A stretch of 64,000 nucleotides of DNA, taken from Paraphysomonas bandaiensis. Its lineage: Eukaryota > Protista > Chrysophyceae. The notes beneath the pieces are model-generated. The model made no database searches, was not told the origin of the DNA, and saw only the letters and a program-made list of their open reading frames with translations. Of the stretch, positions 1 to 64,000 are shown one piece after another (the first letter of the stretch is position 1; every line of letters begins with the position of its first letter). The translations under genes were made by a program, and so were the position numbers. The stretch is from contig CBFFRP010000138.1 in assembly GCA_965644295.1 (NCBI GenBank), forward strand, positions 1-64,000. Direction: 5' to 3'.

Positions 1-1094
1 GACATCATCATAATAATATTGATAACTATATTAATGCAATAACGATATGATAACATAATATGTAGGGTATATGTAGCTTGTTTTGTATAAGATTGGTGAC
101 AACAAGAGATACAGATTATTATTACGAGGGCAAGACGACAGACAACTAGGATTTACCCTCGAACACACGTTTTCTTTGATCTACGCGATTGCTACCCGTT
201 GGTTTACGCCTATATCCATACGGTAGTCGGTGTCATAGCGTTTTGAGTTAGGAAGCATTGATTGGTACCGCATGTGCGATATTCGTAGTCCATTCGTCAT
301 TGTGAGAAGCTTTCTGATGGTTTTGAACAGCTCTATGTGCTTGCTCATCGTTCCGGACTATGATATACGATTATTTTCCCATTATCACACACCGTCGATT
401 TTCTGTGGAATGGGGAGGAATTCGTAGGGTGCCATTGGGCACAGATGCATAGGTGTTCTAGGCATGCTGATGGTAAAATTTCCCTATGTATAGATGGCTA
501 GGTCTGTTGTACACTGGTTCGCAGGAATGGCGATGTTTAACGGGTTGAAATGTGATTGCAGTTGTCATGAAATGTGCTTGCAATTTTTGTGGATTCGAAT
601 ATTGTCATTTTGGGGTGTTTGTGGCTCGAAAATCGGCGATTTTCTACAATTCTCAAAAATTGGGGATTTTTGGGTTTTTGGGACTCAAAAATCGGAGGTT
701 TTTGGAAAAGACCTATTTAGGCGTATTTCAGGGGGTTTTTGACTATAAACGATGTAGGATATGAATCGTATGTAGTGTAGTACATGTTTGAGCATATTGT
801 ACGGTTGTGGTTGCATTCAATGTCCTGTGTATGAGGAGGAGTCTTTAGACTAGGGGTCTGTCTTTGGTTTTGCTTGTAACTTAGTTTTTAATAATAATTC
901 TCTATGAAATTAACATAGTTGGTTGACTGATCTGTCTATTGGGAGCTTTAGATTGCAGGATACAGGGGAGCTTGTGTTTCTGGCTGTTGGTTTCTTAAAG
1001 AGTTATTATTATAGTTTTCTGTTTTGTTGTTTCGACAAACAACCATTTCACATATCTTTTCAGTGATCTTAGGTTGCAAGACCTGAGTTGTTCA
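1..1094 (+). repeat. 5' LTR (truncated by window start)
   Basis: Matches 6650-7743 with no difference seen by eye; ends ...GTTGTTCA. Confidence 0.95.
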
Positions 1095-1164
1095 TAGTAA
1101 ATTTACTCACGGTAAAACACGTAAGTGAAGATATCATTATTGTAGATTATAGATATATATCGAA

Positions 1165-2634
1165 ATGTCTGATTCGGAGGGTCCTGTTGGTTCATCTGAG
1201 TTAGATGAAGTTAAGGAAATGTTACGGGGAATTGCTCTCAATTTGGAGAACGTCACTAAGTTGTGTGTAGCAACTGCCAGTAGGGTAGATAATCTGGAGT
1301 CCAGAATGTCTATTAATGAAGAAGTTTTAGTTAATGAGCTGGAGGAAGCTCAGAAGGAAGTAGATGAGGCCATCCGTGACCAGCGTGAAGAGCAGCAGGG
1401 ACATACCAGAGAGAGTGGCAGGGCTGCCGACGACAAAGGCAAGAAGAAAGAGCGAAGGACATCTGTATTCATGAGGGAGGCTGAGTCTTCAGAGGAAATG
1501 GAGGTTCCAAAGCATGTCATCATCAATGTTGAAAAGCCATCCCATAAGCATATTTTTCTGGATTCGATGGAGCTTAGTGATTTTACAAAGTTTATCATCC
1601 AATGGTTTGAATATGAACAGATCAATGGGATTAAGCTTGAGCCAGCCCAGATAGTTAGCAGGCGTGTTCGGAACCTGCTTATGTTCAACAATAGCTTGAC
1701 GGATAAAATGTTTGTTAAGTTGAGTGCTCAGAAATTCTGTGAGCTGATGGCTAAGGAGACCAAGGTGTTGTCTAAAGTGGAGTTCATTGAGACTTTGCGA
1801 TACGCGCTGAGATATTTTAAGCCACTGGATTGGAAATCAGTGCGGCCGAATACACATGAGCTGTTTTTTCAAGAGATTTTGAAGCGAAAGAGTATTTTTA
1901 TGCGTACGTTTACTATCATGATGGAGGCCAATAGTACTAAGTGTCCGCCGGTTGGAGGAAAAGAGTTTGGATCGGCTCAAGTATTTTTGGAGTTGATCGA
2001 CGAGTCTTACAACAAACGAGTTCTGGCTGAGATTCCAAGGGTGACGGATACTAATTATGGTAATGTTGAAGAGTTTCTGGATACATACGTTTCCAAGGCG
2101 AGTGAGCATTATGAGGCGTCCAAGAACATCAGATTGGTGCCTTATGAAGGGTCCGATTTCAGTAGGAAGCAAATTCAAAGGAGTTCGAGGAATCGGGACA
2201 ATGGATACGTTGCAAAGGAGAAACCGAAATCTTTAAACAACGTGCAGTTTGCGGACCGAGTTGAGGATGATTTCTACAGCGATTTAGATGACAAGGAGGT
2301 TGACCCGATAGTTGTGGTCAAGGATGACGGGATGTCAGATGATGATTTCGAGAATGAGGTTGAGGAGATGTTGCTCGGCGAACCAGAGTCTGATAAGGAA
2401 GCTATAGAACAGGTGATGAACCTGGAGAAGACTGTTAATCCAACCCGTGGTTGCGTTGCGTATGCGTTGTATGGGAACTGCTACAAAGGGAAGGAATGTA
2501 AGCATGTCCAGGGTCATAATGGAGCAGTTGCAACGGAAACCCGGAAATGGATGATGAAGAAGCTGTCTCAGATGATGGCAGATGATTCCAAAGGGCCGCG
2601 AAAGATTTTGCCGAGGCCTGGTGGAGTGACTTGA
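1165..2634 (+). CDS. gag: Gag-like protein (489 aa), N-terminal coiled coil, C-terminal Cys/His finger
   Basis: First ORF after the 5' LTR, in frame with pol; C-x8-C-x5-C-x-H-x3-H cluster near the C-terminus. Confidence 0.85.
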   Translation: MSDSEGPVGSSELDEVKEMLRGIALNLENVTKLCVATASRVDNLESRMSINEEVLVNELEEAQKEVDEAIRDQREEQQGHTRESGRAADDKGKKKERRTSVFMREAESSEEMEVPKHVIINVEKPSHKHIFLDSMELSDFTKFIIQWFEYEQINGIKLEPAQIVSRRVRNLLMFNNSLTDKMFVKLSAQKFCELMAKETKVLSKVEFIETLRYALRYFKPLDWKSVRPNTHELFFQEILKRKSIFMRTFTIMMEANSTKCPPVGGKEFGSAQVFLELIDESYNKRVLAEIPRVTDTNYGNVEEFLDTYVSKASEHYEASKNIRLVPYEGSDFSRKQIQRSSRNRDNGYVAKEKPKSLNNVQFADRVEDDFYSDLDDKEVDPIVVVKDDGMSDDDFENEVEEMLLGEPESDKEAIEQVMNLEKTVNPTRGCVAYALYGNCYKGKECKHVQGHNGAVATETRKWMMKKLSQMMADDSKGPRKILPRPGGVT

Positions 2635-2637
2635 CAA

Positions 2638-5600
2638 ATGTGCGAGGCTAATGGTTCGCAGGATCACGAAGAAATATTGTACGGTTTGAATGATCCTGAG
2701 ACTGTTAGTCGAGTTTTCCTCAGAAATTTGATGAATGTCTGTAATACGCGAGAACGAAAAGACTTGACATTGGCTCATTCTGGGGGAAGTATTGTATGTG
2801 ATGATAACTATATAATATCTGTGCGTGGAATATTGTTCGACACTGGAGCCCTAACATCTAACTTCATTTCCAAGGATTTGTTTGAGACGTTTAGAAATCA
2901 TGTGTGTGAAAACAAAGTCATAAAAAAAGAAACAGTTATAGGATTTGCCGATAAAACGTCGAGAATGAAGTGTAGTTTTGTAGTGAAATTAAAATTGAGG
3001 TTTGAGAGAGAAGACTCCAAGGGAGAGTTCGTGTTATATGACGGGGATTTTATTGTTGCTGATATGGGTAGCAACGATATTATCATTGGACTTCCGGCTA
3101 TCGTTAAGGATCTATGGGATTATTTTCTATTTATGCTTAAAGGAAGGACTATTGAACGAATCGAATCAGAAGTAAGTTTTATTAAAAGGCGTGAGGACGA
3201 TGTTACCGAGGATGATTTGTTGTTGAATGCGGTTGAAGAATTATTGCAGCCGTGGTGTGACAGTAGTAGGGAGGTAGCACCTGAAGAATTGGATGTTCCG
3301 GACCCTTCGCAGTTCGGATTTGCCTCAAGTTTTCTTGGAAAAACTAGAGAGGAAGCTTTGAGCGAGTTCGAGGATATGTTTGGTGAGCACGTGTCTCCAG
3401 AGTTCTCAGCAGCGCGACCGGTGCTGGAGTTATTGAGGACTAAGGGAGTAGAGGTATTTGTTCCAGAGCGGTGGGAAGGTATAAAAGGAGTGGATCCGTT
3501 GAACATCAAGTTCGCTGAGAATTTGCCTCCTAGGATCAAGCCGAAGGCAAGACCCGTAAATCCTAGATTATATGAGGATGCGGAGAAGGAGTTTAGGAGA
3601 CTGTGTGGTTACATCTATGTTCCTAGTAGGTCGCCATGGGCTTCTTGTTTGGTGATCGCGCCAAAAGCCACGAAACCTTTTATTAGGATTTGTGGGGATT
3701 ACGTGCAAATCAACAAGTACATTCCAAGTCCACACTATACAGTTCCTAATGTAAGACATGAGTTGGATCGTATTATTGGCTATAAGATATTTATGGACAT
3801 TGACCTCACGAATGCGTTCCATCAGATCAGGTTGCATGAGAACACATCTGAAAAATTGTCAGTTCAAACACCGTGGGGCCAATTTCAGCCTTTATTCCTT
3901 CCGGAGGGAGTGTCTCCAGGGATTAGTGTGTTGCAAGAAGCGGTAGTCAAATTGTTTGGAGATCTGGAATGGGCGCTGTGTATATTTGATAATGTTCTGT
4001 TATTGGCACATGATTTTGATGATGCGTATAAGAAGCTGGAGATTTTCCTGGATAGATGCATTGAACATGGAGTTGTGTTGAAATTTGCAAAGACCTGGTT
4101 AGGATTTAGGGAGATCAAGTTTTTTGGCTATTTGGTAAGGCACAATAGTTTCGAGCTCACGGACGATAGGAAAGAGGCTTTATTGAAGATTCCTTTTCCA
4201 GAGAATGGAAATAGATGTAAGAAGATTAGATCTTTGTTGGGTCTGGGAGTATTCTTTGCTCCATTTGTTCAGAATTACTCAGATTTGGTCAAACATCTTA
4301 CGGATATGACTAAGAGTAGTTTTAATTGGGAAGAAACGACATGGCAGCACGATTATAGGCAGGAGTTTGAAAACTATAAGAGTGGTTTGCAACAGTCTTG
4401 TGCTTTGTTTTATCCGAATTATGATCTTGAGTGGACACTTAGGACAGATGCCAGTGACTATGGAGTGGCAGGCATTCTTTTCCAGACTGTTGAGGGAACT
4501 GGGTCTAGTCCGATTCAACAGCAAACTATTGCTATCTGTTCCAAGAAATTGTCAGAGCAAGCCTTGAAGTGGTGTACTATTGAGAAGGAGGGTTTTGGTA
4601 TATTCTATTCAGTCAAGAAATTTTCGTTTTATCTGAGAGGAAAGAAATTTACAATCGAGACGGACCACAACAACCTTGTGTGGATGGAGGCATCAGAAGT
4701 TGCGAAGATAATTCGATGGAGAATTTATTTGCAGGATTTTGATTTTTTGATTCGTCATATCCCAGGGAAGAACAATGTGGTTGCGGATTGCTTGTCAAGA
4801 TTGCTGTATTTGTCCGGATTTGTGGACGAAAGTGACGATTTCGACTCAGATGAAGTGAACTTCGTGACACTGCATAACATCTTTGAAAAAGACGATTTTG
4901 AGGACGAAGTGCAGGAGATCGCGCCACCTACGGAGGAGCAGAGGATAGATTATCATCAGGCTATCAAGGAGGTTCACAACGCGCAAGTTGGACACTGGGG
5001 TGCGAAAGAGACGTGGAAGCGTCTGTGTAAGCAATTTCCGGGACACGGTGTACCATTCAAGGTGGTTGCAGATTTCGTGGACGAATGCATCAACTGTCAG
5101 AAGAACCGGAGGGAGCTGAAGCAGCGATTGATTCCTATTACTAGACATTTAAAACCGCCTCATTCCAGGAGTGCTTTGGGAATTGACGCGGTTGCTATTA
5201 CACCTGTTTCTAAATCTGGTTACACGCATATTGTGGTCATGGTTAATTTGTTTACGAAATTGGTGTACCTATATGCGGTGAAAGGAATGACGGCTATCAA
5301 TTTGGCTACAGCAGTATGGAAGTGCTGGTGTACATACGGGCTCACGGATATGATTATATCAGATATGGGTCCGGATCTCAAATCCGAGCTTTTCGCAGAA
5401 CTGGTTAAGTTGTCAGGACTTCGTCATGTATTTAGTATTGCCAACAGGCACGTCAACGGATGTGAGCGTATTATTAAGGAAGTGGTTCGTCACATCCGTG
5501 CTATTTGTTTTGACAAGCGAATCGAGGCTGATGCTGTTTTGGAGGACGAACTGTTACTTGCCACTATCATGTTCATTCTGAATACCCACGAGAGTAGTGA

Positions 5601-6576
5601 GACGGGGTATTCTGCGTTCGAACTGACGTTTGGGTCCCAGGATTCTATCTATAAGAACCTTTTGGCCGCCCAGGGGAGAGACAATGATCCGTCTCATCAG
5701 CTGTTGAAAAGGCTGAACGATTACTTAGCTCTAGTCCGCCAGATATCAGCAGATTACCAGAAGTCTCTAGTTGAGAAACGAGCGGAAGCGGGTTTGGATC
5801 CTGCCAAACAAAACCAGTATTGTCCAGGCGATTTTGTTATGTTCGACGCTGGTGCTAAACCACATCCGAAATTATCCTCGAGGATGAAGGGTCCTTTCGA
5901 AGTGGTACGGCAATATAAGAATGATGTTCAAATTCGAAATCTTCTTACCGGGGGGATTCGGGAATACTCTGTCTCTGATCTTGAGCCATTTTTCGGAGAT
6001 AAGGAATCGGCTATTGAAGCGGCGATGCGAGATCATGAGCAATTTAAGGTGGAGGAGATTCTTTCATATACGGGAGATTCACGAACAAAATCTACGATGG
6101 TCTTCAAGGTGAAGTATGCGGACGGCGATATCTTGGACATTCCATGGACACCGGATATTCAGTGTGAGGCATATTATGATTTCTGTGAGTCTAGGCCTTA
6201 CCTGCGGCATCTTGCGTATGACTCGTTTACTGCGAAGCGTTTTGTCTCTTCAATGAGGAAAGAGAATATCACAACAGTGTCGGTTGGAGATACTGTTTAT
6301 GTTGACCTCAGGTTCTATGGTGACCTGTGGTACGAGAGTCTTGGTTTACCGGATTATGCCACGGCCGCGTATGTCATGGAATTCACGTACACCCATTGGT
6401 ATCATAAGAATTCCAAACGCAAGATTAGCGCCCGTTTTAATCTCAACGGTTCCAACTATGCCTTCGACAACTATTTGGTCTATTGTTGGGGATCCCAGAA
6501 GGATTTTGACCCTGCTCGCATGATTTTGGTTGATGCGTCGCTCGCTGCGGCTTATCCCAAAATTATTCAGGAGTAG
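2638..6576 (+). CDS. pol: Pol polyprotein: aspartic protease, RT, RNase H, integrase, chromodomain, extra C-terminal domain
   Basis: LFDTGA (protease); DIDLTNAFHQI and CIFDN (RT); TDASDYG, TDHNNL, NVVADCLSR (RNase H); H-x5-H...CINC, D-D-E and GPF (integrase); FKVEEIL...FKVKYADG (chromodomain-like). Confidence 0.96.
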   Translation: MCEANGSQDHEEILYGLNDPETVSRVFLRNLMNVCNTRERKDLTLAHSGGSIVCDDNYIISVRGILFDTGALTSNFISKDLFETFRNHVCENKVIKKETVIGFADKTSRMKCSFVVKLKLRFEREDSKGEFVLYDGDFIVADMGSNDIIIGLPAIVKDLWDYFLFMLKGRTIERIESEVSFIKRREDDVTEDDLLLNAVEELLQPWCDSSREVAPEELDVPDPSQFGFASSFLGKTREEALSEFEDMFGEHVSPEFSAARPVLELLRTKGVEVFVPERWEGIKGVDPLNIKFAENLPPRIKPKARPVNPRLYEDAEKEFRRLCGYIYVPSRSPWASCLVIAPKATKPFIRICGDYVQINKYIPSPHYTVPNVRHELDRIIGYKIFMDIDLTNAFHQIRLHENTSEKLSVQTPWGQFQPLFLPEGVSPGISVLQEAVVKLFGDLEWALCIFDNVLLLAHDFDDAYKKLEIFLDRCIEHGVVLKFAKTWLGFREIKFFGYLVRHNSFELTDDRKEALLKIPFPENGNRCKKIRSLLGLGVFFAPFVQNYSDLVKHLTDMTKSSFNWEETTWQHDYRQEFENYKSGLQQSCALFYPNYDLEWTLRTDASDYGVAGILFQTVEGTGSSPIQQQTIAICSKKLSEQALKWCTIEKEGFGIFYSVKKFSFYLRGKKFTIETDHNNLVWMEASEVAKIIRWRIYLQDFDFLIRHIPGKNNVVADCLSRLLYLSGFVDESDDFDSDEVNFVTLHNIFEKDDFEDEVQEIAPPTEEQRIDYHQAIKEVHNAQVGHWGAKETWKRLCKQFPGHGVPFKVVADFVDECINCQKNRRELKQRLIPITRHLKPPHSRSALGIDAVAITPVSKSGYTHIVVMVNLFTKLVYLYAVKGMTAINLATAVWKCWCTYGLTDMIISDMGPDLKSELFAELVKLSGLRHVFSIANRHVNGCERIIKEVVRHIRAICFDKRIEADAVLEDELLLATIMFILNTHESSETGYSAFELTFGSQDSIYKNLLAAQGRDNDPSHQLLKRLNDYLALVRQISADYQKSLVEKRAEAGLDPAKQNQYCPGDFVMFDAGAKPHPKLSSRMKGPFEVVRQYKNDVQIRNLLTGGIREYSVSDLEPFFGDKESAIEAAMRDHEQFKVEEILSYTGDSRTKSTMVFKVKYADGDILDIPWTPDIQCEAYYDFCESRPYLRHLAYDSFTAKRFVSSMRKENITTVSVGDTVYVDLRFYGDLWYESLGLPDYATAAYVMEFTYTHWYHKNSKRKISARFNLNGSNYAFDNYLVYCWGSQKDFDPARMILVDASLAAAYPKIIQE

Positions 6577-6587
6577 CTACGGCATCC

Positions 6588-6603
6588 GGGGGGGGAGAAA
6601 GGG
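6588..6603 (+). other. Polypurine tract
   Basis: GGGGGGGGAGAAAGGG, 3 nt upstream of the TG that starts the 3' LTR. Confidence 0.9.
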
Positions 6604-6606
6604 TAA

Positions 6607-7743
6607 TGTAAAGCCGTGGGCTTTTATAACACCCTTTTACACGTTTTATGACATCATCATAATAATATTGATAACTATATTAATGCAATAACGATATGAT
6701 AACATAATATGTAGGGTATATGTAGCTTGTTTTGTATAAGATTGGTGACAACAAGAGATACAGATTATTATTACGAGGGCAAGACGACAGACAACTAGGA
6801 TTTACCCTCGAACACACGTTTTCTTTGATCTACGCGATTGCTACCCGTTGGTTTACGCCTATATCCATACGGTAGTCGGTGTCATAGCGTTTTGAGTTAG
6901 GAAGCATTGATTGGTACCGCATGTGCGATATTCGTAGTCCATTCGTCATTGTGAGAAGCTTTCTGATGGTTTTGAACAGCTCTATGTGCTTGCTCATCGT
7001 TCCGGACTATGATATACGATTATTTTCCCATTATCACACACCGTCGATTTTCTGTGGAATGGGGAGGAATTCGTAGGGTGCCATTGGGCACAGATGCATA
7101 GGTGTTCTAGGCATGCTGATGGTAAAATTTCCCTATGTATAGATGGCTAGGTCTGTTGTACACTGGTTCGCAGGAATGGCGATGTTTAACGGGTTGAAAT
7201 GTGATTGCAGTTGTCATGAAATGTGCTTGCAATTTTTGTGGATTCGAATATTGTCATTTTGGGGTGTTTGTGGCTCGAAAATCGGCGATTTTCTACAATT
7301 CTCAAAAATTGGGGATTTTTGGGTTTTTGGGACTCAAAAATCGGAGGTTTTTGGAAAAGACCTATTTAGGCGTATTTCAGGGGGTTTTTGACTATAAACG
7401 ATGTAGGATATGAATCGTATGTAGTGTAGTACATGTTTGAGCATATTGTACGGTTGTGGTTGCATTCAATGTCCTGTGTATGAGGAGGAGTCTTTAGACT
7501 AGGGGTCTGTCTTTGGTTTTGCTTGTAACTTAGTTTTTAATAATAATTCTCTATGAAATTAACATAGTTGGTTGACTGATCTGTCTATTGGGAGCTTTAG
7601 ATTGCAGGATACAGGGGAGCTTGTGTTTCTGGCTGTTGGTTTCTTAAAGAGTTATTATTATAGTTTTCTGTTTTGTTGTTTCGACAAACAACCATTTCAC
7701 ATATCTTTTCAGTGATCTTAGGTTGCAAGACCTGAGTTGTTCA
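6607..7743 (+). repeat. 3' LTR (1137 bp)
   Basis: TG...CA termini; direct repeat of the window start. Confidence 0.95.
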
Positions 7744-8075
7744 TAACTCAGGACCCTAATTCAGAATGCTGAGCCCCCTCCAAAACCAATGGAGACCCAT
7801 CCCAAAGGGAGACCCCCAGATCAAAAGCGCCGGTGAGTCCACGGACACACGATAAAGGCGAATTTCATATCACACAAAAAGAACGGAAGTGGTTGCACCT
7901 TGGTGCTTGCGGCGACGCACAAGCAGCTTTCGTAGCGTTAAATAGTAGGATAAAAGAGTTTGTATTGATTAGTTACGGGTAGTGGTCTAACTAGTATGAC
8001 TAGCATTCTTCTAGCCACTAATTGATGCAAGGTCTCAACGCCTATTGCTAAATAATCAGACATTCACTATATATA
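7744..8075 (+). mobile_element. 3' end of a non-LTR retrotransposon (ORF C-terminus, structured 3' UTR, TA tail), interrupted by the Gypsy element
   Basis: Short frame ...PPPKPMETHPKGRPPDQKRR* (TGA 7834-7836), then the tail 7884-8069 found in many dispersed copies, then TATATA. Confidence 0.6.
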
Positions 8076-9848
8076 CGTACATTGAGAGGGTGTATATGCA
8101 TAAATATGTATGTATAATATATATATTATACAGTCATAAATGTTCCCCACCCTCCTCTGTACAATACTCCTGTGATTCTATCCAATTCTACTGTAGTCAA
8201 CCATATATATACAGTAGTAACTGCAGCAGGTGTTATATTATATATAACACTAATAAGATAAAACACACACTGTAGTAACACACTCATATATATGTATACT
8301 GAGTGAAGTTTTCATTATAATCAAATAATATAAATTTAAAAGAATAATAATTTAAAAAGTTTAATTATGATTATTTATGTGTATTGTTATGAATATATGT
8401 GTATTAAACCCCTTTATAGGGTATTAAATGGAAATAATATGCATATTATAGTGTATTATAATAAAAGTGGGTAGATACTAAAACTCCTCCCTCTTGTTGG
8501 TTACTGATATTATGATGATTGTAGTAGTGAACAACATTATTTGATATTTTTGTGTAATAGTAACATAGACAGTGGATAGATAGATATGGATGGATGGATT
8601 TGTAACCTTTTGTTGTAACCAAGATATGATTACATCCTACAGATAACTTAGCAGACATGCATACAGTATGTATATAGGTGTACCGTATCCATAGACATAG
8701 CTATACGTATTATATTGTTATTAGGCATCCTATATTGAGCAAGAAGATGATCAGGTATGTAAGAAGAAGAGGAGCAGTCGAAGGCGAAAAGTTGTCTTCG
8801 ATAATACGGAGTGTATATATTTTTATACTCATAGAGTGTACAACTCTTATCTCCTCTATGGAGAGAGTATAAAAATATGTATAGAGTAACAACTCATTGA
8901 CAAACGCTCACACCCATCATATACACATTAAAAGTATTCCCGCTGTGAGCACTACTTCACCTTCACAGACACCATAAAAGTACATACATCAGAAGTAAGT
9001 GTTATACTGTGGCAGCGCAGGTAATCCAACATAGAGTGATTATTAAATAAAAAGCTTGTAAATTCCTATTGAAAAACAGATATCAGACACCCTACTAAAG
9101 TGCTAGTGTTAATTAAGCTAAGTAACGTATAGATTGTTAATAAAAATCTCAGCGCATTATTTGTGTGTCGGCACCAAGGAAGCTCTCTAGCTAGATCTTC
9201 ACTATACTTGTATAGCCTATATAAGATTACAAGAAATCCCGCGCATTCTAGGGGAGGAAGGGAGCCGCTAGGCCTATACTGAGCCATGCATGGTCACGAG
9301 AAGCTCCGGGTAATATTTGTTAGGTAACAATGGGAAGGTACACACATGGTTCCTACTACAATCTGCGCGAATTATATATATTAGTCATGCATAGCTATTG
9401 ATACTAACATGAGTGACGTCAGGCTTGTGTGACAATTAATTTTCTCTTTACTTCCAATTCATCGGTTTCAAAACGACAACCGAAAGTACAAGAAAGCGAA
9501 CAAACTACAACACGATTTCGTTGCATGGCTAAAGCATGTGTATAGCGCTATCAACGCTTGTGAGAGGTTGTTTAGCAAAGCTACGACAGTAGTGACTGCA
9601 TTATGTTAGTGAATGACACCTACTAGATAAATTGTAATGTTATTCAATGTCTTGTTATTATTAGTAGACATGGAAGCAAAGAGCTACTGATTTGAATATA
9701 ATAATCAAATAAATACCAATACTAGTATTCTACTATCTGTGCGTCATCGCAAGAACTTAGATGCAACCATCCTCGCTATCAATCACTCAAAGCAAACGCA
9801 GAGAATGTTAATATATCTGACATCTGCTGACTTCAGGATTTATGAGAT

Positions 9849-10142
9849 CTTAAGGCGAACTCATTCCGGATGCTTGACTTCCCTGTTCCCTGGATACTAC
9901 CCTTACAGTGGGTCCATTCCCGGATAACCTTCAGGTGGGCCCAGTGCTAGATGCCAGCTTGCTCTTCAGGGCTCAAAGACGTCTACACCAAGTGACTCTT
10001 ATTGCTCTCCCTTGCACCACTCAAGCATTTGGCTATTATTGGACAGAACAATATCTGCGACTATATATATTTTGCGGCTCTCGTTAGTTTCCCGCATTCC
10101 CCAGAACACCACCAAAAAGTGTAAGTCCGACTTTGTTGAGGG
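9849..10142 (-). mobile_element. SINE-like retroposon, 5' half
   Basis: Similar to 45140-45451 and 28105-28232; ends at the shared terminus CTTTGTTGAGGG. Confidence 0.7.
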
Positions 10143-10152
10143 TTTAAAATGA

Positions 10153-10221
10153 GCATTCTTCTAGCCACTAATTGATGCAAGGTCTCAACGCCTATTGCTA
10201 AATAATCAGACATTCACTACT
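10153..10221 (+). mobile_element. 5'-truncated 69-bp retroposon tail insertion with 13-bp TSD
   Basis: Matches 8003-8069; flanked by perfect GGGTTTAAAATGA at 10140-10152 and 10222-10234. Confidence 0.85.
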
Positions 10222-10979
10222 GGGTTTAAAATGATGTTGATGTTTCGTGTGCAAGTCGGCATCTTTGGGATGAGGTTGGAATTGTTCTAAAAGCCAGAAA
10301 TAGAATTGAAAGTACTTAGTTGGAAATAATAGCAAATTAAATGTAATGACCGTAATGGTTAATAATTATTGCAAATATTTTTATTGGATACTTCTAACCA
10401 ATTTATCGCTAATGGATTGTTACGCAAGCCTGAGTGATACCAGTAACCGCCAGCCAGTCATAGCGTTTAGAGAATGAAGGACCTGTATACTGCACACCTA
10501 CTTTAGAGGTGGAGTCTTTCCCATGTCGCTACATCTCTTTAGTTTTCTGCTCTCTAAATTCTTTTTGAGCTGATCTCTGTTGCATTGGTTTTACTTTACC
10601 TGCTGCGACCTGTGCTGTAGGGAGTATCTGCTTGCGATTATAATTCTAGGTAATCAGCCAATAACCAATAATATTTCATGGGAATGACGCACTTCAACTA
10701 GTACATTAATATTTTGTAGACATTTTCAGGTCTCTATAACATTCACTACAACAGAAACATATACACTTGCCTGGGTATAAAATGCAGCGCAATTCTAATC
10801 ACAGCCAGCTTTAAAGACAGAAGAATTTCACACAACAAATTATCATTTATTCATATATTATTATCAGTAACTCAGCAGAGACCGTATTAACGACACAGTT
10901 CATCAGCATCTCAACTCATAGCATAACCACATGCAGTCTAAACAGTATATATCCTGCACAGGTTGGAGTGCGATGGTTT

Positions 10980-11443
10980 CTACACTTGAGAAGACTGAGA
11001 AGCAGGGGGAGCGGATGCCTTACTACCACCTTCAGAATATGCGGAGTATGTGGAGTCCAACTCTTGGGGATTGTTAACAATTTTCTTTTCGTTATTTGAT
11101 CTGTTAAACAGATTTCACAGAACATATATAAACGATGTATTGAATTATACCCGCAAATTAAAGGAGATACAAAAATAGCAGCAGCCAAGAGGAGAACAAA
11201 TCCCAGAATATGACAGAAGGAAGCAAAGCCATATCCACCGGCAAGAGCTCCGTATGCCTCCTCCAACTCATCATCGTTCTGCTGATCTTTAATGGTATCG
11301 TTGAAGCTAGAGAGGCCCGAGTTGGAAGAGCAAAACCCGAGCAGCATGAGTGCACCTGCACCTAGCACAATTGAGGTTGCAAGCTTGGCCTTGGCACGTT
11401 CATAGAAAGCTCTTGAGGTGAGGGTAAGTGTATCTGCACTCAT
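10980..11443 (-). CDS. Small two-TM membrane protein, 2 exons (intron 11101-11150); paralog of 47364-47720
   Basis: Two hydrophobic segments; removing the GT-AG intron restores CGSNNEK, matching the paralog's CGSANEK; stop TAG at 10980-10982. Confidence 0.7.
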
Positions 11444-11813
11444 TTTATTATTCTGGTTGCAATATGTGCTCTATGGGTATGGAATATTATTCTGTCTGGG
11501 TCATGCATATATATATATAGCCGTGTCTCTATATACATGTATCTACAGCATACATGCAGGTTGCTTGCGCTGGTGTGTGCAGTAGATCTGTCGGATCTCA
11601 AATATGATTTTTTAGCACTGAAAGTATCTTGAAAAGTCGTATAAACTGAAACCTGAAAATTGATACTGGTGGTGTAGTAGTGGAGCATACATACACAGTG
11701 GATCATAGATATCCTGAGACTCAATGATATTGTGGTGACTGTCGGTCATCATATAACATAAGCAAGCAATACCTTTATTACCCGCTGGGATCTTTTCAAG
11801 AGACGTATTCACA

Positions 11814-14800
11814 ATGCCCTCTATCCACAGCAAAAAGAAACAAAAATCTTCCGTATTAAAGAAAATAGAAACATTAAAAGTAATTAATTATACATTGTGC
11901 ATTGCATGCATCCATAACCCCTGCTCTGCACACAGAACACTGGAAACAAAGAGTTTGCATCGAAGCGATTCAGTTGTGCCATAGAGTATTACTCTGAAGC
12001 GATATCAATTGCAAAGGAATCATTGGATTGTTCGGATACCCATGTGTCATCGACCCTATCTAGAGTGCTATCTAATAGATCCGCTGCATATGTGGTATTT
12101 GAATATCTCTCTGAATTGATGTTGGAAGTTAGGGTGTTTATGTCTACAGGAGACGGGAATGTGGATTAATGCCCTTGAAGATGCGCAAAGGTGATTACTG
12201 GTGAAATGATGATTATCCATTAATGCATGGACTAAGGTGTGTGGAGATGGACTCCATGTGGGCCAAGGCATATTACAGATTAGGCGTAGCTTTGAAACTG
12301 GCAGGATTATATGCAGAGAGCCAACAGGCAATCGACTTAGGTCTGAAAGTAATGTTTTTGTTTTGGTGGCAATATATGTAATTAATGTGTATACATTCCG
12401 TATTGTGGTGTTACACTTACGTCACATCACTGTTAATAATATCTTGTAGGAATGTCCATTTTACTTGAAGAGATTCACACTGGTTCATCCCCATCAACAG
12501 TAGCGACCTCCAACAGGAGCGATATGGAACGTCTAATACGGGAACTGGAATACTGGTACTGCCGGCTATATATACATGAGCATGTAGATATGTACATACT
12601 GTAGTTTAGTTACTTTATCAACAGCATCTAATTTCTGTGTATACTACAGCGCATCTGTAGTAGAGGAGCAAGATGCGGTGTATTCAAAGGATGTCGTTTA
12701 TAGGCGGTTTTCGGATCATCTGCAGCACCATGGCTCAACTTTTCCGTATATTTACATGAAACCTATTGGTGTGTTGACTTTATTTTTGTTTCCCTTCTCT
12801 TACGTTTTGTATTAATACACTGCAATTCGTAAGTAATACATCAACTATTGTCTATATGAGGGTCGTTATTGGTACTTATGGGATTTTATTTGCAGGAGAG
12901 GGTCACAGAGGGGTGTACGCTAAGTCTCACTTACCACCTAACTCAGTTATTATGAAGGTATATCATGTAGTACTTCGTGATATACACCATGTCTATATAG
13001 TGCCGTATAACGTTTCTGTAGATCCCACAGTCATTGCTCATCACTGTGGAGATGGGAGAAACATGTCCTGTGGGAATAGCCATGAAACGCGGCAGTGCTA
13101 AACTAATATCATATAAACACTGCTGCCTAGCTGTGTACTTAATATGGGATAGGTGCGATGCCATAGTATTAACCTTTTAGTCTTTTGATTTTATGTGTAT
13201 TTTCATTTATGCACACAGTAAATATATAAAGTTTTAACGTCTCATGTCTTTCATATGCTCCAGAGCTACTAATCCAGAAAGTACTCACAGGCCGTACTAC
13301 CAGATCCTTCCTGATAACCTCTCTAATATGCCTGTATTCTGGTCTCACGAAGATCTGGAGTTATTAGCTGGATCGTACATTCTGGTACAGATTGACGACC
13401 GAAAGGTTTGCATAGTTTTTTCATTATAATAAGATAGACGTAAAGTTAGTTTGCAGGCGAACATCGAATTTGATTACAGAGAAATATTGCGATGCTATCC
13501 AGAGTTTGATCAGTTAGCTTCTTTAGAAGATTTTACTGCTGCGAGGATGATTGTGGCCAGTCGCAACTTTTCCATTGCTATTGGTACCCAAAAGGTATAG
13601 AATGTAAGCCCAAGAATGTTTTAGGTGTATATATATGTTGACAGTCTAGCCGCTTTTTCCCATTGCGTTTGACTTTGTTGGACGTACAGACCGACGCCCT
13701 TGTCCCTTATGCGGACATGCTGAATCACAAGCGTCCCCGACATACCATGTGGGACTTCGATAACTCAATTCAGGCCTTTACTATAACCACACTTACGAGG
13801 ATTGATCCGGGGGAGGAGATTTTTGACTCCTATGGAAGAAAATGCAATTCTAGATACCTTTTGAATTACGGCTTTACTGTTGAAGATAATAAAGGTGCTA
13901 GCGTATACTCTCCGCTTGATAATCTATGATTACTTGTTTTTATGCACTAGACCCAGACGGAACTTGTTATAATGAGTGCTGTTTCTGGATGGATTTATCT
14001 CCCACTGATTCTGCTATGGTATTCTATATTGAAGCAACACTTGTAATACAGATTTTTGATTGTGATGTTAACTGTAGAGTCGTAAGTTTTCTCTTCTTCC
14101 TGCTGATATCCAAGAGTCTGGCCTCACTGGTCGGCCCGTGAGGTTGTCGATGCACTTCGATGACAATAGCACGTTGAATGCTTTCTGTTTTGCGAGATAT
14201 ATTTGCGCACAGGTGCCTTGGTTGTGATATATAGACTATGGAATATTGCAGCTATGATGAAGTGTATGAAATGAGAGAATATGCATAACATGACATTCAT
14301 GCTGCAGGGTGGGGATATAGACAGACTTCCAGCTACTCTACCAGATGCTATTACCGGATTTTGTTTTGCTGAAAATAACAGCAGCGCCATATTTATAAGA
14401 CCGTTATCTCCATACAACGAGCTGGCAGTTTTAGACCTTATTAAAGACAAGGCGCGGGAACAGGTATTCCTTATACTGTCTTCTCTGTTATTCGTGCGAT
14501 ACTTTGTAGCGTGGATATTCAGTGTATTGCTGAAAGTTTTAAATTTAATTTATTGTACAGCTGGATTGCTATCAAACCACACTTGAAGAAGACAGAGCTC
14601 GTTTAACTGAATTCAGTCCCTATTCTAAAGAGTGGAATGCGTGCAACCTCCTCATATCAGAGAAAGAGGTTAATTTAGTGTTGCTGTGAAACAACTTTTG
14701 CTGGTGTAATATGTGATATGTATATTATTTGTCTTCAAGGTATGCCTATTTTGGATCAGGACATATGAAATATGTGAGCCTTTTTTCCGCTCGTCACTGT

Positions 14801-14969
14801 CGACAGCACAGAAGATGATACTAGAACGAAAGTCCACGATATATCCCGAGAATGTTAAAGGTTCGTCATCTATTTAATTTGTTGTGCTCATGCTTTTGCA
14901 GCTGTCGAAGTGGGATTAACAGACTACCTAGAGAAGGTCAGAATTATTTCCTACTTGGAGGTTGTTTGA
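11814..14969 (+). CDS. TPR + SET-domain methyltransferase (SETD3/Rubisco-LSMT-like), multi-exon
   Basis: TPR exons GNKEF...AIEYYSEAI, LSNRSAAY, WAKAYYRLG; SET motifs SRNFS, LVPYADMLNH, GEEIFDSYG...YLLNYGF. Confidence 0.85.
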
Positions 14970-15799
14970 TTATTTTGTGCATGGCAGATATGTATACCAC
15001 TTATAAAATACAGAAGTTAGTCATTTGAGAGTTCTAATGAGACTCTTTAATATGAGCCATATCTCTGCAACTTTGATCGCCACAGAAGCAGATATTATGA
15101 ATAGTTCGACAACTCGATGGGATACTGATGTGATGATTAACGTTTCCGAGACAAAAGTGTAACGAACATAAAATAAACCAGTTACGTCCTACATTATCTA
15201 TAACGAGTATATAGCACTGCAACGTTTTTCATGAATTAAAAAAAATTATGTGATGAAAACGTGCTCTAATGATAAAGCGTTGATATTCTAAAGAGCAGTA
15301 ATTAACCAATGAATATTTTGAGATCGGTAATGGTTTTCCGTATAATATCAAGCTATGGTAAGAACAGGGATAGGGAAAAATATATTGCAATACTATTGTT
15401 TGATAGCGTTCCATCAATAGTAGTGATGGCCCTGTCGATCGCCAAATTCATGTAGTCTCAATTACCAGTCATCTTCATACTTTCTTGATATATCTCGTTC
15501 GTATACGGTCGATTTCAGTTTCATTGCTATGATTGCTATATATAATATCATAACGTACATTAGTTCTCATAATACAGTTAACCACTTCTTCCATTCACAG
15601 TCAGAATTCAAATACCTTTGAACTACAGCTTTTAATTGCTCCCAAACAGCAAAACTCAACATGTTGTGCAATTGCAAGTAATTTCAACTCCTATTGTTCA
15701 TTAATTGGTATTGGTTTTCAATTTTTCTGTTATAATTGATGGCAAATCAACGTTATCAACAGAACTCTGAACTTGTTGGCAGATCACCAAGACATAAGT

Positions 15800-15910
15800 A
15801 TCTTAGTATGAGCCACGCATTATTGTGGAGCGTTTGTTTAGTAGAACTATAATTTCGATGAGTGATAACTATAATTACTTATATGTTTCTTCGAGTATGA
15901 ATGACCTGTG
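15800..15910 (+). pseudogene. hAT transposase C-terminal remnant
   Basis: Degenerate IVERLFSR motif. Confidence 0.45.
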
Positions 15911-16272
15911 AGATTTTCCAAATCAGTAGAAGTAGCTCTCTTGCTATCTTAGCTTGTTGTTTGGGGGACGCTAGCTTTTACAGCATATATATATTCCTTT
16001 ATTTGCAATAATATTACCAAGAATGTATCTACTGGTATCTACTAATAGTACATACATATATATATTATTATATAATACTATTTATAGTGTATAATAGTAA
16101 CGACTAGTCATATCAATAGTTTTCAATCAGTGGATATTGCTCTCCCCACTCATATTATTAGCCAAATACTTGTGTGGTACAAAGGACACTAATATATAAG
16201 TGTCACTTGTGTAAAAGTCTTTGGAGGCTTTGACGAATATAAACTACTAGCATCCGGGAATGGGCCCACATC

Positions 16273-17683
16273 CAGGCTTGCGTAACAAGTAATTGGTTCT
16301 CAATTTATTGGCAATAATTGCCAATTAATTGGATTGCCAATTAAATTAATTGGTTTTAAAAGTGATAACTTCAATTATTATTATTGGTAAATGTTGCCAA
16401 TTAATTGGTTAGCTAAATTATATATAGAATCTTACGATGTATATATATATAGCTACTAAAACTTAGGTACAAACCCACTATATGTCAGCATACTAGTTTG
16501 AATGTACGGAAGTGGTTGCACCTTGGTGCTTGCGGCGACGCACAAGCAGCTTCTGTAGCGTTAAATAGTAGGATAATAGAATTTGCGCTGATTAGTTATG
16601 GGTAGAGGTCTAACTAGTAGACTAGTATTCAACTAGCCGCTATATCGGAACGGGTTTTTAACGCCTATTGCTAAATAAAAAGACATTCAATATAATATAT
16701 ATATATATAGTTTGAATGTATGTGCACAGTCACGTTAGCATTTTATTAATCGTAATAATGGTTTGTATACCATTTAACCTCAACACGCAAAAGTAAATTA
16801 TATCATGTCAAAGATCGCTGGCAAAGAACAAACTGAGCACCTCCATATATATTATAACGATCATCTAGATACACATAGCATAATAATATAATGTGATAGC
16901 ATATTCAACTGCTTCGAAATATTCAAGTGTAGTAGAGTAAATGACGTTATAAGTGTATCCGTTAGGTAACAGTATCAGAGGAAGAGAAGTATGTGTGTGT
17001 GCTAGAATTCCTTAATACGGAGGATCCGTGGTGTGTATATACAACAGTAATGGACTAGAACGATTGGATAGCTATACTTATTATTATTATTTATTCAACA
17101 GGATGGCATCGAAAGAACTAATTTTATTATTTAATTTGTCAGTACCCTTGGATGAACTTTTACCTGGGGGTGCAGACTCGGAAATTGTTCAAAATGCAGA
17201 TTTGGAGAGAGTAGTAGAGTCAAAATTCAGCGCGGTAGGGAAGAATAACGGATAAATAATGATGATATACCTGCACGAAGGTGAACTTGATAAAGAGAAG
17301 GAGGAGGAAGCGCCTCTTAAATACAACCGAAAGCGCCAAAAGGCACGCATCAAACTACCAACACGATATCGTTGCATGAAGTATTTGTATAGCACTACCT
17401 ATATGTCTGTGAGAGCTTGAGCAGAGCTAAGATTGTTACGACTATATATTCGCAAGCAAATGACACCTAGACACTTGAAATAATGATGTTTCTTTGGGAT
17501 GAGATTATAGTTTATAAAGTTATTCTAAAATCTATCAATAGAATTAAACGCAATTAGGCAATTAATTGGTAATTTCCAATTAATTCCATTGCCAATATAA
17601 TTGGATGCTTGATTAATAATTGCAATTATTATTGCTGAACACCTGTCACCAATTAATTGCCAATTAATTGTTACGCAAGCCTG
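16273..17683 (+). mobile_element. Non-autonomous hAT DNA transposon
   Basis: TIRs CAGGCTTGCGTAACAAGTAATTGG / CCAATTAATTGTTACGCAAGCCTG; 8-bp TSD CCCACATC/CCCCCCTC; many subterminal CCAATTAATTGG motifs; frameshifted SRAKIV...RKQMTPRHLEIMMFL dimerisation-domain remnant at about 17400-17495. Confidence 0.8.
16507..16707 (+). mobile_element. 5'-truncated retroposon tail with (TA)n tail and 13-bp TSD, nested in hAT
   Basis: TAGTTTGAATGTA at 16494-16506 and 16708-16720; body similar to 7884-8069. Confidence 0.85.
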
Positions 17684-18050
17684 CCCCCCTCAAGGCAGGG
17701 CGTCCGGGGTATTGGACTGCCTACCGAAGTCAAGCCTCCGGGATGTTCACCTTAACGGCAGAGAGCGAAAGTGGTTGCACATTGGGGCTTACGGTGACGC
17801 TCAAGCAGCTTTCGTAGCGCCAAATACTAGGATATTAGAGTAAGCACTTGTTAGTTAAATTGTTGCTACATTAGTTTTGACTCTTCACGCCTATTGTTAA
17901 TAATCAGGCATCATTATATTTTACCGTGTATGATATATGTAATACGTACTCAAGGAAAGAGCGATTCGTAATATCAATTCAACTGCAATTTTATTTATCA
18001 TAATGCTGACTATTTATTATCACAAAAATGTGTCCATTTTTACTATACGA

Positions 18051-19431
18051 TCAATTATCACTATCAGCACTATTTAGAATTCGAATGACATCTCTGCTTC
18101 GGCACGGCATTCCTGTAATAGGGCACGCAGGTTTCTCCTGCACAGCATTCATAAGGCAAGTATAGCAAAACACGTACCCCCCTGTTGAAGCAGCAGGGTT
18201 TACCCTCTCTCGCCGACACAGAGGGCAGATGTTATGTCGGTTGGGCGGAAAAACAGATCCCCGTGCAACAGGATGAGGTGATGGTGGTTTAATGACACTA
18301 TCACTTTCACTATCTATTGGGAGGCCGGAGCTAGAAGACGTGGAAGCATTGGATGTGGAATAGCTATTAACCCACTCCAATCCACGTAGAACAAGCAACA
18401 CTCCAAGCACTATTGAGAAGGCGCCTATAGTTCTCCATCGCGTAGTGATACTATCCGGTCTAAGACTATTGACTCTAGGAGAGAGGGTGGGTGAGGCACG
18501 CTTCACTACAGCTACTGGGATAGGGGACAGAATGGCATGAAATGAAGGTGAACGCTGGAAGAGATAGAGTGTTTGTTGGACTAGTTCCATTGTTTTGTGT
18601 ACTGCCAATGCTGCAGATATTTCTTTCTCATGTGCCCTACAGGCATGAGAAAAACTACGACTACCATATCTGAGCACTCGTTTTATCCAGTGACACATTC
18701 GTAATAGGACTCCTGAGGGGGCTTCTTCTGTGAAGTTATCATCATTCTCGTCTTCTACATTCGGAGATAGGGATAACTCTTTAAGCTTATGCAAAACCAA
18801 TGGAAGTGCCTATCGATTACAACAAATCAACTTATATAACACAACTGTATATACTATATATATTGCTGACCAGAGAGAGTACACAGAGTCGTTTGTGCAT
18901 CGTATTCATCGGCGTCAGGTTACCATCTTCCTGCTTGACGACTCGAGTGAGGCCATATATTCTCTCTCCAAAGCTACAGTCTGAGTAGATGTGATAATTA
19001 TTTTACAGGATGATCACCATGTACCGTAAGTGTATATTGATTTCATCTGAATGAATAGAAGTATCGCACGGTGGAGATCAGTGGCATAAGGCTCGATAGA
19101 GTGCCACCTGAGGTGCTCTGTGATGGTGGCGAATATGTGGTGGAAGGTGGACGACGACATGCTCTCACTGCGTTATGATGGTTACTAACATACATATACA
19201 TACAATAACAAACACAAATACGAGCATATTAAAAAATAAACAAAAATAGCACATTAATAAAATAATAAACACTAAAATCAAGTAATAAACATTACTGATG
19301 GGGTATGACTGGATCAATACCATGACAACACCAGTGACAGTAACTTACAATTGATCCAATAGAAATAGTTCGATGAAAGATGGAATCTCTCTATTATCAC
19401 GTATAGTGGAGATAAGTACATTGTCTTCCAT
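18051..19431 (-). CDS. PEX12: Peroxin 12 (RING peroxin), multi-exon
   Basis: N-terminal PSFIELF exon; LRGLEW; C-terminal CPLC...NPAA...GGYVFCYTC...CPITG RING characteristic of PEX12. Confidence 0.85.
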
Positions 19432-19544
19432 AGGCAGAGATGGAGGGGTGAATCTACAGTGGTATGTACAATAAGGTGTAGATGTAATTGATCTGTAAAT
19501 CGAGTCGATGGGATGCGTATGATATACATACAGCAGAGTTCTTC

Positions 19545-19649
19545 TATTGGGACAAACGGCCCTACGAAACCCAACATATTTTATTGGGACAAACAGACTT
19601 CTGTGTGTATCGAATGATTGGGCCTGAAGCATATTCTATTGGGACAAAC
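19545..19649. promoter_or_regulatory. Three copies of TATTGGGACAAAC in the PEX12 / cytochrome b5 divergent promoter
   Basis: Exact 13-mers at 19545, 19582 and 19637; each contains an inverted CCAAT. Confidence 0.5.
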
Positions 19650-19791
19650 AGGCACACATACCTCATGGAATGATTGGAGGCGATTGCTGTTACTGTTTGT
19701 GTAGGTATCCTCCTATTGCACACACAAAACTACCATATATCAACCAACACTTGTCGCATTGCACCATTCAGGTAGTAACTGCTCCGTAATA

Positions 19792-20363
19792 ATGGCCGAG
19801 AAGAAAGAAGTCCCTGTGTACACTGCTGAGGATGTGGCAAAGGTGTGAGACATGCCATGCTTATCGAGTTGCTTAATGTTTGATTGTTTGCAACAGCACG
19901 ACAAGGAATCAGATTGCTGGCTTATCATTGGAAATGAATCCAATGGAGGACCGAAGGTCTATGATGTCACCAAATACCTCGACGACCACCCCGGTGGTGC
20001 GGAAGTTATGATGGAATTCGCAGGTGAGGCGAGTGTCTTTACAGGATTCTAATCTGATTGTGTTATATTAGGGAAGGACGCCGACAGCATGTTTGAAGAT
20101 ATCGGTCACTCCAAGGAAGCTAGAACTACAATGAGCCAATACTTCATTGGAAACCTCAAGGTATGTATACATATTACGTAGCATTTAATTTATTTAATTT
20201 TCATCATATGTAGGACGACGGCAAGTCTTCGAAGACAACACCTACTGCAACCAAAAAGGTCACTGAGATCAAATCTAAGGGCGGAGGACTCAGCCCTGTT
20301 GCAATCATCGCTGTTCTCATTGCTATCGTTCTTGGAGTGTATTTTTCCCAGCAGCAAAAATAA
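19792..20363 (+). CDS. CYB5: Cytochrome b5, tail-anchored, 4 exons
   Basis: [28 protein letters not shown]; C-terminal hydrophobic anchor. Confidence 0.95.
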
Positions 20364-20682
20364 GCTAGCTCTGGGCTATTGTTGTTTGCTAGTTAGAATG
20401 GGTGATGTTGTGTGCATTGTGAAGCCTTGCTACCCGAAGTGATAACATAGTTTGCTTCTAATGAATTAAAGCTATTAATTTTTATTGGGGTCAGATTCGT
20501 GTGTAATATCTTCTCCTTGTAGTGTTTTATATATCGGCCATTGTTCCATTTTCCATTGCCACTGCAACTTATTTATTCTAGAACATTCGCTGTTTTCGGA
20601 TAACATTAATATACAGTGCTCTTGTTTCTTTCCTCCTAAAAGGAAGACCGGTTATTTATTAAGGATCACATTTACAATATTA

Positions 20683-23093
20683 TTATTGGTTCTCCTGAAG
20701 CATGGATTCCGCTATTCTGGCTATAATCTCTATATTGGTAAGAGTAATATGATGTTTATCGCTAGTTGCGTAAACTTCACTTTCTATCTCTAAAGACCTG
20801 TACATAAGACCCGCAGCTTGTGCAATAAATTTAAATATCTGATTCAGGATTGACTCTAACTCTATGACCCCTCCGCCAGGATACATATAGCCAATCAAGG
20901 ACAAACCAGCGCCATGCTGCCCAATTACCACCTAAATGCATCTAATTATCGCCTGATGCAATCACATAGAATTCTCAAACCTTGGATTCAGAAAAAACGC
21001 GTATCTGTTCACAAAGTGTGTGTTCTTCGGGGTTGAAGACAACCACTTTCGCTTCATCAGGAAGCAGGGCAGACAATGATGAAATGAAATAGTTGAGATT
21101 GATAATGCTTCTGCGCTTACTACCTGGTAGGTAAAATACATCGGCGTCAAATACTAAGTACACAAACAAATCGTAGAATAATATGCACATACCCTGGATC
21201 CGCTTGGTTGTTATCACACTATTCGTCCATAAACCCGAGTCATAGTAGTGCTTGAGAGCTGGATGGTCTTCGGCCTGGTCTCTGTCAGCTCTTTCATCGA
21301 CACTATATTTGAGTCTAGATGTCAGCCCCCTCTTCACGACAAGTATTTGTTTACTGTTTCGAGTTTCATTTATTCCGCACGCCCCAAGCATATGCTTTCT
21401 AGCTTCAGAAAGCTCATCAGATCGAAGGAGATTGATATCGAATTCTTTAGGAGCCCCCAAACCGGATATAAAAACCTAATGGCCCCATAGACTGTATGTT
21501 ATCTACAATCATATATCTAAAAACACATCTACCTCAGTTGCGTTCTCAGGAACTTCTTCAACTTTCCTAAATGATATGAACTGCCTATGAGGGTACGCTA
21601 GTCGAAGAAAATCCAAAGCAAATACTCCGACTTCCAATACGTATATCGGGGCGTCTTGCCTAGAAAATGCCTCGTGCAAGTTATGAGCGGCTATAAAGGG
21701 CCAAAGAAGGTCATGCTGACAGTGACCAAAATTATGCAAAGCCATGCCATTAGTGACTAGTCGCAACACATATGGAGTCATGGCGGTAGTGTTACTATTG
21801 CTGTTAATAGCTTTTGATCTTATATTCTTCCAGAAGGCCGCTTCAGACCCATTTCTGCGCCACATGCCGAATTGTTTATCGACACGGGCCATGGTTAATG
21901 TGTCAATCATGAAAGTGTCTCCTTCTGCAATATACCGACCGTGTATCCTGTTCAAGTAGCATATGGAGTTAGTGTATAATTTACAATGAAGTCCCATGAC
22001 ACAAAAACAGGTCAATACTATTATTCTTACTCACATTTTCAGAGCCGTAATAGCTTCAGAGGCAGTTATCCACCCATGGTAGTAGAGGTACTTTCTCGTT
22101 TCCCATAGAGCTGAGTAGGCCAGAGATATGGCGTTCTTAGACAGCTCCTTCAAATGTCTGGAGAGGATGTAGGTCAGTCGGTAAATAGTTTGGAAGTTTA
22201 TTTTAGCAGCTGTGATAGTATATGCCGCTGTATACATAAAAATAACATTAGAACGCTACATAACACATCTGCAGTATAAAAGTAAGTACCCACCCATTAC
22301 TCTACTGTGCAATTCGCGGACAACAGCGTCAGCCCCTTCCTCGAGGTCTTGACTACTTCTTCTACCAATCTCTTCACATTCATGGCTAACTCCAGGCACT
22401 CCCATCCCTTGGCATACCCGTAGATGAAAGGTCGATGGATCAAATTCCCCTAAACGACCATATATTAGGCCATATGTTTGCTGTACGGTAGCTGCTTCTG
22501 GGGGAGTCAGATTCAGCAGTGCTTGCTGGGAATGAGCCAAAAACATTCCATCGCTGTCTATATTCTGAGTCTCAAAGGCTTTAGCCATGTGAGTTCTGTA
22601 GGAAATATCTCTATAATCTACGAAGTAAACTCACACAACATAATGCAGTGAAAATGTGGGCCCTGCCTGGAAGCTTGTGAGGATAGAATACTAGTCTTGC
22701 GACTTCTTCCAGCTCTCTGTCGCTACGTATGATGTCCGACGTAGTCCTAGCAAGGATATCTACATGTCTCGAACAGTTCATAATCAGAGCCAGAGTGCGC
22801 ACGGCTCGGCATCTCTGATGGTAAGTGGCCTCAGGGTGTCCCAATGCATGTCGCACTAGCACATATGCCTGTCGAATATCTCCCTGCCAGGCATACCATT
22901 CCGACAGCTCTATTCCACTATAGAAGTATGAGTTAGATAGGAGGGTTATGTCAAGGGAATTATTTGCATATACGCACTTGTTAATGCGTTGAGTAGTGTT
23001 GCCTAGAAAAGAAGGTCCTTGGAGGGCGTTGATGCAACTCCCTTGCAAGGAAAGTACAGCCACTACTACAGCATGAAGGAATATGGCCACCAT
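20683..23093 (-). CDS. Glycosyltransferase family 61 (DUF563)-like protein, multi-exon
   Basis: N-terminal signal/TM; NFGH, RSIIN, EQIRVF and VIGQHGAGLS...GGVIEL motifs. Confidence 0.8.
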
Positions 23094-23609
23094 ATGAAGT
23101 ATGCTGCGGTAAAATAGAGTTATTGGGAAATGATATGAATAGTATGTGCTGTCCAGCTAAACTATGCAAGATTATGATATAGTGCTTGACGCAGAGTGCA
23201 ATATCTACACAGACAATTCCAAGCCGCGTAGAAAAACTGGATATCCAGCTGTATATGCTGTGTATTTTTACTGATATCTAGTACAGTATATATCGAAAAT
23301 ATCACTTTCTGAGTACGAAGCAGCACTGAATTTCATGGATTTTGACTGTCTGGATGAATGGAAACTCCGATTCTTGGTAACGGTGGCGTAATGCAGAGAG
23401 GAGTGCATCACATACCACGATGTCGCACCCCCGTCATTGCAAGGGTTGCAAGAAGTCTGCCGCGCGTCATAAGACTGATTTTACAGTTCCAATTACCCAG
23501 CAGCAGTATGGCCTGTCTTCTTGTGTATGTGTAGATATGTGGGTATATCGCGGTTGTATGATATAGACAAGTAGAGTTGCCATACAGGCCCAGCAGCGGA
23601 CAACTAACA

Positions 23610-26600
23610 ATGGACGCCAGCATATCGGTTGAAGCTCTTTCCCACCAAGGAGATCTCTCCTATTTTGATTCGGATGAGGAAATCCCTGATGATACATCTG
23701 GAGACTTCACCTCCTTCAGGGACATATCGTTTAAGTCGGAGGAGATGCGACAGTTACTAAAATTAGAGCAGCTAGAGAGAGAGGATAAATTTGTATCACC
23801 CATCTCCTATGATGCCAGAAACATGTTTCCGAGCTGGATTCTGGTAGGATTATTAATCACTGTATATTTTTGGTTTAATATAGAGGAAGGACGATCCAGA
23901 ATGGAAACTCACTTCGGCGAAGTATCGGGATAAAATTTCGGAGGTAAGCGTTCATTTGTTGGTAAAATGATCCTTATTTATACTCGTAATTTGTAGGTCA
24001 TGCAAACTCCGTACAACCAGCGATCACAGGAGCAGGTCTCAACTTTGATTCACTGGCTAATGACCGTTTGGGAAACAGCTAATAGAATGGGATTCAAGAG
24101 ATGTGGGGCCATGACAAAGGTAGCACCTCCTAGCTTATGTAGAAAAATTACCATGTGGGTGTTCACTAATAGTGCTGCATTCATATGTAGGTGTTTCATT
24201 ACTTAACGTATGAGCCTGGTGAGAATATTATCACTGAGGGGGAGCGTGGTTTGACCTTCTATATTATCATATCTGGCACTTGCATTGTACACAAGAAGGT
24301 TACTAACTATCTACCAACTTCATATATGTCTGCTTATGCCATCGATAGAATATTGGAACAGTTGCCACGATTAGTAAAGGGCAGAGCTTTGGAGAAATTG
24401 CATTGACAGAGGGGAAAGACTTGAGAACAGCTACAGTTCAGGCTCAAACCAAGTACGAACGTTGGTGTCAATCTTATGCACATGAATTCGTTGTTGTCTT
24501 TTAAAGATATGTGGACATTATCATTGATATATTCATGTATTGGATTGATAACGTTGTACAGAGTGGAGCTATTGCGACTACATAAGGGAGACTATGATCA
24601 CTTCGTTAAAGACATTCAGGTGACTAGCCCCATTACAGTATGCAGTTAGTATACTGAATACCCGACTGCTTAATAAATATTTTACAAGCACGATTCTATG
24701 ATCTAAAAAGTGGCATTTGTTTAAATTAACCGAATTGTATATCTTTAGTTGGCTGAACGAAGGGAGAATCTCCAGGTGCGACTAATTCAACTTCTATGTA
24801 TATGATGACGAATTTGTAGTTTCTTCATTTAGCAGTATACATCTTGTGTTCTCTTACTATGTTGTACATTTCCCTCTTACTGACTACTGACTACGTATCT
24901 CTTTTATTTTGGGTGTAAGTGGGAAGAATGTTGTAGGTTCTTAAGAGCTGTCAAATATTCAAATCATGGAGTCGAATGAAGATTCAGCAAATCGTAAATA
25001 CCGTGATTCGTCGATCATTCTTGCCGGGTGAATATATATTCAAGCAGGTCGCCCACTAGTGATAAGCTTGTAGGAACTTGTATATGATCACTGTATACAC
25101 TATATAAACTAGTGTTTGATATATGCTACATATATCCTTCGTTACTGTTATTCATAGGGGGAAGTTCCAGACTGTGTGTATGTAATTGTCGATGGGTTTG
25201 TATCAATCATCAAAGAAATTCATATAGCGGTCAGAAACAGGTCGGTGTAAATCTTTTGCGTGTGATGAATGTATTGATATACATTACTCATCACTATTTG
25301 TAATTTAATATTTGGGAAGTACTTTAATTGAAGATGTTTTATATTCACTGTGGTCGGTACAGATGGCCTGTAGGTATGCACGAATGGAATACGGTTACAA
25401 AAAAAACAGTCAAGCCCTATTGTGTATGCGAGCTGAAAAGAGGTGCTCAGTTTGGAGAGCAGTCTGTAGTTAAAGGGACACGAAGAAGTGCCACTGCCAG
25501 AGCACGAACCAAGTAAGTTGTGTGTTGTACATGCATCAATGACAGTAAACCATTCATACAATAGAGTAACTGTTCTATGTCTGGATAAGAAAGAGTTCAT
25601 GCATATGCTTAAAGACACACCAGCAATGGCGGCAATTAAAAATTTTGTTGATTCGTATGTAGGTATTGAGACTAATAATGTTTTCTTTGCTTATGTACTT
25701 TAACACATGACTAAGAGGACAGTGTGATACTCAACTCAGTTACGGAGCTGAAGGGTGGTCCATCGACTACTGCTCAACTGAACGATTACGTGATCACAGC
25801 TTGTGATATGAGCGAAGTCCGCCCTGCATCTCCTTCAATATCCATTGTTGAGGAACCCGTGCCCAGTCCACGTTCGCCCACCGGAATATCTACCCCTGGA
25901 CTTACTGGGGCTGGCAGGAGAGGCCGGCGGTCGAGGTTCGGTGCCCCTAATAATCTATTAATGTGTGGATAAATTGTACACAGTTTATTCCGTATCCAAG
26001 TTGACGCACTAAATTCCGGCGATAAAGAACGTGAGTTCAAGGAGTATATTTTCATGCGTGTTACTTGTTCATATTTATCACATAGACCGTAGCATCCCGT
26101 TATTCAGTCCAGAGATTAAGAAAGATGGTAACAGTTTCTTCTCTCATGAGACGGCGCTAGTAAAAAGTAAGGAGAAGTTACGAAGCAGTAGTATCAACAA
26201 AAAAAGCCCAAACAAGGATAGCATAGGGAGCAGTATATGTTCTATGGGAAATTCCCGCCTTTCAAGACACAAAGAAATGTTTCAGTTTAGACGTACAACC
26301 TCCTCTACGGAGAGATTTATGAAGCAATACAATGCGGCATTAGATGCCACTGCGAAGAACAGCAAAGATACCCCATCAGTGGTAAACAACATTAACAAGC
26401 TATCTACATCTACCTTTGAAGATGACGGAAGGAAAAGTCTCATGCTGAGTGATACATCACCTGCTGACAGGTATTTCCATGTACTTTACTAAAGTCTGCC
26501 ATGCGTATGGGATCTAGACGATATGTACACCACAATCCTCAATACAATGTTTCGTGCTGAACGCAGGAATGCTTTTGAGATGTCGGAAGTGCTTACTGCG

Positions 26601-26840
26601 ACGCAACCTACGAAAAGTATCAGTAAGCGACGATTTCCTTCTCAGAAAAGGTTATTGTTTTCGGAACCATTTACCCCTATCAAAGAGTCTGTAAATATTA
26701 CCCCAACATTATGTAAGTCACCTACTTTGCATCCACTGAGACCTATTCCAAGCCCCATTAAGGTGAAAGTAAAGTAAGTACTTTTAATATTATGTATGTG
26801 TTCTGAACTATGTTAACAGAACGCAGAAATTGACACGTTA
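23610..26840 (+). CDS. Cyclic-nucleotide-binding domain protein (two cNMP domains), multi-exon
   Basis: GENIITEGERGLTFYIIISG, SFGEIAL...RTATV; second domain GEYIFKQ, FGEQSV...RSATARA; low-complexity C-terminus; 3' end approximate. Confidence 0.8.
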
Positions 26841-27358
26841 ATGAAGTGCTGCGAATTCTGTTTCTGGTACTTAGCTGAATTACTCACTATATATGTGCCA
26901 GTTTATGTACTTATTTAAAGTTTTTGTGACTCTTGTGTATTGTCGGTGTGAAATGCGAAATGAGTTCCCATTTTTCTAGTATTTTAACTGTTTCGTGTAC
27001 TTCTCTTGTAGTGCCATAGTCGCCAACATATAACTCATGCGCTGATATGATGCCTGACAATATAGTTGAATATAATTAGTAGAATATATGTGCGATAACT
27101 CTTAAATGCGACTGTGTCATTCATATCCAGTTAGTTATACGCGCAAAGGCTTGGCACTCACCGTTTTCTGCATTGACTTCGAATCCACAGTGATTAAATT
27201 GGGTGGTTGGATACTATAGAGCATTAGCTTAACTAATATAATATCCTGTAGACAAATCCTTTCAGTAGCACATATGACCCTCGATATATTACTAAACCTC
27301 GTCTAATTGGTTGAACTATCGTCACTGTAATTCATGGGGTTGGTCCTCGTCAAAATAA

Positions 27359-28232
27359 TAGTACTGAATGTCTGATTATTACCAATAGGCGTGTAAGAGT
27401 CAAAACTAATGTAGCAACAATTTAACTAACAAGTGCTTACTCTGACATCCTACTAATTAGCGCTACGAAAGCTGCTTGCGCGTCACCGCAAGCACCAAGA
27501 TACAACCGCTTTTGCTCTCTCTGTCCTTAAGGTGTTCCGGGATGCTTGATTTTAGCAGGCAGCCCAATACCCCGGATGCCTATTTATTCATCAAGGTCCA
27601 AAGTCGAATAAAAAAAATTGACACGTATTAGCGTCCCTTGTACCACACAATCACATAAGTGTCCCTTGTATGAGAATATCTCATTATTACATGAGACCGG
27701 TTGTAATCAATGTATATATCTATAGACATACTAACTTGATTTGCTATATTATACTAGTGATGGATCAACCGTCTGGGTCTACTTGTGCATTGCTGCGAGC
27801 ACCATGGCGCAACCGTCCCTTGTAAAGTGAAATTAGTCTGGGGGGTATACCTTTGTTGGGCAAAATGTGTCCTGTGTGTAGCACAGATGAGTTGAGGGGT
27901 GGAGGGGGTAATGTGTAGATGAGAGTGTAAGTCGATGGCGGAAATGCTGCTACTCGGCGTGCTGGAGATGCGGTCGAGGGCAAGGAGTAGTTGGCAAGGA
28001 GTATTTGTTTCCGGAGTATGTGCGCTTGATTTTGCCGGGTTCGGACTCTAGGGGGGAGTGGGGTTCTAGGGGTGGATGTCGCCCGTAATAGATGGAGTAT
28101 TGTCAGTGTTGGGCAGAACAATATCAGCTGACTATATATAATATGCGGCTCACCTTAGTTTCCCAGAGAAATATCTCCGATACTTATACCCCAGAACACC
28201 ACGAAAAGGAGCAAGTCCGACTTTGTTGAGGG
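27359..28232 (-). mobile_element. Full-length SINE-like retroposon with a roughly 450-bp internal insertion and 12-bp TSD
   Basis: Sense 5' end CCCTCAACAAAG, 3' end CAGACATTCAGTAC; TSD TCGTCAAAATAA (27347-27358) / TCGTCAAATTAA (28233-28244). Confidence 0.8.
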
Positions 28233-29246
28233 TCGTCAAATTAACACATTATTGAAATTGGTCTATATTTGTTAAAAACCCAGTCATACACAGTTACAGA
28301 ACGATGAAGTAGTTATAACAGTGAAGTAATATAATCACTGCATACCAGTACCTCAGAAGTAGAGCTCACGACCTACATCGCCTTTTTTGCCACTGACCGC
28401 TAGTGCCTTGACTCGCTCTTCATACATCACTTTTGAGATGTGCGAATGATGTGTATAGCTCTGTACATATAATCTTAATTAGTCCTCACGTCCAAAACAT
28501 GATGGTAAGCTTGTGCAATGCAGGAAGGGCTCTCATCAACTCCGAATCTGTATATATATATGATATATGATGGCCCTCAGCCCTCAGATCATGAAACTAG
28601 AAGAATACCTACGCTCGCTACCCACAGTATCTGAATGGTATGCGCCTTGTGTGCGGTTACGGAGTAGTGCCTTTGTTGGTTGTGTTTTAATATGTTGAAC
28701 TTTAATTCGTAATAACTAATGACGAGATTTCAGTTTCTTGGCTAGTTACACTAAAATTGGTGTGATGAGATAACTCAACTACATTGAATCATACAGTCCA
28801 GACGACCCACATCCTCACGCTAAGACCAGAGCTACCTTACACAAACTATTATCAACGTATCACTTTTGTATATCCCGTGAATTTACCCTCATGGATGAGA
28901 AAAATACATTTTGTAATGCTTACGGAACCACTATAATAACATCTTTGTGTATATCAAAGAGCGTTGTTGCTGACATTTTACTCTTTTTTTCGAGAGTATA
29001 GATTTTGACATCATATATTGGGTATATTACTAGAGAAAACACACACATGAAGTAGCCAGTATATACATTCTTTGTCCATTTTAAAATGGATTTCCATGTA
29101 GGATACAACCATCAAGCTAGCTAAAAAACAATCAATAATGGGTAAAATATCATGGTATCGTGTCCGATATCACAGACTTACAGCTACTCCTCGATAGGTT
29201 TCAAGCGCGCCTGCAAAGTATATATAATTTTAATAGCCGAATTTAT

Positions 29247-30563
29247 TCATACAAGAAACAAACACATATTGTTTGACAAGCCACATACCTTGATACTGAA
29301 GGTAGATTCCAAGCATATACCGGTAGGTTCTCCTGTTGGAGTCACAGATGGTTCAGAAGTCGGATTAGCGGAAGGGCAGGTCGTGGGGGTCAAGGTAGGA
29401 GACAGTGTTGGGTTGAAGGTTGGATCAAATGAAGGACTTCCGGTTATAGTCGCAGAATTAAATCTCACCTGGCAAAGATGAGACACCCCCTCCGCACTTT
29501 GGCTCTCCCCAACCACTACAGTATACACTGTCTCGGATGTCGTGTGATCTGTCTCCTCGTCATCACACTTGTCCTCTTGCGTAATTATACTGGAGGAAGT
29601 GGTTGTGCGATCAAATACCCGTAACCCAGTCGAATCCGACAGACTGGTAACAGTACCAATAATGCCATAGACACCAGGGTTATAGTCATACTCATGTACA
29701 AAATCAATGTTGACTTTCGTACTCGTAACGTCCGTAAACCCAGCGGTTTCGATTATCATTCCTTCATCACATAAAATCGCTGTACCTGTGGTGAAGACCA
29801 TGAAAGCCAGCTTCTCGACATCGAGTTCATAATATGATGGATAATTTGCTGCATCGTGAGGTACTAGAATATACTGCGCAAAAAATCGAGCCACATTCTT
29901 CGCCCGAACCAATAAAAACATGTCCTTGCCTTCTTCCTTCACATTGTTATTGGTCTGCAGCTGGGCGATCGTCCCTCCCCCATTCTCTAGTCGACAATAA
30001 TCTGATGGATTGGAGGAATCGCAACCAGTTGGATAAAAGGCCCGAATGATATTTCCATTAAAGTTATTGGCATCGGTAGCATCATCTTGACGGGTTATAT
30101 TTAAAGAGCTGATATAAAAAACATCCGATCCAGTGAACGAATAGGCTCCTTCTTCTACCACTACCCACGATACCTGTAGAGGGGGATAAATAAATCCACT
30201 CACTGTGTAATGGTCACAAAACGAGTCGTTCGGCTGTACTAATTTGAGGTCAAAAGTTAGACTTCCATCAGGGTTTCTAAGTGGTTTATTTCTTAGTTTT
30301 GTAGCAGCTGGATAGCCGTCATTACTGGTCTCTCCGGCTATATTCGGAAGGCTGATAAAGACAACCACATCCCCGATGAATTCTTGATTGCGAGTTGTAA
30401 TCGTTCGCCAATTCTTATCGTCTAGTGATATAAAACCAGTCTCAAGAAAAGTATGATTAACAGGAGCATGTAATATGAGGTCAGTTACAGCAGACTGGCA
30501 TAGCGCAGGCGTGTAGAATAGATGTATCAGTACAGAGAACAATGCGGTGAACGAGAGGTACAT
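29247..30563 (-). CDS. Secreted/surface protein with PT/PS repeats (first large exon; further exons probably extend to about 28350)
   Basis: Signal peptide; beta-rich body; PSFDPTFNPTLSPTLTPT repeats. Confidence 0.7.
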   Translation of the reverse strand: MYLSFTALFSVLIHLFYTPALCQSAVTDLILHAPVNHTFLETGFISLDDKNWRTITTRNQEFIGDVVVFISLPNIAGETSNDGYPAATKLRNKPLRNPDGSLTFDLKLVQPNDSFCDHYTVSGFIYPPLQVSWVVVEEGAYSFTGSDVFYISSLNITRQDDATDANNFNGNIIRAFYPTGCDSSNPSDYCRLENGGGTIAQLQTNNNVKEEGKDMFLLVRAKNVARFFAQYILVPHDAANYPSYYELDVEKLAFMVFTTGTAILCDEGMIIETAGFTDVTSTKVNIDFVHEYDYNPGVYGIIGTVTSLSDSTGLRVFDRTTTSSSIITQEDKCDDEETDHTTSETVYTVVVGESQSAEGVSHLCQVRFNSATITGSPSFDPTFNPTLSPTLTPTTCPSANPTSEPSVTPTGEPTGICLESTFSIKVCGLSNNMCLFLV

Positions 30564-31905
30564 AAAGACGATTGATAAAGTGGTATGATAGTTGGGTTAA
30601 CTCATACAATAAGCAGATAGCAGTGTACTACACGAAGTGGTCTATCAATCGAATACTACACACAGACTTCAATAGCTAAGATACAGCGATGCATAGATAT
30701 AACAGACATCCTGCTCTATTCATCTACATACTGTATATACTACGTACGAAAATACAAGGTTTTAAAAAGATCTTCTTTCATTTCGTTCTAAAAAGCCTGT
30801 GTTTTTGGGCATACAGCCCTACGAATCTACTGTATATACTGTCAGTACTGTAGTTCGTAGTAGTACAGTGGAATATACAGTATGTATATAGTACGTAGTT
30901 TACAGAATCATAAAAGTAACTGTTGCAGTCCTGACATATCCATAGATAGAGATGGATATCTAGCCTCCAGCAAGTCACTGAGTTGTTCTTGTGACTCACA
31001 AGCCTGCGCTGCTCAACAGTTTTATATTTACACTTCTTCTGTATGAGTTCTTACAATATAACGATATAACAGTACTGTTAATTATAAACCTTCAGTAATG
31101 TTTACCTGTTAGTCTCCAACAGTGCCTTGCAATAGTACTATCAACGTGTGCATTATGTGACAATATCTTATGCTAGTACATTTATGACCTGGAACAGCAC
31201 AACTTGATGCGATAGCATTATTACTACATTACTGTTGTGGGAAAAGACTGTTATTTCATGATGCGATGACACTTCAAGAACTTATGTGATGAATATGTTT
31301 GCATGGGATCTCAATATAGTTCATATTAGATGGATTTTGTTTTAATAAATGGAGATATACACATAATTGAATGGAAATAAGGACAAGGTGTCGTATCTAC
31401 TCCAACGTGATAAATATATCAAGATATAGTAAAATTTGTCATAGAAAGGTGTAGACCTTGTATTAGGCACTCGCAATTTGAATAAGAAGGTAGAGATATA
31501 CCAAGAGTTCAATTATAGCTTGTAATAATATCCGTGAGTTTATACAATGAGAATGAAACAGTTTTGGGTCACATTGATGCTACCACTGCATGTAATAAGC
31601 CAGAGTGATATGGTATTAAAAAAGATTAAATAAGAACCTTTTTGGTGCAGTATTGCCCGTAAGAATATTACAACGATTTTTAGTATTGTTGGCAGGTTCC
31701 CCAAGCATATAATCATAGAAATCTAAATACTTGTAGTATATTCTGCCATCTCATCCACTATATTTTATCGATACCACCAATGTGTCAAAGGACATCTGGA
31801 CTGTTATCTTCGGCATTAGATACCTGGCCCCCTGGCCCTGCTACAACTGTGTAATATAGTGAAATAACTGTCAATATCAGAATGATAATAAAAGATAGTT
31901 TCTAT

Positions 31906-32269
31906 CAGGGCCTGGTAATCTTTAATCTTTAATGACCCATTAATGGTAGTTCAGTTCCTGGCAATTGTGATGACCATTAATGGCCATTAATACCTACTAA
32001 GTATATTTTATGAATGTGGGCGTTTTCTAGGTAAAATATGCATATTTTCAATGATTTTTGTAGCGTTTTTGGGTATATGAGTACGTTGTTATGCATATTG
32101 CTCAGGAAACTATCATCTCAAGTACCAGTACATGTCATCATGTCGTTAATGGGTTAATGGGATGCCATTAATGGTTGTTCCCGGCAATTATGTTGACATT
32201 AATGAAAAATGTCCCGGAAATTTTTATTGTATTATTAATGCCATTACCATTAAGGGTTACCAGGCCCTG
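31906..32269. mobile_element. hAT-type MITE (TIR CAGGGCCTGGTAA)
   Basis: CAGGGCCTGGTAA ... TTACCAGGCCCTG; 8-bp TSD GTTTCTAT/GTTTCTGT; internal CCATTAATGG motifs. Confidence 0.85.
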
Positions 32270-33223
32270 GTTTCTGTTCGAACCGAAGGTTGAAGTGGAA
32301 TGTCTATATTATCCAAGTGCTCAAATGTGAGCGTTATGTTGAATGTTAAACCCAATTCTGGTCAAAAAACGCTTTTTATACAAAATGGGGATTACGTCTG
32401 ATCATAACTGAAAGATATGTCTTTTCAAGATCTAAAGAACATGGATGGTTCGAAAAATTGATCGTTCACGATAGCTAGAGCTGTAACAAGTCGAACAAGG
32501 GCAAAGCAGCTGTGGTAGCTTATTCAAATAATAGTCATAGCATGATTGCAATATTAATACTCTTTACATAACTATTTCAAAGTGTATATTGAACAAAAGA
32601 CTGCAAACAGAACGTTTGAAATACTTTCCTTTCTACACCCAATTCGAAATAGCGACGAAAGGCACACTACGTTACGACATATTTAGCGCAACTCATGTAT
32701 CCTTTGAACTACATCGAACAATGAAGCAATTTCAAAATAAAATCTTCACAACATGGCATATAAAGGTCAAACTGACAGCGCAATCATTTCTAGTTGAAAC
32801 TACTCATAATTATCTTCGTATCGATATTCGTATTCTGCAGATTATACGATTAAACTAGAGTAGCATACTTACTGAACAAGCTCTGCAAACCCCATATATA
32901 ACAGAGATGCAGAAAAAGGAACACCGTACATCCCAAAAACATCCAGATGGACATATTGTTGTAATGACTCTAAACAAACTCGTATAGAGTGGTGATAGCA
33001 TAAAACAACGACTTGAACAATATCATTTATATCTTGCACGTATGACAATATTTCGATTATATGGGTCGGTACAATAGAGAAATATGGTACAATTGACTCA
33101 TTTGAGGCATATTACGCAATGTGGGGGCAGTGGTACTGGTGATTGTCGATCAAACACACAGAATGTGCATGACCAAATTGACAGGAAGCGTACTCGGTTT
33201 GTCTGGTCATAATATGACCAGAC

Positions 33224-35925
33224 CTACCTAGTGGAATCAGTAATCACTGCGATATCCAAAAACGGAAGCTTAGTCTTTAGCGATCGCACCATGTTGGCAG
33301 AACGATCTACCTCGAAATTATCTGGATAAGCCTGTACCAGAGCTTTCAAAGGACCAATGCGGATACCCCCACCAAATTTACGTCGCAGTAGCTGCTTCAA
33401 TTTTGTCATCGGGACAAAACTATCCCCACATTGATTGGTCAAAATATCCGTAATTGCCTGACAGAAGAGGTAATCTCCTATTTGATTTTTTTCCCATCTC
33501 TTTTGTGGAACGTAATACGTATCGCATAGGGTATTCATCACATCGTGAACAGCTTGGGGAAGCTGTTCTCTAGGCAAGATAGTCAACCCCTCAGCTGACG
33601 AGTCATCAAAAAAAGTAAACGCAAAGTGCGGTGTCCCGCCAGGGGTAGAAAGTGGACTCGAAGCATATCCAGATGGACTCGACTCATTTTCTTTACCTTC
33701 CATCATGGAAGTAATAATTGGGGCTGGGGCAGCTCTCCGAAAAGTTCCGCGAGGAGAAACCAACGGTTGGGAACTCTTTTCTTTGTCAGCAGATCCTGAG
33801 CTATCAGTATGCTTTAACGGTGAAGACGGTGGTGCAGCAACACTATTCGAGCTCACTGTGAGCTTTGGTGATTCCGGTTCAAGAAGTAATCCAGGTGGTG
33901 GAGAAACCGCTCGTACAGCAGAAGTTTTTCCAAAAGCAACTGACTGATCACTGTATGCAAGTGGTGGATCTGTGGCAGTTTGATTGTGCTCCTCCACGAG
34001 GCCATTTTCTGACGATCCGGCCTGGGTGGAAAGAGGAGCATGTCCCTCACTATTATGCTCATGAACTGTCGTTAACGGAGTGCTCGTCCCAGAAGGAGAT
34101 CCTGGGTGTTCCTGGTCCTGAGTAGACTGGCTGGCATCAGTGGCAACCGGAGTCGGAGGAACGCAGCCTTCTGGAGCCAAACTTAAGACATTCCGCCATT
34201 TGGCTAACATGGGGCTCTTTAAAGACGCTCTTGCTATATTTGACGACCGGAACCATACCATGCCAGTTTTCTTCGTACCTTGGAAGTCGATAGATACTTT
34301 TTCAACTACATTCTGACCACCGAAATCGGTCCACAGTTGATTGCCAGATACACTTTCTGGAATGTCAGATATGAACAAGCATCTAGACTCCGGCTGGCTA
34401 TTGGGCTGGGATGCTGGTTGAGGTAATTGAGATATAGGATGCGTGACTAGAGTCGGAGATGTTGATAATGTGCCGGAGTCAGACACAGGGCTTTGCGGCG
34501 AGGAGGGGGATGGTGGAACCAGCAATTCTACTTGGTCATTTTTCGGTATACGATGAACAGCAAATGTCTCACTGTAGAGCTCCAATAGCACTAACAAGCC
34601 ACCATATACACACTTCGTGCGAGATAAGGCATCCTTCCCTATCCTATCCCTTAGTGCATTGGCCAGCTCGACCGATTTAAGACACCGTTTTGCTGTCTCA
34701 GCTAGAATAGCCTTCGCATGGTTATATATGGTCGCTTCTAGTTCCAAATCCCGAGCGATTTCTACCTGTGGAGTTCTAGATTGTGTTGGTGGAAGTCCTT
34801 GAGAAAACGTGGGAGGAGATTGCTGAGGAGGTTGCACTCCCCCATTGGATTGAGACCTCAAAGGACGAGCAAAAGTGGGCTGAGATCTCAAATGAGATCT
34901 AACGCCACCAGCTGTTTCATAGGTTCCCTGATGATAGCCACCCACAGGCTGCTGTTGCTGAATCAAATATCGTTGTGTTTCTATCCCTGACGATACGTGG
35001 GATCGCGACCTTGGCTGGTTCGTAGGTCGATAATGCCGTGAGTCCACATGTTGTGATGGCAAGTACCTACTGGAAGAAGCACTAGTTCGCGGGTAGGGTT
35101 GTTGAATAAGACCAGCAGATCTTCGCTCAGTTTCTTGATGGAGAAAGTTTAATTCACGGCTGCCACTAATGGAGGTCGATGGGTAGTAATTTGAGTAATC
35201 TCCACTACCCTCTGTTTGCTCCATGAGTCCAGTGAGCCAGTTTGTGCCATCTCTGTCGCTACTGCGTCCCCTATCATTCATACCTACATTAGGCCGCCAT
35301 TCACTTTCCTTCTCTTTACTATTGAACTGATAGTCATGGCCCCAAAGCGATGAGGGGTATGATGAATGCGCGGAGGAGATGCCTTGGTTAGATAACATGC
35401 CGCGGTAACTGTGCTCTTCACCAAATTTAGCCTGTTCATGACCATGTTCACTATGACCACTCGAAATAACTTCATGTTTAGTGGGACCTAGAGAAGAAAA
35501 AAATGAACAAACTGTGGTAAAATGTCACCAAATAACATACCTACTACAGTTCGATTTGCATCTCCAACACACAGAGGAGAATATCCGAGCCCACGATTAT
35601 CCATTCCATATGATATATCATCACACTCATCTATTCGAGTAAAACTATGGTGACCACCATTAGACGGAAATTCCGAATAGTTGGAAGTGAAGTAATCACG
35701 TGGTTTGTTATGGCTTGTATGGTGATAATCATGACTATAACCCATACCATCCCCTTGTTGTCTATAAGAGGTCATGTCAGCATAATGAGACGATTTCAAT
35801 CCGTGATCTTCGGTTCGGAGGTGACGGAGCACTCCCATTGATTTAGATTGATGTGATGATATCTGGTGTCGAACTCTATCATGGTTATTGTCATGATAAC
35901 TACTATCAGCTATACTCCGCTCCAT
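33224..35925 (-). CDS. RNA-binding protein with an RRM and two LOTUS/winged-helix-like domains in disordered linkers
   Basis: 724-aa ORF plus upstream exon; RCLFISDIP...GMVWF (RRM-like); two helical segments ending GGLLVLLELYSETFAV and GPLKALVQAYPDNFEV. Confidence 0.65.
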
Positions 35926-36427
35926 AAAGGCTTATATATGTTTTTTATAAGAATTTTTGCGCGTCCAGTACTCCTGGGGTGACGCGCGACAAGTCCTCTA
36001 TCAGCTCACGAGGTAATTAACAAGGATATCGCCCGACTGGATCCTTTTAGTTGTACTATATTTTATTGAACTTAACTTGATGTGTTGGCTAACATTGTAA
36101 CATATTTCCGTCGCAAGAAATTATGATTTTTTTGAAGATTTTGTTTCTAAATAGGCACAATTTCACTCATTTGTACTTATAAAACCATAATTTTCATTGG
36201 ATTTTGAGACATATATTAGGGGTTTGGGATTACTGACATAGAGTTGTGTTGTGAAATGACCATAGCTGAATAGTATCTTTAAACGATTAGTGATTTCAGT
36301 TTTGTAGTTTGGGACGGTTTCAATACATTGTTCTCTTACTATTTAAGATGTGACCATTCTACATAGAGACGAACGAAGACTGTTGAACTAGCTATTTATT
36401 TATTATCTTATCTACTCGTCGCATAGG

Positions 36428-38088
36428 ATGTCGGTGGGTGAGAAATCTACCAGTGAGGTGTTGGAACAACTCCAAGATAAAGGTGACTACTTCACACGGC
36501 TCATTATCATCGAGCGGAAGCGTTTGGCAGATCTAGAGGAAGCATACATCCATATCATGGGTGAAATTGAAAATTATCGTATGAGGGCTAAGAAAACAGC
36601 CATCGATATTATGAATTTAAATATATTGACCCCTAATCCCGCCTACCAGAAAGCTGATGGGTGTGAGATTCAGAAACAAGCTAATCTCGTAACTAACAAG
36701 ATGATGCACATATTAGAGGCTAAGTTGAATAAGCTTTTGCAGCGTAGGAGTAATGAGCAAAATAGAAATCGTCAAAAGAAAAAAGACATCGATCACATGA
36801 GACGATTGAGAATCCAAACTGACTCTGCACACAAGAACTATGATACAGAATTATCTACATTGAAAGAAAAAACGCAAAAGCTTATGTCAGAATGCACTGG
36901 TGTCATGGAAGCTCGTGAGCGAGTAATTGAAATGAAAGAAGCTCTCGAAAAAGCTAATGCAGAAGAGCAGGAGAAATTTGAGGAAGAATTTGAAGAAATG
37001 GGCCACTACATCAAAGATCAAAACGTCAGTCTGGAAGAAACGCTGTTAAAAGAGCGAAATACCGATATTATTGACGACTTTGAGTTCCAAAATGGAGACT
37101 TGTCTGTGGAAGAGGAAGATGAGATGGCGGGTAGGGTCGGTCAATTAACTAGTTTTGTAGCTAGTGAGCAAAACTCCTTGGCCAGCATTCAGCGCACTAT
37201 TTACAATTACGAGAAGATGTTTACCGAGCTTAAGCGTATCACTCAGACAGAAAGCTTGGATGAAATAATTTCTACTTATGCAGCACAAGAAGAAGAAATG
37301 TTTTCTTTGTACAACTATATTCAGAGTCAAAATACAGAGATTGAGCTTGCTCTCGAGCACAAGAATAGATTAGAAGAGGAGGTCAAAAAGTAAGTTGTGA
37401 AGTCATAGTGTAATGTTCGTAGTGCATGAGTATATGTTGTATCGTGGCTGTACACTACGATGCTGCACCACACGATGTACATTGTGGTAACTGTTTGATA
37501 CACAGATACGAGGAGCACCAATTAGATCAAGAATATCAGCGGAAGAGTATACTGGACTCCCTTCAAGCCCGTTTACAGAGTACTTTAGATGCCACCAAAT
37601 CATGTGAAGAAGAGAACCGTAAAAATCACGATAGTGTCCAGCAAATAGCCAAAAAAGTTCAGAGCTTGTTCTTCAAGCTACAGTGTGATCAGATGGATAC
37701 AGCAAAGGGATCAGCTGCGATTGTCAAGGGCTCTAAAAGTGGATCGTCAATGTCCCGTAATGAGTCAAAAATAGCAATTTTAACTGGTCAAGGGGTAGCT
37801 GAGAGTAATGTTCTGGACTACATGGGGGCCGTTGAGCAGAGAGCGGTGGATATTATAGGCGATTATATTCGCTTCCATGGCGGACATACTGAAGGACCTA
37901 GATCGCCCACTCCTGGTCCATCTTCCCCAATGCAGTGGCCCGCGACGACAAATGTGGAATTGCCTGAGTTTGACGAGGATGAACTATTTGTTGATAGGGA
38001 CGACTTGGACAGCAAACCGATTGATTTGGGTACGTTCAAAGAGAAACTCAATAAGAAAATGAACTTCAACGGGGCGAAGACAATGTAG
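36428..38088 (+). CDS. Outer dynein arm docking complex subunit (ODA-DC2/ODAD1/CCDC114-like), 2 exons
   Basis: Long coiled coil with EEEMFSLYNYI and NVLDYMGAVEQR; intron about 37391-37505. Confidence 0.75.
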
Positions 38089-39839
38089 ATATAAGTATGT
38101 TGAAATGATTTATACTAGCCTCACACGTTATCCGTATATTTGTGTGATTGATGTATATTATATATAAGTGTTACATATGTCATAGTACAAATAGTGTCAC
38201 GAAACAATTGGTGTATTGACATTAATTTATGGTTGTATTTGTCTAATAGTTCATGATGTGGAATTAAAAGATAACTCTTCGTCATTCGTCATTAATTCAC
38301 TATTTTAAACCCAAAGTGCTCAGAGAAGTTACTAGTTGTGGAGAGTAATTTATATTTCGTAGCAGTACTACTAGCTACTAGAAACTAGAAAAGGTAGCTA
38401 ACCAAGTATGTGCTCTAGCGTGATGTACACCAAGTAGAGAATTATAAAAATATTTTTTAATCTTGTCAATTCGATACGATAACTGTTTCAAGTATCAGTG
38501 GAATAGGTTATATGTAAAGTGTTGTAGTAGGCGCACATGTGCATGATCTAAGTTATGTTGTTCATTAAGCAAGTGCCAAACCAAGAAGTTTAGTTCTATA
38601 TAAAATGTGTTAATTATATATTACAAGTCACGTTTACGAAATCTTACTGTATTCTACAAAATTTAACATAAAAACTCCCATATTACGTCACTATCATCGC
38701 TGGAACTAGACTACAATCTACACCGAATCTCCCGCCACTGGTCGGCGGGGCCTATGTACTGAGTGCTGTACCGAAGAGCATACAGCTAAATATACCCACA
38801 TCATCGGTGGAAGCATCATTGAGGGTGTTCGATCCGCTTTGCTGATTGTCCTGAATGCAGATATAAGGCAATGCAGGTAAAATATTACCACATGATATAC
38901 ATATCAGCATTCATGCACTGCATGTCAAAGAAATCAGCACCTCATGTATCCTTAACACGGCCCCTCCCGTGGAAGAATTTCTGCATTCTCGTGGAGATGG
39001 TACAACATAATCAGCAAATTCATCTGCCGTAAAGCAAAATTTAAATATCAGGAATATAACATAGGAGATGTATTGGAGGTAGTGGTGTAGCACATGTGCT
39101 GCTGTTATACTACAGGCACTATACAACCATACAAAGTCTATAGAAATCTCACGTAACGTAGATGTGTTAGGAGAGTACCTGGAGACGGATGATGTTTCTT
39201 CCTACTTGTTTTCGGCCTGCCATAATTATCTGGTGAGAAATGACCATTTTCTTTAATAAATCCGCTCATGAATATGATATGAGAGTATCAATTGATTGAT
39301 ACTGAAGGTAGGTAGAAGAGGTCTAGTTATATGACTCCGTTTGGAAGGTAAGTTAATTGGTGAGTGTACTATGCTACACACGACACTTCTGCCTTATATA
39401 TACAGCAGTACGCATGCTGTGTATGTGTATAGAATAGTAAAGTCGAGATTTTAATGATACGATTATCGAATACTGCACATATACAGCGTACTGATACTGC
39501 TGTACCTGAGAATAGAAGGAATACAGAATACAGAATACTTCTTTATCTCTTGTCACCATAACGCGAGTGCAATGTAAGATATAGGCAGCGTACTGTTGGT
39601 ATACGTAGTATATACGGTATACAGCAGTATACTCCTCACAGGTCGATGTATTATCATGCACTGCAGAGTGCTGCATGCTGTACAGAGTGGTGTGTGTGTG
39701 ATAACTGTTTGTTGATATACTTACTCTTACGTCAGGTTGGCTGATATTCCCACCAGCTCACCACCACCCTATATTGACCTTTCATGCAACCATCGTACAA
39801 CTGAGATCATAAAGAGGGTTTGTTAACATCACAGTTAGC

Positions 39840-40652
39840 ATGAGTAATGTCATGTCTGTTGTGGAGACTGCCAGCGAAGATGTTGCCTCTGATTTGATGG
39901 ATTCGAAAGGCGTTGTGTCTGTATCTTTACTCGACGACGAAAGCGATTACATGAATTCAATCGACGCAGAGGTTAAATGTCTTCTTGTTGCTGAAGACAA
40001 AACCGTGTTACGTGATATTGAGCTCGAGAAGGGGGTCATATCTGTTCGACAGATTGATGATGTCTCTGCTGCCTTTTCCGACGATTTGAACTATATCCCT
40101 GATGCTAAACACGATCATGAAGCCGGATTTATATTGAGTGACAGCCCATATAGTGAATACAAACCGTCAGACCCTAATTTTGTGCTTCTGGATGCGTCGG
40201 ATGAAGTCTCAGGAAGTAAACCAATGATACGTGGCAAGGTGAATTATGAAAAGATGCACGACAACAAATTCAGTGAGGGTGATGCCGTTGATGATATCAA
40301 CACTACATCAGAGATTGCGGAATCTGTGCCCACTTCTGTGGCCGCAGTATTAGCAGCAGCAGATCGTGATGCCGTATCAGAGTTAGCTGAAGACAAGGGA
40401 GTTTTCTCGGCATCGATTCTTGATGACAAATGTATGATGTCCGATCTTGAACACGACCAGGGAGCGATTTCGGATGTCATTGTTAGCAATGAAATGGTAT
40501 CTGATGTGCTGGACAGCAATGCTGTCATATCTGTTGTAGTGGCTGAAGATAAATCAGTTCTCGAAGAAGTTTCAGATGACAAGAGAGTCCTGTCGCTATC
40601 AGGCATTAAGAACAAAACGCTAATTACGGATCTAGCTGATGAATACGGTTAG
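39840..40652 (+). CDS. Acidic protein exon with degenerate (A)EDKGVxS repeats
   Basis: 270-aa ORF with SKGVVS, AEDKTV, EKGVIS, AEDKGVFS, AEDKSV, DDKRVLS; gene limits uncertain. Confidence 0.55.
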   Translation: MSNVMSVVETASEDVASDLMDSKGVVSVSLLDDESDYMNSIDAEVKCLLVAEDKTVLRDIELEKGVISVRQIDDVSAAFSDDLNYIPDAKHDHEAGFILSDSPYSEYKPSDPNFVLLDASDEVSGSKPMIRGKVNYEKMHDNKFSEGDAVDDINTTSEIAESVPTSVAAVLAAADRDAVSELAEDKGVFSASILDDKCMMSDLEHDQGAISDVIVSNEMVSDVLDSNAVISVVVAEDKSVLEEVSDDKRVLSLSGIKNKTLITDLADEYG

Positions 40653-42410
40653 TATATTATTACAACTAATTTGTACGGAGTATGATCGTACATGGTTTTC
40701 TCTAACTTGTGCTGCATATAGAAAGATGAATTACATTGTGTTGTGTCTTTCAAGAATGTGGCCGATGTGCTGTAGTGAAAGTATGTGAGTTGTGGCCAGC
40801 ATTATAATCGTAGTGGCATTATATTATTATTGTTGCGAGACTGGCAATCAAGGTATATGAGTAGCGATATATGTCGCCCTATTTTACGGAGTATTTGTTG
40901 AAGTAAAGACATTGGCACTTTTCGGAGTTGTAGCTAGTGAAAAGCAACTGGAAAGGAGATATATTGGTTAAAAGTGTTCGCCACTATAGTTTTTGCGATT
41001 GGCCTCGCACAAATAATAATGATTCAAAATAGTCAATTTTAAGTTGAATATCTAGTCCTAAATTATGCACGCAGATACCTAATACACAACACTGTAAACC
41101 TTCACCGTAATATAATAAATAATGAATGGTCAGACGAAGCTATTAAAATACAGTGACAAAGCAATTCAATATTCAATACTACAGACAGCTAATATATAGT
41201 ATATTCTGTTTATACTGTGTATACATAATACTGAGAAAAAAACAATATATTTTGGAAAAGAAGCATTAGCTTCACTGCTTGTAGTCAATGCAATTTTAAG
41301 AAGATGCGACGCACTTCTTAAAGTGCAGAAATAACTGTACTTTTCCAATGATCAAGGGCGCAATTACAAAAGACCACGAAATATAACTTTTAGTGCATTG
41401 TTAATGCTAGGAAAGGAATAAAGGATGAAAAAAATACACCGAATGATGGCACCAACAACGAGCATTGCATCAGGCGGGGCAAGAAAACAAAAGAGTGAGT
41501 TACGCATGATTCAAAAGAGACATTAAAACCAAGAAGATACTAGTCGTCCAGATGTTATATGCACTGGTATGTTCAGCAAGTAAGATTTATATGAGGAGCA
41601 TTTTGATTTAGGATCTAGTAATAGCTTAATATCTCGGCATATGTGATAAAAGCTGGGGACAAATTAAAGAAACATGCAGTGGGTTGAAAAACTATTGATA
41701 AAATAGCTTATGGGAATAACGTACAAATTCAAGAATACCTACCAGCTAGAGTGAAGTTTCAAGATGGAGAGAAAGCATATAGCGCGAAAGTAAACTTGTT
41801 TGTAATGTGGGGCTTGACGAATGACATTATTATATAGAACTATCCGTGACACGTTAGCACTTTGCAAAATGGTGCATACTATGAGTGCAGGAGCAGCCTT
41901 GAGTATTATCATGCGGTTATACGTGGTCTATATTACAAGGCAGGATATAAGGCGTCTAACTGCCGTCCATGAGATAATATGAACCCAGAGGCTTCCCACT
42001 GAGGCTGTCCAGGAAAATGAGTTAAAGAAAGTAGTAGTGATGGTCTCTTGGAAGTTTAATTAATTAGATGTATTGAAATACTAGTCAACGAGGTGCTCGA
42101 GGCGGGTGTATCTGGACTTCGTAAGAGATGAGAAAGATACGCATGGTGGATGAGGACACAGGAGCACATGCAGAGAGAATAGGGGAGCGATTGGATTGAA
42201 GTGTTAAAAGTATAAAAATACTAGCTTTCTCTATAAATGACTAATTTCTAAAGCCAGACTTATATAAATCAGTATTTTTTGTGAATACTTGTTGTTTCCA
42301 CAATGTTTTTTCCGTCATATTTAAATGATGAGAGTCGTCTCACAGTCTCGCTCATAGAAGTAACTTACTGAATGAACGTGTCCGTAAGTTGGTTATTGAT
42401 CAAGTAACAT

Positions 42411-44712
42411 ATGAACCACCGCTCCACCTCAAACACAGGTGCAATACACCGCCTGGTACGCCTGATAATACCTTTCTTCCTGTCCCTCTCTGGATATGTG
42501 TGTGCGGACAAGAGTTTATCCCCTAGAGTTAACAACTGCAGAGCCGCGAAGATTAAATTCTTAGATGAATCAGGAGAACCTACCTCCTGGCCGATATATC
42601 TAGACTACCACTGTATGGATAGGTAACATGATGTTTATCGTATGATATTAATGGACTACCGCTGCATGGATATATTGAGTATGGACCGACACTTGAATAA
42701 CCATTGCAATGATAGGCCGGATGGGTACATTATAACTGCCAGTAATGGGTCTCATTCATGGGAAGGATTGTACGAAGAATACAGCAGACATAATAATGCC
42801 CCTACGTATGAATATATCCTCGACAATGGAACCACATTCTCGCTACGGCAAATATCAGATACGAAAACGTGTAAGTGGGTGCTCTCACAAGGACAAACAC
42901 ACCTATATTACTCCCTTTGTGGCCCCCAACCCCTAATCATCTCGAAAAACGGTTGGACACGGATGGGAGGTTCTAGAAGAAAGTTTAAGAAGCAGGGAGT
43001 TCCTGTTGTTGAGCGGGTGGAGTTTGAGAAACCTAAATTATTGTCCAGAAACTTGTACTTGAGTGAATTAATGCTAGTAAGTATGTGTGCGCGTGTTAGA
43101 TATGTCTTATCGAAGTAGAGAAATGTTTATCATTCTAAAGTGTACCTACCTTGTCACTGTGATATAATGTATAGTCTTGAGTACCTTAATCCTTGGACAG
43201 GATTTGCCACCTATTGATGAATTTCAATCTGTTAACACCGTTGATATTGCCGCTCTAAGAGACATGATGCATCCTGCAGTCTCACGTGGTTTAGGATTTG
43301 AACTACGTAACCGATATACGTCCGTTATTGACAGACCATTTGATTCTATCAGCATCGACAATCTTTTTCGTACGGAACTTCTTAAGAAAAGTTTGGATTT
43401 TGTCAAGGTACAAGTCTGTGGTGTATCTGTACTAGTCTCTGACGCATCTGGAATTTGCAAGTACATTGCTTATATATATTATGTATACACTAGACATACT
43501 GAAATTCATATTCCGCAGATACTGTTCCTTCTAAACCATTTTCGTGTATTAGATATAATGTTCTGGTGTTGTAGGTACCTGCAAGTGAATGGGTCGGACC
43601 AGAAACAGCTGCACATTGTTGCAGGGGGAAATATAGGTTACCCTTCAGTAAGTGGATGCTCAGGTGGGACGTGTAAAGTACAAGAGACCGTAGAGTACTA
43701 TTATGTTTACTTACGTTGCGCTTCATACTTGCGTCTTATGCTGCAGAGTAATAGTTTGCTGTATTTGGTTGTGGATTTTTTGGTCAAAAACATGTTATTA
43801 GTTATACCAAGACGTCAGTTAACAGGTACTTTGACAGCAAGTGGTCTAAAGCAGTTCGTGCCTTGGTGTATGATGATATCTTCATAGCCTTTTTGGAGGG
43901 CCTTACAGGTTACAATGAAATTGTAGTGGTCTTATCATATCGCTGATATGGATGTATAGGAATTAATGGTTTAATACCAATGCACATCGATGAGGAGCAG
44001 ATGCAGTGGGCTGGGTCTAATATCATTCGGGTAGAGTCTGGCGGCTTGTTGTACGTGCACAATGATGTAAGTTCTTGAAGTTGCTTCTCTGATGTTAGTA
44101 CAACATTGATAATAATCCTTCTGTAACAGTTTAATATGTGGAATGGTCTTTATCGGCGGGTGAATGTGCTATTGTACTTGAACGAAGACTGGCAGGCCAG
44201 CTGGTGTGTTAATTGTAATTGCGGAGTATATATGAGTAGATCACTACAGTTTTGTGTATACGTTGTGAAATTTTATATGTTCTTGAAGGGGCGGCCACTT
44301 GGAGCTGTGGGGAGAAAACAACACAAGATATGATCACCGTATTCTTCCTATATTTAACCGAGTTACTATTTTCTCTGTTACGGATGATGCGTATCACGGT
44401 CACCCACTTCCACTAATGACTCCGGATGGTGTATATCGGTATTAGATTGTATTTACGCATTGCAACTTGTGTACGCTAACATAGCTTTTGTCGGATACGA
44501 ATAGGTATGGTTTACAGATCGTGTACTACACCAGAGAACGAGGAGCGACAGTTTCTTCTCGCCCTGGTGTGAAAAGAAAATATTCTCATGCCCACGGTGC
44601 AATATTTCAACCGCCATGCAATGATGGAGCTATTGATGTACATGTACGGGATTTATGCAGTGCAGTGAATGCGAGTAGTATGAATACCTTATGTGAATGT
44701 AGCTCCAGGTAG
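42411..44712 (+). CDS. 2OG-Fe(II) oxygenase superfamily protein, multi-exon, signal peptide
   Basis: GGLLYVHND, RRVNVLLYLNEDW, GGHLELW, FNRV...DAYHGHP exons (HxD...H triad). Confidence 0.8.
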
Positions 44713-44971
44713 TATAACTGTAATTACATATATATTAGCCGTTTTTGGTGTGAGTTTAGTCTGAAGTGAGTAATTTTATGCTGTTGTTTAAGATTTTCGA
44801 TTTAAACTGATGAAATTTAATGACTGACAGTGTTTTAGTGATTAGATGTTAGGTGTAGTGAAACCAATCAGTGCAACTACTAGATGACATGTATAGCGAC
44901 ATATTTTTCTCAATTTGAATTGAGTGTTGTGTAATTTCAGATACTATTATACTAAATCTAGTGTCTACTAC

Positions 44972-45451
44972 TGAATGTTTTATTATCTTATTATTAGCAA
45001 TAGGCGTGTAAGAGTCAGAACTATTGTAGCCAAATAATTAACTAACTAGTGCTAAACTCTAATATCCTACTATTTGGTGCTACGGAAGCTGCTTGTGCGT
45101 CTGCAAGCACCAAGGTGAAACCACTTCCGATTTCTCTGTCCTTAAGGTGAACAGCCCGAATGCTTGATTTCAGTAGGCAGCCCAATGTCCCAAATGCCAT
45201 TGAGGTGGGCTCATTCCCGGGTGGGTGCTCGACTTTAGTAGGCAGTAAGTAGCGCAATACCCCGGATGCCTGTGTATTCGTTAAGGCCCAAAGACGTCTA
45301 CACAAGTGACACTTATCAATGTCCCTTGTACCACACAAGTAGTCGGCTATATGAGTGGACAGAACAATATCTGCTAACTCACCTTAGTTTCCCGGAGAAA
45401 TATCCCCGGTATTTATCCCCCAGAAGACCACAAAGAGGTCTTTGTTGAGGG
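44972..45451 (-). mobile_element. Near full-length SINE-like retroposon (about 480 bp)
   Basis: Contains both the head (...TTTGTTGAGGG) and the shared tail (TGAATG...GCAATAGGCG...GCACCAAGG...CCACTTCCG). Confidence 0.8.
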
Positions 45452-45602
45452 GGTGTATAGGGTGAGGGTTAGGGTTAGACTTAATGCATTATTCTATGTC
45501 AACATAATATATATATAGAACAAATAAAAAGTCAACTGCTGATGCTTAGTAAGCTTTTAGTTTAAGTTATGGGAGTACTATACCACCTAAACTACTGGAA
45601 AT

Positions 45603-45691
45603 CGGGGCCTGGAAACCATAAATGGCCCAATAATGGGTGCCCAGTTCCCGGAAATTATAATGGCATTACCATTAATGCTTACCAGGCCCTG
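45603..45691. mobile_element. 89-bp hAT-type MITE, same family as 31906-32269
   Basis: CGGGGCCTGGAAA ... TTACCAGGCCCTG; perfect 8-bp TSD CTGGAAAT. Confidence 0.85.
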
Positions 45692-46539
45692 CTGGAAATA
45701 CTTTACAAGAATAATATTTTGTGTACCCCGATAAACTCAGTCAAAACACTGAGCTTCTTCAAGAATCTGCTGAGCATTATTCTTGATAGTATTTGCTTGT
45801 TATTAACAACGGACTTGGTTATTTTACCACTCACTTTTTGGCTTCACTGAAACACACGCAGCAACAAACGCCTGCTGCACACACGTTTTACATTCGTTTC
45901 GTTATCTACAGAATCTCTACTTTGTACAATAGTTTCATTTGGTTAGCTACGTCTAATCAGAACTATATCTACCTAATTGGTGTTCATATACGTTGATCGA
46001 TTCATGGTCAGGTTGTTGTAGCTTATATTTCCAAAGTTATAATTATGATATAGCAAATACCAGACCCAATCAAAACCCTGAGATATATATTGGGCGTATG
46101 AAGTTTTAAGCTACTAGTATAAATTTAGAGTGCTGTTATTAGGTGGCAGTGGCAGTTACCTGTGTTACTATCTGATACTTCTATTACCTTGAAATCCTGA
46201 TCGTGTTGAAATATATATTTATTATTACATGAATCTTTTAAAATTGTTTTGCTAGTCAACTTACAACATTCAAAGTGTGGTGGTATACGTTTCTAAAGAT
46301 AAGCAATACCAGTGGGCAGATTCCGGATGATGCATACATCATGCATCATACATAATACATATTCCAGGTCAGTGATAGGGAACAATATAACGTATAGCAG
46401 TATATTGTAAAATATATTGTTCGGTGGACTGGTCAAATATTCTATCAATATTGTTTATGTTAAAGTAGCTCACAATATATTGCAATATCTTGCAATCAAT
46501 ATTATGATAGTCTATGCATATAAATCTCCGTTCAGACAG

Positions 46540-46800
46540 TGATTATTGCAACAATACAGAGGATGATGAAGCTGAAATTGGCTATGCGGAAAAAATTCTT
46601 CAATCAGCTCAAAAATTTAAGAAATGGAAAGTTGAAATATCTAAGTACAGGTGCACGAGTTATGTATGTAGTGTGTACTTCCAATACATGTGAACGCCTG
46701 TTCAGCGCAGCAAAACTGCACTTAATATGCTGTTGTTTTTGAAAGCTAACCGACAGTTGTGGCCGGATGCAAGCATATTTCAATTAATATTGGATGAATA
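46540..46800 (+). pseudogene. hAT transposase C-terminal (dimerisation domain) remnant
   Basis: TSNTCERLFSAAK then MLLFLKANRQLW across a deletion/frameshift. Confidence 0.7.
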
Positions 46801-47363
46801 TGGTGATGATTATCAAGTGACCTTAGACCTTATAAAGACAAATACTAAAAATGGAAACTACGGTTGTGTTTACTTACTGATTAGTCATACTAATATATGG
46901 CAATATATTTTTCCCTGTTCCTGTTCCAGATGGATTTGAATGAACATGGTGATGATGTGATCGAAATGATTAGAGCTATAAATGAAAATTATATCATTGT
47001 CATGAACCTAGAACTTAGCTGCTGGTTAATGATACTTATACTATATTGCAATAGGACGCTAGTCAAAGGGTACACCTTCACAGATTTGGTGGAGCTTATT
47101 TCTAGTGATTACTTTCAAGCCTACTGTAAAGTTTGTACAATGGAATACACAACATAGTTCTAGTGATAAATGGAGATCCTTGTGCTAATTGCAATGATAT
47201 GCATTGCTAGACATTTCCAATCATATGAAATTACTCCCTTCCATACAATACAATCATTCAAACCAAAAGTATTCATTAAACTTAAAGAACCCATGCGAAT
47301 TCATTAATAGCATTAGTTTTTTTTCATGGCTACTTCAAACGCATTCTTTAATTCCAACACCAA

Positions 47364-47720
47364 CTACACTGCACTGGTTGCCTCTGGCTCTTTTGGCGTC
47401 TTCAACATCATCTTCTCATTCGCAGATCCACAGAGTAAAGGGGAAATATAGATAGCAGCTGTCCAGAAGAAAACCATAGCGAGAATGTAGAAAAATGAAG
47501 CGAATCCAAATCCCGCACTGAACGCCTCGTATACATCTTCCGACTCACTTGAGTTACTCTTATCTGCCATAGTATCGTTAAACGATGATTGTCCTCCAGC
47601 TGTAGTGCAGAATCCAAGAGACATGAGCCCTAATGCACCGCATACAATAGAGAGAACGAGTTTAACTTTGGATCGTTCATAGAAATCACGTGACTTAATA
47701 GTGAGACTGTCCGCACTCAT
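47364..47720 (-). CDS. Small two-TM membrane protein, intronless; paralog of 10980-11443
   Basis: MSADSLTIKSRDFYERSKVKL...GFGFASF...ISPLLCGSANEK aligns along its length with the paralog. Confidence 0.7.
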   Translation of the reverse strand: MSADSLTIKSRDFYERSKVKLVLSIVCGALGLMSLGFCTTAGGQSSFNDTMADKSNSSESEDVYEAFSAGFGFASFFYILAMVFFWTAAIYISPLLCGSANEKMMLKTPKEPEATSAV

Positions 47721-48217
47721 GTTTACTCCGAATAATTGCAATTTACGTAAAAATATATCTGTTAAATGCAATGGGAGTTATACTATTAGTCAGACAAGTG
47801 CCTAGTATTCACTGTCTGCTGTGGTGATATATATGTATATGTATGTATATACGCATAGTGTATGTATGCATGATCCCTATGGAGTAATACGTAGATTGCT
47901 GTACGACTATTTTCATACTTTCATATATATGATGATATGCTGCTGTATGCAAGTGAATCATTCTATATCTTACAGAGAATATCTTCTACAGACAGACGCT
48001 GAAAAAAATCAAGCTCTAAACCATGTTTCAGAAGCAATTAAAGAACCCATAAAATCCTTGATATTCTCAAAATAGACTATAATTGTGCGAAAACTATGGG
48101 TTTTTCTCATCCAGGTTTTGTATAGCCGCAGAAAATACTTCCTTCGTGCTTTACAAGCCGCAGTTCTGATAGGCATACCACAACAAGAATTGCTTCCATC
48201 TAGTTACTTATCCAGAA

Positions 48218-49804
48218 ATGTCCTCAGCACAGAGTGTAGAAACCACAAGACGGGTGTGTATAGTAGGCGCTGGGGTATGTGGCCTATCCGTTGCATGGCA
48301 TATCAAGCGCTTGTTAGGAGAGGCTGTGAGTGTGGTCATCATATCGGATAAGTTTTTAAACCAAACCACTAGTTTTGTAGCGGGTAATGATAAACATGCA
48401 TTGTATGGAAATCGAGGGGAGTGTGTGGTTGCACGGCATGATATGCATACGCTACTCTATGAGTTATGTATATTACCGTATAAGTGGATGTGTATCGTGC
48501 ATGATATTTTCTTATCATCACACAGGTGGGCTATGGGAACCTCATCAAGTTAGCAACACTCCTCAAGATCAGATTCTGAAGTGGAGTAAATATACGTATG
48601 AGCTATATAAAGACCTCTACACATCTGTGCATGCTTCAGATGCTGGCATACAACAGCTGTATGTTCACAACTTATTCTCCAGAGAGAGTGTAAGTATTCC
48701 TGGAATTATATCAATGAATTCTCAAACATGAAACATTGTGTATATTGTGGTATTGTGTTTATATGTCTCTAACAACTGTAACAGGAAGATCCGTACTGGA
48801 AGGATGTTCCGTCCTTCTACAGACGACTGCAACGAGACGATCTCATTGGTATGGGTATCTGTCAAAAATATGTCAGTGGATTTATGTTCCTGTCCTATGT
48901 GGCTGAGCCAAGGTGACGTAGGTCTGTGCCTGTATGAATGTTATTCACGTGTTTTTGCTGTGAGACAGATACTTTTTACATTGGATGGAGAACCAGTTGA
49001 AACGGGATGGTGTAGAGTTTAAGCAACAGAAACTGACCCCTGATGATGTCAAGAGTCTTGTATCTTCGGATACTTTTGATGCAGTTGTCATGTGCACTGG
49101 TCTGGGTTCCATGGAACTACTTGATGATAAAGAAATGTATCCAATTCGAGGACAGGTATACTGGCTTCTATACACCCACCAATTAAATTTAACGCTTCCA
49201 TTCATCCAGGTGTTAAAAGTCAAAGCCCCGTGGATGAAATCCTCGTGGACATTCGATGATATTTATTACCTAATTCCCAACAAGGATCTATTAGTGGTCG
49301 GTGGAACGGAAGATGAACATCAGTGGGGTACTACAGCTATGCTCCAAGATTCGGAGAATATTGTGAATGGTGTATGTGAAGCCTTTCCAGCTTTAAGAGA
49401 TGCGTATGTGGTACGTATATGTAGTAGGAGTGATATACATGTTGTTATCAACATGCGTAGATTCTGTATTTATCTACCGTGTTTTTGTCGTACATAGCTT
49501 ATCACATAGCTTGTTGTATTAATGAGATTATGAATAGGAACATACAATGGTAGGACTCAGGCCATGTAGGTCTTCAGTACGCCTAGAGAGTACGACCTGT
49601 ACACCCGATTCATCTGCTGCTATATCTAGTGGCATGACGGATCTCAATATATCTGGTGATTCGAAAATCGTCCTATCATCTGCAAAGCGCCCGCTTGTCG
49701 TGTACTGTTACGGCGTTGGAGGGTGTGGCTTCACTATTGGTCCTGGACTTGCCCATGATGCTGTTGAAAACCACATCAAGCCACATTTGTATCCGGAAGC
49801 GTAA
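48218..49804 (+). CDS. DAO: D-amino acid / D-aspartate oxidase (FAD), multi-exon
   Basis: VCIVGAGVCGLS, TTSFVAGGLW, CTGLGS, YPIRGQV, VVGGT, VGLRP, CYGVGGCG. Confidence 0.9.
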
Positions 49805-50507
49805 AGCGGTCCCGGTATTCTCTAAGAAGGTGTTATTATGTATAGTATCGAGTATAAACAACTGGATGGTTATGTTTCACGAATTGACTGCATTAAAATT
49901 TACAACAGCCCTCACACCACACCGTAGTTGTGGTACTCAGTATATATATACATAATTGCAATGACCCTTTCGCTAATACAGTATATGATATATGAATAAT
50001 AATAATAAGTATTGCTAACTTACTATTTATCTATGTGGGCTAGTATGAGTGTTCTGAAACGTAAAAGTGGTGTTCTACTTAAAATATTCTACCCCGATAA
50101 TTACTGCAATTTCATATTTCAATTTAGAAGTCAGTGTACCCACTCCTGTCCAGCTATACACTCTCATGTATGTGTTCTCTGCCGCTGGCTAAGACAGCAA
50201 AAGAGTCGATTTCGACGCTTCTTCACAGTAGGCCTTAACCTTTTGCAAGACCTTCATCCGCATACCTCCGAGCCACTTGGCTGGCACAATGCCTAAGGGA
50301 AGGCCATCAGATCACAAATCACAGAAGGGTACTGTACTGCTTCTCCTGATGGCCATAAGGCAGTCCCCGATGCAAATTGCACAAAATGTATGTGTAGTCT
50401 GAAGCGTTCCAGTGTGGTAGTAGTAGACTTAGATCACTGCTTTCACTTGTCATTCTGTACGTTGTACAACGTCGTCCCCTATATACACATCTACCATATA
50501 GCGAGAA

Positions 50508-50694
50508 TGGTTGCACTTTGGTGCTTGCGGCGACGCACAAGCAGTTCTCGTAGCGTTAAATAGTAGGGTAATAGAGTTTGTACTGATTAGTTACAGGTAG
50601 AGGTCTAACTAGTTTGTCTAGCATTCATCTCTAGCTACAAAGTTGGTGCAGATTCTTAACACCTATTGCTAATAATAAGGCTTTCAATATATAG
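50508..50694 (+). mobile_element. 5'-truncated retroposon tail copy
   Basis: Similar to 7890-8070; TA tail followed by GGGTTTAAAA. Confidence 0.75.
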
Positions 50695-51218
50695 GGTTTA
50701 AAAACATATATGTACAGTGCTTATTCTTTGATTCAGAACTTTTTATCGAACACGACAGAACAATGACAAACCAAGGATCTGTTTCTGTGTGAGTAGTCAT
50801 GAGTCAAGAATACGGGGTGAGTTCACCTTCAAAACTCAAATTCCTGAAGCCACCAGTATCAGAGGGCTGCGTAACAATTAATCGTAATTATAATTGCCAA
50901 TTATTGTCTAATTAATTATTTACTCATGACAAGCAAGAATAGAACCTTCTACTGTACTTGCATGCCAGTATTGACTATTGACTATTGACTATTGACTAGT
51001 GATGCTTTTATCGCTTAGATCGTTGAAGAAAAGTCAACAGAGAACAGAAAAGATAGATTATAATTATTGTACATAATTATTGGTAGCTGAGACATCATGA
51101 GTTTGGCGAATGACAATAAATGATAATTTCTTTAATTGAGTATTGAGTATATTCTGCGCTCAATTAATTAAGTCTTTATCATCCTAATATGTCGAAAATT
51201 GACAAAAACAGATGCATG

Positions 51219-51360
51219 CTGGTGCTTGTGGCGCACGAATAGTTCTCGTAGCGCCACATAGTAAAACATTAGCAATCGTGTTTGTAGGCTTTTCTTTATT
51301 AGTACTCCCGTGCTCTACAAGTCTACTGCTAATAAGCTAATAATAAGCCATTCAATATAT
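51219..51360 (+). mobile_element. Diverged retroposon tail copy
   Basis: TGGTGCTTG...CTCGTAGCG...GCTAATAATAAGCCATTCAATATAT. Confidence 0.55.
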
Positions 51361-51597
51361 TCATGGGTATGCCCCGTCACCACAACATTGGTGGAGTTAT
51401 GATTAATGATAATGATAGCAGCATCAACTACATATTTTATTAAGACGCTGTGAGCACTAAAATAGATATTAACAATATTCTTTTCTCATAAAGAAGGAAT
51501 ATTTTCGATGTAAACTCTAATATAAATATTGAAACATCTGTACATAGTACATAATACATAGACAAACAAACTTTTCTTGAATATGTCCACATTACAA

Positions 51598-54189
51598 TTA
51601 AGCTTCCATCAGCAACTCCCTGACATCACTGTTTATACCGCTAGCTGAGTATCTGTCGCTCTCCTCGAGACAAACCATACACTGGACCACTTTCCGGAAG
51701 GCGCTTCATATAAACAAAACACAATAAGTACAAAGCATACATATGTTATGCATCTATGACATTGCACCAAGACGAAATGTGATATTAATGATATGATTTA
51801 CCTCGAGACAGTAGATAAAACACTGTGAAACGTTCGCTTGGCTACACCGGATTTGATCTGCAATATACAAGTATTACAGAGCAGAAGGCTTTGAGCCATG
51901 ATATGCAGTATAGTCATCGAAATTAACAGACAAGTTGCTTTTATATTACGCACTTCAAGATTCCGGTCCAAAAAGTAAGTTGCCATTCCCGCAGGCAATT
52001 GATGGTCCGGAAAAAGAGATAAAATACTGTCGAGTACTTCTTGTTCTGTTTCACCCTGAAATAAGGCATCCCCAGTAACAAACTCTGAAATAGTGCAACC
52101 CAACGACCATATATCAGCGGGAAATGAGTAGTCAGTAGAACATCCAAGAGTCTCAGGAGCTCGATACCTAGAAACAATGCTGAGTCACGATAAAATATTC
52201 CATACTACTTGCTACTGTACTGCGTAAAACGTCAAGATGTGCACGGGAAATAAACTTAATATCAAACCCACATATACTAAAAAGTAGTCATACCATCTGG
52301 ACCCCACATAATGGGTGAGATCGCCCTCGTCATCATAGTCCATAGAAAAACTGGTTTCCCCCAATTTACTAGGTAGCTTTACTGCAGACCCCAGATCACA
52401 TATTTTAGCTGTAATACCATGAACGGTACGGTTAACGAGTACATTTTCCGGCTTTATGTCTCTGTGAATCTGCAATACTTAGGTCAAGAACAGAGTGTAT
52501 TATTGATATGCACATAGGCAATACGTAAGAATATAAAATAAATCATAATCAATATTCACTGTAACTTACTATATGTTTGCTGTGCATATAAGCCAAAGCC
52601 CCAGAGAGTTGCTCTAAAACACTAATGGCTGTCACTTCAATTGGAGTTCGGCATCCATACGGGGCAGATGACGTTCGATCTACTTGTATCTGTACAAATT
52701 TGATCAACAATAGTGGTCTCATGAACTGACAAATATACACCGCGCACTATAAATGCCAAATACTCACATCAAGCAAAGTACAAGACATCTTTTCTGTTAC
52801 TATGTATGGTACTCCTTCTCTAATAATGCCTTCTTCTAGAGAGATGATTCCATCATGACTCAAATTCTTCAGATGGCTTAGTTCCCTATGATAGCACTTT
52901 TTGGTGTACGCAGCTTCTTCGTCAAGTGTCAACATAGAATTTATGTTTAAGTCGAAAACCTTCACTGCAAACCGTACTCCATCTTGACGCTCGCAATCAT
53001 ACACCTAAGTGCACATAAAAAACACAAACATTACCGGCCTATGCGTACGAACGAACGCTCACAGAGTGGTCTATCTAACCTACCATAGAGAGCACAACAG
53101 GAAGAAATATATATCTAATACAACACACATGACCTATATTACTGTACACCTCACTCACCTTTGCATATGCCCCAGCACCCAAAATTTTCCCTCTCCTATA
53201 GAGTTTGCGACCTCTAAAAATAACATTCTGGTTCTCCTTCTCATGTTTACGGAGCAATATACTGGTAGGATTCAAACGCTCGTCATGACCAGAATCATCT
53301 TCTCTCATATTACTTTTATAGACATCTGTCACACCTATACACACGCATCATTATAACAATACTCCATACAGCATTAGCTCTACCTCTTCGCCTGATATGC
53401 CCCATTCGTACGCTCTCTCTAGGCATCTCACTCTCCTCAGAATGAACGCTTTGCTGACAGCTCGCAGCAGCTTCTTCTTCTAAAATGATTTGTGCCTTCC
53501 TATAATTAAAAAAAATCACCCTACAAATCAATTAACAATTTCATATTCACGTGGCAATGGTAACATCACATAACGAAGAAATACAGGACACATTGAAATA
53601 TACCGTCGGGCACAGGCGTCAAGTACAACCAGCGTTGCGGCAGTACTGGCCCGTTTAAATGACGCATCTCCTAATCCCCGAGTGGCAAAAAATGGATCAC
53701 TACAAAGGCAATATGTGAGTGGGCATATAACTTAAAGGAATTCCACACAATACAGCATACAGAGAATGAACAGTAAGACAGTGCTATGTATATAAATGTA
53801 ACATTCAATACAGTACAACGAGAGTCAATTCCACACCTAACGGCAAATCCTCCATGCTGCTTCATACTAGCAGGAAGATTCTCCGCAATAAAATCCAAAT
53901 CAGTCATCATTTTAACTAAGTATTCCTGACCCTCCCACATGAATGGTTTAGGGCATCCATCATCATCATCAGACTGAGCGAGAGTCCATGCTGCAATTTT
54001 CTGCACACATCTAATCCCATGTTCCCTTAATTCCTTTGCGAGGTTTACTAATTCACGTGCAGTGACTCCATTTAATTGTGGCTTTAAACCAGTCGTCATA
54101 TTAACCACTCGATGGGCTCTATTGATAAGCTGTTCTCGGAAGTGTATTGCCGAGGCAATATCTTCTTCAGAAACATCTGAAAGATTCAT
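51598..54189 (-). CDS. Ser/Thr protein kinase (CMGC-like) with N-terminal helical domain, multi-exon
   Basis: LGAGAYAKV, FAVKV, HRDIKPEN, ICDLGSA, YVGSRWY, DIWSLGC...LFQGETE. Confidence 0.8.
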
Positions 54190-54236
54190 CTTTAATGGTG
54201 TTATAGCTAAGTCTATCGGTTAAGATAAACCGACCC

Positions 54237-54322
54237 TATGTGTCTATATGTATGTATGTGTGTATATGTATGTATGTGTGTATATGTATGTATGTGTCTA
54301 TATGTATATGTATGTATGTATA
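54237..54322. repeat. (TATG/TG) compound microsatellite
   Basis: TATATGTATGTATGTGTG-type units upstream of the kinase. Confidence 0.85.
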
Positions 54323-56124
54323 TTGCATATGAATCTGTCGCATGTATATACACACTGCTACTGTGTATAGAGACAAGCGGTTACAATGAATACAGTGCTG
54401 TAGAATAGAAAAGCATTGTCTACCAATGAAATTATGGATAGTGTTTATGATTGGTTCATTTGATTCTCTGAATATGGATTAGTACGCTGTTGGATAGCAG
54501 GATATGGAGACATGGTAGGATGGGGCAGTCGCCAATTATAGAGCACTAAACACTCTTTGCATAACATAACTGACACATCATCATCTCATCGTATACAATC
54601 TTCTCTGGATGTTCACATCTTACGAGGTTTGGGATGGTTAACATGGTCCTTAAAAGGTGTCCTCAAACGATTAGTATGGCAGAGTATAATCAAGCCTATG
54701 CTTAAAACTCAAGCAGAAAATTCAAGCACAACGAATTTATAATATTATTTTTAAAATTTAATGTGTGAATATTTACTGTGTATGTTAGAACTTATCGTCA
54801 ATATATTTCGCACAGTCTTCTTCCTTTTCCTATGTAGCATACTCTTATAAACTTCATAATAGTATATATTAATAAATGGAAAGTGCTTTCATAGATATAC
54901 CTTATTATAAAATTTTTGTGTCTTAACAAAATAATATTGTAGCCTTTGTAGAGTCAGAAAGGAATCAGTAAACCGGTAGAATATACTGTCAAGGTATTAC
55001 AATACATTGCCTATATCTTAGGAAGGGCAAGGTTGTTATCAGTGGTATTAGAGCAGCTCTATCATCAATGAATTTTCTTATACTTGCAAAATATGCTGTT
55101 CCTTCGATTCAACAAGCACTTGTGAACCGCTAAGACAGTGCAACAGGTTATCCATGATAAGCCATCCGATTATGACGAGAATGAGGACGACAGTGAGGAA
55201 GAGTTAGAATATTTAATATTTAGAGTACCAGTTGTTGAGTTTTCATTATCATGTTGTAGCCTCTACTAACTAGTGACTACCGATCGAGGTAGCGCCCACT
55301 ACATTTATTATTACTTCGTTTGCTGGCAATATATTATTACCCAGCTCTGCTTGCTGTTATGTCTGTAATGAGTAGCTATAACCTACATCCCACAATTAAT
55401 AGTGATCAGTCATTTCAATCATACAGACTAAGCAGCATACCATATCCCCCTGTTCTCAAAGCAGGCAAAACATCAGCATGTAGTTAACATTAATAAATTA
55501 TTTAAAACAGAGACCTTAGATAACGAAGTAAACTACAGTTCACATCGACTTGTGCCCTACATTAGCGACAATCCGAAGAGCACAACCGGATGAATCAATA
55601 GATGGTATGAAAAATCAACCGCAGTGGACCGTTTCTCAAAGCCAATAAGAGAAAAGACATGGCCCCAAAACTGAGGAAGATTTGAACCAGTTGGTCGGTA
55701 CGCTTAGAATTGAATATATCAGTAAGCAACGTCGAGATCAGACGTGTTAGGTAAACAAGCATCATATATATGTTTTCAGTGCATGAGGTGACAGGATTTA
55801 GTCGATCTTTGAGCTGGCCTATAATTAGAGACAGCACACGAAAAAACACAACATATCCTCAGCTGATGTGACAATACACATAAAGATTAACTACAAGGAT
55901 GAATACGCAGAGGGGAATAATGGATACATATGCCAACAATACATGGAGGAAATGTCTCCATGTGACGAGCGACTACTGTTGTGTTCAGCAAAGAACATCA
56001 CAACGTCAGTGTGAAGATAAGTCAGGGAACGGCAGATGATTAAGTGAGAAAGAGGTAAGAAGATAGATTAGCAAACATAGATAATGTGTGAGTGGCATAG
56101 ACGAGGTTGACAGCAAAGTCTTGT

Positions 56125-57388
56125 CTACAGTGACGGGAGTCGTAGGTGCGCCACCTGAAGGAATCTGTCCTTCGAGTATTTCTTATACACTGCGGGCACA
56201 TACTTCGGATCTAGGGATAGACCGTCAGGAACATAAGGAATAATACTCCCTGCAACCGTTCGGGCGCAATGCATTGATACTCCGGATATGGGTTGCCATA
56301 CGCTGGCCCACGCATCACGAGCAGTGTTCTTGAAAACACGGGGTGAATCATCCGGGACAACAACAGGTGACCACCCGACATTACCAGCTACACGAAGGCC
56401 AATGGTACCAGGGGTTGGACTGTACGGTCTGGCCACAGACGTTGGGGTAACAGCCTGGGTAACAGGATACAGATGTTGTTCGCGGCAAGACAGCGCCGCA
56501 AAAATTGCTCCAGCAGCCAAGGCACTAGGCAGTTGGTTAGAGCATCGATACTGAACAAGGGAGCTCTCCAGATAATACATTGATAACAGTCGCAGCGCTG
56601 CTTCAATGGGCTCTCCAGTTGCTTTCGAATAAGCTTCTAGATAGTTACTCAAAAAATGGAAAGCAGTGGGGAGCGAAAGATTATACTGAAGTGACTCAAC
56701 AATAAGTTGCTCCATCTTCACCACATCAGATCCGCGGTAGCTTCCATAACTCAAACAAATAACATGCTCCACCCGCAATCGGCTGTGCTCTTGCTCATCT
56801 AACTTAGTGGCTACCATCAATGCGGTCGTACCAATTAGAAACAAGATATCCTCGTGGCATCTTGGGTACTGACAGAGAAAATTGTCAATGTAGGACACAG
56901 TCAAGAATATGGACAGGGATTGGAAATGAAAATTAGAGTGAATATCCACCATTTTGTTCACCAAGCTATTACGCAGCCCCAAGAGATGCTGTGGTAACTC
57001 AACAGGTCTCCAAACATTAGTTTCTAAGTGTCGAAGACTTTGAAGAGCTTGATTAAAAGGGAAGGATAGAGACTCAGCAATGATATCCTGTGAACCCGAC
57101 GATTCAGAGGAAATAGAGCACTTCTCCATCGCTTGCGATTCCAAATCGATCGACGGTGAAGGCGTATTCTTTATATGAGATCGATCGGTATGAGGTGTAC
57201 CCGATGATCCGCTATTCCCCCCCTCACATGAGGGAAGTGATAAGGTGTCACTTTGACTATTCGATTCAACTGTTACGAATGACTGTGTTGAGAGTTTCTA
57301 AATTATATGGAATTATAATCATCAGTCCTCAAGAAGATAGTGATACCTGTCGTTTAATAGGAGGATTATCAGAAGATATATCTGCCAT
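56125..57388 (-). CDS. Cyclin (A/B-type cyclin box); probable short 5' exon(s) from ATG at 57388
   Basis: LRNSLVNKM...SIFLTVSYIDNFL...LIGTTALMVATKLDE...MEQLIVESLQYNLSLPTAFHFL; PSALAAGA; AVYKKYS. Confidence 0.9.
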
Positions 57389-57602
57389 TGGATGAGGGGT
57401 ATCCTTCAATAACCCCTTTAAACCTCCCTCTCGGTTCCTCTATATGCTCTCTGGTGAGAGGAGATAATATACTTATGTTTTATTAATATACACTCTATAA
57501 GATCTATGACGATAATAACTTATGAAAGAGTGCGTATGAATATGATGTGCACGTTTGGGTCGCAGGATCCCCCATTTGCATCAACCACTTCCTCCCTTAG
57601 CT

Positions 57603-57790
57603 ATCTTGAAAGGACATATAAAGATACAGAATTCAGTTTTGAATTGTGAAATCTTCAAAGGACATTGAGAGTTTTCAGGCAACATGACGTACGTGAGAGG
57701 GTGGATAGCGATCTTGAAAGGGCACAAAGTTTACTAGGTTCAATCTTGGGACATATTCAATTGGAAGTTGAAATCTTCAAGGGACATTTC
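57603..57790. repeat. Degenerate repeat cluster ATCTT(G/C)AA(A/G)GGACAT between cyclin and TPR-DnaJ genes
   Basis: Five motif copies near 57603, 57651, 57711, 57743 (shortened) and 57773. Confidence 0.6.
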
Positions 57791-58021
57791 AGTATTCTCT
57801 GAATGGGTATACGATCTTCTTGGGTCAGAGCAGTTTTCAGTTTTTTTCATATGGGTTTAAGGCTTATGGGTACAGCACATATCTTGATATGCATGTATGT
57901 GTCACTCTCACTCATAATTGAAGATTACAAGAAGCAAACAGAGTTATCTTCTTATTTTCTATTAATACTGTATTAAAGTTTGTATTTTTCTTATTCGGTT
58001 ATTAATTTTCTATCGATAGAT

Positions 58022-61000
58022 ATGCTGTCCAACAACAACATGCTCACAACAGGCGGGAATCGTCAAAGATACCGTCAAAGTGTACGTGTAAGCGAACCAG
58101 CTTTTGGTTTTTTCATTGCAGGGTCTAGTATTGATGCAATGAATGGTGTGTATGTACGGCGTAATCCTCCTAGAGCAGCAAACCCTAAGCCTGTGCTGTA
58201 TTATGAGCACGAGGAGGGTCTATGGCACCTGTGTCTAAACGAGATTACTAACACTGAATCGAACGAAAAAGAGGAGAATGACGATGACTATTTTGATTAC
58301 TACGACTATAAAAAGAAACCCACTCATGAATGGATGTTTTCAGATGAATTTGGAGTTAACCGATTTACTCATGACGGTGATACGATTGTTCCCGGAGCGG
58401 GTGTCAGATGGAAGCATGTCCATGATACTTCGACCTCTGCTACGGTCTCTAATATAGAGGAAGACAGTACTGCTGTAGCTGAAATCAAGGAAGATGACGA
58501 AGATGAACTACCGTGGCAGGTTGTAGCCATTCTTGACATAGAAACAGTTCAGGATCTCTTGTGGAGCTCGGAGCATCGCAAACAGAAAGTACGGGATGCA
58601 AAGGCAGGAAAAAATGCACCACCCCTGAAGCGGGCATCATTGGAGGCCTCTTCAGCACCTGGAAAGTGGCTTTTTCGCGTTGTATCCCCAGAAGGGGTAT
58701 CTTTGCATCTTGAGCCAGATGAAAGCAGTGTCGAAGCTGGTCATGTTGCAAACGGCGAGTATGTTAAGGGAATCGAGCTGACTTCTAATGGTGAATGGCT
58801 TAAATTACATAAATCAGAAGATGTATCCCGGTCTAGACATAGAACTCGTTATACCTACGATTCTGATGATGAAAGACACCTCGATGAAGGCTATAGCTTC
58901 TATAATACCCATTACTCTCAGCGTCATGTTTGGGTCAAAGTCTATGACAAAGCTTGGGAGAACGACAGTGTGGTTATGCTCTTAGAGGAGATATCTGCTG
59001 AAAACACACCAATATTGAATATAGAAACTGTTCATACAACCCCGGCTAGTGGTGTATTAGAGTCGAAAAATATTCCCAATGCAGAGGAAAGTGCGATGTA
59101 TTCCGATGAGTATTTTGATCAACCGTTTGTACCGCGCATGGAAGATGTGGACGGGGTATCTAACAACTTGGATATTCCCTCAGAAGCAGAATGCAAAGTG
59201 TCTGCACAGGACAAAGTATCATCAGTTTCAGTCCCCGTTGGGGCAGCTGTGGAGATATCTGGGCTTGTCAGTCGACAGGGCATGCAATATAATGGAACTA
59301 ATGGGGTAGTTATTCAAGAAGCAGATGATACTGGTAGAGTCGGCGTCAGACTAGATGCTCCATTCAGGTCAGTGCCAACTATGAGATCTATGTTGCCTCT
59401 GGGTATAGTGTTGTATCAATATGATTTATGTGTGCTTCAATCGGTATGTGTATGTAAAGCTATTTGTGTATTGTAGTGGGAAGATGCTGTCATGTAAACC
59501 AGAAAATCTAGTGTACCGTAAAAATGACAGCACAAAGAATTCTGAAGACGAAGTGTCTCGTTACTGCAGATTATTGGGGTTGTCTGTATCTCAATTGTCG
59601 AATGACTATACCTGTCAGTGGGGATATGCTGGGTCGAATCCTGTGTGCCGCATCAACACAGCTCTTCGAAGCTTTATAAGAGATGTTGGCCTGGATTCGC
59701 CTTCGATTAATACCGCTCGCGAAGCTGCAGACTCTCTTCGTGCTCATATTCGGTCCAAGCCATCCGATACTGCGAATACAGCTGTACCGCAAGGGTTATC
59801 ACCTGAGTATATGCTGAAGTATGGGGCTCTAGGCTGTCAGGTGGCATCAGCTTTCATAAGTGCCGTATCACCTGTCAGTGCTATCGAACGAACATCTGGC
59901 ATTGAGGCCTTACAACTGATTGTGAAGAACGAAACTAGGAGAAATGCTAGTGCGGTACAAAGTGTTATACAAAATGAGGGTGAAGACAGTCGCGGCAGCG
60001 ATGAATTACTTCTTCGAGTTGGATTGTCATGTGCATTACTACAATCTCGACGTGAAGCTGAGGCCTTGGAAGAAATGCGTATTGCTCACAAATGTATGAC
60101 GTGTCTTAGCCAAGTGACATCTGCCGTATGTGGAGGTGTAGAATGTATGTTAGGAAAGTGCCTGTTGCTACAAGGCCATCGTGAAGAAGGTCTCCGCGCC
60201 CTTGAAAAGGCGGAACAGATTCCGAGTCCAGATGTAGTAGACCCCGAAGATGATATGCTACTTCCTCTCTCTATATGGGGTAAGCAAGAAGCTTCCCATC
60301 TCTTGACATGCCACAATCTCTCAGAGAAATGCCGAAGAGCAGCACTGGATGCCTATGCACGCGGTGCCTTTAGAGATGCCACTAATTTGTATACCAGAGC
60401 TCTTGATGCTCTGAAGGGCTGCATGGAAGATAAGAAAGGCCGTGCTATGACATATGCGGACAAGGCAGGATGTCATAGACGCAACAGAGAATTCGACGAA
60501 GCCATTGCTGATTTGGACTCTGCATTACGACTGTTTCCGCGCTACAAGAGAGCTTTATTTAGGCGGGCCGCATGTTTATTGGAAGCAGGACAAGCAGAGA
60601 AAGCCATCGATGGTTTTAAGGATTTATATCGGGTAGATCGGGATTGGCCAATGCTTTCTGATTGGCTGGTAAGAGCATACTCGCTTCAGAAGCGTCAAGC
60701 AAAAGGGTATCATAAGAACGACGAGTTTTACGAAAACATACAGAGTTCCGGCGACAACAGTGCCACTATGGATGCAGATATTGTAGCCAAAGAGGTTGAT
60801 CACTACAGAGTTCTTGGAGTTAGTACAGATGCCACCGAGAAGCAGTTGAAGACAGCTTATAGACTTAGAAGTTTGAAGTTTCATCCAGATAGAAAGGAAG
60901 GCCATACTGCTGCGTTTCAGAGGATAGCAGAAGCGTACGAAGTGCTATCAGACGAAGAGAAGAGGCGGGCATACGATGAAGGAGGGGATATCAAGGTAAG

Positions 61001-61440
61001 ATACAGCATATGATAACAATGTAATGGTGTATTTATCACTCATGTGCAAGACTATTGTTACGACTATACTTTTTGTTCAACCTTTCGATGTGGGTAGGTT
61101 AAAAGGGGAAGGCGTGACGAAGACGACGACAGTGACGACTCTGCGGAAGAGCATAAGACAACCCTCCGGGAAGAAGTGGAAAGAGAATTTTATCCCGAGA
61201 AATACCACTTTTGGCCATTTGGTAGGTGCTGTATACGAATATGTATTCCAGAGCATGAGACACATTCCTGTGGTTTGTAGAATTGTGAATGAAAATATCT
61301 ACACATCATTTTATATTATTCCATGCACAAGTTAATGATTTAACGCTGTGTGTGCAGGTGACCCATTCGTCTATAAAAGGAAACGCGAGGCCCAGAAACG
61401 CGCGAAGAAAGGAAAGCCAGCTTGGTATGATGAGTACTAA
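58022..61440 (+). CDS. TPR + C-terminal DnaJ (DNAJC7-like) protein with long N-terminal extension, multi-exon
   Basis: TPRs (AIADLDSALRLFPRYKRALFRRA); J domain DHYRVLGV...LKFHPD...FQRIAEAYEVLSDEEKRRAYD. Confidence 0.88.
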
Positions 61441-61837
61441 ATGGTGTAATTTATCTGGAAATAGCCACGCTGCATTAGAAGAAAATATTAATGAAATAAC
61501 GCAGCTGTAGTTGTTTATAGATGGTATTAATCTTCAATTATATTGCGGAATACGTTTACACGTATAGTTAATACTGACTGTTTCATTTGCCTTGTGAGTT
61601 TAAAATGGATGCATAATCATTATTTTGATACAAAATAGTTCGACAAATACTTCGCATTTTTTCTTTTGCAAATTTTCATAATTTGCTTTGATTTCGTCGT
61701 GTATGATAACAGCTACTGAAGTTTTACATATATCTTCTACGAAGGAATTACAAGCATTGTTCGCTCAATGTGATGCTTTTATCCCGCGGAGATAAATAAA
61801 AAAAAAATAGGTGATATATAAATTAGTTTTTTCACAC

Positions 61838-61960
61838 AAGCATTTGGCTATGAGTGGGCAGAACAAAATCTGCTGACTATATACGGCGGCTCACACTAGT
61901 TTCCCGGAGAAATATGTCCGGTGCTTAGCTATCCCCCAGAGCCCAGAACACCCCGAAAAC
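61838..61960 (-). mobile_element. SINE-like retroposon, head fragment
   Basis: GGGCAGAACAAAATCTGCTGACTATATA...GCGGCTCAC...TAGTTTCCCGGAGAAATAT...CCAGAACACC. Confidence 0.65.
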
Positions 61961-62383
61961 AGAAATTAAGTGCTGAGGGCAGCTTTTAAGTGCTTGTAAT
62001 TAAGCAAAACAGAAAAAGATTTCTTAGTGAACATATAATACATGACGACAATATGTTAAGGAAAACAGAGGTGATATATATGAATATGGTGTGATATGTT
62101 GAGATTAATAATTATATCCCTTTCTTGAAAGTACGTTGTGAGCAACAAGCAAATGTATGGGTTACGTGGCTGTAGTTCAAGGTTAGCTTCAATCCTCAAT
62201 GTACAGTGTAACATATTACGCTATTTACTATTTCCAACCCGTTTCCAATAACTGCAAGTTGGTAAATATGAGTAAATATATTCACAAATACGTGATATCA
62301 GCAAAAAAAAATCTTAAGAGTGAATTTAATAACATTTATTGTTTACCGAAGCATTTCCGGCACGACGACGGTGCTATATCAAC

Positions 62384-64000
62384 TCAGCGGTTTTGGGAGG
62401 CAACCCATTTCTCAACTTTTTCGTGTAACGTGTCAAGAGGTAAGGGTCCTGAATCAAGAAGACAGGTATGGAAAGCTCGAATATCGAAGGAATCTCCAAG
62501 AACACTCTCTGCATGTCTGCGCATTCTCCATATAGCCACTTCTCCAACTTTGTAAGCACCTGTCCACATACATACGTAAGAAACATATATAACAACACTA
62601 CAGGTCCAAATCTACACGGACTATAGAAAACTGGAATGGGTACGTGCACTATAGTGAGTATGTAACGTATAATATGCACGAGAGAAAGCAGTTATCAGAG
62701 GCATCGACGTACATGCTTGTCCAGGCCATGCCTCGTATCGGTAGCACTCTGCCTCCACTTCATGCCGGTGCATGCCTAGAAAACACATCAAAACATAATA
62801 ATACAACCTCTGTAGCTGAATGCATTTGCAACAAAAATCAGGTATGTATTGAAATCTCACAATCACAGAAAAGTAACACGGAGAGAGATACTAAACATTA
62901 CGAGTGACGAAACTAATCGGTGCATTGCATGCTCGCGATAACTATACTATCACCAGCGTACCTGTCTTCTCCATCATGTACTGTATGGCCTCTTCTACAG
63001 TCCATCCTTTAGCATGAATACCAGTGTCTACAACCAATCGAACTGCTCGCATCATTTCCATCGACAAACGACCGAAGAGAGCCATTGGGGTTTTGTAAAG
63101 ACCCATCTCTTCCCCAAGTGCTTCACAGTACAGAGCCCAACCCTCTAGATAAGCGCAGTAGAGATTTCGACGTGCAGGGCAAAACTCATAACGTCTGTCC
63201 TCAATATACCTCAAGAATGGAGGAATCGAAGGGTTTTCTATGGCAAGGGAGCCTTGAAGATGATGTCCTGGCACAGCTTCATGTAGAGCAAGGGCCGGCA
63301 TATTATAGATAGGACGTTTGGTGAGGTTGCTTGTATTTACGAAAAATTTTCCAGGCCGTTTCCCATCAGACGTTCCTGTTGAAATAAAAAATTACTCTAT
63401 ATACATGTCAAACATAAACATTCTCACACTAGGTGGTACTAATTACGATATATATTATCTTTCCCTACCACACTGCGATACTACAGTGTACCTTGCATAT
63501 AATACGCCCCTGGAGCAGTTTCAGCGTCCATACTCACTATCTCCATCTCGCACTTAGGTAATGTCTCAAAATACTTGGGCAGTAATAATTTAATGTGCTT
63601 ATAAAGTATATCGTATCCGTCCAATAAGCTCTGCTTGTGAGAGTAGTATTGGGTTGCACTTTGTACTGGATCTTGACACTTCACAATAAACTCCTGAAGC
63701 GTGCCAGTAAACCCGAGTGGAGCCAAGACTTCTTCTGCATATCTGCGCTCAATCCGGGCGACTTCAGATTGACCAATACTGTGTACCTCCTCAGCTGTCA
63801 TACCTGTCATATATCATTGCATGAACAAGTCGTAAATATCTTACTCACTCACTATACAAACCTACCTGTAGTTGTATGGAACCTCAGACACTGGCGATAC
63901 ACATCTTGACCATTGGGAAGGTTGCCTGCGCCAGTTCCTGACCTAACGGAAGGCAGGTACTCATTCCGGAAGAACTCCAACAAACGGCCGATCACCTCTT
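62384..64000 (-). CDS. DUF885 family protein (zincin-like), intron-containing, continues beyond the window
   Basis: EEVHSIGQSEVARI, APGAYY, ALHEAVPGHHLQ, AYLEGWALYCE, RAVRLVVDTGIH, RYEAWPGQA, FDIRAFH...GPLPL. Confidence 0.9.

What the first reader, a model, noticed from the sequence alone, without database searches (positions are those of the whole stretch)
3982..3993. Reverse transcriptase active-site motif is IFDN, not YxDD, in a freshly transposed element
Seen: ATA TTT GAT AAT in WALC-IFDN-VLL; the upstream MPFGL-type motif reads LPEGV; the first catalytic Asp (DIDL) is intact; ORFs are uninterrupted and the LTRs look identical. Known: YxDD supplies two of three catalytic aspartates; the second-Asp to Asn change cripples HIV RT but leaves some polymerase activity in Ty1 RT. 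Inference: with several codon-level changes, this looks like a lineage with a naturally remodelled two-carboxylate RT site rather than one lesion.
Basis: partly seen in the sequence, partly recalled or inferred. Interest (0 to 1): 0.8.

Follow-up and report, generated by a model that had tools for sequence, protein, structure and literature searches.

The report
Retrotransposon clade with altered polymerase site
A young, intact LTR retrotransposon in a chrysophyte (Paraphysomonas) genome belongs to a large, old clade whose reverse transcriptases all carry asparagine where nearly every other reverse transcriptase has its second motif-C aspartate (hFDN instead of YxDD). The change is therefore a selected lineage trait and not damage.

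Summary
ATA TTT GAT AAT at 3982-3993 encodes IFDN in an uninterrupted 1312-aa pol, and it aligns residue for residue with YLDD of Ty3 RT. The LTRs are identical over all 1096 comparable bases.

The motif is not a lesion. Of 399 relatives that cover the site (down to 40% RT identity; 209 are at least 1200 aa), 397 have Asn there. 399 of 402 have Glu in place of the Phe of 'PFG', and 396 of 397 have Asp/Glu/Asn two residues before the motif-A Asp. The two YxDD proteins recovered (24-25% identity) lack all three traits and fall outside the clade.

Other polymerase residues stay fixed: fingers Lys/Arg, motif-A Asp, Phe/Tyr steric gate, first motif-C Asp, motif-D Lys. Copies of this family differ by 58 synonymous and 6 non-synonymous changes in pol (dN/dS about 0.03). 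An AlphaFold model (pLDDT 96) superposes on MMLV, CaMV and Ty3 RT.

The host is Paraphysomonas; a relative is filed under Ochromonas danica.

There is a precedent: nematode BEL/Pao elements carry YVDN. This is therefore an independent, more extensively remodelled variant in a Ty3/gypsy-type clade. How it catalyses without the third Asp is inferred, not shown.

The parts
1..1094 (+). 5' LTR, cut by the window start (about 43 nt missing); ends ...GTTGTTCA
   Evidence: Identical to 6650-7743 at every position; the identity runs on to 1096/7745. The end was read from the sequence.
1165..2634 (+). gag-like ORF, 489 aa, ends in UGA. No Pfam family. C-terminal Cys/His knuckle (CVAYALYGNCYKGKECKH).
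2632..2640 (+). gag-pol junction TGA CAA ATG: one in-frame UGA followed by C, with pol in the same frame as gag (probable stop-codon readthrough)
   Evidence: The same design (TGA C..) is found in two other families (L003, L005/L007); L004 has gag and pol fused.
2638..6576 (+). pol ORF, 1312 aa: protease (DTG, pol 68-70 = 2839-2847), RT, RNase H, integrase, and a C-terminal extension of about 300 aa with no family match
3535..4437 (+). RT domain (pol 300-600) used for searches, tree and model
   Evidence: Pfam RVT_1 at pol 370-498; Ty3 RT E 1.7e-22; AF2 pLDDT 95.9; Foldseek TM 0.86 MMLV RT, 0.83 CaMV RT, 0.78 Ty3 RT
3796..3807 (+). Motif A, D387-I-D389-L. D389 is the invariant catalytic Asp. 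D387 is a clade-specific acidic/amide residue (D 377, E 11, N 8 of 397).
   Evidence: Ty3 has T, CaMV S, and the outgroups A and V at the -2 position
3901..3909 (+). Motif B 'PEG' (P422-E423-G424). Glu replaces the Phe of PFG (position of Gln151 in HIV-1 RT, from own knowledge).
   Evidence: E in 399 of 402 clade proteins; Ty3 and CaMV have F; outgroups have F and Y
3982..3993 (+). Motif C, I449-F450-D451-N452, in place of YxDD
4342..4740 (+). RNase H domain (pol 569-701); expected acidic residues present (TDAS, EKEG, TDHN, ADCLSR)
   Evidence: Pfam RT_RNaseH E 3.6e-23; motif positions
4954..5445 (+). Integrase: H2C2 zinc domain (pol 773-824) and catalytic core (pol 849-936)
   Evidence: Pfam Integrase_H2C2 E 8e-6; rve E 8e-6, 26.4 bits, below Pfam's own cut-off of 32.6; candidate D850, D909, E943
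6588..6603 (+). Polypurine tract GGGGGGGGAGAAAGGG, just upstream of the 3' LTR
6607..7743 (+). 3' LTR (about 1137 nt), TG...CA. Its start is inferred from the TG after the PPT.

Best explanation
The element is a recently inserted, autonomous Ty3/gypsy-type LTR retrotransposon of a chrysophyte (Paraphysomonas). Its RT belongs to a deep, species-rich clade in which motif C is h-[F/Y/H/W]-D-N instead of [Y/F]-x-D-D. Two further active-site changes travel with it: Glu in 'PEG' where others have PFG or PQG, and Asp/Glu/Asn two residues before the motif-A Asp.

Shown: the Asn is fixed and maintained by selection across the clade, the rest of the polymerase machinery is conserved, and this family is young and under strong purifying selection. 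These RTs must therefore be the working replicases of their elements.

Inferred: catalysis runs on the two universally conserved carboxylates, the motif-A Asp (D389) and the first motif-C Asp (D451), which bridge the two metal ions in all right-hand polymerases. The motif-D Lys would act as general acid. The Asn carboxamide would hold the hairpin, the primer 3' end or a metal-bound water, as in the natural GDN motif of mononegavirus polymerases. The new Glu and the extra motif-A acid may offset the rate loss that a bare D-to-N change causes in Ty1 RT.
For: The motif position was fixed by phmmer alignment to Ty3 RT and by the hairpin turn in the AF2 model.

Conservation:
- 120/120 nearest relatives carry the motif.
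- 147/150 cluster representatives down to 40% identity carry it; 416 representatives score E<=1e-30.
- 397/399 clade proteins have Asn, 399/402 have Glu, and 396/397 have D/E/N at motif A -2. K44, R51, D90, F/Y95, G125, D152 and K186 are fixed at 98% or more.
- 209 D-N proteins are at least 1200 aa.

Phylogeny: the tree puts all D-N sequences on one side of a branch of 1.34 changes per site from the two YxDD outgroups, with a median terminal branch of 0.9.

Selection:
- pol of the window copy against L001 and L002 shows 58 or 50 synonymous and 6 non-synonymous differences, dN/dS 0.026-0.031, P about 1e-32. L001 against L002 shows 27 synonymous and 0 non-synonymous.
- The Asn codon is AAT in some families and AAC in others.

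Youth: the LTRs are identical over 1096 nt.

Fold: pLDDT 95.9; TM 0.86, 0.83 and 0.78 to MMLV, CaMV and Ty3 RT.

Host: the window cyclin ORF is 100% identical to a Paraphysomonas MMETSP1103 transcript. A relative is labelled Ochromonas danica.

Feasibility: Ty1 RT D211N keeps polymerase activity in vitro (abstract of PMC2148107), and nematode BEL/Pao elements naturally carry YVDN (PMC554778, PMC9094657).
Against: - No enzyme was assayed, so activity is inferred from conservation.
- In Ty1 the same substitution lowers kpol 223-fold, shifts preference to Mn2+ and abolishes transposition (PMC2148107). The paper cited in PMC554778 states that mutating either YXDD Asp inactivates retroviral RTs. 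A bare D-to-N is therefore costly, and the compensation proposed here is untested.
- Identical LTRs could in principle come from assembly collapse.
- The target-site duplication could not be checked, because the 5' end lies outside the window.
- No primer-binding site was recognised.
- Only two YxDD outgroups were available, so the point where D-N arose is not bracketed closely.
Confidence: 0.85

Rival explanations
1. Relocated third carboxylate. The site is not reduced to two carboxylates. The clade-specific Glu of PEG (E423, in the dNTP pocket) and/or the acidic residue at motif A -2 (D387) takes over the role of the lost Asp, giving a differently wired three-carboxylate site. Metal preference or nucleotide selectivity might change as a result.
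For: E is present in 399/402 clade proteins and D/E/N at motif A -2 in 396/397. Both are absent from Ty3, CaMV and the two YxDD outgroups, so the three changes sit on the same stem branch. In Ty1 a bare D-to-N costs about 200-fold in rate (PMC2148107), which makes compensation plausible.
Against: Co-occurrence on a single branch is one evolutionary event, not replicated covariation. Position -2 tolerates Asn in 8 proteins, which argues against an obligatory carboxylate there. No coordinates, metal-bound model or assay was available.
Confidence: 0.3
2. This copy is a dead RT mutant mobilised in trans by a YxDD helper.
For: In retroviral RTs, mutation of either YXDD Asp is reported to inactivate the enzyme (as cited in PMC554778).
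Against: Every close and distant relative has D-N. dN/dS in pol is about 0.03. Both Asn codons occur. No YxDD relative closer than 25% identity was found among the best 150 representatives.
Confidence: 0.02
3. Mis-assigned motif. The real catalytic pair is the 'DFDD' seven residues downstream (pol 459-462, window 4012-4023), so the RT would be canonical after all.
For: The window copy does read AHDFDDAY just after the hairpin.
Against: The clade consensus there is DYxDAY and not xxDD. The AF2 model places it at the N-terminus of helix 161-178, not at the hairpin turn. Ty3 has SESPEEH at the aligned positions. D152 of FDN is invariant even in the outgroups.
Confidence: 0.02
4. Sequencing or assembly artefact at one codon.
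For: None specific.
Against: The same 12 nucleotides occur in two independent metagenome assemblies (L001, L002), and the motif occurs in hundreds of other proteins.
Confidence: 0.01

Closest known systems
Ty3/gypsy (Metaviridae) LTR retrotransposons, e.g. yeast Ty3
   Same: LTRs, a polypurine tract, gag then pol, and the order protease-RT-RNase H-integrase. Pfam finds RVT_1, RT_RNaseH, RT_RNaseH_2, Integrase_H2C2 and rve (the last below its curated cut-off). Ty3 RT is the best solved-structure sequence match (E 1.7e-22), and the fold superposes (TM 0.78).
   Different: Motif C is IFDN, not YLDD. Motif B is PEG, not PFG. Motif A is D-x-D, not T-x-D, and is followed by NA(F) instead of SG(Y). 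gag has no Pfam match and no CCHC knuckle. pol carries a C-terminal extension of about 300 aa with no family match.
Nematode BEL/Pao elements (Belpaoviridae): Cer7-Cer12 of C. elegans, Atlas virus of Ancylostoma ceylanicum
   Same: A natural, lineage-wide Asp-to-Asn change at the last position of YxDD (YVDN), in elements with identical LTRs and intact ORFs (PMC554778; PMC9094657).
   Different: They belong to a different LTR superfamily and to animal hosts, and the Tyr of the motif is retained. Whether they share the PEG or D-x-D changes could not be checked, because no sequences were obtainable. The window pol has Ty3/gypsy-type domains and no BEL/Pao-type Pfam domain, so the change arose independently.
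Ty1 RT D211N (engineered mutant)
   Same: The same residue change at the same motif position, with polymerase activity retained in vitro (PMC2148107).
   Different: It is a laboratory mutant of a Ty1/copia RT: kpol falls 223-fold, it prefers Mn2+, and transposition is lost unless suppressors arise in RNase H. Here the Asn is the selected wild-type state of a thriving clade.
GDN(Q) motif C of mononegavirus L polymerases (own knowledge, not tested here)
   Same: A right-hand polymerase family whose natural motif C is x-D-N, which shows that the second Asp is dispensable in some palm domains.
   Different: These are RNA-dependent RNA polymerases of RNA viruses, with no sequence relationship beyond the palm fold.
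GyDi, the diatom-specific Ty3/gypsy cluster (Maumus et al. 2009, PMC2806351)
   Same: Ty3/gypsy-type elements of ochrophyte stramenopiles that form their own cluster in RT trees.
   Different: The only hosts named here are chrysophytes.

Membership tests
Ty3/gypsy (Metaviridae) LTR retrotransposon | Direct long terminal repeats flanking the coding region, TG...CA ends | tested here: met
   1096/1096 identical positions. The 3' LTR begins TG after the PPT, and both LTRs end CA. The 5' LTR start lies outside the window.
Ty3/gypsy (Metaviridae) LTR retrotransposon | pol domain order protease-RT-RNase H-integrase | tested here: met
   DTG at pol 68; RVT_1 370-498; RT_RNaseH 597-701; Integrase_H2C2 773-824; rve 849-936 (26.4 bits, below Pfam's curated cut-off of 32.6)
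Ty3/gypsy (Metaviridae) LTR retrotransposon | RT most similar to Ty3/gypsy-type RTs | tested here: met
   The best PDB sequence hits are Ty3 RT 4ol8 (E 1.7e-22) and Ty3 Gag-Pol 7q5b. Foldseek matches MMLV, CaMV and Ty3 RT at TM 0.78-0.86.
Ty3/gypsy (Metaviridae) LTR retrotransposon | RT motif C [Y/F]xDD | tested here: not met
   IFDN; D-N in 397/399 clade proteins
Ty3/gypsy (Metaviridae) LTR retrotransposon | Polypurine tract before the 3' LTR and a tRNA primer-binding site after the 5' LTR | tested here: inconclusive
   A 16-nt PPT is present at 6588-6603. No TGG-type PBS is evident after 1094, and the window holds no tRNA gene to compare with.
Ty3/gypsy (Metaviridae) LTR retrotransposon | Target-site duplication | not testable with these tools
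   The 5' end of the element lies upstream of window position 1.
Nematode BEL/Pao YVDN group (Belpaoviridae) | BEL/Pao-type pol (Pao peptidase and BEL/Pao RT) with YVDN | tested here: not met
   Pfam finds only Ty3/gypsy-type domains and no Pao-type peptidase. The motif is IFDN with no Tyr. The host is a chrysophyte. A direct tree with BEL/Pao RTs was not built.
Functional reverse transcriptase (right-hand polymerase) | Conserved fingers Lys/Arg, motif-A Asp, steric-gate aromatic, first motif-C Asp, motif-D Lys | tested here: met
   K44 384/388, R51 388/389, D90 395/397, F/Y95 399/401, D152 397/399, K186 381/384. R51, D90, G125, D152 and K186 are invariant, outgroups included. Equivalence to HIV-1 K65, R72, D110, Y115, D185 and K220 comes from own knowledge.
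Functional reverse transcriptase (right-hand polymerase) | Measured RNA-dependent DNA polymerase activity | not testable with these tools
   Needs an enzyme assay.

The most novel reading that the evidence does not exclude
This protist clade has rewired the RT active site and not merely lost a ligand. The Glu of PEG and/or the extra acidic residue of motif A would form, with the two remaining Asp residues and the Asn, a new metal- and substrate-binding geometry with different metal preference, fidelity or nucleotide selectivity. That would be the first natural RT lineage shown to work with a relocated third carboxylate, and a second, independent natural experiment beside the nematode YVDN elements.
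Probability: 0.3. Interest if true: 0.75.

Novelty: new variant of a known kind. Interest (0 to 1): 0.6.

Why it matters
YxDD is treated as the signature of reverse transcriptases, and its second Asp as part of a catalytic triad. Mutating it kills retroviral RTs and blocks Ty1 transposition.

This clade holds hundreds of families, many with intact pol ORFs of 1200 aa or more, and at least one family is young and under strong purifying selection. It has kept Asn at that position through more than one substitution per site of divergence. Together with the nematode YVDN elements, this shows that the third carboxylate is dispensable in nature, and it supplies wild-type enzymes with which to ask why.

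There are practical consequences as well:
- RT-finding pipelines and 'intact element' filters that require YxDD will misclassify these elements as dead.
- Some copies are already filed under bacterial MAGs.
- The clade appears abundant in aquatic metagenomes and in chrysophyte genomes, whose transposons are little studied.

Tried and rejected
1. Dead-copy hypothesis: rejected by conservation and dN/dS.
2. The downstream 'DFDD' as the true catalytic motif: rejected.
3. Host identification by exact look-up of two window ORFs: nothing on record. It was solved with the cyclin ORF instead.
4. Organism names for relatives: cluster look-up gave none. NCBI assemblies GCA_009712145.1 and GCA_050043615.1 carry relatives, but no paper in the library cites them. 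The taxonomic range beyond Paraphysomonas and Ochromonas therefore stays open.
5. Literature search for IFDN/xFDN and similar motifs in RTs: nothing for Ty3/gypsy. The only hits were YVDN in nematode BEL/Pao elements. The diatom GyDi papers and a chrysophyte genomics preprint do not discuss RT motifs.
6. Chromodomain in the C-terminal extension: no significant Pfam match.
7. P0304 (IMDG with PFG) as a possible intermediate: it sits inside the clade on a long branch, so it is more likely a decayed fragment.
8. Measuring side-chain distances in the AF2 model: not possible, because the tool returns no coordinates.

The window is not human: its cyclin ORF is 100% identical to a Paraphysomonas transcript and its genes are compact and protist-like. 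The alignment tool printed a majority line for the RT domain, and it was not used further.
Full report
**Observation.** Window 3982-3993 is ATATTTGATAAT. It lies in an uninterrupted ORF, 2638-6576 on the + strand, of 1312 aa, and encodes I449-F450-D451-N452 in the context WALC-IFDN-VLLLA. Upstream are DIDL (pol 387-390) and LPEGV (pol 421-425). A 489-aa gag-like ORF (1165-2634) precedes pol. The sequence 1-1096 is identical at every position to 6650-7745. A 16-nt polypurine tract (6588-6603) is followed by TG, and both repeats end in CA. The LTR is therefore about 1137 nt, and the window start cuts off about 43 nt of the 5' copy.

**Is IFDN really at the YxDD position?** phmmer against all PDB chains gives Ty3 RT as the best match (4ol8_A, E 1.7e-22). 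It aligns ALCIFDNVLLLA with VNVYLDDILIFS, LPEGV with MPFGL, and DIDLTNAFHQI with TLDLHSGYHQI. CaMV RT aligns in the same way. An AlphaFold2 model of pol 300-600, built on an alignment of 131 RT domains, has mean pLDDT 95.9. It places F151-D152 (domain numbering) at the turn between strands 147-150 and 153-158, the classical motif-C hairpin. Foldseek against the PDB returns MMLV RT (TM 0.86), CaMV RT (0.83) and Ty3 RT (0.78). A 'DFDD' seven residues further on (pol 459-462) is a decoy. It lies at the start of the following helix, the clade consensus there is DYxDAY, and Ty3 has SESPEEH at those positions.

**Lesion or lineage trait?**
- A word search with the RT region of the full-length pol found 531 relatives. 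All of the best 120 (53-100% identical in the RT) have [ILMVT]FDN, PEG and D-x-D.
- An exhaustive HMMER search of 1.84 billion cluster representatives with the RT domain alone found 416 representatives at E<=1e-30. Of the best 150 (down to 40% identity), 147 carry h-[F/Y/H/W/M]-D-N.
- The three exceptions are two ordinary YxDD polyproteins at 24-25% identity, which ranked high only because they hold several RT stretches, and one 319-aa fragment with IMDG.
- A third search restricted to short proteins added 114 fragments. Of the 110 that cover the motif, 108 carry D-N.
- Over everything collected and leaving out the two outgroups, Asn is present in 397 of 399 proteins that cover the site, Glu of PEG in 399 of 402, and Asp/Glu/Asn at motif A -2 in 396 of 397. 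209 D-N proteins are 1200 aa or longer.
- In a maximum-likelihood tree built without the trait columns, all D-N sequences lie on one side of a branch of 1.34 changes per site from the two YxDD outgroups. Terminal branches have a median of 0.9 changes per site, so the clade is old. The IMDG fragment sits inside it on a long branch.

**Is the enzyme under selection?**
- The residues a polymerase cannot do without are fixed in the clade: K44 and R51 in the fingers, D90 in motif A, F/Y95 at the steric gate, G125, D152 in motif C and K186 in motif D. R51, D90, G125, D152 and K186 are invariant even when the outgroups are included. Assigning these to HIV-1 K65, R72, D110, Y115, G152, D185 and K220 rests on my own knowledge of the motifs.
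- Two independent metagenome assemblies carry near-identical copies of this family (L001, L002). Against them the window's pol differs by 58 or 50 synonymous and only 6 non-synonymous changes (dN/dS 0.026-0.031, binomial P about 1e-32). The two metagenome copies differ from each other by 27 synonymous and no non-synonymous changes. Such a pattern among transposon copies means the divergence accumulated in lineages that had to keep a working pol.
- The Asn codon is AAT in this family and in two other families, and AAC in two more, and the Asp codon likewise varies between GAT and GAC.
- Protease DTG, the RNase H acidic residues, and the integrase zinc finger and acidic residues are all present.
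- With identical LTRs, the window copy looks like a recent insertion of an autonomous element.

**Host.** The window carries compact protist-type genes: a cyclin, a DnaJ/TPR protein, an ODAD1-like coiled coil and a DAO-type oxidoreductase. The cyclin ORF is 100% identical to a transcript of MMETSP1103, taxon 36769, Paraphysomonas (Chrysophyceae, Stramenopiles). The window is not human. One relative at 56% RT identity is labelled Ochromonas danica in EukProt. Most others come from unnamed metagenome contigs, and two come from NCBI assemblies that I could not tie to an organism.

**How it most likely works.**
- *Shown:* the clade keeps the motif-A Asp and the first motif-C Asp invariant, replaces the second motif-C Asp by Asn, moves the aromatic residue from the first to the second motif-C position, and gains Glu in PEG and an acidic or amide residue at motif A -2.
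- *Inferred:* phosphoryl transfer runs on the two bridging carboxylates common to all right-hand polymerases, with the motif-D Lys as general acid. The Asn would keep a hydrogen-bonding or weak metal-ligand role. Mononegavirus polymerases, with their natural GDN motif, show that such a palm can work (own knowledge). Ty1 RT D211N shows that an LTR-element RT still polymerises with Asn, although 223-fold more slowly, with a Mn2+ preference and without supporting transposition (abstract of PMC2148107).
- That cost makes compensation likely. The two clade-specific acidic residues are the obvious candidates, but they arose on the same single branch, and I could not measure distances in the model. 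I give this rewiring version about 0.3.

**What is known.** Full-text searches for IFDN, xFDN and similar motifs found nothing on Ty3/gypsy RTs. They did find a precedent in another superfamily. Bowen and McDonald reported YVDN in C. elegans Cer7-Cer12, as cited in PMC554778, which notes that its activity 'remains to be determined by biochemical analysis'. The hookworm Atlas virus paper calls Y[X]DD to YVDN a distinguishing feature of nematode belpaoviruses (PMC9094657). The window element has Ty3/gypsy-type domains and no BEL/Pao-type ones, so its D-to-N change is independent. It is also more extensive: the Tyr is lost, and Glu and the extra acid are gained. The diatom GyDi cluster (PMC2806351) is the nearest named stramenopile Ty3/gypsy group, but whether it belongs to this clade could not be tested.

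**Verdict.** Because natural YVDN elements are already known, I rate it a new variant of a known kind. It is of real interest to RT enzymology and to transposon annotation. The catalytic explanation still has to be tested at the bench.

Noticed in passing
window 2632-2640; L003 about 9908-9913; L005 about 1752-1757; L004 1619-7588: gag and pol are in the same frame, separated by a single UGA followed by C (TGA CAA, TGA CTA, TGA CAG) in three different families. A fourth family has gag and pol fused. This points to a conserved UGA-C readthrough design for Gag-Pol.
   Followed up: partly
window 4012-4023 (pol 459-462): 'DFDD' lies seven residues after IFDN and could be mistaken for a displaced YxDD. 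It sits at the start of the next helix and is not conserved as DD (clade consensus DYxDAY).
   Followed up: yes
window 4908-5736 against L001/L002: About 40 of the 67 nucleotide differences between the window copy and the metagenome copies are bunched in this 0.8-kb stretch (end of RNase H, integrase). Nearly all are synonymous, which suggests recombination between sub-families.
   Followed up: no
window 2338-2631 (gag C-terminus) and 5638-6573 (pol C-terminus): gag has no Pfam match and ends in a Cys/His knuckle (C-x8-C-x5-C-x-H) instead of the retroviral CCHC. pol has a post-integrase extension of about 300 aa with a chromodomain-like look but no significant family match.
   Followed up: partly
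window 8002-8069 and 10152-10219: A perfect 68-nt direct repeat, 2150 nt apart, just downstream of the element. Its nature is unknown.
   Followed up: no
window 10916-11443 (-) and 47364-47771 (-): Two small ORFs with similar N-terminal halves (MSAD.L....R.FYER.K.KL... with hydrophobic stretches): paralogous small membrane-protein genes 36 kb apart.
   Followed up: no
L005 84-10696 (NCBI GCA_050043615.1): Two gag-pol units of a related family lie head to tail on one contig, 1.7 kb apart, like a tandem array sharing an LTR.
   Followed up: no
P0346: A D-N-clade RT fragment is deposited as a protein of a 'Phenylobacterium zucineum' MAG. It is probably a eukaryotic contig binned into a bacterial genome.
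   Followed up: no
L003 4918-7773 (-): On a 793-kb metagenome contig a second, 5'-truncated element of the clade (motif SFDN) lies next to the full-length one, so the clade is multi-copy in that genome.
   Followed up: partly
window 36428-38088 (+): An ODAD1-like (outer dynein arm docking) coiled-coil gene is split over two ORFs, which fits a flagellate host.
   Followed up: no
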